Origin: Iphione sp. A-MEVVRFRX5
Lineage: Eukaryota
Reading direction: 5' to 3'
Assembly: GCA_976226885.1 (NCBI GenBank)
Contig: OZ320321.1
Location: 51,832,001-51,896,000, forward strand
Length of the DNA: 64,000 nt
The translations under genes were made by a program, and so were the position numbers. Under the pieces are notes generated by a model. It worked only from the letters and a program-made list of their open reading frames with translations. It was not told the origin of the DNA and did no database searches. Numbering within the stretch: the stretch's first letter is position 1; every line of letters starts with the position of its first letter. Of the stretch, positions 1-64,000 are shown in pieces.

Positions 1-436
1 ACGATATATGTTTAGCGCCGAACTGTTTGTTTTATTTTGATCATTATTTTGTGATGAAAGATTGCAGACTACACAGGTACTACTGTCTATTCCGCAGTTG
101 TATGTATATGTGTGTATGGACAGATGTGTGTAACTATATGACGACGAGAACAACAGAAGTAAACTTTGGTCCGTCTCACCGAAAGATAAACACATGACAT
201 ACACATTGAAATACCTTATCGTAGCTGTGGACTGGTTTTTATGATTATTCCCCCCAAAAGGCATTTGTCGTTTATTTATAGCATCATGTACCGAATACCT
301 CACCCTTTCGAAAACAACGTACAAAAGTGGTGGTAGCTCAATAGCTTACTCCATTTGAAAAGTCTTTGGGCTGCTAAATTGAGCAGTGTTCTCATTCATT
401 TATTCATATGGTATGATACCAACTTTCCCTAGTTTC

Positions 437-446
437 GGGAGTTCCC
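437..446 (+). promoter_or_regulatory. Candidate intronic kappaB site GGGAGTTCCC
   Basis: Exact match to GGGRNWYYCC about 60 nt upstream of the first visible NF-kB exon. A few chance matches are expected in 64 kb. Confidence 0.3.
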
Positions 447-503
447 CCGAACAGTCGATATTCCGAAAATAAAGTCTCATGGTTCCTATATTGTATTTGA
501 TAG

Positions 504-776
504 TCGCAAGTGGACGTGAACGCCACCGACTACGACCGCACGACGGCGCTGCACGTAGCCGTTGGCCGGCGTCTGCACCAGATGGCGCGCCTGCTCATCG
601 GTGCGGACGCGGACCCGGAAGCGGAAAGTCTGGAACAGCTTCCTCCCGCCGAGTACGAGGGCGACATCGTCGAGGACAGCGATGACGTCACTGACGTCGT
701 GGAGGACGGCACCGAGGACCCCAGTCCAGGTCGCAGCTACGTCCGGCCGATAGATCTCGCCCGGGGAGATGCAGAG
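504..776 (+). CDS. NFKB1: NF-kB p105/p100-like precursor, internal exon: last ankyrin repeats with acidic insertion (upstream exons lie outside the window)
   Basis: Acceptor tttgatAG at 502-503 (an alternative AAG at 508-510 is possible) and donor GAG|GTAGTT at 777. The peptide SQVDVNATDYDRTTALHVAVGRRLHQMARLLIGADADPEAESLEQL-acidic insert-RPIDLA parallels p105 ([43 protein letters not shown]-acidic insert-TPLDMA, recalled). NFKB1 versus NFKB2 orthology is not resolvable here. Confidence 0.85.
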
Positions 777-1106
777 GTAGTTAATTGGAGCTCGACTGTT
801 AAGAAGGATCAGCGTGTGTCAGTCCACTGTTATAACTGTAACCAATACGGAGGTCTGCTAAGTGATGGATCTGAGAGGAGGTCATTACAAACTGACAGGT
901 GTGATGGATGGTCGACAGACTGAGAAGTAATAAGTAATTACTTAATAGAAATGGGACTGTCACTTCTAAAGATAATTACGTCATGAGATTTCAAGAAAGT
1001 CATTTCAACTTTTAATTCAAGTCAAGATATATATTTAGAGGAATAGACATGGATGAACAGCGCTAACACTGTAACTTAACTTCTCTCTCTCTCCCCCCCC
1101 CCCTAG

Positions 1107-1182
1107 ATGTTGAAAATACTGTCAAGCCGTGGCCAAGAAGAGCTGGATCAAGGTTTTGATGAAGATATGAAGCCGGACAGAG
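1107..1182 (+). CDS. NFKB1: NF-kB p105-like exon, linker between ankyrin repeats and death domain (MLKILSSRGQEELDQGFDEDMKPDR)
   Basis: Long pyrimidine tract plus CTAG acceptor (1104-1106) and donor G|GTAAAA at 1183. Phase 0 in and phase 1 out match the neighbouring exons. Confidence 0.8.
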
Positions 1183-1328
1183 GTAAAAGCACTGTTTTTT
1201 CCTCTAGCAAGTTAAACTCGTTATCATCAATATGCTATTATAATGTACGTATTGCTAGAGACCTTGACATGAAACCGCACATTTACTTCTAGATGAAATG
1301 TTGACATTGTTGATGTATGCCGCTGTCC

Positions 1329-1329
1329 C

Positions 1330-1372
<43 letters not shown>
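1329..1372. repeat. (CTGT)11 microsatellite in an NF-kB intron
   Basis: Directly visible tetranucleotide tandem repeat. Confidence 0.95.
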
Positions 1373-1529
1373 TTTGTATGAGTTGGTATGTGTCTGTCTT
1401 TTAGTTTCATTCCGTCCGCCTTTGTGGCAGCCTATCCATGTCACCCTCTCTATCTCTCCTTTTCCCTTACCACACCTTTCCTCTTCTTTCCAAAAACTCA
1501 TCTCCTGAAATCTTTTCCCTTGGTCCAAG

Positions 1530-1699
1530 ATGTCAGCTGGTTGGATGAATCGACGACCAGGGCGCTGGCGGCGAAGCTGGACCCGGCCTCCGGAGAGGGG
1601 GGCAACGTCGAGGAGCTCGCCAAGCGACTCAGGATTCCGGCGTCTACGAGCAGCTCAAAGGACCAGTCGTCCATCCTCCAGCTACTCAATACGTATAAG
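1530..1699 (+). CDS. NFKB1: NF-kB p105-like exon, death domain N-terminal part (DVSWLDESTTRALAAKLDP...NVEELAKRLRI...SILQLLNTYK)
   Basis: Acceptor ccAAG at 1527-1529 (phase 1) and donor AAG|GTTAGC at 1700. The helical pattern matches the p105 death domain (DMKQL...LYKLLE...NWATLAQKLGL...TLMDNYE). Confidence 0.85.
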
Positions 1700-2114
1700 G
1701 TTAGCCTTACCAGAGATACGGAATCATTTCTTTGGGCTTGATGTGTAAAAGAGGCATCTGGCCGAACAGAAGACTTCTTTAAATGTCCGTTATGTTCGCA
1801 AACAGACATTACCTCCATCTTAGGTTCTGTTTTGTGCCATATGCTATTTCTCAATTCCAGCCGCTGTCTGTGCCTTTTTGTTTATAGTAATATGTCCCCT
1901 GCCTATTTTGTGTTGTTCCTTATATCCTCAGTTTATCTGTTACCTTGTCTTCTGCCTGTTTGTTTTCATGAATGGCGTACCATCTGTGCGTCTCTTCTGA
2001 TAACATACCTGCTTCTGCCTGTATCCCTTCCTGGCATCTTGTCGTCCGCTCACCCACAGGGTGTGGTTCTCCGGACAGCCACCAGGACGTGCATTACTCA
2101 CCAGAATGAGGCAA

Positions 2115-2251
2115 NNNNNNNNNNNNNNNNNNNNNNNNNNNNNNNNNNNNNNNNNNNNNNNNNNNNNNNNNNNNNNNNNNNNNNNNNNNNNNNNNNNNNN
2201 NNNNNNNNNNNNNNNNNNNNNNNNNNNNNNNNNNNNNNNNNNNNNNNNNNN
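2115..2251. other. Assembly gap (137 N) inside the intron between the two death-domain exons
   Basis: Run of N characters. Confidence 0.99.
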
Positions 2252-2284
2252 TGACAGCGACTAGAATGTGAATGTGTTTTGTAG

Positions 2285-2390
2285 GCTGAGAACGGCACGT
2301 TGGCAGAGCTGCGGAAGGTGCTTAATGATATTGGACGATATGACGCTGCCGCTCTTGTGGACAAATTTATCCGCCCTTCCATCCATAAAC
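2285..2390 (+). CDS. NFKB1: NF-kB p105-like exon, death domain C-terminal part (AENGTLAELRKVLNDIGRYDAAALVDKFIRPSIHK)
   Basis: Acceptor ttttgTAG (2282-2284) and donor C|GTACGT at 2391. GTLAELRKVLNDIGRYDAA is a classic death-domain end (p105 GTVRELVEALRQMGYTEAI). 106 nt, phase 0 to phase 1. Confidence 0.85.
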
Positions 2391-2815
2391 GTACGTCGAT
2401 GCATATGTTCCATTATCAGCTCTTATTTTTTATCGTGTCAGTTGTAAGAGGAGATGGGATCTACTTCTAGCTGGGAATCTCAAAACCTTTCGGTAGCAAT
2501 ATCTGTGACGATGTACCGACATTCTGTGTGCAGCGTTAGTCGATATTAAATTTATACTTTCCGTGCACGTGCAAGCATTCCTTACGCCACACGTTTTCGT
2601 CTCAGTTCTTTTATCTCAGAACAGCAAAGGTGCCAGCCATAATGATCACGAAAAGTCCTGCATCGAAATACAGCGTAATGCCTTCAGATTTACAGTAGCA
2701 GTTTTTACAATGGATGGAATAGAATCCTTGCCTCTTGCAGTGCCCACTCATATGCAGTGGATGGAGTAATAAGCCTAAGGAGTTTAGAACAACCCTGTCC
2801 TCATCTCTCTTACAG

Positions 2816-2949
2816 TGCCCAGCCAGATGCTCCTTCGGCCAGAAATCAGTCGACTCTCCGGCAAGATCCAGGACGACCCGTGCCCAGCCAGCCTCTCCGA
2901 CCTCGGCTACCACAGCTCCAGCCTCGGACTCGTCACCGACTCGCCATGA
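2816..2949 (+). CDS. NFKB1: NF-kB p105-like terminal coding exon ((L)PSQMLLRPEISRLSGKIQDDPCPASLSDLGYHSSSLGLVTDSP*)
   Basis: Acceptor tctctcttaCAG (2813-2815). The phase-1 frame matches the previous exon, ends at TGA 2947-2949 and contains the degron-like SDLGYHS. An extra small exon near 2620-2675 cannot be excluded. Confidence 0.7.
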
Positions 2950-5187
2950 GCAGCTCCGGTCCCCCAGCCGGCTCCTCTCGAGCTGCTCCCAGCTGCTCGA
3001 CCCCTTGAAGTAGGACAGGCTCCAGTACAAAGCAGTCTGAGCAGTGGACAGGCCCACTCCCATTGTTTCCGTATTATGGTTTTAAAATATTCTCATGCTG
3101 ACCACGGTCAATGTTTAAAGCCGTTTTATTTTGAAGCGCTGGTCGTGACTGTAGTAGCCAAGCGGCGCGCGTGGCCGGATTTTTAATTGTGGATGTGGTT
3201 AGGGCTGCCATAGAGAAGCGGTGATAACTGTTACTGGTAAAGTTATCTTCCTCACTTGAAAGATGAAAACAAAAAACAAAAAGACTGCTCCGCCTGGGTG
3301 AAGGAGACCAAAAAAGGGGACCGGCTATTTTGAGCGGTTTTTAAGAGATCTGGGTGTGTAAGTAGTAACTATATCCGTTTGTCTTGTGCGCAGTCTTCAT
3401 GCCTTTGTACAGTCGCTGTCTAAATGGCAAGCTTCATGCCACAGGACAGCAACTGCGTGTTTACCAAAGGCCTATTGAGGAATTTTGCTTCGGATATTAA
3501 GAATATCGTATACGGATTATCATATATCCACGATACATGTGTTTGCTTAAACCAAGAAACAAACAAAAAAAACACACACACCACCATGTTATTGCCTTTG
3601 AATGTACTAACCTCCCCAGAGACTTTTATTCGTTTCTGACAGCGAGTAAACTTAAAGGAACTGGCTGTTGTGTACACACATTTCGTGTCGGATGGTGGTA
3701 GGAGGTGCCAGCCCGCAGCGGCAGCGGCATAACACGACAAGGAAGGGTGGACTGTTCGCCTAGTTTTAAAATATCTTGAGAACACAGTTGTTAACACGAC
3801 CTACTACAGTTACTTTCCTTTTTTTTTTGAAAAAACAATTTTACTTCTTTTGTTTCACTGATGCCGTCTGTTTTATCGTGGTATTTTCTCACCACGATTC
3901 CTTCGGATACCGCCTTGTCTCACGATGTGAAGATAATCGTCCAATTTTCCCTGTTTTTACGGGATGGGTCAGTGGGTTGCGTATACGTGTTTGCATTTTT
4001 TTTGGGGAAAAATACCGTGAAGATATAAAGGAGTTATCTTTAACCTAGAGTGTTCATTCTGTATTTGACACTAGCTGCATAGTGTTCATCTCCGTCTTCC
4101 CTTTGATTAACTCGGTTCTCTCCTTACGAATCTGGTGTTTTGTAGTCAATTGCGCACTACGGTCATGCTGTACATGCATAACCTTGTGTTGGCGTGTCTC
4201 TCTAAATAAGTGACCTTAATTGTCAGGATCGGGTCAGTGTGAATTGTGGTCGGCGCCTCCTCCGTTTTTCTTAATTTTGAGACAATAACGGTAAAAACAG
4301 AAGATGAAACCTGGGTCAATTTTCGTCGCACATTCAGCCTTGAAGGTTTTAAGTTGTGCCATTCTTGTGTGCCACTTCCATCATTATCCTATTGTCTTCA
4401 AAACGTCCCAAAGGGATCACGTTGTTCACACGACACATTTGTTAATACGTACAATTATTGAGACGCGGCAGTGTTATTGATCTAAATGTTTCTTTGTCCT
4501 CGCGCTAGTATGATTCGGGAAGGCAGTGAAAAATCATCGTTTGCAAATATGTATCCGAATAGGTTTTTTCCTCTCCAGAGTAAGCTTCTGGTGCTCAGTT
4601 TTTCTCCATCAAATTTGAGGGCAGGGTCGACGTAAAAATGTTATTTATAGAATTTTAGTTCTAGCGCTGTTAAGAAATGTACAAAGCATGAGTTAAAATT
4701 AAAGGGTAAAAACATGACTGCACAATGAAAAAAAAGAATTTGATAGAGGGCAGTAGCAAAAATCTCTGTATATTTGTTATGCTGATTTAAAAGAATAAAT
4801 GACATAAGTTTTAGCGTCGAGACCTTTTCAGGAATTTTGTTTCCCAAGTTGTTCTGATTTCATGTCTTACCAGGCACGAGATGGTATTACGATTATCAGC
4901 TATCCGTTTGACGGTGAAGTATGTACTTCCTATGTCTTGAATTTCATGAGTGTATAACGTTCTCGTCCATTTTTTTTTGTTCTTCGATAAGGTTACATAT
5001 CCATACTGTGGATATTCGAAATACAATATAAAGCGAGCATTCGATGCCTCTTAAACAAGTAGTGAAAAGCTTTGTCACCACAAGACTATAGCAGCTGTCC
5101 GTGTTTCAACTTGCCATCATCCGTACTGGATGAACTTCGAGACCACTTTCGTTATTGCAACCCGTGGTTACTGTTAGAGTTGCCGGG

Positions 5188-7943
5188 TTAGTCATGTGTG
5201 TGTCCCTTAGCGTTAAACGGTGGAACTGTAACAGCGACGATGCTGCCATGGTGATATAGTATCCCCCGAGCCACGTAGACTTGTCTTGCTAGCTTATCGA
5301 GAGATAGTCCAAATCTAGTTAGGGGAAGGGAGGCAGGTGGCGCCTCCTTTAGCCGTAGACGTATCTCATGGAGGGATTTTTCTTTTCGAATCTGTACGTA
5401 TGTGAGTGTATAAGGAAACGCATTCATTATGTACCCAGCCCTAGCCTTTACAATGCTAGGAGAAAAAAACGTGAGATCCTCCCCAATCCTCCTTTTTTTT
5501 TAGAATTTAGAATCATGGTCTACATATTTGGCGCGATCGAGGCACTTTTCTCTCTGTGGAAGTATTGACTTGTGGCATTACAGCACGTGGAAACAACTTT
5601 TTACTTTATGGCTTTAGGGGAAGAATGTCATGAAAGTAGGTAGATTATGTTGATGGCTTAATGTACACTTTTCTTGCGAATAAATTTACAGTATAAGCAG
5701 CACAACGACTCTTTTCTTTCATTTGTGATTTAACACCCCCCCCCCCCCGCCTCGGTGGGTCGTTACGAGGAATAACAGCTTACATGGGTCAGCAATCACC
5801 TTGCCCCTTGATCCAAGCCATTCCTAAAAAAGCAAGGGTTGTGATAACGTAGTCTCTACATTTACATGCATTCGGTATATAGAGTCAGAATATACACAGA
5901 GAGGAGGATACAGAAAGAGAAGACTACCGATACTGGTAATTGTCGACTACGTAATTTCAATGTATATCTTGAGAAGAATCTATCAAAATGTCCAACCATT
6001 ATATTCTCAAAAGCTAATGTAATGTTCGACCCAGCAGTAGTTTCCAGATACATGTACATAATTGTGATTTTTTTCCCCTCCCGGAATAATCTTAATTGTA
6101 GTCGGCGATGTTCGGTGAAGAGTTCCATTTGTTATCACTCAGAAAGGCTTTAATGAAACAATCATAATGTTTGCAGGCGGCTTACCACCGTAACTGTAAC
6201 ACTGCGTCGCCGTGCCTGCTTCTAACAACGTAGAAGATGGTCGATGTAGCAGTACTGTCTGGTAAAAAGACAAAGACTAGATATCTCACGATCATTTCTG
6301 ACGCAAATCCTCCTTCGACGATAGATGGCGATTCACCTAAGACCACTAGACGGGGAGCGAATTCTAGTTGCACTAATCACCTTCTCTCGTTTCATTGTAA
6401 GTGAACACCTGTAAGTGCTTCCCTCCTCCCTCTCCCTCTCTTTCTCTCTACCTCACCAAAACACTGCAAATCGCTCGGAAGAGCAGCGCCTGGTGAGATG
6501 ATGTGCAGTAGAACCTCAGAACTGGGGACGCCAGCGATTCCCAGCAAAATTGTCCCCATTTAGGGAACTGTCCCCACTACCAAGTGGTACATATACCTAA
6601 GATAACAGCTTCTAACCCAAGATGACAGTTCTAACAAATCTGACCGAATTAAAGCGTTGCCCGTGCTCTGGGATGTCCCAGTACCTATCTCCTATTGTAT
6701 AGCGTATTCTCCGACCATAGGGCTATGTTAATTCGCGAGTGCCATTCTTAGACACTTGCCCTTTAAGGCACGGTAACGCAGGTGCATTAAGGGTGGCGGA
6801 AATGTGCCCGTTTTCCCTCTTGGCACGGGCCTTTTCCCCCTGACCCTCGTCTAAGAGTCTATGAGAGCCGGAAATGAACAGGGGCGACCGGAAGCAGGCG
6901 GTACTTATCTTATGACATTTGTTCCCACCGACTGATATGTATCACGGAGGCGGGACATCGGGTACAAAAGTAGCTGATCAATTTTAGATTCTCCTATTAA
7001 GTGGGGACATTTCTGATTGGAACGTCAAGCGAAGGGACGAAAACGGGTTCACGTCCGCAAGAGTTATGAGAAACTACTGCAGAGAATGCCCCGTACATTG
7101 AGGGCTTACACCTCAGTGAAGAGAGTGCCATACCGCTCGATGCATCCGTACAGTGGGATCTCAAACGGATTAGACTCTATTGAAGCGGCCAATTAAATTA
7201 GCCATCGGGATAAGAAAGGAAGGTCATCGTGTATAGTATGCTATTCATCCCCCCCCGCAATGCTCGCATGAAAGCAACGCATCCGGATAAAACGGGCGCG
7301 GATACAGTCGTCCCATTGCCTTCATAAGGAGAGAGAATTCGGGGCTTTCTTCTTGCATTGATATTCGAGAAAAAGGAGAGGATGAAGCAGAGCGATAAAA
7401 GCTCTTCTATTTTTTTGTATTGGTCTCTCGTGATAACAAGACCAACATGGAACACGTCCTCCGAAATGCGCCGCTGAACAAGGGCGGTGGAACACATCGA
7501 CGGTGGCTGTTGCTTGCTCGCGTACCTGCATTTGCATGCCTCTCGCGAGCTTGGCCGCAGTGCCGCGCATCGATCGCATACCACTGGGTCATGCTGCCTG
7601 CTGCGCGTCTCACCAGGAGGCGGGGGGGGGGGGCGGAGGGTTATTAACGTGTCCGACGACGTCACGAATGACTCCTGTGACGTCGAAAGTGCGCACGCGG
7701 CATCAATGTTCAGCCACCGCCCTCGGTATTCCTGCTGCGGTCGCTGGGACCAGGGCCCTGGCCGCGAGACATTCTGGAAGCATCCCATCCCCCCACCACC
7801 AACTCCTCCCCTCTAGTCATCCTCTCTACACCGGAGGCATTTGCTGCCGCTACTGCCAATACCACTCGGACCGGTACCGTCACCAGTAGGTAGTACGAAA
7901 CCGCGCACCGCGGCAGCGACAACGTCAGCCACTGCATCAGCAT
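5188..7943 (-). pseudogene. Decayed Cys-loop receptor (nAChR-like) copy: M1, M2-M3 and M4 exon remnants
   Basis: Exon 5391-5188 (CAG acceptor) reads SLHEIRLRLKE...LDKLARQVYVARGILYHHGSIVAVTVPP, like MA-M4 (LDRL...GILMSAP). Exon 6408-6186 (AG/GTAAG bounded) has REKVIS and LVVLGESPS...YLVFVFL, like GEK/M2-M3. ORF 7198-7788 has LSLCFILSFFSNI, like M1. ORF 7407-7613 has AIDARH, like the Cys-loop start. Frameshifts and polar substitutions occur in TM segments. Confidence 0.55.
6506..7079. mobile_element. Possible Tigger/pogo-type non-autonomous element (MITE) with degenerate TIRs
   Basis: Left end cagtagaacctcagaactggggacg versus right end gagttatgagaaactactg (about 14/19 to the reverse complement), plus an internal inverted pair tgtccccact / agtggggaca. 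No TA target duplication is seen. Confidence 0.35.
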
Positions 7944-8019
7944 CTAAAGTGGTACTAGCAGGTAGCGGAAGCACAAAGTGATAACGTTTATATCAACATC
8001 GACCTTGATCACCGGCTAG

Positions 8020-9349
8020 CTATAAAACCTGATTACTCCAACCCATACCGTGCCATTTTGCAACACTGACATAGACGACCGCATTACGCGCACGAACGGG
8101 AGCGAGGATCCATCGAGAGAAGGGGAGGGGGATACATGTGTGTGATTGGCAGTATGGGGGCCGAAAGCCTCTAGAGTGTACGCGACCCGTCCGCTGCACA
8201 ACATAAGCGATCACATCGTGGACGCAGTCTGACCCCTGTTGCAGTATTTCGCGCGGGAAGCTGTTAGCGCCATCTGCGGCGATTGAGTGTGGCCGTAATT
8301 GCCGAAGAGACTCACCTGGGTAGGATCTGCGCCCGCCTGCCTCATTCAGAGGCCTGTCAGCCGTGGCCTTCTCGCCAGCTGATTTCTGCAACTCCGACAG
8401 GCGTTTACTTATCAGTGCAGAGATTCACTGCCGACGACCGTCAAGGGTGCAGAGACTCTTGAAATTCGGGCACAGTCTTGACAACAAGACGGACAACAGC
8501 CAGGTTTTGAAGGTAAGGCTTGCCAATCTCTAACATGTAACGAGGAAATACACGTACCCGTGTTTCGCGGATAAAAGATACATTATCCCTGCCGTAGCTA
8601 TATGGATCATATTGACTCATCAGCATACCAGTAGATATAGCGATAAAGCGAGAAGCAATCGTCGTATCCCACGTCAAAATACTGTCCACTATTTAGACAT
8701 ATAGGTGATTTTCGACCATGCAGAGGCGACACAAAAATCAAATTGGCAATATGAATATTTCCTGATAAATGACGATAACTAGGAGCTTTTATTATAGGTA
8801 ACATGTAGTTATACCATAATGAGAATTTTTTCTATGGCTAGTACATATATTGCGCATTTATGGAGACTTAATTGTCCAGCGATGATGCTTGATCAGCAGT
8901 GGGCTACTTCAGCACGCGCGACCAAAACACAAAGCTTCCCTGTTGGAGATCGAACCATAACAGTTAACTCTCCCCGTTCTTCCTCATAAATGAAGTATAG
9001 ATAGCGTCTGGGGCCATACTATTGCAACTCATATGCCGCATGGTACTTTCAAGTAAAATGCATCATATTTCGACTAATTCAGTAAGCTTGAGCTGCCGTT
9101 TGTGACATACATTATACATTCAATTCTTCATTACTGTTCTTGACCATAAACCCATGAAAATTACTTTCCCGAGTGATTCCGTAACGAATAATTAATTACC
9201 AGACCATAAAGTGTGTTTAGTACAGGTACTTTTGCTGCTGTGCTCGAGCGAAGCATCCAGGGGTCCATGTCCTTATTATGTAATACCCGAATGACGCGGA
9301 ATTCTGAATGAACGCTGCACAGGTATCCTGGAGGATATTGATTCATCAT
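8020..9349 (-). pseudogene. Decayed nAChR-like copy with a recognisable C-x13-C Cys-loop
   Basis: Exon 8761-8316 (tttatcAG / GTGAG) reads NLIFVSPLHGRKSPI-CLNSGQYFDVGYDDC-FSLYRYIYWYADESI (two Cys 13 residues apart, 8699-8655). After frameshifts come PYLQNLAVVRLVVKTVPEFQESLHP (beta10/pre-M1) and SAGEKAT (DSGEKIT-like). Confidence 0.65.
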
Positions 9350-10135
9350 GACTACAGTGCGTATTGTCTCTTAATCTTCTCATCTAGGGAACATGCGTTA
9401 TATTATTGTTCACAGACGAGTTTGATCCGAGAATTACTTCGTATGAGCTCAAGATTATAGTTGTTGATCCTAATCTGAAACGCCACTTTCACATCTAGAA
9501 CTAGGGGCCTAGTCTAAGCTTTCTGTAGTAGGATGAAAACCTACGTTTGGTTTTTAGGTGGACATCAAACTGCATGCATAATTCAATACAGGCAACTTTT
9601 TTCTTGTTTTAAAAATTAAATCCGCGCTGACATACATATATTTCCTAGGGTAGCGTTCCATCAATAGCTGCGACACGGCGTCAAAATTCCTGCTTTGTAT
9701 CAGACGCAGCGGCCGTCTGCCGGGGTGAGGATTACATTTTACGTATAGATAGCGTTATTTTGTAAGCCTGTTGTAATCAGTGGCCACGCTTTTTATACAT
9801 CTCAATAATAACCACAGGAAATTACAAGTGCCCAAAGTAGCAGTGGAAAGTCCAACTGCCTTCCTTTTGTAAGACATCCGGCGGAGATGACGTTAGAAAT
9901 ACACGTACTCCATGCATATATGCTCTTCAGTCTTACTTGACGGTGTTCTCACATAAACTTCATATTGAATTAGGCCAAGTGGCCTCTATATTCCACGTGG
10001 ATATACTGTTTTAATTTGGTGGGCTTACTGTGCTCTTTTGATGAAAAAAATGGCTAATGGGACAATAAACGAGGAACTGACCTATTAACATTTTAGCCCA
10101 ACTGTCCAAAAAGTTGCAGGATCTCGGGTTGCCTT

Positions 10136-13100
10136 TTAAGTTCTTAATGTTGCCTGCCGTAAGACGCTAATGACATATCGTACGAAATAAGATTTTGCTA
10201 AGCTTTGCAAGAATATACTTTGCATGCAGCTTACTTTGTGGCCTAGAGTTTGACATGTATATGCATTATCTAACTTTATATGTAAATCCTTTGTCAGACC
10301 TTTGTTGTGTTGAATGAAATGAACTGTTAGCATTCACCTCTACTATAATAGGTAGCGCCAAAAAACCTCATTATTCTGGCAAATAGTATACATATCATGA
10401 GATATTCTTCGGTGCTCACTCCTTCCAGGCACTTATTTTATACTGTACACAGGTCATATGGTGTCCTTCCCGGCACCATATTTTTACTCCCGGAAAGTTT
10501 TCTTCACAGTAAAGATTATAGAATCATACATTAACACTGTACAGGCGTACGTCTCTGAATGAAAACTGTGGGAACAAAACCTTAGGACAAATTTATGATT
10601 GACAGTATAAAACCTCGAATCTCATATCTAATGTGAAGAATTTTCCATTCTAAGAAGTGCCTCTGATAGCGAAGTTCCTGATAACGAAGTGATGTCTTGG
10701 AACACATCTACTTCATTAAGATGTATTTGTCTCACAACCACGTGACCCTTCTTCTGAACGCGCCATTATTCTATTAATTCTACAAAGTAATGTATCCAGA
10801 ATTTTAAATTTACTATGGAATAAAGCCTACAAATTTGTAACATACTCTTGGTGGTTGAAGGGTCTTGACGACACTGACTAAATTTGGATGTGATAGTCCG
10901 TCTTCTTATATGTACAGTCACTGCCCAACGTTTTCTAATATGATAGTTTGCCTTCTTATATATATATAGTCAGCCTGCTTTATCCAATCTAGACGAATTT
11001 CCTACAAACTTGTTTGATAGTGGGTTCGGAGAAGATAATGTTGAGACCCGATCTCAACATACTTAGGCAGACAACTTCTTAAAATGCGATGTTTATTCCA
11101 TAGGAGTAGAAATGCAACTGGCTGTAACACTACATGCACTTACTTATTATACATGCAATTGTATTGTGTGAAGCAATTGTAACGAGTGCGCAATACAAGA
11201 TATTGGCATGCTGGTTACGCAGTACAGAGTAACTTACTGCTCTGGAGAACACTATATACACACATAACATACATTGTATTTAGGAATCTAAATCACAGAA
11301 TGAATGCTGTTGCAAAGGAAGCAGTCATATTTACTTAAGGATATCACCTCAGGAATAGACTTATTTGCTTGACAGACATACTTGAAAACCGCACCCTCCA
11401 AATCTAAATGAACTTAATTTCCGTATACTTCTCGCTGTAACCAAACATATTTCACTATAAATATACCCATAATCAGAATTTCCGAGTACATTTGGTCATT
11501 TTGTTTCTGTTTTGCATATTTTACAATTTCTATGTTTGGAAGATATTTTCTCAATCCCCTGTAGACTCTCACTATTAAACTATGGCTTATTTTCTTTTTG
11601 ATGCCGTTTGTGCATCATTTGTGTTGGTGTCAGAGGATGAAGATTAAACAGGTTCTTGACATGTCTATTCTGTATTATACATACTTTGTTAGAATTGACC
11701 CGATTTGTGCTTTCCCGGATAATATTTGCATATACATAAATTAGTATATTTAATATTTTATATAACATCAGTATCAAGTCTTTGTAGAGTGCTTTATTTA
11801 ACCTGCTAATAGTTTGATAAGCTGCACATATTTTTCATATCATTCTTGAGGTATGTAAATTAATTTCTCTGTATATACCCAGCTATTTGTGTTGTGACAC
11901 CTATTCTATTCCAAAACTATTGTGACTTTGACATTTTCTGTCATACTTTTAGAAGTGAAAAGCATATATTTTATCGTGGTAATAATCAAGTTCAATTGGT
12001 TGTTATCCAGCCATTTGTCTTATAGCGCTAGTGCTTAGTTTGTTCTGCAGGTTTCATTTTCGTAAGTTTTTTCCTGTTGTGAGAATGGCAGTGTTATCTG
12101 CATACATGTAAACTTCAGCATTTGTTAAATTGTAAGGTACATCATTGATATGCAGTAACAACAGTGTACCGCCCCAAACTGGACCTTGTTATACTTCACA
12201 TTTGACCTTATTATATTTGGAGATTCTACCATGGAGATTTGTACATTGATATCTGTTTCCTGGATACTTTTCTAGTAATCTTGTAGCTCAACATTCGAAA
12301 CCGTAATCTTCTCATTTCGGATTATTCCTTTATGTGGGACTGCGCTTTCTGCAGGTCTACGAGGGTTACAGTTACCGTTTTCAGACGTTTGCCTCCTAAT
12401 TGCATCAGTTATATTGAAAATGATATCTAATGTAGAGCAACGTCTTCTATATCCACCTTGCCTCTTATATAGTATTTACTTATTTCTAGAAAATTTTACC
12501 ACCTCTTTGAAAATTGTGCAGGCTAGTATGCACATACCCATCGCACTCCTTCAACAACCTCAATCGGCTACATGCACTGTGACATCTATTCGAAGGGTAC
12601 AGGTTGGTGATCATTTCCTGGACCTGCTTGAATGTGGCAAAAATATTCATAATGAAACAATCCAAATATAATACATTGACGTGAAATGGTGAACATTCAG
12701 GTTTCAAGTCTTGAGAGTACTATAGATGGAAAATATTCACGTTATAAAAAAAATACGACAGCCCCCTATCTCTCTTCTCGATGTTGTGGGTGTGCTCGGC
12801 AGATATAAAGGAAAATGTTTTCAGTTTAGAAGAACAGTTTCACAACAAAAATGGTGAGAAGAACAGTGGTTGATGTACGAAACTACTTCATACAAATACA
12901 AAATCATCTTCCCTAGCAACCAGTACCTCGCTGTGAATACATGTCTATTCCATAGAGGGATATTCTATAGAGGGCCAAGCTCGTCGTCTCTGTCGCAGGA
13001 GCTGGCGTGTGATGCATATTATTCCATCAAACTAGAAAAAGCTCTAACAGGTTTCTCGCTTGAACAAAATAGATGAATCAAGGGAATATAGCTGCCTTTG

Positions 13101-14050
13101 AAAGTATGGGATTACAGATTTCAGACTAAAAAATGACGCTGTCATTCTGCCTCATCCTCCACGCTTCTAGCATTATTTTGAAGAAAATAGCCTACAAACC
13201 CACCTACAAATCATACTTTCAGCTAAGCCTCGAAATTGTTGAGGACATACAAATCACTCTGTACTGTGCCCTAAGTAACTATCGCTCACTAATTGTCTCC
13301 AATAGGGTATTGAGAATTTGACTGTACATTTGAAAGATTCAAACTACATGTAGTTGGTTTTGGCACTGGCTTTGCGGGTTCCTCGTTGGTTGTTGGAGTA
13401 CTATCATTCTCTAATGTTGCCATATTCCTGCAGGTTATCCTAGTCTAATCTGTCTATATAGAAGGAAGCCGAAGTAAATTTTTCCTCCCGAACCGTCAGT
13501 TTTGACTTTATATCATCTACCCTTTGGTGATTTTTGATGTCGGTACTTTCGCTTTGAAAGTTGAGACTATTTGCTGCCGTCCTCAGAGAGAAGTGCTCTT
13601 AATCACTGACAGCGTGGTTTCCAACGTCTCTGGAAAAGCAAATAAAACCTTTAGACTTTAAAGCGAAGTTTGCTATCACTCCTTGAGAAGTCTAACACTT
13701 TTGTATTTACCAGTATCATTTTATTCATAGAAATAATTAAAACTCTCCAGAAGCAGCATTAAAGTGACGTGACACCCACCGGGTTTCACAATCTTTCCAT
13801 CTTAGCAAAACGCGCATACGCCGTTGCTCTGTTCCTGACTTCGTGCTCACGGAGACTTCATTAAGACTTGTTTCCTTTGAATGAAACCCACAGTAGAGGA
13901 CGACTCTGTGATTCCCCATGACATTTATGTATTTCTCCTTGATGTATTTCAAGGCCTCCAGGGTGAAGTATCCCATGCACGTTATATGCAGAGGTCTGGT
14001 CCCTGACGGACCCACAGGTCCAATTCATCAACAGTCTATGACAACGAAAC
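10136..14050 (-). pseudogene. Decayed nAChR-like copy interrupted by a LINE fragment
   Basis: About 14050-13900: RPLHITCMGYFTLEALKYIKEK (compare RPV..VYFSLSLLQIMDVDEK). About 13290: AIVT*GTVQ. About 12810-12685: LPSTPTTSRREIGGCRIFFIT*IFSIYSTLKT*NLNVHH (compare IPSTSLVIPLIGEYLLFTM...VLNVHHR). ORF 10136-10333: VHFI...SIFL, weakly MA-M4-like. Motifs occur in native order on one strand with many stops. Confidence 0.65.
11300..12330 (-). mobile_element. Old, 5'-truncated CR1/L2-group LINE fragment (degenerate RT and C-terminal region)
   Basis: Minus-strand QGPVWGGTLLLLHINDVP and EVYMYADNTAIL (about 12080-12190) are decayed versions of QGSxLGPxLFxxxIND and YADDT, with multiple stops. Boundaries are approximate. 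Confidence 0.75.
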
Positions 14051-14249
14051 AATAAAAACGTTCATTTATGAGGAGGACCGCGTCTGCATGCACATCATCG
14101 CATATAAGGGCAGCTGCCATTTGCGGTACATTTGTGCTAGCACAGTATTAGTAATAATGACATCCATGCGTCTCACGCCGGTGTCCTCCGCTTGAATCAA
14201 ATGTATACATGTTAGTGATTCCCTCTGTGGGAAATACATGTCGCTATAT

Positions 14250-16330
14250 TAGGAACATAAGATACAGACCTGTTATTGGAATCGAAAACATGGACATTGT
14301 TATGCAATACGCAATGTCAGTTGTGCATAATACAGGGTTGAGGGTTGAACTAATGAGATTAGCCAATGGATCGTGAACGTGGTCGTTCTCTGGCAGATAC
14401 GAACGAAACGTCCAGAACTCCCATTTTTATGCTATCAATTAGGGCAGAGTCAGAATAATGTTTACATAATATCCGTTTAGCACGGACGTGATATGCAGTT
14501 CTCATGAATACAGGAACATGTATAAGGATTGATCTCCTGGATACGATGCGAGGAGGGTCAATACGTCCACAGGCAACTATTAGTAAATCGCATTGGGAGC
14601 GTCCTATTACAGGCTATATTGATGGTTAGTTAGGTACATAATGTAAATAGGATGTGATACCAATAGAATCATTGTCGATAAAGTTATGAAATATAATCAC
14701 TATTGCTGAATTGGGTACAGTGTCAGTTGGTATGAGTTTCAAAGTTAATCAGACTGGCTTAAGTGATTAAACTTCAGGTATATCTGTTGGCACCATGAAA
14801 AGGCCTGACCATTCAACCGCCAACCCTAGTTATAGGGTTGAATTATATCATCAAAACCCGGGTGCGAGCCTGGACTAAATTGGTATTGCAGGGATGCCAG
14901 GCAAATGCACTTGTCGGCCCGTGCCCACCCAGTCAGGCGAAATTCGATGGACACCAAGGGTGGGAATGGGCGTTACCAGAAGAGCATTGGAAGCTAATTA
15001 GGATTTCACGCAAGAGCATGAGAGGGCGTGGAACCAGGCATGGGGAGGTCACAAGACTTCCAAAGGATTCTGCTGGGACTCGGACCACTTAACCCTGGTG
15101 ATTGATTAGGCCAAGTGTGTTTGTTTGAATAGTGTGTCAGAGAAGGAAAAAAAGATGTTCCGGTTGAAAGGTAGGTACATGGTGAAAATGGATTCGACTC
15201 TCCCAGTCAGCTTCACACTGCCCATACCAACCCACTCAATAACCCATATCTTCCCACTCACCCGTTCATCCATCCCCACATGCACACGCACACACACAGG
15301 TGCACTGGTGTGTGACAGAACTTAAGGCTCAATTTCCATGTGCGTGTGTTTTCGTGGGTGTGTTGATATGTTTCTGGAGTGGTTCTTTTTTTTTGGGGGG
15401 GGGGAGAATGGTGAACAGGGGGAGTGTTTCCATGCATGTGTGCACTGTGTTGTGTGTAATGTGTCTGCACGTTGCATGTTTCTGGAATGGATAATGTTTC
15501 ATTTTTCGTGGTGACATGGCGTGTTTCTCTGAGAAGCATAGGAAAAGTGAGAGTGACATGGCTTTGTTACCTATGTTACCTGCAAAAAAAGAGCACATTT
15601 CTGTACATTTCCAAAAATTTGTGGCTGAATTTCCATGAAATGATGCATTTTTAGGCATGTTTCCATACAGTAGTAACCAGATTTATTTTCACAACTGTGG
15701 AAACAGGGCTCACACTGACACACACATGCAAGGAAATTCAGTCAAACCGCACCAGAATAGGCAGGGCAAGCAGATGTTTCTAAATATGTTCTGAATAGTA
15801 CAAAGCAACCTTTCATGATCTGTGCATTCAGGGCGATTCTTTATGTGATCAGACTTGTAGGTGCGCATTGCTCGCCGAATTAGAAGCTGTTCCCCTGTGA
15901 GAGTCAGCTGTTGGCAGACCTGCTACCTGCAACACGCCGTGACAGAATGTGTCTGGACTTCTGCTTCTGCACTTTCGAATTGAGGTTAACGTAGTAAAAC
16001 CAAAGATGTGACTGAAATCTGTAGCTGTGGAAGCGATGAAGTGAGGCTGAATTTTGTTTTGTCCCGTTATGTCAACCTATGCTCAAGGTATAATTGTAAG
16101 TCACAAACATTTGATAGCCATTTTGAGGCGTTTACCAAGACTAACTTCGGGTTTGTGGGTATCTCTTACAGGAGAAACTCACGAACATAGCCGTACTATA
16201 CAACCTATTTGGAGCCTCCTGTTCTTGGGGTCACAAATTTCCTAGTAATGCTTGGTCGCATCGTAAGAATGGAAACATATTTGACCCGGACCGTTCTAGT
16301 TGCAGACAACAGCTCAGGTAATATATACAT
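14250..16330 (-). pseudogene. Decayed nAChR-like copy (Cys-loop to M4)
   Basis: NMFPF (about 16270), VTYNYTL (about 16090), WFYYVNL (16002-15982; compare PLFYxVNL), YFITLSTMILLVS..LTNH (about 14695-14620; M3) and a hydrophobic M4-like AYCITMSMFSIPITGLYLMFLI (about 14310-14245), all in the correct order. Confidence 0.6.
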
Positions 16331-16999
16331 TGCATTTATTTATATGGGTATAAACAGTCCAATTGAAATGTGCTCATTACTCCTAATTTTCTCTGCCTGT
16401 TATTGTTGCACGTCCTGGCCATAATGCTCTGGCCAGGTTAAGTAAAGAAATGAAAATCTTTGCATCATCGTTGTGGACGCAGCGTGCTTCCATCGATGGA
16501 AGGGGCTCGGTCGTATGCAGTACAGACACGCAGTGAGCCGTCGTGATCGCACTCAACGTGCGAGTTCTTTCAGGTGTTAGCAGTCGGAGATGAAAGCAGC
16601 AAACTACCAGAGCGCATAGAGTTAAAGGTACATGCAGCCAACCCTAAATGTGCTTATCGGTACAATAAACACAGACAGTTAATTCTCCGTGCCATTCTGT
16701 TTCGCCTCGCTTTGTTTTAAAGACAGTCAGAGTCTCCTACAAAGGAAACTTGGTCTGAAACTGTCAGTCACGAGTGAGTTATGATAATACATTATAACGA
16801 ACACTAATAAAACTTCAGTAGTTTACAAGCAGTACATGCATTTTATTCGTTTTGTTCTGATAGAGAAATTCAACTCTAGATTTCAGTGTATATATGTAGC
16901 AGACTGCCATAGCAGACTGCAATGAATACAAAGAAATAATTAGATAATTTGCAATTATGAAAGAGTGTAGGGACTGTGTAGGAACTGCATACGAGGTTC

Positions 17000-17010
17000 A
17001 TATCACGGGG

Positions 17011-17066
<56 letters not shown>

Positions 17067-18400
17067 GAGAGGGTGGGGGGGAGGGAGGGAGAGAGAGAGC
17101 GCCATGCTACAGTGGGTCCGTGACGTGAAGACTCCTCTGTTATATGTTTGAGAATTTGCCGCATGCTCAAGTACATCGCCTTTATTGCCGATGGCTTGTG
17201 ACACAGAGTCCGTGTTGGCATAGGTGGGGGTGGGGAGTAGGGAGGTGTGGTTATTTGTTCCCGGCCGTCAAGCGGCGTATTCTGATATTCAGGTCGTCGG
17301 TCACGGCCTCTACTACCGCGCGTCAATAGCATACCCATCTGGGAAGTGACGTTTCCTTCTTTGAAGAGAATATATCGCACGGGGTCGTACCTCATACAAA
17401 GTCGTCTTCGTTGTGGAGATACTGGGTCTGGGAATGGCACACATCCTCTGAAGAAGACCCACGCCATAGTGCGCGGCGGGGGGTGCGGGAGAAAGGCGAA
17501 TCTGATAGGAGGTGGTGGGTGGGTGGGTGGGGGGCATCTTTGGACGTCACGTCACGCTGATCGCTGTGCCAGCCTCAGCTGATGACTGGTGACCTTTTCT
17601 TCACGGAATGTCTCCATGTGAAAAACGAGCCGTATTTCCCTCGGGTTTTCTTTCGAGGTGGACTTCCTTCAGCTCATGTTAAAGCGTTTTTCAGCGGTTA
17701 GAATGTTGTTCGGCGACATGAAAACGTGCGGTGATGTGCTTAAAGAGCAGCCAAAGCCAACTGTAATGGAGCTGAGTGGCCAGATAATTAAAGCATCTTA
17801 CCTGTCATTCCAGGGGATGAGCAGAAGCTCAGATTTATGTTACAGTGCGGCCCACAGGCATGAGTGGACCCCCCCTCGTTGTACAGAGGTAGTCTCAATA
17901 GTCTACCTCGGCTTCCGAGGAAATTGCCCTTGGTGAGTGATATTGCACTCTGTTGAGATCGTTCGGAACAAAGGTCATTGAGTTGTACTGGCACAGTCTT
18001 ATTTATCTTCCTCTTGTTTGATGTCGTATTCCATTGACGTGTTGTTCTACCTCTTGAAGAAGAGACAGACAGAGTTAAAGGGAGAGAGAGAGAGAGGGAG
18101 AGAGAGAGAGAGAGAGGGAGGGAGAGGGAGAGAATAAGAGAGAGAGACAGAGGGATGGAGGGAGGGAAACAGGTACAGCTGTTCAGTTACAGCAGAGCGT
18201 TAGGATTAAAGGAAAAACAAGTGAAGGTATACCTCCCATTCAGTCCGGAGGATTTGTCATTGTCTGGAGGACCGGGACCACGTCGGCTGGCGTCGAAGAG
18301 GCGGATTATTCTGACCTTGCCGTCGTCTTTTGTCGTGTATAAGAGCAGCAGTTGGCCACAGACAAGACGCATTCTTCCGTGGTTTAGTGAGGAGTAAGTG
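17000..18400 (-). pseudogene. Weakly recognisable nAChR-like remnant (signal peptide/N-terminus and MA-like segment)
   Basis: MRLVCGQLLLL...IRLFD..PPDND (ORF 18187-18429). A splice-bounded segment at about 18045-17800 has YNSMTFVP...EVDY*DYLCTT and IPWND. ORF 17003-17467 has QILKHITEES..VAW. The similarity is marginal. Confidence 0.35.
17014..17099. repeat. Compound (GA)n/(GACA)n microsatellite
   Basis: Directly visible. A second GA-rich tract lies at about 18062-18165. Confidence 0.95.
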
Positions 18401-18669
18401 GCAAGGACGTGGTGTGTACACGAACGCATTTATTTTTGTATAAAGTTTATTTAATTCTGGATTGGGGGTGTGCCTAGGGCCTCACATATCCAAAGGATTC
18501 CTCTGATTTCAGATGAACATAATGATTGTGTTGCTGTTTATAGATGATAATTAGTATTAAGTGTCTCTTAAATACAGTTATGATAGGGTTCTCAGATGAG
18601 GTATCGTGGTACAATGTATATTTATCAGTGCTGTTGAACCGTAGCAAATGAGGCTACTACAACCTATTA

Positions 18670-19690
18670 CCTGCAATTCGGACATATACACAGAATTAGT
18701 ATTGTATGAAGTCTAACATCTGACGCAGTTTCGGGCGTATGTCTCCCAGGGACGGGTACTTTAAGCTTCAATACGATCCAGAGTTGGAAAGTGTTTTCTT
18801 CTGGTACCACAGGTTTGATTCTGATAGAGAACTGTCTCAATACGAAGCCTGTGTTGTCTGTATATATGATTACCTGTCTATTGTTTACCTGAAAACAACA
18901 CAACAATCATAACTTCTCTCTCTTAAATGTGGGGATACCACTTGTGTGTGTCCTCGCCATTTCCTCGCAAAGGAAGTGTCAGCATAACCACTGCCGGTCG
19001 GGACGTGCCATCGCTGTCAGAAAACGAGGCTCACTCAGAAACGTGATCATCGAGGCCGAGTCTCTGGTCCACTGTGACGTCTGTAGGTAATGGTACAGCC
19101 CGGGTTATACTGGAGGAATTGATCTGCAGATCAGGGTGACCTGGGTGGCCACAGGGGACGTATTCAGAGACCCTCGGGTACAGTTAGCGTTGCTTCCAGG
19201 CTCCGATAATTGTGTGACCGAACGTGGCAGTATTGTCACGAGTGAGGTGACATCGCAGGTGATGAGGCATATGAGGATCATCATATGTCATCGAATGAAG
19301 TGTTGCGTTAGGACATTTGATGGAGAACAGAATCCGACCATTATGGGCCAACTGCGACAAACTGCTGTGGAAATGCACATCGGGCATGGCGTTTCGTCGG
19401 AAATCACATCTTCTTTATGCTCCCCAAGGTGGCTTATGATTTCGACTAGAAGTGTGTCTTGCATCTCAGATTTGACACGGGTGTGCAAAAGGGGCCGTCC
19501 CGCCTGGCCTGAAAGAAGTCACGGTACAGTTTTGACTGCCTGGAAGCGCTCTCTCCAGGAGGCCAGTGATGCAGTGCCTCGTAGATACTAATTCATGGAC
19601 GCCGTAGAGGGAGTGCAAGGGCTCTCCGGGGTGTGAGTATGTGGAAGCTTCTCCCCTGGACAACAACAGGGCGATCGTACACCTGGTTCG
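18670..19690 (-). pseudogene. Decayed nAChR-like copy (Cys-loop, M1-M3, MX)
   Basis: HC...LPGSQNCTVTSF (ORF 19466-19666; QNCT of the Cys-loop), then MVGFCSPS (M1 end), MMILICLITCDVTSLVTILP (M2), NCTRGSLNTSPVATQVTL (M3) and QWTR...PRFL (MX), essentially in one frame with stops. Confidence 0.55.
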
Positions 19691-19799
19691 GATGATGTAT
19701 AAGATGGATTGGTGTGCTAGCTTATACCTTTATATATTCATATGTCACTGAATAAATATATTTCAGTTTATCAGATGTTGGGCCCATTTTGATTTGCTG

Positions 19800-20980
19800 T
19801 GGATGGTTTAATTTCAACTTTGTAGTCCAGAAAGGGACATGCATTAATATGAAAACCCAACACAAAACAGGCATGGCAAAACAGGCATATTACTGTTCGG
19901 GCTGGAGGTAACGCAGGGCCCTTCATTCTCCTGATGAACTCATTTTTAGGGAGCTGATTGTTCCATGTCAGTGGGAACATCTCACGTAGTAAAAACTGTC
20001 GGATGACGTGAGAGCAAAGTGAAAAAATAACGTCCCAGAGGATTTCATAATGAAAAAGCACTATAGATTAGATCACACACAGACGACTGGTAAAAATACC
20101 AGTAGTCAGTCTGCAGCCTGAGATGATCATCCTGTTTAAAGTACCACCTGCGCTGCCTTCATAACAAGGCCTTTAACTAGACATATGAATGGGAGGGTTT
20201 CCTTTTTTATAACTCAAGTTTTAACTCTTAAATATTTCGAAGTTATCATTTAAAGGATTCTCGCGCTGTTATTGAATTATAAGTGCTGTTTTACCTTCCA
20301 TTGGGACACAATACAGTGTATGTAACATGGAGCATAACAGTCCTCACTTATTCATGGCAAAGTACACGCTGGTCACATCTCGATGGAACTCGTCTGCCAT
20401 GTGAGGTCTCATACGAACCCCGAAGCCCTGGTAACGATGCCTCCACAGTGACAACGGCTTTTTTGGAGGAAGCTCCAATAACAGCAAATTCCATCGTGGA
20501 GGACGGTAAAGATCTTCATCTCATATTAAATGCGTTCAAGCATTTGACAAACAGTAGAATCATTGCCCTCAGCAAATAGCACCAAGCTATTAAAATCGAT
20601 AATACATGTACAAAATGTAGTTAGTGTATACTAGCACAGTTGCATCTCCGGCTTTTCAAGCAAACGACTTGGATTTCGCTGTCGGTAGTTAAGTGTCGAC
20701 ACAGCGTAAATATTCTTGAATGTAAGGCTTTTACATCAAATGGTTTAAATATTTCTTTCATCTCACAAGACCAACACACTTACTCTGTCCACACTGTGGA
20801 TGTCAAATCAAATCTGCCCCTCCGGCAAGAGCATCAGGAAAATGGTCGTTCCACCAGGTTCAATTTGTTACCAATTATTGTACGGAAGTGTGTGGCTTAC
20901 GCATCTCTCCACAAGCACGTCCGTCCCAAATGGTTTCCACCACGGCATTCATTACCGTTGTGACAGAGCCGATCTACATC
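19800..20980 (-). pseudogene. Decayed nAChR-like remnant (ligand-binding domain to M1)
   Basis: VLHDGICCYWSFLQKSRC (about 20500-20445; compare HDGxVxW...KSSC) and FIRR...CLFCHACFVLGFHI (ORF 19771-20061; compare IIRR...CLL...VLGFYL). Several GTAAG donors occur on the minus strand. Confidence 0.45.
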
Positions 20981-21881
20981 TCATTGGGGGCTAATCATGT
21001 AGATTGAGAAAGCAGCATTTTTGTATCCAGGTTTAAAAAAAACGTTAACTAGAATACTTACGTGAAGAGACTAGGGAGCTTTTGAGATATAATGAATGCA
21101 TTAACAGTCATGATGATTGTGCCTATTAATTTTCAGTATCGTTTTTCATGATGTTGGGTCCGTTCCGGTCTGTTGGGTCTTTTGCCATTTATACACCAGA
21201 AGACACTAGGATCATCCCTGAGGTGAAAATTACCAGTATCCCCACACATTTGATGCGAAGTTATCAGATACGTCTTTTATATTGTCTGTGAAGAGACGTG
21301 TGTCTTTACCTATTTTCCTCAAAGTACAGTTACATGTATATATAGCTGTACATATTTGTTCGTGAGAAAAAGCGCACGGCGAGAGAGGCCCTTTTGCGAT
21401 AGGAAAATGATTCTTTTCCAAAGGCACATGTCATCATATATACATAAAGCATAGTTCACTGCTCCTTCTGGATTGAAGAAGTACAGGTGAGGGAAAAGGT
21501 CGAACGCCCCGGCAAACAAGACTGCACCGATTGTGAGCACCTGTGTAAGGGCGATCGACAAAATAAACATCCCATCTATTGTCCAGTACCCGTGGTCTGA
21601 ACAGATCCTTTGTATATATGCGGGAATCCTGCTAACAGGCACGGGTTCCATGGAATCGATGGGTAACAATGCCTCATGGCACATGGGTCGTCCGTATCAA
21701 GTCAGCTGCCCTTGCCGTCATAGACTGGCCTGCACGGCCGCAGGGGGTCACTGTCTGGGCAGGTAGGTGAGAAGTGGGTTCATTTGGAGTATGAATAGGT
21801 ATACAGGGGAGTGTCCCGATTCCGGACACCCTGCATTCTTCACCGAATCATTTCATACATGTCTGTATTGGAGATTGGTTA

Positions 21882-22205
21882 GGCCTAAAAAAAAAAGTTC
21901 TGTGTTTCCGGTAACATGCTTAAAAAATAGAGGGTCAGTAGGTTGGTGTTTTTTTAAAATTTTTTCATTTTTTTTCAATGTTAATTTTCACTTAAAGTGA
22001 CATATGTATATAGTAATATATGTTCTACTGCTCAGATCCTAATGAAAGCTAATGATCTGAGGAGCAAAATGGTATATAGCATATGTCTCTATCATTATTC
22101 ATGTCAATGATATTAACAAAAACATAATAAAATAAAATGTTCTAGTAGGACAAAAAAAGAGTATCGGTCGGGTTACTGGAAACACAGCTATTTTTTGTTT
22201 AGGCC
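21882..22205. mobile_element. PIF/Harbinger-type (Tourist-like) MITE, 324 bp
   Basis: TIRs ggcctaaaaaaaaaaagttctgtgtttccggtaac and gttactggaaacacagctattttttgtttaggcc. Exact TTA target duplication (21879-21881 and 22206-22208). AT-rich non-coding interior. Confidence 0.8.
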
Positions 22206-22361
22206 TTAGTAGTATATAAGATGTGGATATTGGTGAAATGACAACTGACAACTCTTTAAATAGACACATTTCTTAATGTATATAGACATAAATAATGATT
22301 CCAATAAATAGTAACAGATATAGAAAAAAAACATACAGATGCCAGTTATTGAAGAGAAAAT

Positions 22362-23602
22362 CTATTTCTTGAAAAATCTGTCTATGGTTGGCTGGACCAC
22401 CTTTCTTAATAGAACTCTGGAGGAGTGGGCCTGCTGTAGTGGCACCAACAGATCCAAACATTCCATGTCCCCTTTCAGGAGGAAATGCTTCCTCATTTTC
22501 ATGAACATGTCCTGAATCTCTGTGTCACTGAGCTCAGACATCTCCTCCTGTGTCACCTCTGGTGGCTCATCCTCATCCTCATCAACTTCATCAGGATCCC
22601 AGTTGTCCCCATTTGTACTGTGGGTCAACAGTTCATCATCCAGGCTCTCATATTCTGCATGTGTCATCCTTGATTCCTCTGGAATGCCTTCCTGAACCTT
22701 GGAATGGAGTGACATGAGAGGTTCACCATCAAGTTCAGGAGGACAGGGCATATGCTCAGCTTCATCTGGAAGTGGTCTCACCCCAGATTTTATGAAGCAT
22801 GACTCAACTGTGGTGGGTTTCACTGCCTTCACTGCAGAGTTCAACCAGCCCACTTCCAGCTACATGTCCACTGTGCTCACAGCAGCCCTGGCATCCTTAG
22901 CATCATCCAGCCTTGAAACAATGTACTGGAGGAGTGATTTCTTGTGCAGTTTGACTGCCTGGATAATTCCTTGGTGCAAGGGCTGCAGTACAGATGTTGT
23001 GTTTGGAGGGAGGAACACCAGCCTAGTGTGTGATAACTGGATTCCTCCTGGGTGAGAAGGTGTGTTATCCATCAGGAGACACACTTGCCTCCCTTGAGCT
23101 GCCATTTTCCAATTGACTGAGTAAAGCCAATCCTCAAATATGGGTGTTGTCATCCAGGTGCATCTGTTGTGCCCTTGTCAACTGCCACTTTTTCACCAAC
23201 CACCTTGAATGCGCCAATGCAGTGCCTCTTCTTGAACTCGGTCAGCCAACCAGATAATCCCTTAAAATTGTCTATACCCAGCTCTTTGGCAACAGAAAGA
23301 GCTTTCGTGCAGAGCATAGGCTCTACAGCGGACACATTCAGTGAATAAATATGAGAAAATCATGAGAAGACTCATTCATCAAGGGTGGATGACAATGTGG
23401 ATAGGCATTGATGCTTTGTATTAGGGTCTGCACAATGCTTGAAGTCATTCAGGATTTCTGCCTTCCTCTTGAGAATGCACTCGACTTGCATCTTGCCAAC
23501 ACCAAACAGTTCTGCCAGCTGATGCAGGCTATGACTTGGGCTGCCCCTTTTGAGCTGTACCTTTTCTTGTAGGGTCAGGTCCCTTCTCTTGGTTTTGGGC
23601 AT
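22362..23602 (-). pseudogene. Pogo/Tigger transposase pseudogene (CENP-B-type HTH, Tc5 HTH, partial DDE_1)
   Basis: KRRDLTLQEKVQL...LAELFGVGK..V..ILKRK; KA..LG...F....GWL..FKKRH.I...VVGE; WMTTPIFEDWL...LLMDNTPSH...FLPPNTTSVLQPLHQGII; acidic tail ending QPTIDRFFKK. An internal deletion removes the first catalytic Asp region, QPLDQG has become QPLHQG, and there is an in-frame TAG at 22860-22862. Confidence 0.92.
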
Positions 23603-26600
23603 CACAGGCATGTCCCGTTTATGTATGGAATGCCATCCCACCAAGCCTAGGAGGTGACAATTGCAATCAGCAATGTGTGAGAACATCAGGCATCTGGACA
23701 GTCTTTGAGCCTGTTGGAGTCACTCGAGGTGTCAAATATAATTGCTTTTCAATACTAAATCAAAGTGACAGCTGCTATTTGAGGGCTTTGCAGGTTCCGT
23801 CGGTGGTAAAATTCATGACCATGCAAAAGCTTTATTTGAATAGGCCCCAAGGGTTGCGTAATAGTCGTTTTTTTTGTAGAGAGGCATGCTCGAAATTTGG
23901 CTTGGCCATCCATATTGAAGACATTAGCTTATAATGGTAATGTATGGGAAATATTTCAGTTCTGCATCAAATCATCCACATTGGCGACGCATCCACATCC
24001 CAGACGTGTCCGTGAGGGGACATCGCACTGTACTAACTGACAAGCTTGGGAGGAAAATTTCTCTGCAGTTGGCAAAGGGCATGATGAAGAGGTAAATCAA
24101 GGTACGAACATTCTTGTAAATCTAGTCACTATGTCTAACAATACACACACGCATGCTTCTATATAATGATATACATGCACAGGCTTCATAGAAATCAGTG
24201 CTTATGGAGGTTACGGTGCGTCCCGTCCACTATGATATTATGCACTATACTCCGTGACGTACATGCACACGTCGCGCAATTCATCGCTAATGATGAATTG
24301 AGTCACTTCTCCTGCGCAATTACATGTACCTCTTCGTGTATTCTACCACGGCTCTGCACCCCTAATTCAATTGCCTGGGTACCCCAGAAAGAGATATATA
24401 GACAGAAAGAAAAGCTGTTTTGGCGCAAAGAACCTCAGTAACTCTTTCCGTACAAACCACCTGTGACAGTTTTATGTTCTGAAATGTTTCACACTACTCT
24501 AATTCACAGAATGAAAGGTGCACTTTGTTTCTCGAGCAGGCTCTCTGCAGTACAGAATACTAGGAAGACACTATCGTGCATGCTTTGAGAACGGTGTCAG
24601 TGAATTCCATAGGAAATTTTGTCAACCTTCACAAATGTGTAGAATCTTCGGCATATGTTTCTCCATCACACATAGGGTACCGCCCTCGCTTTTTTTCTAA
24701 CAGGTGGCTGCAGATTGACGATAAAAAGCTATCAGGCATATAAAACCATTAACCATAAACACCGTTTTGTAGTACATGTACATATATGCATTCGGCGTAT
24801 CGCTCGTACTTTTTGAAGCAAGGTTTTACCTTCAAGGCAGCCATTTAAGCAGAGACATTGATGCTGAAACGTTATTTTAACTTAAGAAATTTACTTTTGC
24901 TTCACTAGTTTTTGATACGTGTACATACCTGAATATGTGGGCCGAACTATCCTGCATATCTGTTGGTCCTTGGGTGTAAAACACATAGACTGTGAGCTAT
25001 AATATATGTAGAGTATTATGTAAATCAATTTCATTCGCAAGGCTTTGGCATTATGGGCCTTTCACGGATTTAAATAATGAACATTTCCTGAACAGTGTCT
25101 CTTAGAAAAAAGAAAGCAGATATTTTGGAAATTGTGGCCCTATTTTTGACTTGTAAAAACATGTGAACGTTTTTCGTTTCTCTAATGTGTAGTCGACACA
25201 TGTTCCTGGAATGTAGACATTATTAAGCCATGTTATTTAAAATACCTTCGAACTGCCATGTGCTCCCCATGCATGTCCTGATGACTATAGAATATACTAA
25301 TATACTAATAATTGCATGCAAGGTATTTCGAATGCATGTTTCCCGGGTCCTAATCAATAAAGCACCTATTTATGGACAACAGATAAAACCGTACCACACG
25401 AATTTCCATATACACATTGCTCTTTGTGCTTAATGGTGGATAAAATGAATGCACACAGATGTCAGTCTCTTGCAGAAGACAATGGTAATGAGGTAACCTA
25501 ATCAATTATTCAAACCCGAGCTAAATTATGAACATTCATGTGGTTTATGGGGGATATCCTTGTGGTTTCAGGCAGAGATGGCAGACCAAATCCGACTGCC
25601 ATCCATCGAATACCTAACAGCACTTTCAATGTACTTCATATCATTGGTATTTATTTTGTCATTATCAGTAGTAACGCCCGTTAAGTTTCAGAAGTATCTT
25701 TTTGTCTTTCTTCAATAACGTAAACTTTTCAATCGAAGCAGGCCTCTAACTCGGACTACTTGTTCCCTTTTCTGAGTAGCTTATCAAAAGAATTGGCAAT
25801 GTCATTGATTAAAGATAATACTTACCAGATGTTCAATTGCTTTAAAATTATAAAAAAAAATCTTTAGACGAAATTCCTTCCAAGTACATTTGCCCGTAGC
25901 TCAGCGAGACTAATTGCTGGCACGAATTAGTAGGCTACTTTGCAAGCACACATGGTGCAATATCAACCGACGGAGCAAATTTGCCATGTGCAATTGCGGT
26001 CTCGTTGATTAACGGGAAACATTACGGTGTATCGTAATACAGAAAGGTGCATTGGTGTAGGCACTCAATCTGTGTTTACTGATGCCGGCGTACACGTTTA
26101 CAAAAATGCGCCTGGGCTTTTTTTTGATGTGAGAAGGATGGAGAGATCGAGCCAGGTAAGCAGGGGTAGAGGCACTGGTTATGCCGCTCGAGCCAGTTTA
26201 CTGGTGGTCAGTTATAAAACATGCATGGGAGTGCTGTCTCTACACCCGGGCCGGAAGTACTACTGCACCACGAGGCAAAGGTCACTTCCACGATGGGAGA
26301 CTGAGTGAAGCCGGGCGGATGAGTTGTTGCATGTGGGCGGCACTAGGGGGAGCTGTTGGAGGCTGCCGTAGGAGTGGCTCGCCAACAAACACATCAACGC
26401 CGCACAGGTTCTGACGACAACTTTGTCACTCTAACGCGTTCTCTGTGCTGTAATCCTCGCCCTGTGGATTTAGATAGGAAACCAGCTATTAATGTTTTCC
26501 TATTCGATGTTATGATTTAAGACGTTGCAAATACATGTAACTTGTTATCTACTAGGGCAACGTGTATATTTTTCCCTCCTGATGATTGTGTCACCGTATA

Positions 26601-26949
26601 ATAGCGGTTAATTGAATAGATATGTTGTGTAATACAGCTCATAAATCATTCAAACGTACAAGCCACCGAGCGAACAGATATTCTCGTGGGGAACAATCTG
26701 CCTCGTGTGACCTGACGCCCGGCAACTGCCAGTTATTATACGACGACTTCACATGTCCGTTTCGGAGATGGCATATGATTTGCATCACATTTGACTTGAA
26801 GTTTGGGGGCGCTGTCAGAGCTATTTTCTAACTGCAAGCTTTGAGCATACTCTGTACTGATGTACAATCTCTCTCTGTGTGTATGGGCCGTTCGTTGGAA
26901 AGAAGAGTCTGTTTTGTATTTTATGTCTGTAGGTGCATATGGCATTTTA

Positions 26950-28871
26950 CAGAGGGTCCACAGCTATCACGCCATGTATGAATTCCTATCCATCAGAAAT
27001 GGAAGCGGTAGCTTATATAGTGAAATACATGTCCACATTGCAACGATGAAACCGGATGGAAAAACAGTGATCGGATGAGAACAATACCGAAACTGAAATG
27101 CATGTACAGCTTTTAATCTGCTGCTACCAAATCGAGTACATTGCAGAGATACCTGCCTTTTAACACCGACCGATGCTATTTACGGGGGCTTTCTACTTCC
27201 CCCAGGTAATTTCAGCCACAAATCCGAGTATTTTATCCCGTGTAAATGCAAATCTGGCAGTAGAAGTGCTTGTGAGCACCGCGTTCTTTCACGACCCTTC
27301 GTTTTTTTCACAGATGACTCTTGTTTTGTATGTACCTACGAGGGAGATGCATTAATACGATGCGCCAAGTTGATAAGGTTGACAGTTGGCTGATGGAGGT
27401 TAGCCAAGATACATGTAAATAACCTCCGGGGAGACGTACAATAACACCGAGTATATATATGCACCGCGTATCGACGTACATCTAGATTACTTTACATATC
27501 ACACGCACAGTTGTGGCCTCAAGCAATGTCAGGTCACCATGGAAGCCGAAAACATATGCTCGTGTTTAGGTTAGCATACTCAGGGGAAGAACTGCCCTTT
27601 TGGATGTGTCGAAACATCACTAATCTGTCGACTATATTCAAATATAATGATATTGTATGTTTACGTAGATATAATTTCTCGTGGGGATGAGGAGCATCCA
27701 CACTTGACCAAAATGGATACCAATATTCTGCGAACATGTCGCGCTTTAAACGTGGGCCTGCACGCCATGTTGACTGTTCAGATATTGCTGGATGGAGACG
27801 TCTTCAACAGTGAAGGATGAAGAACCGTACTGGAACATTGTTAAATATGATGGAGGTAAATTCGTGTGGAATAGTGCGGGACCCTTACTGACAATTCCAA
27901 AGTCATTGCAGACAGTGCCAGCGGGAGTACTCCATTGACATAAATTTCCGAAGACTCCACATTCCACCGTCAGTCGCATTAGGAGCTATTTTCGTCTTCT
28001 ACGCTGTAATATCGTTAGAACGGAAGAGAAAACCTAGTTAGGAAAGAAAAGGTCATGGCAAGGAGAACCCTGCCTTACGGTGTGGCAGAACACAAAAGTG
28101 CAATTGCTCTTGGGAAATGGGTATCAGATTGCCGCCCATGCACTGTCAAAGCAGCGGAGATGGAAATGCCCCGCGGTGACGTAAGTGTAGTTTCTCTTGA
28201 CGGTCATAGATTGGCATTCTCTAACAACTGGTTCATGCACTTTGATTACGGACGCTCCGCTAGCAGTGTCCTCCTCCAGCCACACATCGAAGAGTTGTCC
28301 ACCTATAAATTATATATGCCAAATAAGTAGTGTGCTTGCATATTGTTATGGGTACGCGACGCATTCACTGTCTGCATCATACCACCCTTGGTTATCCCAT
28401 TGTGACGTATGTAAACATTGGAACGGTATTCCTTGTAGCAGGCATTCAACTTGAAATTTTTCTTTTTAGATTCTGTAATAAAGCTTAATTGCGTTGTCAT
28501 TCAATATACATATAACATGTATATATATAGGCCTACATACGTGTAATTATAATACAGCGTTTCAATAAGATAAATACGTGTAGGTTGTTCACTTGGCATC
28601 TAGTGTAAGTGTTAATGTGTCTTGCAGTGTAAGAGTAACTTTATTTTATGAATCCTAACACACTAATAAAACTTGGGGGAAAAGCAACAGAAATATACAC
28701 GTTGACCATAATCAAACATCGAGAGATGGGAAAGCAGGTCTTAGGCAAACTATCGATTTCAGGCAAGCTCTCGATGCCCGTGTCACCCAGTGATTCGCGT
28801 TCGCCTATGGATGACTTGATATGTATGGCGGTCATTAGTCAGAGGTCTCATCTGAACATGGAACTTCAACC
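26950..28871 (-). pseudogene. Most complete nAChR-like pseudogene copy (N-terminus through M4)
   Basis: The exon from 28871 has QMRPLTNDRHTYQV and IMVNVYI. Exon 28302-28079 has DVWL...C..YPFPKSNCTFVF with an in-frame TGA at 28126-28124. A 75-nt GT-AG intron follows in the same phase, then QW..GT, KGPALFHTNLPPSYL (pre-M1/M1), EDVSI, FAEYWY, LYLRKH and LYLNIVDRLVMFR (MX), and DKILGFVAEI (MA) and IVLIRSLFF (M4) near 27090. Confidence 0.7.
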
Positions 28872-29240
28872 CTGACAGGTGATCAAAGCTGTTTTCATCG
28901 GAAACGTTGCTTTCGTTAGCTCATGTATGAAAATCTGTCGAATCACTGTCGAATCACTATGCTGCCATCTAGGCAGGGCTAACCAAGACTTCTCGACACG
29001 TCGTACCCTCGTCACCCCATAGCCTAGTTACTATGTGCCCTGCAAAAATTCCTTCCCACTCCATATAATAATGACCTTGTCACTCTATACCCTATCTTGA
29101 AAAAAAACTACATATTCTCTATGGATAATTGACGTCTTAAAGTATAATCGACATATAATAATATCCCTCCTATCCCTCATCCAATCCTATGCCCTATTCC
29201 TGTCATTTTTCATTACATTAAAAGTGTCCATTCTCTAATT

Positions 29241-30420
29241 TCATACCATTTCACACCATCCGCAAACATAGCCTAGCCTTTCGGGTACGGAATGACAGGC
29301 ACTCCGGCTATCAACCGAGAGTATAATGTGACAATAGAACATACTACTTACTTTAGTGTAGTTTTTCTTAGACCAACCCGAGGACCGAAATTGCAGGCAG
29401 TAGAGCACCATCAGTTTCATAATAAGAAGGCGTCTTTCCATACTTATGAAAGAAATACTATTTTTCTCACGGATGGGGTAGAAATAGCACCATTTCTCTC
29501 CTATAGCCATGTGTAAATAATTCTAGATGTTAATCCCAGAGTAGGAGTAATCAGTAGCTATACCCTTTACGTTTTCGCGCATGCGTTCGGTATATAGTTC
29601 TGATGACCTCTTCTGCGTGCAACCTACATATATCTGTTTCTGTTAGATGCATTTGGTGGAAAATGTGCACAGACAAATAGTAATGGAAAGCTATAACCAT
29701 ACAATGTAGCCCTTACTTAAATACACAAGTTTAGAATAAATGTGTTTCCGAATAATCCTAAATGCAGAAACTTCGGGTAGCTTTCTTGCATGCCTTAATA
29801 CAACGACAGGTGTACATAACAATTATCGTTATACATATTTATTCCCGAGCAATTTACTCCTGTTATACTCAGTATTTCCGCCTGTACATTCCCGCTTTCC
29901 TCACTGAGTTTGACCTTCGACTTGTTGTTGTGGTCGTGGTCGACCCATTCGTCATTTACCACCTTCAAATACTAAACAAGGACTAGCATTTGCAGGAAGG
30001 GGCAGCAAACAATCAAGCGCAGGAAAAGGTCAATGGCCACCGTATTTTCGACAAAGGGAAGCTACTGTTTCAACAATGTAATCGTCAGATGACTGTCACA
30101 TATTTGCTATAATATTTTAAGTAATGCGCTGACGGAACGGCGACTTCTGGTCAAAACCGTGTTATGTTACGGGATATTGTTAAAGTGATAATGGATTCGC
30201 TAGAAATTATACACGTATATAGAGAGTGGTTCCTCCCTAAGCAACATTTTCTGTTCCTAGGGCTCTGTTGGTCATATGAACCTTGTCACTTGTGGAAATA
30301 GCAAATACTAATGTGTCTCATGAAGTGTTTTGAAGACATTGGTCTGTGGCACCTCTTGTTTGTTCAAGGTGTTTCTGAGCGACCTCACCTCTTCCCCCTG
30401 TCCCACACTGGCTGACGGAA
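29241..30420 (-). pseudogene. nAChR-like remnant directly 3' of the LINE poly(A)
   Basis: QTNVF and RFI*PTEP*EQK (about 30345-30250), VVNDEWV (about 29960-29940) and IGEKWCYF (ORF 29241-29510). The individual matches are weak but correctly ordered. Confidence 0.35.
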
Positions 30421-30684
30421 GTTTTTTTTTTTTTTTTTTTTTTTTATTCAGATATTTCACCTGGCAAGATTATGTTGCCAGGATTTGACTACATCGAGAT
30501 TGTAAGGCTTTTCTTAGTGACTATATACATGGACAGCTATGTACAGTATACACACGAATATATACAATATTTACATATATATACAGATATATATACATAG
30601 GTAATCGATAAGAATGGTCTTAATGTAGGACATGGGGAAGTAATAGCAGGTCTAGGTGATTGTACTTTATTGATCCCTATGTTC

Positions 30685-33516
30685 CTAATGTACCCTCAAG
30701 TTCTCCTTCGAGAGCTTGTTAATGAGATGTTTTTTGAGTTCTTTCTTAAATAGAGGTTTATTAGTTATTTTCATAGCATCTGGAAGGCGGTTCCATTCGA
30801 GTAGAGTTTGATACAAAGGACTGGTTCTGTAATGGTTAGTTTTTGGACGATTCGTAGGAATTTGAGCATTTCTTAGTCTATTGGTTTGCTTAATAACCAT
30901 GAATCGAGTCTGTAGATAGTCATGATGTATTGTTAGTGAGTAATAGGTGCTTTTACCCCGGAACGGTAAGATATTATTTGCTTTCATAATGGTCGAATAA
31001 TCATTTCCTACTGGTCGAAATACTATTCTCACTGCCTTGAGTAGTTGTTTCTCAAGTCTGAGAAAAAGTGGTGAGTCGTAGCACTTAATAGAGCCTATAC
31101 CATATTCCAAGTTGGGAATAAAGTAACTCTTCAAAACTAAAATATTTGCCTTTTTGTCCACGAGATTAGAGGCATGTTTTAGCAAGTTCAGTAGTGAGTA
31201 TGATTTCTTTATTTTACAAGTTAATTCGTCCACCATGCTCAGTGTCGAGTCAAGTAAGAAGCCTAGATATTTGTACCTAGGGACTTGGTTAATTATATGG
31301 TCATTAATTTTAATGTTGAGTTTCTCATTCCTTAGCTTGCTTCTAGGCCTGGTGAATAGCATAGATTCAGTTTTAGTGTAATTGATTGATATTCCATTGT
31401 CCTTACACCAGTTACTTAGCTTCAAGATGTTTTGATTGAGATTACTTTGTACTTGGTCCAAATTTTGACCACTGCATAGTATTACCGTGTCGTCAGCATA
31501 CATGATCGTTAGGCAATTTTGTAGTTCTGAAAGACAATCATTAATAAACAAGCTGAAGAGCATCGGCCCTATTGTACTTCCTTGGGGTACACCGAGCTTC
31601 AAGGGGTGTTCCTTCGAGTATGATCCATTGACTTTGGTTATGATTGATCGGTTAGCAAGGTAGTTCTCAAACCAGGAGGCTGTTTGCCCCAGACCCATTT
31701 TAAGTAGTTTTTTGATCAATACAGGATGTTGAAGGGAGTCGAAAGCTTTCCTGTAGTCTATGAAGAGTGCCCCTACTACCTCACCCTCGTTTAGTTTATC
31801 ATAGATGTAGCCTAATAATTTGTCTAGCGCTTGCACTGTGGAACGTCCCTTACGAAATCCAAATTGATTTTCAGAGAGTAAGTCATTGCTCTCTACGAAT
31901 TTCATAGTTTGATCGAATACTATTGTTTCCAATATCTTACAGGGTAGGGGTAGGATGCTGATAGGTCGGTAGGAGTTAGGGTCAGTCCTGGGACCTTTGC
32001 CTTTATAGAGTGGTGTTATGGTAGCTGTTTTCCAGCATCTCGGAATAATATTGTTTTCAAGAGAGCAGTTGATAAGATGAGTGAATTGACTTGCAAGAAT
32101 TCGAGCACACCGTAAGAAAACTCTAGTATTACAATAGCTAAGACCACTAGGTTTTGCTTTGTTGATACCATCAATAATTTTCAAGAACACATTAGTAGAT
32201 ACTTTGTTGAAAACTAACTCTGTTTTTGCTTTCTTAATGCCCGAGACAGTCAGATGGCTATCAATATTATATGTAGAGTTACCAATGGTAGCAAAATGGT
32301 GGTTCAATTTCTTTGCAACTTCAGAGTTTGTGAGTTGCTGATTATTTTCCCAGATGCTAATAGGCGGTGAGCTTTTACTTTTGCCTAGCAGTGACGATAG
32401 TATTCTCCAATAGCTTTTTGGGTTGTGCTGATTTCGTGTTAACTGTTCTTGGATAAATGTAGCCTTTTCACGATGTAGTCTTTCACGTACTACAGCCTTC
32501 TGGTGTTGTGCTCTATTAAAAAGGGACTGATTTTTTAGTCTAAGTGCGCTCTTATATAGTCTGTTCTTTTCAGTTATAAGTCTCCTAGTGTCATCTGATA
32601 TCCAGATACTCTGTTCCTTAAAAGAAGCTGAATGTTTTATGGGCCAGATCGCATTGATAGTGTTTTCTAACTGTTTGGAGATGAAGTTCCATAGATAATC
32701 AGGGTCTCTTTCTTCGAAAAATCGAGACCAGTCTGATCCCATCAGGACTTTTTCAAGTTGGATATCGTGGACATCATTCCATGGGCGATATGGCAAGTAA
32801 GTTTTGTCTACCGGCGCTGTATCAAGGTTAATGTCCAGTTTTATACTATAATGATCACTTAAAAAAGTTTGAAGGACCTTTGTTTTCACTACTAGATTAT
32901 TGCTCAAAAAGGCTAGATCCAGACAGCTCTTACTTGTCATACTTACCCGCGTTGGGGATTTTACACATTGAGTTAGCGAGTAGTTGTGGCATACATGTTC
33001 AAGTTCATTATAAGGCATATTGTGTTTTTTAAGGGCGTCTATATTGAAATCACCGATCAGTACAACATTGGAGGTTAAGTCACAAATGTGTTCCAGCTGC
33101 TCATCAATAGTATGTAGGAACTCGTTAAGTTGACCAGCTGGGGGTCTGTAAATTAGACCTATAGTAATCTGATGTTTGGGTGCAGTGATTAGGTTAACCC
33201 ATATTATTTCAATGTTCCTGTTCGAAAGCGCATAATGAGCGAATTTGGTGCTATCTGCTTGTATATAGCTCTTGATGTAAAGTAGGATGCCTCCTCCAAT
33301 ATTATACGTTCTATCAAGTCTTGTTATGTTATATCCCGGTACATTAACGCAGGCATTTGGTATAGAATTTGTTAACCATGATTCAGAAATGGCGATTACA
33401 TCCGGGTCATGTGGAGTTATTAAACCTTCAAGTTCAGTAATCTTATTCTTAAGACTTCGAATGTTGAGATGAAGAACTTTTAGGTACCTTACATTTTCTT
33501 TGTTTTTTCTTGACAT
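30685..33516 (-). CDS. LINE ORF2: apurinic-like endonuclease plus reverse transcriptase (943 aa)
   Basis: APE motifs HLNIRSL, ISESWL, IYRPP, GDFNID, LDL and SDHY. RT motifs YRPISILP, QFGFRKGRST, DYRKAFDS, GVPQGSTIGPMLF, YADD (31500-31489) and KYLG. No stops. Confidence 0.97.
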   Translation of the reverse strand: MSRKNKENVRYLKVLHLNIRSLKNKITELEGLITPHDPDVIAISESWLTNSIPNACVNVPGYNITRLDRTYNIGGGILLYIKSYIQADSTKFAHYALSNRNIEIIWVNLITAPKHQITIGLIYRPPAGQLNEFLHTIDEQLEHICDLTSNVVLIGDFNIDALKKHNMPYNELEHVCHNYSLTQCVKSPTRVSMTSKSCLDLAFLSNNLVVKTKVLQTFLSDHYSIKLDINLDTAPVDKTYLPYRPWNDVHDIQLEKVLMGSDWSRFFEERDPDYLWNFISKQLENTINAIWPIKHSASFKEQSIWISDDTRRLITEKNRLYKSALRLKNQSLFNRAQHQKAVVRERLHREKATFIQEQLTRNQHNPKSYWRILSSLLGKSKSSPPISIWENNQQLTNSEVAKKLNHHFATIGNSTYNIDSHLTVSGIKKAKTELVFNKVSTNVFLKIIDGINKAKPSGLSYCNTRVFLRCARILASQFTHLINCSLENNIIPRCWKTATITPLYKGKGPRTDPNSYRPISILPLPCKILETIVFDQTMKFVESNDLLSENQFGFRKGRSTVQALDKLLGYIYDKLNEGEVVGALFIDYRKAFDSLQHPVLIKKLLKMGLGQTASWFENYLANRSIITKVNGSYSKEHPLKLGVPQGSTIGPMLFSLFINDCLSELQNCLTIMYADDTVILCSGQNLDQVQSNLNQNILKLSNWCKDNGISINYTKTESMLFTRPRSKLRNEKLNIKINDHIINQVPRYKYLGFLLDSTLSMVDELTCKIKKSYSLLNLLKHASNLVDKKANILVLKSYFIPNLEYGIGSIKCYDSPLFLRLEKQLLKAVRIVFRPVGNDYSTIMKANNILPFRGKSTYYSLTIHHDYLQTRFMVIKQTNRLRNAQIPTNRPKTNHYRTSPLYQTLLEWNRLPDAMKITNKPLFKKELKKHLINKLSKENLRVH

Positions 33517-33954
33517 AAAATAAGTCTATCTAAATTTAGAAAAAATCGATATAATTAAATTTAAACTAAAATAAAATAAGGTTCCCTCGATAGTTGATAA
33601 GGGAGTGTCGATTAATGGCGGACCGGGGGAGATTGCTAGTAAAAAAGACATTCAACCAGGTCTCTATCGAGGCCAGTGGCCGCTTGTGCTAGAAGCTTGT
33701 CATTTATTCGTACAATGACAATGACAATGACAGTAATATAGGAGGTAATTGAATATATAATCACAGTGTAAACAATCGGACTGTCACAGGTAGGAAAACC
33801 GAGCTATGTACAATCAAGTTGTTGGAATACCACATATATTATCTGCTATGAGTCACATGCTGAACCCTCGCTACGATGTGAGAAATACAGCAACTCTGAG
33901 TGATACAACGTCTCTGGGTCTCCTAAAGCGAGACCTGCTGAAACAAAGTGGTGA

Positions 33955-34638
33955 TCATTCATGGAGTTTAGCTAAGAATTTAACGAACTTGGTCACCATT
34001 TCACGTTGCCCCTGCTGGTTCAGATGACAGCCATCCACTAGTAGCTGGTGTCGGTTGGTGTCTCTGCCGTTCGATCTGCCGTGTATGATGCTCCCGATGT
34101 GAGGTGTTGTGAGACCATGGGATTGGTTGAAAGCACGAATTCCGTTGTTGATTTCATGCATTGCCTCATTCAGTGCGAATTGGACAGCATTAGACGTCTT
34201 CCCTGAAATGTATTCTCCACGCAGGTGACTATTATAGTTTTGCAAATCAGGACAGAAGAACTCAGAGTATGCAACAAATGAAAATGGGAAACGCTTAGAG
34301 ATTCTGTTGAAGCTAGTTTGGAACAGCAGTGACATTCTAAGAGGAATATTGGATATGTCGTCATCCGGCAAGTAGACCTGCTTGCAGATTCTACCATCAT
34401 TTAGTACACATTGTCTGTTCAGGGCAGTAACGTCATTTGTGCCAACCAACATGACAATATAAAGAGGTGAGCAATCAAAAGGAAAGTCAAGTACCTTTTT
34501 AGTGAGTTCACCACACCCGACCCCCGGGTAGAACTCCACTGTCACGTTAAGTCCTCTATTCCTCAGATCACGCTCCAAATTCCTCCCATGAGAATCCGAG
34601 AAGATGAAAACGGACTCCGGACATTTTGGTTGATTCAT
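33955..34638 (-). CDS. LINE accessory ORF: SGNH/GDSL-type esterase (227 aa)
   Basis: All SGNH blocks are present: FSDS16HG (block I), YPG39 (II), GTN68D (III) and D202GCH205 (V). The catalytic triad is intact. Esterases are established cargo of some CR1/L2/RTE-group elements. Confidence 0.9.
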   Translation of the reverse strand: MNQPKCPESVFIFSDSHGRNLERDLRNRGLNVTVEFYPGVGCGELTKKVLDFPFDCSPLYIVMLVGTNDVTALNRQCVLNDGRICKQVYLPDDDISNIPLRMSLLFQTSFNRISKRFPFSFVAYSEFFCPDLQNYNSHLRGEYISGKTSNAVQFALNEAMHEINNGIRAFNQSHGLTTPHIGSIIHGRSNGRDTNRHQLLVDGCHLNQQGQREMVTKFVKFLAKLHE

Positions 34639-34647
34639 GATAAGTCA

Positions 34648-36432
34648 CTATGTTGTAGTTGTGGTGGCACTGGTGGTCTCTGAGCTGAGGCCGGACTCAG
34701 TGTGTGTCGAAGTGGTGGTAATGGGAAGTTGAGTGCTAGGGTGTGTGTCAGTGTGGTCTTGCTGCCTGTCTGTCTGTGAGTGTGAATGTGACGGTTGTGT
34801 GAGACGGCGTCTTGGCTTGCGTACTGGACGCTTCTGTGCTGCGCTGTACTCCTGAAGTCCCCTCAGTTCACCCCTAACTTTGCATAGAATTTCACCCGAC
34901 CAGTTAGTACCAGTGAATGTTCTCTGACCAATCAGAGCAGACCGTAGGCTAGCTGCCGCACCCCACTCTGCGTCAAGCGACGCTTCAACTAATTTGTATT
35001 CACCCGTTGAGCCAAGTTTGGCTCTGAGAGACTCGTTTTGACTGAATTTTGAATGAGTCACAGCATGCATAACTGACTTTCTCTTCTCCTCTGTCAGAGC
35101 CGGTAGCCCCGTCAGGGGTTTTACTTTTCGCGCTATTTGAGTGGGGTCGTTAATCCCCATTATGTCATTGCATAGTGCAGTGTTGCCGACTTCCCCCGCC
35201 ATGATAGCGCTATGGGCTTGTATAGTCGAGTTGTATGTGATATTGTCGTGTGTGAATGTACACTTATATGTGTTTGAGAGCGGGTGGTTTTTCCCATAGA
35301 AAGCCCATGTGTCCTCGCTTAAGCGTTCAGACGCTTTCTCCAAACTGATGCCTGGGGGGAGTCTGTGTAGTGTTTTTGATGTGTATGCACTTCCATTAAT
35401 TATCACTTTATTACCCTCCAATTTGGTCTCATATTCCAAACTTTTCGCTAGGTGATATATGCTCCTAAGCTCCGCTCTGTTCAACTTTTCTGATGCAGCC
35501 AGATCATCGTTCACCCAAATACCGCGGAGTGTTTTGAGGTTTCCTCTCCCCATGAGAATTTGTTTGCGTGTTTGCGGTCTTGTGAAGCGTACTCTGATCT
35601 CTCTTACCCTCGTGTCAGTTTTCTGCCCTATTCGGTAGCAATTGTCTATATCTGAGAGACGGAAAGTTGGGTCAGCTTTTTGGAATATCTCTGTTAACCT
35701 ACTGGATAGGCGTTGATAGTTCTCCCCTCCCTCTTCTGGAAGTCCTGCCACTATGAGATTGTTTGCACGCGCGTCCCTCTTTAGAGTTTCTACCTGTTCG
35801 GATAGGTTGTTAATCTTGTTAATGAGGCTAGCTGGGACTTGCGATTCAGATTGTTTTGAATTTTCCAAAATGTCCACTCTCGCTTTGAGGGACGCATTCT
35901 CAGTCTCAAGGTTCAGTATTTTTTCCTTCTGATGCAACAGATTCGTTGTTACCTCACTTATCATGTCATTATTGCTTTTAATGCCCCTGTTGAAAGTGTC
36001 ATGTATTTTTCTGGTTTCGGAGATGTGTTCATTTAGAATGCCACTGAACTGCTCAAACATTGATTGCATATCTTTTTTGATGTCATTGAACATACCTTGA
36101 ACGAGAAGGGGGTTTGCAAGATCATGAGTAGTTGGTTGCTGACTAAGTTTTTGTAGTGACTTAAGCACATCGCTTCTATCAGGTGAGAAACACAGCGACG
36201 ACTCAGAGTGCGACAGAGTGTCGTCTCTGTTTTTTTTCAATTCAAGATTGCCATCAATTGGGCTTACCTCCTTTCTTTTTACTCCGCTGTCCCTTGGATA
36301 AGGGGTTACGTCCACACTTGAGCCGTCTTGGGGAATCTTTGGCTGTACAGGCGTGGATACTGTCGGGGAGCCTATAACCTCGTTTACATAGGCCGCTGCT
36401 GAGTCCAGTAGTATGTTGGCCGTTGAATCCAT
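34648..36432 (-). CDS. LINE ORF1 (594 aa): disordered N-terminus, coiled coil, L1/Tnp22-like RRM region, NADAR (YbiA-like) domain, basic and Thr-rich tail
   Basis: Heptad region at aa about 113-220. RANNLIVAGLPE...IDNCYRIG...REIRVRF...IWVNDDL is the typical L1-like ORF1 RRM/CTD. aa about 376-524 FYGKNHPLSN...VM...KFSQNESLRAKLGSTG..LVEASLDAEWG...GTNWSGEILCKVRGEL follows the NADAR consensus. Confidence 0.92.
   Translation of the reverse strand: MDSTANILLDSAAAYVNEVIGSPTVSTPVQPKIPQDGSSVDVTPYPRDSGVKRKEVSPIDGNLELKKNRDDTLSHSESSLCFSPDRSDVLKSLQKLSQQPTTHDLANPLLVQGMFNDIKKDMQSMFEQFSGILNEHISETRKIHDTFNRGIKSNNDMISEVTTNLLHQKEKILNLETENASLKARVDILENSKQSESQVPASLINKINNLSEQVETLKRDARANNLIVAGLPEEGGENYQRLSSRLTEIFQKADPTFRLSDIDNCYRIGQKTDTRVREIRVRFTRPQTRKQILMGRGNLKTLRGIWVNDDLAASEKLNRAELRSIYHLAKSLEYETKLEGNKVIINGSAYTSKTLHRLPPGISLEKASERLSEDTWAFYGKNHPLSNTYKCTFTHDNITYNSTIQAHSAIMAGEVGNTALCNDIMGINDPTQIARKVKPLTGLPALTEEKRKSVMHAVTHSKFSQNESLRAKLGSTGEYKLVEASLDAEWGAAASLRSALIGQRTFTGTNWSGEILCKVRGELRGLQEYSAAQKRPVRKPRRRLTQPSHSHSQTDRQQDHTDTHPSTQLPITTTSTHTESGLSSETTSATTTTT
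34861..35307 (-). other. NADAR/YbiA domain within ORF1
   Basis: Motif-by-motif match to E. coli YbiA as recalled: FY..FSNF, TSEHYFQAQK, VM..KFEQ..LR..L..T, LVE...D.YWG, G.N.LG..L..LR..L. Confidence 0.88.
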
Positions 36433-36699
36433 TGTCTCCTTGTGTACGAGACAAAATCCGAAGTCATCCGCTTCAAAATACAGATAATTGCCTTGCTTTT
36501 CCCTAAATTATACTTTTATATGCTATGAGCAGGTGTTACCTGATTGTATTTATGGTAGGTTGTGGCTGTTTTCGTATTAAACTGTGTGGAAGACCTATTG
36601 TTTGCTCCCCCGGCCGCGAAACACGTCCGCCTACGTTCGCGCCATGATCTTGATCACATGGTCTGTGCTAGCCATTGATTGTTCTAGGTGCTTCCAGAA

Positions 36700-36930
36700 T
36701 ACTTCACACCTCGCTCTTGTCCGACACTAGCCAAATGGACTCATCAAATGACATATGTCACCCATCGATTGTTCAAGGTTACATGATACCATATACATGT
36801 ACAGTGAAAGAATATTGGTTCCATCAAAAGTCAGGCGGTCACAGCGTACATGGACTGCCGGTTACATATTTATCGGTTTTAAGGGGGCCACGATATCCAT
36901 ATTTATGTATGTAGTCATGCAGCCTGACTG
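36700..36930 (-). pseudogene. nAChR-like N-terminal remnant immediately 5' of the LINE
   Basis: An acceptor ttcttcCAG near 36930 is followed by VRLHDYIHKYGYRGPL and DESIWL (compare RL..L..Y..RP and SELIWLPD). Weak. Confidence 0.35.
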
Positions 36931-37079
36931 GAAGAAATGGACAGGTTAACTAGGCCAATATATCCTAATGTTGACATACTCATTAAACAGTGACACATCA
37001 CTGAATTTCTATTGTTGATAGATTATCCATTTAATAATACTGTGATGGCACAATATTTATTCAGACTTAGGTAATCATG

Positions 37080-37880
37080 TTTGCTATCTGTTTTCCTCCT
37101 GCTTCCACACTAGGCAGCAGGCCGTCCATCTCGTAGTCTTCAATCTTTGGATAACTCTTGTGAAATAATCAGCAAGCAAATAACGCGCCATCAGGCAGCA
37201 CAGGCGCCCTGAGGCCCATGCCTTTGATCTTTGGCCAACATTACTGACAGTCACCGAAGGGTTGCCAGCCGACCGACTTTCCAAGCCGACGCTCAATTTA
37301 ACACCTCTGTAGTGCAGTGCATATTATGCTTTGTTCTGGTATTGGAAAAGCTACATCTGTGATGCACCGAAGTATCAGGAAACGACATTGTCACATTTCG
37401 AAAGTGTTCCCCCATCTCCTCCTTCCCAGCGCTCACTTATCGATTGTACAACAGATAGGAGTGTAATCGAAGGCACTTTGATGTAATGATACTTTCCATG
37501 TTAGAGATGTATAGATGAAAGGATATAATTAAGGGCCTCGGCAAGATGGAGCCAGGTTCACTGGCGGGCAGCCCAAACATGAATGACTGTGTACATTGTT
37601 GGTGGTAGTGGTGCCCATGCAGTGCGGCCGTGGGGCGCCTGAGGAAGACTCCCCTCCTCGTGTACTACTCACTGCTGGCAATGCCATCGGTATTTAGTCA
37701 GTTCAACCTGCAGTCGCACCTAAATAATCGAGACAGATAACCATATGCATTAAGTGTCCGCAGCCTGAGATCTAGGGAGAGACCTAGGAGGTTGGCGGGG
37801 ACACGCGGGCCGGGGCTGTGGCCTCCGTGGTAGCTGCGAGGCTTGTGTTTCATGCTTCCCAACCAGCATCGACCCCTGTA
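37080..37880 (-). pseudogene. nAChR-like remnants (loop-A/WNP region and an M4-like exon)
   Basis: KPRSYHGGHSPGPRVPANL (about 37855-37790; compare WNPSDYGGIESIRVPS). About 37200-37130: RLCCLMA / *WRVICLLII (compare EWKF...DRLCLMAF). Confidence 0.45.
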
Positions 37881-38703
37881 GACAGAGCCCTAAAGGAGTC
37901 ATCATTTAATTAGTATCGACTCTGAAAGGCATTACTGTTACGAGACGAATTTTATGTAAACGATTTTACCGTGGCTGGAATGACTGTTGCGTTAGACTAA
38001 TTCTGAATATTTCACAGAAGGAGAATAGCTCTGTTTCACAATTCGGTTAATGATAATATGTGCTCAATCTGGGCCACTTAGGGAAACAATAACTAAGTGC
38101 AATGCAATGAACGTTGACATACAGATTTTGCAGGGCAATAATTGTGGTGGAAATGACGAGTCCGCTTTCCGAGTGAAATCTGCCTTTGTCTGACTAAGTC
38201 TAGTGTTAAACTGTTTTTATCGTGGACGAATGGACGATCATTTCATCAGATTGATTTTCGGACCTAGAAATGCCTCGGTAGTCGGAATAAATAAAGCCAT
38301 TGTGCACAGGCGGTCTTGTTAGGAACGCTCATAAATATGCGCACATTTGTCAACCATCAGGAGATACCCAGGGCCCTTTTGTTGTGTTCCTTCCTACCCA
38401 ATAAGAGCCAATGCGAAATGCTAGTCTTGCAATGTAGTTGTCATGGAAACCGGGCAAAAGCGATGACATTTTGTGTCGATTCTGGAAAAGATTATCGCAG
38501 ATGCAGCAAATGGTTAATGGCAGATGTATTGCAAGTCAATGATTTGATTTAGAATCCGCTTGTGTATGAGCTGCTGATGTTAAAGGATATACCACAAAAA
38601 ATTACCAGAAAGGAAATTTACACAAACAGAAAAGAAATTACACACAAAATCCGACATCGTTAACATAAAAATGCTTGAAATTTAACTCAAACTCTTTTGC
38701 AGA

Positions 38704-38760
38704 ACACCCTGAAGAAGGCAAACTGAAGCCGAAACGTTGGGAATTGCATTAAAGCCTACT
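38704..38760 (+). other. Penelope-type terminal-repeat / minimal hammerhead ribozyme remnant
   Basis: CUGAAGA (38709-38715), a GGC..GCC stem II, and GAAAC followed by the palindromic AACGUU, then ATTAAA. This resembles hammerheads in Penelope pseudo-LTRs. Stem I is only 2 bp, so it is probably degenerate. Confidence 0.45.
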
Positions 38761-39023
38761 AAAACGATAACTCCTGTGTTTTGTTGTGTGTTCAACTATA
38801 GTTACTACTTTTGAAATATATTCAGTGCTGACAGTTACATAGTGTCACGTACGAGCAGCTGATACACCCTGACTAACAGGTCAGAAGGGTAGAGATGTAC
38901 AAATCAACTCCAACCCACTAAAATCTGGGTCACTCCACTGCAGGACCTCTGCTGGGTGTAACTCTCTCTCCAAGTGCAAAGAGAGAATGTCTGTTTATTC
39001 AGAAAATTGTGCCCTTTTATATG

Positions 39024-39132
39024 CATACAGTACCCTAGTGGCTTGCTCAATACCATGATGTCACATTAGACTGTATATACATACAGAGCCCTAGTGGCTT
39101 GCACAATACCATGATATTGCATTAGACTGTCA
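39024..39132. repeat. Two-copy 56-bp tandem duplication
   Basis: catacagtaccctagtggcttgctcaataccatgatgtcacattagactgt is repeated with a few substitutions at 39080. Confidence 0.85.
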
Positions 39133-41249
39133 AATATTTCACAATACCTTCTGTGAGTGCATCAATGCACGCCATCTCTCTTCGATGGGGTGCATTAGTA
39201 CACAGGTATCCTCAATGGATTCATATACAACAGACACGCAACAAGAATCTTTTTTATTTTACATAGACCATGATATTTAACAACGGATGCGTTTCTAATA
39301 CTGATAACCGGGATGGTAGGTGTAATCAGCAGTATGAAAACAAACCGGGTTTCTGATAGATTCTAAGCCATGTTCTCAGTAGTACACAATGGTCGGAGGT
39401 TTCGGACTAACCAAGAACACTCCTGGGTACGGGAGTGTATCCGTGGCATATGTATCACGTCGATTCATCAGCTCTAGGCACTGTCATGGTGGATACCACA
39501 AGCTGAGTGCCACTATATATACTGCTACTATTTCCATAGTGATATAGCCTCATATCTACTTCAACATGTACATGCATTAATGATATGTAAGCAGATCAAG
39601 GTTTGGGACTCCCATATTAAAGCGACGATGCAACGTTTGGTCGCCTCGCAGAGGGAGAGTGCGGCAGTGCCTCCTAATGGCAGCCTCTTAAAGTACATGT
39701 ACCTGTTGATTCTCCGTTTTACGTTATTAGCTTTCGTACAATAGACGTCTTCGGTTACCGGAAAAAATCTTCCCTAAGAGCTGGCACAATGGGTCCATAA
39801 ATGCCCTTCCCTACCTAAAGAAGCCGGAGAATAGTCTGAACAGAGGATGCCCGCCAGAAAGAAAGTAAAAGGTTTCGCATTCACAAGCAAATGGAGCGAC
39901 TAGTATAGAAAATCTCCCTTTCGTAAAGTAGGGAATAGGCTCTGGTTTAGTGTTCACTTATAGGAGGAGCAGTTGATAACCATTTTCCTTTACGCCCTAA
40001 CATCGCGAGTTGTATATCTGTTATGCTGTAACGCTGTCAGTGTGAATAGCGATGACAGGTAAAGGCCAGTGTCAACTGAGTGTATGAACACCGTTTATCC
40101 AGGCAGGTTAACTGTAGTAGCCTGGTCCCTCCCGCAAATAATTGCATTTCCTGAGAAGAGGCATTCTGTTCTGGCTGCCTCGTGTGCGGTAAAGGCTCAT
40201 CCATTGACCCTGACATTTCACATGACGGTTCCCTTTAGGGCCTCGCTCGCTAAGCACCGTAATGGCACCATGTCACGGGATCCTTGGGAGAATGCTAACA
40301 GTATTATGGGTCTCGGGAAGTGTTAGTGATGTGTCAACAGATCATCTGTTGCTCACAGACCTTCACTTGATATCTAGAAGTGAGTGGACTAATAATGCAA
40401 ACGTGACCCTCACCTGTTATCATTAAGAGTTTGTTCATTCTCTGCTCTCTTCGTATCAAGAACGTCGAACGTTATATTGACATTATGAGACGTTCCCCTC
40501 CTCCCCAGCTCCTCTCATTGACCCGGGACCCGTTTTCACGTAGATCTACAGTGGCAGCCCCTGCCTTCAGTCAGTTTCTTGCTGCTACATATTCTAGTTT
40601 CGCAAGCCAGAGTTTGGAGCAAAGTAATTTAATTGGACTTCAGAGCTTATTACGATTAGAGCTAAGTCTAAACCTATCGTCAGCAATGAAGGTTAGTTAT
40701 CACTTGGCACTTTTAAGTACAATAGGTGACTAATTTAAACACATAATTTCTTATCTCAACTCATAAAGAGGAGAAGAGCTGTCAGCTAATCCTGAAGTAA
40801 TTTGAACCTTCTAGTGTCGTAAAGGATATTCATCAAACCTTAGAGATATGCAACTAGTTATATATATTCTTTCAATAAACTGAGGTTCAGTGACAGCTAC
40901 AGCTACATCAGGACAAACTAGTAGTGAGCAGCGTTAGTTTGTAAATGGATCCCTCTGAAAAAGGGCTCTAGATATTAAATTATCAGTTCAACCATAGGTT
41001 ACTTCCAACTGTCTTAACGGCTGGGCAGACTGACATATGCTTACTATATCCAAGTAATTTGTTTCCCACATGGAGTCTTGATTTTGCTGAGTCGACTATA
41101 TATATGTAAATACAGCATGCCTGATCCTACAGTTTATTTCGCCTGCTTATGTCAGATGATTTCATTTGCTTTCAAATGATCCTGCGATTTGTCTCTTTTA
41201 CGATGGGTTCTCCTTTGTTTTAGAAGTTACATTTCATGTCATCTCATGC

Positions 41250-43151
41250 GTTTCGAATTTTTATGAAGGGTTTTCCTTCCCCCGTTTTACTCAACATAAT
41301 GTGCATGTTAAGTCGTATTCTGTTTCCTGTATACAGAACTTGGTGATGTTGGCTAGAAAATATTCCAGAGAATGATTAGAAATATTGCAGATATCAGTAT
41401 CCCGAGCGTACCGCAACAATCTCTAAGAGGTAGAAGTCTTTTTAAGTAGCATATCATATGGAGAACTTCCCATGTTACATGGGCTGTCGGAAATAATAGA
41501 CTCCTACGGCAGTGACTGTTAAAGAGATACTTCTCTAGTTACCTCGTTTACTTTGCAGTTATCAGATTACTACAGAAGTGAGGTAGCTGAGGAAGTATAT
41601 GTAACACTGTGTATTTCACCTGAAATTTGTTTTTGTCGAATATGTCCAATCCGTACACTGTAAAGGCCACCGAGTATCACCCGTATACTGTGTACAATTG
41701 TATGCCGAAAGTAGACAAGGCAAAACTCATATTATGGCGAAATAAAAGTTCTGTTATACATATTCATGTATATTTTAAGAGGTATATGGTAGGGGTCGAA
41801 GTAATATTCGCCGCATTTTAGGCTCTCTGGCACTGAGGTTCTCCGTACAAGTCCCATGGGTTTAAAGGCACGGATCGTCACCATTCCCGATGATATAGCT
41901 TGTGTTCACGATGTCAGCCCAGGCACGCACAGCCGTCCGTTCTGAGGAAGGCCGGTTCAGTGCGACGCTCATTCCCTTAATGGTTGTGTCTCAAGGGCAG
42001 TGGCCTAAACACTCATCCAGGGGCCCGACAGGGCATGTGCGCACGTACAGTTGATCGCTTGATGGATGCACCTCACTCATACAAATACATAAAATATGTG
42101 CACGAATTCGCTCTCGTATACACAGAGAGCATTTTCTACCCGCGGCTGTTGCAAAGAGGGCTGTTATGAGTGATGACACCCAGAGCATTGTCAAACGCGC
42201 ATGTACGTGTATTTTGGTTTGCAGTCACGAAGCTGACCTCCGCATGTATTAATAAGATCGTCGGACTCAACCTACTAGCATTCTTCTGTTACATGGTGGA
42301 TAATGTACAAAGACCCACAATTAGCGGCTATAATGTACAAGGTCCTCAGATTACTAATGCGACAGTTCTCATAATACCTGCCGCCCTTGTTGTTCTTTGC
42401 CCTTGCAGGTCATGTGTTATCTGAATGCATATACATGTATGTGTCTGTAATGCTCCATTTTCTATGTTGCCATTCCTCCGTGTCGCTCATTGTATTCCGT
42501 TCTGTCTGCTTTGTTTCTCTGATGTGTCAGTCATTACTGTGTCGTCTATGCCATTAAAACCACATCAGGATTACGCAATTAGCAAACGTATATATTTACA
42601 TATGTATTTATCTATAGACGGATGGTGGTTAAATATTAGTTATAGGGGGTGGGAATCGCTATGTGGCCGCCGATTGCATTGGAACACATACATGTTTTAT
42701 CTAACTATGCTGTTAATTTCTAAGTTCAGTGGGCTTTCACGAGAAACAAATTCCCATATTAATGTGGCGTAGTACTTCATCTATAAAGGCACGTATGTTT
42801 TTTCCTTCTGCTTCTCCTATAAATGCCATGACCCTCATTTTCCTTAATGGTTAATGATAGCGACAAAGGTTAGGCACAGCGTTACGGAGAGCTGTTAGTG
42901 GTGTCTACACCATGTACGTATCAGACGATGTTGGCCGTTACTGTTGGTCGTTACTCTAAAGGTGTCACTTACGTTTGAGTCCGCATAGTCTGCATACAAC
43001 TACTTGTGATCGATTTAAGCTCAATAATGAGCATTATGCCATATAATGCATGTATTATGTAATGCATCGGGGTGCTGTCATAATGGACCGAGGTATGCCG
43101 ATCACGAATATGTCCATTCTTATCGTCGACATGAGTGTAGTTGGCCGTCAA
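41250..43151 (-). pseudogene. nAChR-like remnants (signal peptide/N-terminus, VDEKN segment, pre-M1)
   Basis: THVDDKNGHI...SITSSC (ORF 42969-43151; compare IDVDEKNQ and KSSC). Signal-peptide-like MTMLWVSSLITALFATAAG...HPSSDQLYV (ORF 41991-42194). The exon from 41619 reads VKYTVLHILPQLPHFCSNLI (compare ITYxFxIRRLPLFYTINLI). Confidence 0.55.
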
Positions 43152-45899
43152 TCGCCATATATCTCACACGATGTAATCATTCAGCGCTGTGGCCAGAGGG
43201 CTTTATCCGTAAATGGCGATCCAGGAGAGCCAATTCAGAAGTGCAAATTAATCATAGGACATCGTGAATTGAAGTCCAACATGTCAAAAGTGCAACCATT
43301 AGATATTAGATAGACGTATATACATGTACATGCATATATTAACAGACATTTATCACTAATATTAATAGCATTAGAACTAATGGAGTGAACAGCTTAAGCC
43401 TGAGGTAGCCTGTTGATGCAATATTAAGTGGAGAAAGATTTAAGTCGCCTCATGAAGGCTTCACATTAGATTAGGTAAAACACACCTGGTCGACTCCTAT
43501 ATTGCAATAATTTCGATTGATTCGAAAGCACAGACAGCAAATGTAAGAAACAAATTTATATGCCATGCGCTAATAAGGTGGTAATACAAAATGGACCTCT
43601 GCAAGCAACAGCAACACTCAGTTTCAGCTGCCAACGGGTGATAACAGTCAAAATTTTAAAAGAAAAGCAAGTGCCGCAGGTGAAGATAGATATATTATGA
43701 TCACCAATCTTAGGTCTGTAGTTAATTGGACCACAAGACAGAAAAAACATGTATAGTATGTCTACTCTGTGTCTTTAGTTATCAGCTAGGTTACCGAGTG
43801 CCAGCAGTCAACGGTACAAAAATGTCAGAACTATAGGTTTTCTGGTTCTGGAGTTCAAATAAAATCTTGATGGACGGTCGGACACATGAAGGAAATGTCA
43901 CATCACAATTCCTAATGCATCTCCTACCTTCCAGGCAAGAGACAAAAAAAGGAAGACTGATACAGTTCCTTCTGTGACTCAAAGTAGAGATAATTCCTTA
44001 AGCACATATAAGATTTACATTCTTTCAAATCTCAGAGCTTCTGAGATGACAGCCTTACGCCATAGACTGTACATCTATAAAGATTAAACAGAATTTTCAG
44101 TTGTTTTTTTCTGTTATTGGTTGGATTCCTATTCCTTTTGGTCGACACTCGTAATGTGGTCATAGTCTGTAAAAAAATACTCATTGACCTGCGGACCGTG
44201 TCTTTCGAATAACTCGGGAAATATTTCGACTATAGCTATAAAATTTTGACATGAATTCATTCCCTTTAGGGATGGAGGGCACCCTTTTAATTTGTGTCCT
44301 GTTCATGAAATATAAGAATCCAAAGTGTGAATTTTTCATGCTTTAGAGTAAAATATCTCATCCTTATATAAACATCACTGTTGGACTTACCGTAGGACAT
44401 TCCTCGCAGTCTGCCCCTATTTGTCAAGGCCTTGGGCCCAGGCGAGAAGAGATATTGATTTTCTGCCTTAAGGTTTAGATGGGAGTATGTTGCTGAGGTT
44501 CTAGGTGATAGGAACAGCTTCAGGACAGAGTTGGCTGCCAAACCGATGGTATGACTAACTCGTCATATTTTGATAAAACTTACCTGAATGATCATCTAAA
44601 CAGAGTAGACTATAAATTGAAACAATGAAACTTATCGAACGCCGCTCAGCTGCGTTGGCAGAAGGTTTTGCTTGACGTGAAGTAATTATAGGCTCTATAT
44701 GCAAACATGTTTTGATTACACATGTACAGCTATACCTCTGTTAATAAATCCGTCCAGAAAGAAACTGTCATATAACGAAGTTGGCATAAATAAACATGTG
44801 ACCTGATACAATTTTCTACCAACAATGTTTTTGTTTACAAATATTAAACCGCGGTTTCCTTACCAGCGGAGCTCTCCGGATACATTACCTTGTATTATCT
44901 TGCACCTTGCATATTTATAGATAATGTTGACTTCAATGTGGGGTTTACCTTACCTGTGTGAGCTGTCTAGGTGCATTCAACTGCTTTCACATGCACTGTT
45001 AATTTTCGGGACTTCCAATAATTTCCCGCACCCACAGGCTCACACATGAGTAGGATATCGCAGATATCATTTGAATTATGCACACTTGACGTATCATCAC
45101 ATGACAGGGCAACATGTTTGATGGTTATAATATCTGTCAATCAAAGCATTCCATAGCCAATTGATATTATGCTGTCATTTTCATATTATGCTGGTGTTTG
45201 TACTCTCCGCCATCAAATTGGCCACTTTTTGGTAATTTTCCCATCAAATTTGCCAGTTGTCATACCTTTTCCATATTCGCCAGTTTTTGCAGCTATTTCG
45301 ATCAATTTCACTGGTTTTTGCATATACATGTATATCATAGATCTATCAAAGATTCTTATAATCATCTCATGCACTGCTATATACTGTTATGCAATGCAAT
45401 GTAAACCTAGTGGACACCCCTGTGCCTAAGGTTGCGGGGAAGAACGTTTCAGGTAAGGAAACTGGGCCTAAGTGGAAAAGAAGGGAAACTATGCAGGCAT
45501 ACACTTTTACTACTTTCACTAACAGTCACCAACACAAAAAATATGATAGTTGTTGCTAGGATGATGTGACAGCAAGATTTCTCACAACGGAATGAGACCA
45601 AGGAACAAGTGTTCCTCATGTACTTTAGTTAACTGTTGGTAGGCCTGGGTTCCCAAGCCCGACCTGCGCACATCTTTGCAGGCCTTTAGGAGTGTGTTCT
45701 TTGGTATTTCCTTTGGCGCCAACCCTACCAACTTTACGCCGACGTTTGAGAATATTTGAACTCATCTAAGCTTCTTTGGCAACACTGATTACTGGACCCT
45801 GACTTCCATGACTCCTGGCACGCTTTCAGAAGGAGATTCCTTGTCATATCGTTTCACTGAGCAGTATTCGTCTCAGTTAATGGAGCAATTATATGCATG

Positions 45900-46320
45900 C
45901 CCCACGCGTTGCCATGGGCATGTTTCGTCAACCGAATAATTAAATTGTACGAGACAGTTCGTTCGGTCAACTAGGCCCAACCATAGTATCCATGTGGCCA
46001 TCTCGATTATCTTCGAGATCATCTTCGAAGCGCCTTGCTTCTAACGCCATCGGACCTGATCCGTCTGTTAAACATATTTCGTTGCTATAGAATCGGAACC
46101 AATTCTTTCACATTTCTCACGAGCCGATGCTACCAGCTGAATCTATCACGGGAAGCAGGCTCACAAACAGCATGCACCCATCCCTCAGGCACCAGACGTG
46201 AAACCTGCCTGGGAGGTATGTAGACATCGGGAGGTTATCGTCCGAACAAACTGGCCGAGTAAGATTTACTGCCATAGATTAGTCACCGTAATCGCAGGTT
46301 TCGGACATCGTAAACAATCA
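45900..46320 (-). pseudogene. nAChR-like N-terminal remnant
   Basis: After a ttaCAG acceptor near 46320: NLTRPVCSDDNLPMSTYL (about 46270-46218; compare LERPVANDSQPLTVYF). Confidence 0.4.
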
Positions 46321-47529
46321 CTGTAATATTTTCTGGTTGACATGACGGACCACACACACTCACGCACGCACGCACCCAACATTTTACACGTCAGTTGTAT
46401 TAGCTTCACGAGGTGGCCTTTAGCCGTACGATGATAAACCAATCATGGGTGATCAATCAAAATGGCCTCCGACGGGTTGTCGACCTCACTAATGGGCACA
46501 AAAACGCAGGCGGCCTCAGGTGCGTCACCTGATTGGTCCCCTTCGTCTCCGGCATTTGGTGGACAGCTAGGCCAAGGCCAGGACGCTAATGCAAAAAAGA
46601 ATTCATGTCCGTCCGCCGGACTAGAAGCTGGCCACCTGATACCCAGGGTCTTTCGCCAGGACCACAAAATAGACTCGGCAGCTCCTCCACAGTGACAGTA
46701 AGTTCTGCTTTCACAGGGTCATGTTTTGGTTTACTTACCAGAGAAAGGAATACTGGTCTTGATCATCGGGCCGAAATTGCGAAACCGTGGGCTTTTGATG
46801 GATTTAGGTTCTTTATTGATGTAGGGCATTTAGAAATCAGTCCACCTTCTTCACACAGTTTAATATTTCCTTTCTTCCATTTCTAGGTAATGAATAGCTC
46901 CTGTGGTAAAAAGTCCATGTAATGAGTGGAGAAAAGTATTGACTGCATGTAACAGTAAATTATTTGGTTAACATTCTTGTGATTCCTGAGTCCATTCTAT
47001 ATTTTCTATGATACAGAATCAATGATTTGCCATGATGCATATACAAGTGTGTATAGGACTGACAGAGATTAGTTAATATATGACACAAAAACAAGGATAC
47101 AAAAGGATGCAAATTTTTTGTAGAGCACTGGATGCTTGCACGGTGCCATCATGTGGAAGAGGGAATATTTGTTTCACTTTATACACACCGCCCAGTACAT
47201 GTACCGTATGCTACGTTGGTGCTGTCCCAGCCCGATGATAAAAAAGTAATTGCACTTGCAGAAGGAATGAACTCTAAGCTTCACCCTAAGATATTAGATA
47301 AAATACTTTATCCAGAATACAATTACTGAGAAAAAAACACACCTTACCCTCATTATTCATTTTTGACGGGTATTGCATATAGAGTATAAAATTCTCATGA
47401 AACGGCAGGAGAATCAGAATGTACAAAGCTGCATACATACATGCGCGCTTCTGTAGTTATGCTGACCACTCATAGTTAAGTTGTCCTACAAATCCGTAGT
47501 CGGGAACCGTGGAAGGTCGACAGGAGCGA

Positions 47530-48985
47530 TCAAAATAATTCGACTCGTTTCACGAACTTGATGATTTCCTGCGGTGGAAGTAGGTTATTCACTCTTGTGT
47601 AATGAATTTTGCAGTCGAGCTGTAATTTTACTGCAATTCCGTCACTACCATTCGCATCGATGACGGCACTCCTGATTTGAAAGACACAAGATCGATAGAA
47701 AGCAAGCGCAGGCATGTGATACAACCCAATGGTTGTACGATTTTAGAGAAATTTGGCCAAAAGCACCGTCTCGTTCCTCCTGATGGATCTACCCCCAGGA
47801 AGGCATACGACGCTGACTCATCTTGGGAATGTAAATGCAGTCCATCAGGTATGTTTGGTCTCTTGTCATTTTTTGACTACTGGAGTAATTCATCTCCACA
47901 ATTTTAGCATTAAGGGGTCGGGAATGCCCAGCGAGGCAACCGCTCTGCAATATTCCCATCAAGGATCCAGGAAAATAGCTCTGGGATAATTAACTGAACA
48001 CTAATGTACCGACATGGAAAAATACCATCAGTGGAGACGAGAAGTATCAGATTTCGTCCCGATGTCGTTGGTCGGCCACGGAAATACTCAATTCTGTTGC
48101 GGTCTACCAACGCTTTTACCGAAGAGGCCCACTTAACCACAGCGGCACTCCTAACCCCTATCCCACCCCGCTGCCTCCCAGCCTGGGGATATTGTCCTTT
48201 GATCTGATCAGGTGGCAAATTAAGCTTGACACGGTTCCAAAAGCTGTGGATGAAGGATTAAATGGGTCGGTGGCAAACACAGGTGCCTCCGTGACGGGAA
48301 GAAGTGTGCCTTCCTTCATGGCCATCCCTTGGTAGCTGGCCACGCGTTAGTTGCAGGCTGAATGAACGGAAATTGGATTCCAAAAAAATGGGGACAGAGA
48401 ATGATTTCAACAGCAGGGAAAACATGAAATTTCAAAATATGTAACGCTGTGTTTTTATCGCTGAAAAGAACAACGACTTTGCTCACTGGAACGCCCCAGC
48501 CCCAGAAAACGACAGGGTCTCTAATTAAAAGCTACGAACCGAGGTCCCATAGAGCTTCAGCTCCCGTTTCCTAATCGAATGCTCATTATTTCCGAGTCTC
48601 TCCCATAGGCCAAAGTGTATGTCCAAAAAAACGAACAACGTTCGCCGTATCAACTGTTATTTCCTTGTTCCAGGATTGCGATCACGCAAACGCTTACCTG
48701 TTGTGTGCATACAGAGCTGGGATATCGATTCGGCTTGTATTGACTTGTCTGTCCATAAGATATGCATTTATGCATCTGTCTGTTTGTGCCGCCACGAAGA
48801 CACAGACTCCGATACGAGTGCAATAAAAACGATTTGGGAAAAGCTTGGTTTCCAAACAGGTGACGGGCAGAAGGTTCCGAGTTCCGGTTAGTTGTACGGC
48901 TTCCGCTGGCATCCCAGGCATCTCCCACTTTGTATTTGGCGCTTAGGTAAATACATAATGGATGAAACGGGGGTGATATGGCCAC
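47530..48985 (-). pseudogene. Decayed nAChR-like copy (Cys-loop, M1-M2, MX)
   Basis: TCLETKLFPNRFYCTRIG (ORF 48694-48921), FRGRPTTSGRNLIL...IAERLP (ORF 47910-48218; compare RRRP.FY..NLI and IAEILP), and LHLHSQ near 47850. Confidence 0.55.
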
Positions 48986-50375
48986 CTACTGGACGAAAAC
49001 GCTACCAGTCTGTGCATGATTGGCAAGCATACTGTCTGGATGCCTACTGTGAAATACCAGTCGGCAGGGAAAGCTATGTGACCAAACAAATGCATCGACA
49101 AAAAGCAACAGTATAGCAAAGCCTGGGCACAGTTCATGAAATAGGTCGTCATATAACGCAGTAGTTTTACCAATGACATGGAAGGAATGATTTAATTAAT
49201 CCAGCTACACGAAACTTTATGGTTGCCCCTTCTTGGTCACCCGGCCACGTATAGGATAGTAATTTGGTTTTCCACGGGTGATGCAATTGCTAAACGAATT
49301 AACCTTTTTCTGGACTCATTAAGTGAAATGTTATTTCAGCAGAGTATACTTGTGTACATATCTATATCTTGGTAACATGTACTAGGACCATGACACACTT
49401 ATTGAATGTTTTTTTTATAGATATTGTAATTTTCAATTAAGTCTGTGAGTACATTTCACCGCTTGAATAAATTAGCAATGAAGCAAAGAATGTGACAAGT
49501 AACTCAAACCAAGTAGTTAAAGTGTTAGACGCACGGATACAAATGCAAAGATTCCCAGAGACAGCAGTGTCCTGCAGCGATATCTAAGAGCTCAGTGCAC
49601 CATTTTTTGTCGATTTTAGTAATTAGAAACCGAGCGGCCCGCAGTCGCAAGTGGCTGGGTAAAGCAAGAAGCGTATGAGATCGGCTAGTCGTACACAGCA
49701 AAGAGACGCCAGTACGCGCGAGGGCTGTTTACTGGAGTTACATATTGCGAATCAGAGACACTTGTATTGCTGGCTAATGTAAAAGGAAGGACACATCTAT
49801 AGTTTATGTATAGCCACAGGGTGACCCTCTGTTAAAATAAGATTTAACAACTTCGAGTCTAATAGGGGCTGAAGTTTTTTTTTATATTCTTCAGTGTAGA
49901 TTAAATACGCAACATTATTTCACGTTACAAGGAGGCAAGCACGACAGAACAGACATATGCACACAACTCGGTCCATTAGTATCAACTTTCATCCGACAAA
50001 TGTTTCTAAAAGCACGTGATTTACTCTTTGGAGAAAATTCAATCTACCTTCCCCATTTTGATGTTAGATATTTGTTACGAGAGCAAAGAAAAGGGTGCGA
50101 CCAAACAGATGAAAGATCGATCTCCGAAGGCAACGAAATATGCTCGCCTGTAAATGTTCGTCTCTCCCCCCGTCAGAAACCCAGAAGCAAACAGGCCCTT
50201 GGAGTATTTGAGGAGACATGCTCAATATACTTCTGAGTACCAACCGCTATAGCCGCAAACGAAATACGATACTGCTTCAGGCTCGAGGAATTCTATTGTC
50301 GTTGGTTGGCTCAGTTTATTGGTCCACTTCTCCAGGAGCATGGGGCTGCATCACCTGACTAATTCGAAGTCCATG

Positions 50376-52364
50376 TTAGCATCCTCCGTGGGAAGGCATG
50401 GGTAGGGACGCCTTTTGATGTGGCTGTATGATCCTGTCGTCGCCTAACACCACGTAGAATTGGACGGAGCGCGGCCTGCTCTTAGACAGCATTACGTCAC
50501 AGGTGTTCTGCACGAAAGCAAAAGGTGCTCTGTCTGTGTGAGTAGAAATGCCTGCACTGACGCCCATTCGTTATCCAGACACTTTGCATAAAATGAAGGG
50601 TCACTGACACGAAGGCAGATTTAAAGTTCGTGTATTTCAGCGCGTTTTTAAAACGTATATTTGATAACGATCTCACGATAAGTCCACAGAGCTTGCTATC
50701 CGTGTGATGCACATATCACCAATGTGACCTGAGTCCTTTTGTCTAATGGCGTGTTTCACATTTAGTATCGGATGTAAGTGATTAAACTTCTCATGAATAA
50801 AAGGTATCAAAGCCCTGTAAAATGTACAAATAAGTCATCTTCCGCTCGATTCATGTCTTCAGACAGAAGTTATAATCGTGAAATCTTAACTTTCTATGTG
50901 TATTCCAGTGCCAGATAGCGTACTGCCTTTGACCTTCTCCGTCTGTTCCCTCCTGCGTCCACCCACTCATAAATCATCCCTCTTGCTTCATGATATATAC
51001 AGTTGTGTATGTCTGGAGCAAATTACCAGGAAGAATCTTTTCATAGAGATACTACTTCCTGCTTTTGTAACGAAAATAATCGGAGGACCATTCTGAAGGA
51101 ATTTCCTAGGAAAAAAGGAATCATAACATTTATCTCTGGGTCTTCGATGTTCAGATACTCTTCTGATACACCGGAGAATCGTTTGAATATATTCGTGTTG
51201 CTTTTAAAGGTAGCTTTTTGCTTTTTGTTTTCCTACGGTCACATTTATGAGAAAAAATATCCCAACTGTCTCACAGCGTGATAAAAGTTGCCAGCTAAAG
51301 TTTCGTCCTCCTTTTTAAAAATGATATTGATGATAAAAGCGCAGGAAACGTGATGGCCCATACATAGTCATACTGAGAGATGATACAAGCCTCGTGCTTA
51401 ACAGAACATCGTGTTGTGTAATGTGTGCCACCATTAGGCCCGATACTCCACTTATCTTATTTATTCCTCTTCAATTATTCATGAGCCTATATACTATGCA
51501 CTCGTAATCTGTTAAACACGCATCGTGGCGAACTTAATCTGTCATAATTTCTTGTTTGCTACCGTGGAGATGGGAGAGCTGCATGAAGAAATATACTGTT
51601 AGGTGTTTCACTGCGGAAAGGGGCTATCAGGGAGAACCAGCAGGATATATGTATGTGTATATCACAGTCTCTTCATCTTTCTGTACTGAGGCAGCACATG
51701 TATAATCCACTAATGTATGCTCCATTAAATATATATGAGTTATGAGGAAGAACTGCAAGGTAAGACGATGCTGTCCTGAAGGCTTAGTAGCACCAGACAA
51801 GGTCACAAGAAGCCTTTAGAGCTTGTACGCGACCAACGCATCATTTATGAATACCTAAAAGGAGTGATAATCTTCTCCAGAAGTGGCATTAGAATACAAG
51901 AGTGAAGAAGTGCTTCTATTCGAAAGCTCCCTATACTGACTGACCCCACCCAGCAGGCGAAGGAACCGAATAGCGAGGTAATGTGTCGCCCGAGCAAACG
52001 GAAACGGTTTCGTAAGCTCCATTCGTATGCATATCACATGTGGGTCAGGCACTAATACGTCGATAGAAGGTGTTGAAAAGACATGTAAAAAGCGAGGGAC
52101 ACGACCGATATTTTAGCAGTTACTTGCTTAGGGACGGTCCGCCTAAAAGCGCAGTGCCTCTACCAGTGACCTAGCAACGTTGATGTACATTACGCCGGCT
52201 GAATTATAGAATTTGACCAGGCTAAGGCCAAATGCCCATGTGCCGGAACACCGTATATCGAACAAGGTGTCTGATTTATCATATGATTTTGTCATATTTC
52301 CGTCCATGTCGGAAAATGTTTGCATTTCGGAATTGTCTGATGTAAACATCGTACAGCTGCACAC
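50376..52364 (-). pseudogene. nAChR-like remnants (N-terminal beta1-2 and two Cys-loop segments)
   Basis: AFGLSLVKFYNSAGVMYINV (ORF 52143-52364; compare [22 protein letters not shown]), CIRMELTKPFPF (ORF 51855-52052; compare CxMDLxKFPFD) and PFAFVQNTC (ORF 50376-50567). Confidence 0.6.
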
Positions 52365-53556
52365 TTAGCCTTAATATTCACATTTTAAAAGTAAGTGATG
52401 TTGATGGAGATTATAAAGGGACTGTGATTTGAGGTGAAAATGGATGTCAAGATAGAAGAGTAAGCCTTTTTTTAAATATCTGTTCTCCTGAGTCCTGTGA
52501 GTTTGTACTGATGTGCATCTACACATCATGAGAAAGAACTACCGGATGTGCGGGCATTTTCCAGGGTGTGTCAGTGACCTAGCTAGCAACTGCATTAATT
52601 CCCCTATGTACTCTAACGGGTATTGCTTTAATGATATTTACACAGTCCATTTGGTTGTTGTGTACCACATTCAGCGAGACACCGTTATGTAATCGATGGA
52701 CTAAGGAATGTAATTCATACAGTACATGTGCGATTTCCTCTACGTTTCTTTCGTTTTGCTTTTAAGTAAGATCGTTTAAAATAGATACATTTATGTATTT
52801 CATTTGCCATGCCAAACAACGCCATACAGATTTTCCTGTTCGTACGTAATTTCATAGCAAGCAAACTTAACATGCTGGACTGATTTTTTGAAGCAATGCA
52901 AACAAGAAGTCCCCAGAAGGACAAATTATCCCGTGTAATCGAACACATCTGTGACCTGCAAGCGTTGAAAGATTGTTTGGCCATAGGAGTTCGGTTTCCT
53001 AAACGTTGACTTTTTCTTAATCAGCACCAATCTGACATTGCATATTGAGTCTCCATCTAAATATTGCAGTGGCGAATTGGTTTATAGCAGGAACAAAGTA
53101 TCCACGGTAGAGGATAAATGCTGTTAATGCTGCTACTGTTCAGAGGTCCGCATAATTCACTCTGAAGTCAAATGATCATTATGCAGCTAGCTCTGCGCCA
53201 CCATCTTGTAAGCATTACACTGTGGACAATTGTGACAAAGGAATGAGAAAATGCGGTATGGCTATTCAGGCGTTTTTGCTAAATGATTTGTATACTTTAA
53301 CGTGAGGACTTTGAAGCGACCTTATTTGCTTCCATGATTTAACCATGAGTCGGGAAGGGAAGTGGTAGCCAGTGATGGCATATTGATAGATAGGAATAAC
53401 GCGTCTGAAAGGATGGTTTCGTTATCCAAACCAAGAAATGGTACATCAATGATATTGTGAACGTAATAAAAACAGTGTAGATGAAATTATATATCAGAAC
53501 AAAATATTGGCACTTTCACAGCGTGTCAGCAGTTGAAGTAGGAGATGACCCATTAT

Positions 53557-53730
53557 CCCACTTGACAATATCCCCCACGTGAATGAAAGCCAACTCTTAC
53601 TGACGGCCCACTTGCCTAGACACTATCCCCCACATGAATGAAAACCATCTGTCACCGAGGGCCCACTTGTCTAGATACTATTCCCTACGTGAATGAAAGC
53701 AAACTCTGACTGAGGGCCCGCTTGTCTAAG
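53557..53730. repeat. 55-bp minisatellite, about 3 diverged copies
   Basis: Units start cccacttg at 53557, 53607, 53662 and 53717 (cccgcttg), with a shared core tat.ccc.ac.tgaatgaaa. Confidence 0.85.
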
Positions 53731-54037
53731 TCCTTTGACACGGTTAGAATACTCCACAAGTATTCGTAAAACTAAGACATTTTGTTATTGTAAGAGCATC
53801 GAAACTATTACATTTTTTTGTGGGGGGAGTAGGTAAACTAGTTGATTTAACTCCCAGTGCTAACAAGTGGCAGAACAAGAAGGCATGGAGGACAAGTGCT
53901 ACTTTCAACTCCAAATCTAGATGATTCGGCGAAAGCGGCCTTTACTGTATTTTTCTCTAGAGGTTACAAGTCCCGCTTTTGAACTGAACCTTTCTAACCA
54001 CCCTGGAATTATTTTACTCTGTCCCATTTTTTGTTAA

Positions 54038-54137
54038 CCCTATCCAGGCGGGTGATGCCTTTTAGCATTCCCGGGTGAAGGACGGGTGATGCCCACAGGC
54101 ACTCCCGGGTGGAAACCGGGTGATGCCCACAGGCATT
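54038..54137. repeat. Short tandem array (cgggtgatgcc...ccgggtg) following a TTAA|CCC motif; possible piggyBac-like end
   Basis: There are three cgggtgatgcc units about 33-35 nt apart. TTAA at 54034-54037 is followed by CCCTAT. No matching opposite end was found. Confidence 0.45.
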
Positions 54138-54926
54138 ATTTTGATTCTCAGTGTTTCTGCAACAAGTTCTTATGGAAATAATACTTGAATTTTGATGAGA
54201 TTTGGATAGAATACAGAGAAATAACCTTACTTTATCCTAGTTTACACCGAAATATTGAATACTGAAGGGAGCATGACAGTTTCCCATGAAAACTGTCAGA
54301 TTTCTCTGTGTTCACACAGAAAACAACTGACATACGAAGTGAATAGCTTACCTGACATCAAATTCCATGTATGTTTCTCAAATAAATGCTTATTTATGCT
54401 CCAAATACATTCATATATAGATGTCTATACTGGTTTCCCATTAGAGAATTGAATAAAATCACTTTAGAAGGCTTATAAGACCCCAAATCATCCGTGCATA
54501 CAAAAATGACGCAATGATAAAGTAGGCCAGTGCATAGCAACAACCCTGAAGACGGTATAAAGTTGTGGACATGAGGCCTGGTATGGAATGTTCACCAACA
54601 CCATAAGGAGTCTGAGGAGACAAGTGAACATCTAACCTGTGTTAAAAGTGATCAGTCTTCTTTTTCTGGAAAGATGCATTAGGATGGTTTTCTGAGGACC
54701 CTGACCGCCTCAAAACTTTCTCCAGTGTAAGCAATGCGAACTAGATACAGCAAAACCCTTCGGTGACCACGACATCATAGATTTGCCCTCATTAAGTCCT
54801 CCTTGTCGTCAATACAGTTTTTACAACCATTCGGAATATTGTAGACAAATGTTATTTGGACAAAGTAGATCCAAGTGACTTCCAGCAGGGATGCGATGCT
54901 TCAATTAAGGGGCTGCCCTCTTCAAC

Positions 54927-56736
54927 CTATGGGCTGCAGTGGGCACAGTTATCAATTACTTTGATGGCCATGGTGAGTCTGAATATTACCTGGTTATTGA
55001 ATAAACTGCTCTCTTTAAGTGTGGATTTCAAGGACAACCCAATTATGTTATTTATCCTCTTAGACTGTTGCCCAGTTGTCATCTCCGTCTGTACCCTTGC
55101 CATGTGTGATGGGCATGGGGAAAATATTCGTATAGTTATGGTATTTCTGGTCCTCAATAAACGGAATTGCATTCATAGGACCATGGTAAAATTTCGAATT
55201 TATTGCTTTAAAACATAGATGCGCTGAAATTAGGTTTCAATTTCTAGGCTACCCATGTCTATATCTTCCTTATTGTTTTGAATATTGCCTCCAACCAGTT
55301 ACATTGCGCTAAGGAGGCCTAACATTATTGCAGACGCAGTCGGCTCGGTTCTGCTGGGATTGTATAACTAGCAACTCTGATAACACTAAGAGGTGAGCGA
55401 AAGGATACACATAATAAACCAATACTTTGATTACCATCGGTCGTTTTGAAACACATTTGTCCATTCTTGTACTAGTGAAGAAGGTATATTCCAAAGATTT
55501 TTCTCATACGCATACTGTTAGCAAAATAGACTTAACACATTTCATTTCGTGGTTTTGTACCCATACAATGCAGGTTATCTGTAATGTCGCTACGTTGTGT
55601 CTCGTTATGCTTGTACAATCTTTGGGTTAGTGATGTCTACCCTGTTAATGTGGTACTCTAACGCGCCTCCAAAACATTTAGCAGACATGAAAACGATCTA
55701 AGTATTCGATAAATCTTAATAATTCATCGACAAAATCCGGTGAGAGAATATTTTTATACGCGCCACGGGGTTTTGGAATAGCCTCTTTAGTTGAAGCCAA
55801 GGTAGTGCCCTGACGCTCATACTCATCAATAGAAGATGAAGCAGCTGTTGCATCAGATACTAGCATTCCCACACTGGCGCCTGCTTTATTGTTACCAACG
55901 TGACAGGAAAGATGTGCCGCTGATTCATCGAATCATTCAACGGCTTATTTAGGCGTTCAATAATGCATGGCTTCCCCGGCAAGACCGACCGGTTCCATAA
56001 TTCATATTTAACACGTGCTAACGTTTTCCAATCCTCGTATGATTTCTCACCTGGATTTTACCATCGACTGTCTCCACCGGGGAGGAGGCAATCTGAATCA
56101 ACAACTGTGTTTTTTTTACGCCCGGACCAACAGAGCATTTGGAAACAGTACTATTTAATGGTACTGAATTTTTGTATTTCTAATATTTGGTTTCTCTTCC
56201 TCATACACACAGAACAGGTGAAATCAATAATGTTGTTACCATCTAAATGACAAATTGCTGTTTCATTTGTCTGTATAAAAGATATGAAATGAATGCAGCA
56301 CTGCTTGAATTCTTCTACAGTGAAATGATATCAGACATATACACGTATCACCAATAGTTCTCTTATATTCTTACAACTATCACATATTAACTGAAGCATC
56401 ATGGTCTTATATCAGCAAGTTCAGTTCATATCAGTAAACCACCATCGATAACTTAAAGCTCAATGTAGGAACTAATCGACACGCCAATAAAATATAATCA
56501 AAGCGGCAACAAAAATACACATCAATCAGAGTTAATCTTGGAGTGGCATTGTCCCACACCTTTTTATATGTTGTATTGGCCTGGGGAAAGTTGATGCCAT
56601 GGCCATGGTGCCATGGTACCATCTCCCCCTCCCACTCCCTTGCAGGAAATGAGCTCGTCCCAGGTGTGAGACATCTGTTGTGTGTACCTTGAAAGAATAC
56701 AAAAACAACAGTATTTGCAGCATTAACACCTTTCAT
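54927..56736 (-). pseudogene. nAChR-like remnants (M4-like, M1-like and N-terminal segments of more than one copy)
   Basis: IIGLSLKSTLKESSLFNNQVI (ORF 54927-55172), KRPMVIKVLVYYVYPFAHLLVLSELL (55309-55494) and VW...LIDVYF...F (56431-56736). Confidence 0.5.
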
Positions 56737-57535
56737 TTTTAATCCTAAAATTCACGTAGTGCAGCAGTTTGTAAATGTCACTAGCTCTTCCATTTGCATC
56801 AGTGATTTTCATCAAGCACCAATTAATATAATCACATCACACACTTATATTTGATTAAAATTTTAAAGTCTAGAGAAACAGTATTTCAATGACAGAGCAG
56901 AGTAGCAATGATTTGAACAGATACTGTTATTAGATATCGATAACGTTCTTTCTTTTACCGAGGATATGAAACACTGTATGAACTACATTACTAACATACG
57001 TATGCATTTGGGGAAGAACACACAGCACCCATATACGACACGTAACTTTACGACTAGTGGCGCCGCCTCGCTTGCATGCAGTAAACTTTGTAGTGTAAAA
57101 CTGAAGTGATTTCCACCATGTGTTCAAACAAAAACGCTGGAGCATTGTAAGCGCAATGGGCCTATGTGTTGCCCTTTCCACGTTTATTTTAATAATACCT
57201 CGTTCCTGTTTTACCAAAGATTCGTATGAAATTGTAAGTTTAAGACATGCCGCTAATTAGGATATAAAATGAAGAGGGGAAGAATTCTTAAGATAAATAA
57301 TATGCCGAAATAATTCATATTTTAGTTATTCTATCCAATTGAGTCTGAAATACAGTTCTTAGTAATATATGAAAATAAACAAGTGCTAATCAATCACATT
57401 CATCTTTGAAATTACCTTATGTAGTCAGTTATTGCCAGTCAAGCTATATGGGAATTTGACTCAATCGTTTCGTTAATGAGGTTTTACAAGGGTGCGAGGC
57501 CCCTAGCAAGTCATTTGCCTTACCAGCTCCTTAGG

Positions 57536-59872
57536 TTACTGACCCTCATTATCTTTGGTCAACGGATTAGTTAGGTATACCAGGTTCTTGGTGCTTACGG
57601 CGTTTCCGGAAGACGTTTGTACGTTTGAGACATAGTTAAAGCATAGATCACAGGGGAGACCGAACCAGGGGGCAGTGCAAGATTTCAAATTGCAAGTTTC
57701 AAGCTTCAAGTTCTCTGTTTTACTTCTCAGATAACTGTGATCAAGCAAGGTCTTCCGGTGAAATAACAAAATAGAAATAGACAAATATATGAGAAAGAGA
57801 TACAATGGCAATGCAGGAAAACAAATAGTGTCCCTCATTGTTACAATGAATGATTAGCACATAATGGTTAAACATCATCACAAACCTTGATTGCAATAGC
57901 ATAAACATTGGAATTTATAACACATAAGAGTCATAGACCGTGGGAAGGTTTCTTCATCATGGCCATAAAATTAATTACAAGACTTCTAATTAGCAAAGTA
58001 CTCCATATATAGTGCTTTAAACTTATCTAGGAACATTGTTTCATGTTCATTGGTAAGGAGTTCCAGCTACTTATGCCATTATACCAGGATAATGATCTTG
58101 CAAGAGATATTGTCCTTACATTCGCCCAATATGTACATATACATTGTACTATGAATCAGACATAGTAACTGTTTGTTTCCAATAGCTTCATAAGAGCATA
58201 AATTGGTTTTCTTTTGTAGTGAAATAGCATTACATTGATGTGTGGGGCTTTTTTGAAGAAAGCCTTTTATCATTCTGGCACATAAAAGTTTTCAGTCGAT
58301 CCAGCATTTGCCTACCGGTATTTAATATTGTGGTAGACATTGCACCATGATCCATCTGGCATGGACACTGCATCATCAATAGCTAGTTGTACCAGAGCTT
58401 GATATGCTGCTTCCATGATCTGTGATTGTGAAATATGATGACCCTTTTGTGAAAGCCTTTTAGGGCTCTGTCTCTATATAAAAAAAGAGTCAACTGTGAA
58501 TAATTAGACATTCTCTCCCTATATTTCAAGAGAGAGAGACCCATGCATGTTGATATTGTGTATTGGATGAACCAGATATTACTTAATTCTTTTATTCTAA
58601 AAACATTCTATTTAGCTGCCAACCTAATTCTTCATCTTTAAAACATGTTACATTATGAAAGCCAGACTAAAGTCGTAGGTTGGAATAGTAACAGAATTGA
58701 AGACCCAGTGCTCTATCTTAAAGGGGAAGTATCTGGCCATTTTGAGCAGGTGGTAGCCCCTAGATTTAGTCTTGTTTATCATACCCCATAACATAGTTTT
58801 CCTATTTAGTTAACTACTGTAAAATCTGAAGATTTTATCATAATTTCTCTCTTTATGCTATTACCCAAGAATGATATTTCTAGGTTAAAGGATCTACTTT
58901 TTCCAAAACACGTGACATGTTTTATTTACATTCAGCTTAAGCCAGACCAGCTAGACAAAACTTTGACTCCGCTTTGTAACTCGAGCCTTAATGCTTAGTA
59001 TATTCGAGGCAGCACAATAAATAGTTCATCAACAAACAGCAAAGAATAGCTGATGTATTTCTGTATACAGATGTTGTCTGATGAGACCAAAGTGTGGGAG
59101 TGACCAGAATTTGTGTATCATGAAATCTTCCCACATGGTGGTCCGGATCATGATATGCATATCACAGTGCAGAGAACATAATAGAATAGAACTTTGTGGA
59201 TAAGATACCGTTTTCATGGAAACTGAAGCACATTGGTAGAAAATGTGCAGTTTTGTTTATGGAAATCAAAGCATATCAGTGGAAACTGTGCAGTTTTTTT
59301 GTAAATGATACGCAAATTAGAAATAATTTAAAATCAACTAACATATGTTAGCTGTTCCTCTAGTGTCCTTTGCTTTTACAGTGCATATAACCCGTACACA
59401 TGGAAAGGCCAGCCCGCCACCTGGTATGTGGTGTGCAGATTCCCTGTTGTCCAGCCCTACATGCAGATTCTCAACCCAAGTGCATGGAAATTGCCGCTTA
59501 CAGCTTTGTTTTGTGAAACATCCACAGGATTCAGCCAGTTTGCACAGTAATACCACAAAGTTCCTCTGGCCAACACTGGAGCCGTTTTAGAAAAATATGC
59601 CAATCTTTATTCACCGAGAGCTTCCGTCTTAAAAAAGATCTTTTATCACAAGATGTAATGGCATTCCAGTTATACGGGAGGGGAGACTGAGACAGCAGAC
59701 TAGGGTTAGATGTCTGGGGCAGCGCTATATCAATACTGTTAGCCACATTCATCACTGGTGCACGGACACTGAACAAATTGTGAGGGGACCCAGGCGGTAT
59801 CAGACACTTATGGACAGACAAACCCACCTTACACTCACGGCTGGGACGATAGGGCGAGAAGTTGGCCGACAC
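57536..59872 (-). pseudogene. Decayed nAChR-like copy at the start of the array, plus a signal-peptide-like exon of the next copy
   Basis: The exon from the acceptor actttcAG (59874-59873) reads VRAPVMNVANSIDIAL...VNKDWHIFLKRLQCWPEELCGIT (compare VRPVxNxS..V and QEWxDxKLRWNPEDYGGIT). ORF 58079-58273 has LLCLIHSTMYMYILGECKDNISCKIIILV (M1-M2). ORF 57536-57838 has a hydrophobic leader. Confidence 0.65.
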
Positions 59873-61294
59873 CTGAAAGTAGCTGGGAGCATCCCCGCCC
59901 GGTGAAAGTAAGGAATCATGTTATCGAAATCTGATCCGTTCAGTACACGGAAGAGTTCCTATATTACATGGTGTGCGTTGTCTAGTTATCTTCCCTGCGC
60001 ACCTCACGGTCACGCCTGTCAACCGGTGCTAATGGTACACAGACGCAACGCACTTGTGTGCCCCTGCGTGTACACGTACAAATATGTGTATACATTAGCC
60101 AGCGGGGGACTTGGGTAGGCCATTATTTCCAGCGGGAGACTGTTGAGTACAACGGCTATAGATCAGTCGGGAAGCTGTTTAGCAAAGCTTTCTAAATGGG
60201 CCGAACGCTTGGCCGTTGGTGGTCGTGCAATTAACGAGATGTAACAGAAATTAGTTGCAGTCAACATTTGGAATGTCATCCAATGGTCATTTTTTGACTC
60301 CGTGAAAATGCAAGGTGTTCTGTCATTCATAAGTAAAGTGCTTGCTTAATTTTATTCGTCATCCTAGACGAAAATTAACAATTGACAAAATGATTTATAA
60401 CGAAGACGATGACATAATTTGTGATCTTCTGGTGATTCCTGAAGGTTTTGGTAAGGAATATTTCGTATTCCTGTCACCCGTTCTTTTTCATATGAAACAT
60501 ATGCATGTATATCGCATAGGAGTGCTTGGTGATGACAGGTATAAAGGATTAGTTTGTACTTGATTGGCTTCTTGCATGACTTGGATTTCTTATTTATGAG
60601 CTACATGTTCGGATTTGAACCGTGAGACATTATAGACGTGCTGCATAATATGACCTAAGAGTCATTAGCTTCATCTTTGAAAGGTCGTTTAGGCCCACGC
60701 CAAAAACATCCCTTTAAGCAGAGGTTCAGGTGAATGAGGCAAAGGAGGAGGATGATATCGGAACAGTTTTCCTTATTAACGGGATATTGGCGTGGCTTCA
60801 GCTTAAGATTTTAGATGCATGCGTTCTACCGTAACTTTGAACACCGTCACCTTCAATGATATTAACTGCTGAAGTCTTATGTGTGATTCGTTATAAATTC
60901 TCTTTCTGAATCTGTCTTACAGGTACAGGATCAGGTGACGGTCCCATTAGACCGTACTGTAATCGGACAAGCATTCCCATCAGAGGGTAATAAGACAATT
61001 TAGCCGTGTTTCCCACAGCCATTTGCCACAGAAAGTGACTCCATGGACGTAGCCTTCTGTGTTAATCCGGAAGCCCTCGGGCTTTGTGTATGATTAGGTC
61101 GTCCGCTGTTCCACCTCCAGCATTCCGTCCACCAGGGACAGACGGGAATGAGCAACGTGCTGTTGAATGTATTGAGAGCAGAGGCTGTCTTCGGAAATCA
61201 TTGGTGGCTATTACCCATTAAAGTTGGGCCACCAGCTTGAGGAGCGATCAGTGGCGTTTAAAATTTAAATAGCCCTAAAGCACGCAAGTCCATT

Positions 61295-61968
61295 ATGCCT
61301 GGCGGATATCACCGGCCTGTGTCGCCTGTACCGCGGCCGCGTTCGCCGCATCATTCGCCACAGCACCAGCCAGGCCGTCGCAACAGCCCTGGACATCGGT
61401 CGCCGCACGGTAGCGGGCACAGCTCCCCGCACTACGGCCACTCGGGCCACGCCTCTTCTCACCAAGGTCACGCGTCGCCGCATCACGGTCACGGCTCAAC
61501 GCGTCACGGTCACGGTTCGCCTCATCACGGCCACGCCTCGCCGCACCACCACGGCTACGGAGTGCCCAGTAACAGACACGCCGAACAAGGCAGCCACTAT
61601 CAAGCTGTGTCGGCGCCACCGCCGTCGTCATCGTCGTCGTCGTCATCGTCTCCTCCCACTGCGGCTGCCGGCTCCCACCATCACGCCATCCATCAGAGGC
61701 CAGTGTCGCCGCGCCTTCCCGCTCGAGGCAGCCCGGTCGGCGCGCCGGCTTCACGCGCAGTGCCCGACGGCGGTCCTACACCGGAAATGGCCGCCGCACA
61801 GATGCCCATTGCCACCTCGCGCCAGCCGCGCGAGCGCGCCAACCGCCACCGGCCGCCCGTCAAACGTATCCAGAGGCAAGACAGCCGTTGCATGGCGATC
61901 CACAAGAGTTATGACGACGACAAGATCGTCTTGCCAACCGGCCTCCCCGTTGATTACGCCAACTGCCA
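61295..61968 (+). CDS. His/Ser/Pro-rich coding exon (about 225 aa) of an unidentified gene; continues after a phase-2 intron
   Basis: ATG at 61295 in a GC-rich stretch with a strong GC3 bias, and a donor CA|GTGAGT at 61969. A possible upstream UTR acceptor tcttaCAG lies near 60921. The low-complexity N-terminus is followed by the complex segment RQDSRCMAIHKSYDDDKIVLPTGLPVDYANC. The product is not recognised. Confidence 0.75.
61448..61555 (+). repeat. In-frame 21-nt tandem repeat encoding H(A/G)SPHHG-type heptads (5 copies)
   Basis: Units start at 61448, 61469, 61490, 61511 and 61532: HASSHQG HASPHHG HGSTRHG HGSPHHG HASPHHHG. Confidence 0.9.
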
Positions 61969-64000
61969 GTGAGTATCCTCATTTATTTCTGACTTGTACT
62001 GAACGGCTTTCGATGGAGTGGGCTCGCGCATAAATGAAACCCGTAATATAAGAAAGAATTCAGCGCGAACACGCGAAGTGCACATTTGCTTTTCTCGGTT
62101 ACCCGTGGTTTCAGCAGTCACCGCAAACGTCTTCAAACCTGCATTTCCATATACTACTCTCGATTTTGGCCCGGGGATGCGCACTATATACTACTTACTC
62201 ACTTGTTTTCATATGCACATTATGAGAAGGGCAATATTTCATTACACATGCTTTACACACGGCGCTATTAGACAATTTCGCATGTGATACAGACTTTCCG
62301 ATGCAGTACCGAAATTTTCAACTGACACGGCCTGTGAAACATGAAGAAACCTGAATACATTGCTAACGTAAGAAAATAAGTAAGATAAGAAAATAAATAA
62401 CAGCAGGCAGAAGATTTCAATGACGTCTGAATTTTACATAATTAATTTTGCATGTTTGGTATGAATAATTGCGGTTTTTGTATTTGAAGAGAATTTTTGG
62501 AATAATTTATTTGACGAGTGCCATTGATCCAGATTTTGGGTGGACCGACAGGCACGAAACTCAAAAACGGTAAAATCCGAATCGTGTAGCATTGCCAATA
62601 CTTTTAACAGTTACCCGCCTAGAAACAGGTACAAGGAAAGAAGTTCTCATATTTGAGCCTTCATTCATGCGCATTTTATCGGAACAAGAAACAATACCTG
62701 CGTAAATAAGAAATGTATGGAAAGAATCGTTGTTTTGGAGGATTCAGGCCAAACATATTAGCTAAGTGCTCTTTTTTAATGCAGGTAATTAATTGAGTGC
62801 TTTTAAAGTAGGCTTCACACTCCTCCTCCCTACACAAGATCGTTATTTGAGAACCTTAACGATAAAACAGCACATAAAGTAAGGACACTTCATTGATTCT
62901 ATGCCCATCCGCAATCTACCGTAAAACCTCAGTATTACGTCACCTCACTATAGCAGTACCCTCACTATAGCAGGCATAATTGTCAGGAACAGATTTTTGT
63001 ACTTCAATGCTTCATCTTAAGTGAGAACAATGCTTCATATTATGTGAAAAATGAGATGCATGATGATGAAAATTGGCGTGACTAAAATCCCTAGTCTTTG
63101 GGCTCCCTGCCCAAAGACTAGGGCATTACTGAACAGGCGGAGATGCATAACGTTTTTTGTTTGAACATTTATTTCATCTGGCATTCCAAATGGTGTCAGG
63201 ACATAGGTGCATACATAGTTTAACACATAGCTTATGGAAGGATTTTGTCCTCGCGGTCAAATTTACTCCAAAGGTTAATTGCAAAGTAATGTGATCCTTT
63301 TCATGCATAATTAATTTCGGTCATTCCTGTGTTACATATGTACCAGTTAATTGTTTGATTTAACCTTTGTAATTCTCTATGGCCTCAAAGTTTCGGCGAT
63401 TTCATTCGTCAAAGTCAGGCGATGTCTGCCTAGCTAGTTGACAGTTCCTCCCTCCCCCCCCACCCCCGTACTGCAAATGGTGTTTTGTTGCTTGGATCCT
63501 GGGAAGAGGCTTAACCATGTACAAACAGGTGAGCCTCGTAAATACAATCCGGGCGGGGCCTCCGCTGCATAGTAAAGCATCGAGCAGCATTTAACAAGTC
63601 GGCACTTTGTCCGCAGCTTTTGTGTTAAGTGACAGCAACAGCACGCAACCATTACTCGCTTACCACCAAATCCAGGCGCGGCAGGTAGTCGGACACGGCC
63701 TTCCTCTAAGGCTTTCTACTTGGGCAAACTGAGAACTCTTAAAGGGCGTCGAATAAACCGATATTTAACAGGTCTGACGGCGCAGCCAGACGTGATATGT
63801 GGGAAAAAAAAGGGTTTGATGTAAATGCACATTGGGTGTTGTCAGGAAATCAACTGGATATTGAGACAGTAGAAATGCTATATTAGTTCGGTTGTTTAAA
63901 AAAAATTGAATTTCGGATTGAGTTTGTCGCTTGGATTGTAGGCATTGTTTTTGGCCCGCGAGTAGGTCATTGCTATGCCGTTAGATACTATGATGTAGGA

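What the first reader, a model, noticed from the sequence alone, without database searches (positions are those of the whole stretch)
34648..36432. Retrotransposon ORF1 carries a NADAR (ADP-ribose/N-glycosidase-fold) domain
Seen: ORF1 of an intact LINE has a coiled coil and an L1-type RRM region, followed at aa about 376-524 by a full NADAR/YbiA motif set. Established: NADAR proteins include E. coli YbiA (N-glycosidase acting on riboflavin intermediates) and the DarT1 antitoxins that remove ADP-ribose from guanine in DNA. Described ORF1 modules of CR1/L2/Jockey elements are RRM, CCHC, PHD, esterase and Tnp22-like. I do not recall NADAR being described among them, but I cannot check the literature. 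Inference: the RNP may carry a module that reads or counters host ADP-ribosylation (PARP or nucleic-acid ADP-ribosylation) during target-primed reverse transcription, i.e. a transposon anti-defence or repair-hijacking domain.
Basis: partly seen in the sequence, partly recalled or inferred. Interest (0 to 1): 0.9.

Follow-up and report, generated by a model that had tools for sequence, protein, structure and literature searches.

The report
LINE ORF1 with degenerate NADAR domain
A jumping gene (LINE) in this window makes an L1-like RNA-binding protein fused to a NADAR (ADP-ribose-removing) fold; the fusion is common in related elements, but this copy has lost key active-site residues.

Summary
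The ORF is real: window 34648-36432, minus strand, 594 aa. It carries a long coiled coil, an L1-type RRM+CTD and a NADAR domain at aa 378-524 (Pfam E=2.4e-18). A high-confidence AF2 model matches the solved NADAR 8BAU, YbiA and human L1 ORF1p.

It lies in a poly(A)-tailed LINE with three intact ORFs.

The fusion is not a one-off capture. A search of 1.84 billion proteins gave 1320 hits at E<=1e-10. All 150 listed hits span RRM/CTD through NADAR. Every sampled locus long enough to reach downstream of ORF1 has a related APE-RT ORF after it. One such family has 99.8%-identical poly(A)-tailed copies.

Two claims fail. First, the "full motif set" is wrong. Of eight ADP-ribose-contacting positions in 8BAU, this copy has replaced three (Glu to Ile404, Lys to Met411, Trp to Thr447). 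Homologues keep them almost without exception, so this NADAR is probably not catalytic. Second, NADAR in LINE ORF1 has already been noted in passing, for oyster LINEs (PMC12477816, 2025).

An anti-ADP-ribosylation role is plausible for the family, untested, and unlikely for this copy.

The parts
34648..36432 (-). ORF1, 594 aa: disordered N-terminus, coiled coil, L1-type RRM, CTD, NADAR, low-complexity tail. It ends in two consecutive stops (TAG TGA).
36112..36432 (-). ORF1 aa 1-107, predicted disordered (pLDDT about 40-50)
35767..36111 (-). ORF1 aa 108-222, a single long helix (coiled-coil region, as in L1 ORF1p)
   Evidence: (many coiled-coil PDB hits)
35317..35766 (-). ORF1 aa 223-372, L1-type RRM (223-332) plus CTD-like sheet (333-372)
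   Evidence: 2ykp/2yko/2ldy, E 0.014-0.03, q213-338; family profile vs L1 ORF1p, E=5.7e-17; 2yko TMt 0.69
34831..35310 (-). ORF1 aa 375-534, NADAR fold (Pfam match aa 378-524 = 34861-35301). Active-site departures: Ile404 (35221-35223, ATA), Met411 (35200-35202, ATG), Thr447 (35092-35094, ACA).
34651..34830 (-). ORF1 aa 535-594, Ser/Thr/His/Gln-rich low-complexity tail (pLDDT <50 from aa 554 onward)
33955..34638 (-). Middle ORF, 227 aa, SGNH/GDSL-esterase-like. Its ATG lies 6 nt after the double stop of ORF1, in the same frame. Block I is SDS (Ser16), block III is GTND, block V is DGCH (Asp202/His205).
   Evidence: (weak GDSL hits, E 0.018/0.057)
33517..33954 (-). 438-nt non-coding spacer between the esterase-like ORF and ORF2
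30685..33516 (-). ORF2, 943 aa. APE at aa ~17-225 (32842-33468) and RT at aa 512-753 (31258-31983). Motifs GDFN155, SDH220, YADD673. C-terminal WNRLP908 motif; no CCHC knuckle.
30446..30684 (-). 3' UTR ending in AATAAA
30422..30445 (-). 24-nt poly(A) tail, the 3' end of the element

Best explanation
This is a young-looking, poly(A)-tailed non-LTR retrotransposon (LINE) with three ORFs.
- ORF1p is an L1-type nucleic-acid-binding protein (coiled coil, RRM, CTD) with a YbiA-type NADAR domain fused to its C-terminus.
- ORFx is a separate SGNH-esterase-like protein.
- ORF2p is APE+RT.

ORF1-NADAR is an old, co-inherited ORF1 type. It is shared by a very large and diverse set of LINEs whose hosts look like animals. 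In nearly all of them the ADP-ribose-binding and catalytic residues are conserved.

Inferred mechanism for those elements: ORF1p multimerises through its coiled coil and coats the LINE RNA in cis. This brings a glycohydrolase to the RNP that removes base-linked ADP-ribose (G- or C-ADPr, the known NADAR activity) from the RNA or from ssDNA/cDNA intermediates of target-primed reverse transcription.

In the window's lineage the fold is kept, but the catalytic Glu, the phosphate-binding Lys and a stacking Trp have been replaced by Ile, Met and Thr. Here the domain is most likely a non-catalytic remnant (pseudoenzyme), retained for structure or binding.

Shown: domain anatomy, family size, linkage to APE-RT, conservation pattern, and the residue losses in this copy.
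Inferred: loss of activity, the de-ADP-ribosylation role of the family, and any anti-defence meaning.
For: Anatomy.

Family:
- 3780 representative proteins match at E<=1e-3 and 1320 at E<=1e-10. All 150 listed match in one stretch that starts at or before aa 269 and runs to at least aa 478, so it crosses the RRM/CTD-NADAR junction.
- All 101 aligned members hit Pfam NADAR.
- The family profile hits 8BAU at 2.7e-35, YbiA at 4.3e-29 and L1 ORF1p at 5.7e-17.
- RRM-CTD and NADAR pairwise identities co-vary (r=0.62; largest of 500 permutations 0.075). This fits one old fusion inherited as a unit.

Linkage:
- A related APE-RT lies downstream in L001-L004, L005, L008-L010, L011 and L013.
- L001-L004 are 4.9-kb copies, 99.8% identical, with different flanks and poly(A) tails.

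Active site:
- Homologues have E (97) or D (3) at position 404, K/R in 89 at 411, and W in 99 at 447. The query has I, M and T, and is the only one of 101 lacking all three.
- These positions map to E43, K50 and W89 of 8BAU. The corresponding E88 and K95 of E. coli C7 NADAR are required for activity or rescue (PMC11543638).
- The codons ATA and ACA need two or more changes from Glu and Trp codons. This argues for lineage-level divergence rather than one recent hit.
- The query's NADAR:RRM identity ratio is 1.01, against a family mean of 1.23.

Known chemistry:
- NADARs reverse G- and C-ADPr on DNA and RNA. CARP-1-type guanine ARTs occur mainly in bivalves, and also in cnidarians and sponges (PMC12945103).

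Precedent:
- C. elegans SNA-3 is an RNP factor with three NADAR domains, one of which lacks the conserved residues (PMC9303266).
Against: - No second copy of this exact family could be found. I therefore cannot show that I404/M411/T447 are fixed in the lineage or under purifying selection.
- E483, D487 and W490 are retained, and residual or altered activity cannot be excluded.
- No biochemical data exist for any ORF1-NADAR.
- Hosts of the homologues are unnamed.
- The RT clade was not established by phylogeny.
Confidence: 0.6

Rival explanations
1. One reading: the NADAR domain of this ORF1p is a working module that removes or reads host ADP-ribosylation during retrotransposition, perhaps with an altered active site or substrate.
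For: - The fold is predicted at pLDDT about 97.
- Five of the eight ADPr-contact positions are kept or conservatively changed, including the YbiA-type Glu483, Asp487 and Trp490.
- The ORF is fully open inside an apparently recent element.
- E88A was only mildly defective in vitro in E. coli C7 NADAR.
Against: - The Lys equivalent (K95) is essential, and the Glu equivalent is needed for rescue in vivo. Both are replaced here by hydrophobic residues, and the Trp by Thr.
- None of 100 homologues shows this combination.
- No Trp lies between aa 377 and 489, and the first acidic residue after position 404 is Glu414, which does not sit at the catalytic position.
Confidence: 0.15
2. This copy is simply a dying element, and the active-site changes are random decay with no lineage-level meaning.
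For: - Only one copy is seen.
- No TSD was detected.
- No close relative exists in 15 billion proteins; the best hit is 33-35% identical.
- The nearest ORF2 relatives have a half-degenerate NADAR ORF (L013) or no ORF1 (L012).
Against: - All three ORFs (594, 227 and 943 aa) are open, catalytic motifs of APE, RT and esterase are intact, and a pure 24-nt poly(A) is present.
- Structural NADAR positions are kept while ligand-contact positions changed.
- Multi-nucleotide codon changes sit alongside zero stops. Neutral decay does not produce that pattern.
Confidence: 0.15
3. At family level the NADAR is not anti-defence. It processes the element's own RNA, for example by removing NAD-derived or ADP-ribose adducts at RNA ends, or by other N-glycosidase chemistry, as was proposed for RNA-virus NADARs.
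For: - PMC12477816 proposes RNA-intermediate processing.
- NADAR domains occur in nidovirus and flavi-like virus polyproteins.
- SNA-3 NADARs act in an snRNP.
- The domain is fused to an RNA-binding ORF1p.
Against: - The only demonstrated nucleic-acid activity of NADARs is base (G/C) de-ADP-ribosylation. Terminal-phosphate ADPr is removed by macrodomains, PARG and ARH3 in the table of PMC12945103.
- No experiment distinguishes the two readings.
Confidence: 0.2

Closest known systems
NADAR-containing ORF1 of Repbase 'Tx1' LINE families of Crassostrea gigas (noted in PMC12477816, 2025)
   Same: A YbiA-type NADAR domain inside the ORF1 protein of a non-LTR retrotransposon. Function unknown.
   Different: - That report is one sentence plus a supplementary figure. 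It gives no architecture, family size, linkage or active-site analysis.
- Those families are labelled Tx1. The window's ORF2 is 943 aa, has no C-terminal CCHC and carries a WNxLP C-terminal motif. One relative has an N-terminal PHD finger. From my own recollection, which is a lead and not a test, these features point to the CR1/L2/Jockey group.
- The window element also has a separate esterase ORF and a degenerate NADAR site.
Human/mouse LINE-1 ORF1p (PDB 2YKO/2YKP, 2LDY; Type II ORF1, Transposase_22)
   Same: Coiled coil followed by RRM and CTD. Fold match TMt 0.69; family profile E=5.7e-17.
   Different: L1 ORF1p ends after the CTD, whereas here a 160-aa NADAR domain and a low-complexity tail follow. 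The query itself gives no Pfam PF02994 hit.
Phytophthora nicotianae NADAR (8BAU) and E. coli YbiA (2B3W); DarT1-associated NADAR antitoxins
   Same: Same fold (TMt 0.73). The YbiA-type Glu (E125 equivalent), D130 and W133 equivalents are present.
   Different: These are stand-alone enzymes or antitoxins. The window domain lacks the E43, K50 and W89 equivalents. No ADP-ribosyltransferase partner is present in the element.
Esterase-type (Type IV) ORF1p of CR1/L2 LINEs, e.g. ZfL2-1 (PDB 4C1B; PMC3905857)
   Same: The SGNH block I Ser and block V Asp/His are conserved in the 227-aa ORF and in its two relatives. Foldseek top hits are SGNH hydrolases.
   Different: - In described elements the esterase is part of ORF1p behind a coiled coil, and no esterase ORF1p in Repbase had an RRM.
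- Here the esterase is a separate ORF sitting behind an RRM-type ORF1.
- There is no sequence hit to PDB chains, and the Pfam score is below threshold.
C. elegans SNA-3 (three NADAR domains, SL1 snRNP factor; PMC9303266)
   Same: A NADAR fold embedded in an RNP protein, with one domain lacking the conserved catalytic residues.
   Different: SNA-3 is a nematode-specific host gene, has no RRM/L1-type module, and is not a mobile element.
Ectocarpus Gypsy LTR elements with NADAR at the N-terminus of Pol (PMC12477816)
   Same: An independent recruitment of a YbiA-type NADAR by a retroelement.
   Different: It is an LTR element, the fusion is to Pol rather than to a Gag/ORF1 analogue, and the domain looks recently acquired from bacteria (57-58% identity).

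Membership tests
NADAR superfamily (PF08719), YbiA-type | Profile score above Pfam gathering threshold over the whole domain | tested here: met
   67.4 bits vs 35.1, profile positions 2-163 of 163, aa 378-524
NADAR superfamily (PF08719), YbiA-type | Fold matches solved NADARs | tested here: met
   AF2 pLDDT about 97 in the domain. 8BAU E=1.1e-9, TMt 0.73; 2B3W TMt 0.73.
NADAR superfamily (PF08719), YbiA-type | YbiA-subfamily Glu (E125 of 8BAU) plus D130 and W133 | tested here: met
   E483, D487 and W490 are present
NADAR superfamily (PF08719), YbiA-type | Catalytic/ribose-binding Glu (E43 of 8BAU; E88 of E. coli C7) | tested here: not met
   Ile404; homologues have 97 E and 3 D (role from PMC11543638)
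NADAR superfamily (PF08719), YbiA-type | Phosphate-binding Lys (K50 of 8BAU; K95 of E. coli C7) and stacking Trp (W89) | tested here: not met
   Met411 (homologues: 68 K, 21 R) and Thr447 (homologues: 99 W)
NADAR superfamily (PF08719), YbiA-type | TIGR02464 riboflavin-intermediate N-glycosidase equivalog cut-off | tested here: not met
   59.9 bits vs 73.7
NADAR superfamily (PF08719), YbiA-type | ADP-ribosyl (G/C) glycohydrolase or N-glycosidase activity | not testable with these tools
   Needs a biochemical assay
L1-type (Type II) ORF1p: coiled coil + RRM + CTD | Long coiled coil directly N-terminal to a single RRM followed by a CTD | tested here: met
   Helix 108-222, RRM 223-332, CTD 333-372. 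2YKO aligned over 178 columns, TMt 0.69.
L1-type (Type II) ORF1p: coiled coil + RRM + CTD | Sequence-profile membership (Pfam Transposase_22, PF02994) | tested here: inconclusive
   No PF02994 hit for the query, and only 1 of 101 family members hits at 7e-6. The family profile nevertheless hits L1 ORF1p chains at E=5.7e-17.
L1-type (Type II) ORF1p: coiled coil + RRM + CTD | Trimerisation and RNA binding/chaperone activity | not testable with these tools
   Needs experiment
Autonomous APE-type LINE | ORF2 with APE and RT domains and their catalytic motifs | tested here: met
   Exo_endo_phos and RVT_1; GDFN, SDH and YADD
Autonomous APE-type LINE | 3' poly(A) or repeat tail, and target-site duplication | tested here: inconclusive
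   A poly(A) of 24 nt follows AATAAA. No TSD was found within 3 kb upstream.
Autonomous APE-type LINE | Multiple dispersed copies | tested here: inconclusive
   One copy in the window, and the source genome is not searchable. The related family L001-L004 has near-identical dispersed copies.
SGNH esterase of LINEs (Type IV ORF1 module) | SGNH blocks I (Ser), III (G-x-N-D) and V (D-x-x-H) | tested here: met
   SDS with Ser16, GTND, and DGCH with Asp202/His205. Ser, Asp and His are invariant in three sequences that share 25-27% identity.
SGNH esterase of LINEs (Type IV ORF1 module) | Profile or fold membership | tested here: inconclusive
   Pfam GDSL scores of 16 and 14 bits are below cut-off. 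No PDB sequence hit. The AF2 model has pLDDT of only 50, yet Foldseek top hits are SGNH/GDSL hydrolases with TM about 0.5.
Tx1 clade (the clade named for oyster NADAR-ORF1 LINEs) | Long ORF2 with a C-terminal CCHC motif (criterion from my own recollection); RT phylogeny with Repbase references | tested here: not met
   No CCHC-like motif in the last 260 aa, and ORF2 is 943 aa. Only 59.9 bits to human L1 ORF2p, and no hit to the L1 endonuclease. RT phylogeny was not done because no references were available.
DarT1-NADAR toxin-antitoxin | NADAR encoded next to a DarT1 ADP-ribosyltransferase | tested here: not met
   The neighbours are an esterase-like ORF and APE-RT

The most novel reading that the evidence does not exclude
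ORF1p-NADAR LINEs are a large, previously uncharted class of retrotransposons that carry their own nucleic-acid de-ADP-ribosylase as a counter-defence. The target would be host base-ADP-ribosyltransferases (CARP-1/pierisin-like), which occur in the same marine invertebrate phyla. That would make base ADP-ribosylation of RNA or ssDNA a genome defence against retroelements. Many 'animal NADARs' in databases would then be LINE ORF1 proteins. The window's lineage would be one that lost this activity and instead carries a separate esterase ORF.
Probability: 0.2. Interest if true: 0.85.

Novelty: new variant of a known kind. Interest (0 to 1): 0.5.

Why it matters
LINE ORF1 proteins are the least understood part of these elements, and accessory enzymatic modules in them are rare; the esterase is the only well-studied case.

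This work shows three things:
- A NADAR fold fused to an L1-type ORF1p is not a curiosity of a few oyster families. It is a very large, old and still active ORF1 type whose catalytic residues are under strong conservation.
- This gives the ADP-ribosylation field a concrete eukaryotic context for NADARs, whose role in animals is stated to be unclear (PMC11125620).
- It makes testable the idea that base ADP-ribosylation acts on retroelement intermediates.

The window's own copy is a natural active-site-degenerate variant. It also combines an RRM-type ORF1 with a separate esterase ORF, a combination reported absent from Repbase esterase elements in 2013 (PMC3905857).

Tried and rejected
Searches that found nothing useful:
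- Word-indexed homology searches with ORF1 and with the esterase ORF. This reflects index sensitivity, not absence; the exhaustive search found thousands of hits.
- An exact-sequence look-up of ORF1.
- Two metagenome-contig scans, with ORF1 and with ORF2. No close relative was found, so no dN/dS or copy comparison was possible for this family.
- TSD searches, exact and with mismatches. The 5' end is undetermined.
- Two cluster look-ups of 20 homologues. They gave no organism names, so the host range of the family is only inferred from animal-type neighbouring genes (HNOBA, Glyco_transf_7C).
- An Rfam scan of the window.
- Pfam on six other window ORFs.

Ideas rejected:
- ORF1 and the esterase ORF are one ORF split by a nonsense mutation. 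They are in the same frame, but two consecutive stops (TAG TGA) separate them. None of the 150 listed ORF1 homologues (P0001-P0150), including those with long C-terminal extensions, shows esterase similarity.
- The element is Tx1 (see membership test).

Caveats and compliance:
- The esterase AF2 model is of low confidence. Its Foldseek result is used only as weak support.
- The N run at 2115-2251 was left untouched.
- No contig looked human.
Full report

Window 34648-36432 holds a 594-aa ORF on the minus strand.

Domain evidence:
- Pfam places a complete NADAR domain (PF08719) at aa 378-524, with E=2.4e-18 and 67.4 bits against a cut-off of 35.1.
- NCBIfam's YbiA-type model TIGR02464 scores 59.9 bits, below its equivalog cut-off of 73.7.
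- An AlphaFold2 model was built on an alignment with 100 homologues. It has pLDDT above 90 from about aa 140 to 530.

The model shows these parts:

| Residues | Feature |
|---|---|
| 1-107 | disordered |
| 108-222 | one long helix |
| 223-332 | RRM |
| 333-372 | small CTD-like sheet |
| 375-534 | NADAR fold |
| 535-594 | Ser/Thr/His/Gln-rich tail (pLDDT below 50 from aa 554) |

Foldseek against the PDB returns, in order:
- Phytophthora NADAR bound to ADP-ribose (8BAU): E=1.1e-9, TM 0.73.
- The human LINE-1 ORF1p trimer (2YKO): E=6.5e-9, TM 0.69.
- E. coli YbiA (2B3W): TM 0.73.

Sequence searches agree. The single sequence gives weak hits. The family profile gives strong ones: 8BAU 2.7e-35, YbiA 4.3e-29, L1 ORF1p 5.7e-17. 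So the coiled coil, L1-type RRM(+CTD) and NADAR architecture is confirmed.

**2. The element around it**

All of the following are on the minus strand.
- ORF1 ends in two consecutive stops (TAG TGA). Six bases later an ATG opens a 227-aa ORF at 33955-34638.
- This middle ORF has the SGNH-hydrolase blocks: SDS with Ser16, GTND, and DGCH with Asp202/His205.
- It has two distant relatives (25-27% identity) in the same position in other elements, and the Ser, Asp and His are invariant in them.
- Its Pfam GDSL hits are below threshold and its AF2 model is poor, at pLDDT 50. Even so, most of the best Foldseek matches are SGNH/GDSL esterases.
- A 438-nt spacer follows.
- ORF2 comes next (30685-33516, 943 aa), with APE and RT domains and intact GDFN, SDH and YADD motifs.
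- After that come a 3' UTR ending in AATAAA and a 24-nt poly(A) at 30422-30445.
- I found no target-site duplication and no second copy in the window, so the 5' boundary is open.

On ORF2 classification:
- It has no C-terminal CCHC knuckle and carries a WNRLP motif near its end. That motif is shared by the ORF2s of other NADAR-ORF1 elements.
- Its best relatives are at most 31% identical. They include one with an N-terminal PHD finger and proteins from a killifish and corals.
- It scores only 59.9 bits against human L1 ORF2p.
- From my own knowledge of LINE clades these features point to the CR1/L2/Jockey group rather than Tx1/L1. No RT phylogeny with references could be run, so this is a lead, not a result.

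**3. One-off capture or a family?**

An exhaustive HMMER search of 1.84 billion representative proteins with the whole ORF1 gave 3780 hits at E<=1e-3, 1320 at E<=1e-10 and 19 at E<=1e-30.
- All 150 listed hits share 25-35% identity with the query.
- Each matches in a single stretch that starts at or before residue 269 and runs to at least residue 478. It therefore crosses the RRM/CTD-NADAR junction.
- All 100 aligned homologues hit Pfam NADAR.
- Pairwise identities in the RRM-CTD part and in the NADAR part are correlated (r=0.62). The largest value in 500 label permutations was 0.075. This is what an old fusion inherited as a unit would give.

I fetched genomic context for five ORF1 homologues and for the two closest ORF2 relatives.
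- Every locus long enough to see downstream of ORF1 has an APE-RT ORF related to the window's ORF2, with tblastn E from 1e-20 to 7e-116.
- One family (L001-L004) consists of 4.9-kb copies. They are 99.8% identical, sit in different flanks and end in poly(A), so it was recently active.
- The esterase-like ORF is not general. It is absent from L001-L011. It is present in the two loci whose ORF2 is closest to the window's, L012 and L013.

**4. The active site**

In 8BAU, ADP-ribose is held by K50, R79, W89, R93, W133, D130, E43 and E125. In E. coli C7 NADAR the equivalents of E43 (E88) and K50 (K95), together with D171, are needed for guanine de-ADP-ribosylation or rescue from DarT1 (PMC11543638).

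I mapped these positions through the family profile, the direct alignment and the column table.

| 8BAU residue | Window ORF1 | 100 homologues |
|---|---|---|
| E43 | Ile404 | 97 E, 3 D |
| K50 | Met411 | 68 K, 21 R |
| R79 | Lys438 | 36 K, 20 D (not strongly conserved) |
| W89 | Thr447 | 99 W, 1 F |
| R93 | Arg451 | 36 K, 16 A, 15 E (not strongly conserved) |
| E125 | Glu483 | 96 E |
| D130 | Asp487 | 72 D, 19 N |
| W133 | Trp490 | 92 W |

- The window is the only one of 101 sequences lacking all three of Glu, Lys/Arg and Trp.
- Four further family-conserved positions also differ: F388T, Q408S, K434A and G493A.
- The codons ATA and ACA need at least two changes from Glu and Trp codons. The changes therefore look old, not like a single recent hit.
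- In the family, NADAR is more conserved than the RRM-CTD (identity ratio 1.23). In the window protein it is not (ratio 1.01).
The C-terminal motifs are complete.
- In the nearest ORF2 lineage, the one locus with an ORF1 remnant (L013) has only the C-terminal half of NADAR recognisable. This may hint that the esterase-carrying sub-lineage is losing NADAR function. It rests on single copies.

**5. How it most likely works**

Shown: the domain order, the linkage to APE-RT, the family-wide conservation of the ligand-binding residues, and their loss here.

Inferred for the family:
- As in L1, ORF1p multimerises through the coiled coil and binds its own RNA through the RRM-CTD. The NADAR is thereby concentrated on the RNP.
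- The only demonstrated nucleic-acid activity of NADARs is removal of ADP-ribose from guanine, and for some NADARs cytosine, in ssDNA and RNA (PMC11543638; PMC12945103).
- The likeliest role is therefore to keep LINE RNA, or single-stranded DNA intermediates of target-primed reverse transcription, free of base ADP-ribosylation.
- CARP-1-type guanine ADP-ribosyltransferases are reported mainly in bivalves, and also in cnidarians and sponges. NADARs are reported in molluscs, echinoderms, sponges, cnidarians and amphioxus (PMC11125620). An arms-race reading is possible but untested.
- An RNA-processing role, as suggested in PMC12477816, is the main rival.

Inferred for this copy: the domain is probably a non-catalytic remnant. 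SNA-3 of C. elegans is a precedent for a NADAR domain without the conserved residues inside an RNP factor.

**6. Comparison with what is known**

- The survey of Jockey-superfamily ORF1 modules lists RRM, CCHC, PHD, esterase, coiled coil and Tnp22 modules, and no NADAR (PMC4120745).
- The 2026 survey of vertebrate CR1-group elements does not mention NADAR either.
[quoted passage not shown] It also reports a NADAR at the N-terminus of Pol in an Ectocarpus Gypsy lineage.
- The fusion is therefore documented, but only in passing. Full-text searches found no other treatment.

New here:
- the L1-type context of the domain;
- the size and coherence of the family;
- the systematic APE-RT linkage;
- the three-ORF variant with a free-standing esterase ORF, where Schneider et al. 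found no esterase ORF1p with an RRM in Repbase;
- the degenerate active site of this copy.

**7. Verdict**

- This is a new variant of a known kind of element. The family-level biology is interesting and testable, but this copy is unlikely to be an active de-ADP-ribosylase.
- Interest is 0.5.

**Limits**
- No second copy of this family was available.
- No organism names could be obtained for the homologues.
- No RT reference phylogeny could be run.
- There is no biochemistry for any ORF1-NADAR.

Noticed in passing
window 33955-34650 (minus strand): ORF1 ends in a double stop (TAG TGA). An in-frame ATG 6 nt later opens a separate 227-aa SGNH-esterase-like ORF. An element with both an RRM-type ORF1 and an esterase ORF is unusual: in 2013 no esterase ORF1p in Repbase had an RRM (PMC3905857). 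The spacing suggests termination-reinitiation, which is untested.
   Followed up: partly
L012 4590-5252 and L013 3727-4392 (sample ERZ25767047): The two closest ORF2 relatives (30-31% identity) also have a ~220-aa esterase-like ORF upstream of ORF2. L013 additionally has a 261-aa ORF in which only the C-terminal half of NADAR is recognisable. L012 has no ORF1 similarity.
   Followed up: partly
L011 6350-12314: A 2.8-kb unit containing the whole 664-aa NADAR-ORF1 is tandemly duplicated (99.9% identical, 1 aa difference) upstream of a single ORF2. About 520-bp monomers are also repeated in the 5' region.
   Followed up: partly
L008 2132-4243: A 2.1-kb stretch with no ORF of 80 aa or more separates the NADAR-ORF1 from ORF2 in this family. 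That is far longer than the usual inter-ORF spacer.
   Followed up: partly
window 30411-30420 and 30128-30137 (minus strand): The 10-mer TTCCGTCAGC immediately follows the poly(A) tail and recurs about 280 nt further downstream in the flank. It may be chance or a repeated target sequence.
   Followed up: no
window 17014-17099, 18082-18152, 1329-1372: (AG)n/(ACAG)n and (CTGT)n microsatellites. GC skew is strongly positive across 14-20 kb.
   Followed up: no
window 39018-39130, 53564-53728, 54065-54135, 61448-61549: Short tandem arrays with periods of 56, 55, 34 and 21 nt. A 225-aa ORF (61295-61972) overlaps the last one and has no Pfam hit.
   Followed up: no
window 2115-2251: A run of 137 N (assembly gap or masked). 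It was left as is.
   Followed up: no
literature (PMC11125620, PMC12945103): The ADP-ribosylation literature treats metazoan NADARs as host proteins. Given the size of the ORF1-NADAR family found here, some 'animal NADAR' database entries may be LINE ORF1 proteins. I did not check this against their accession lists.
   Followed up: no
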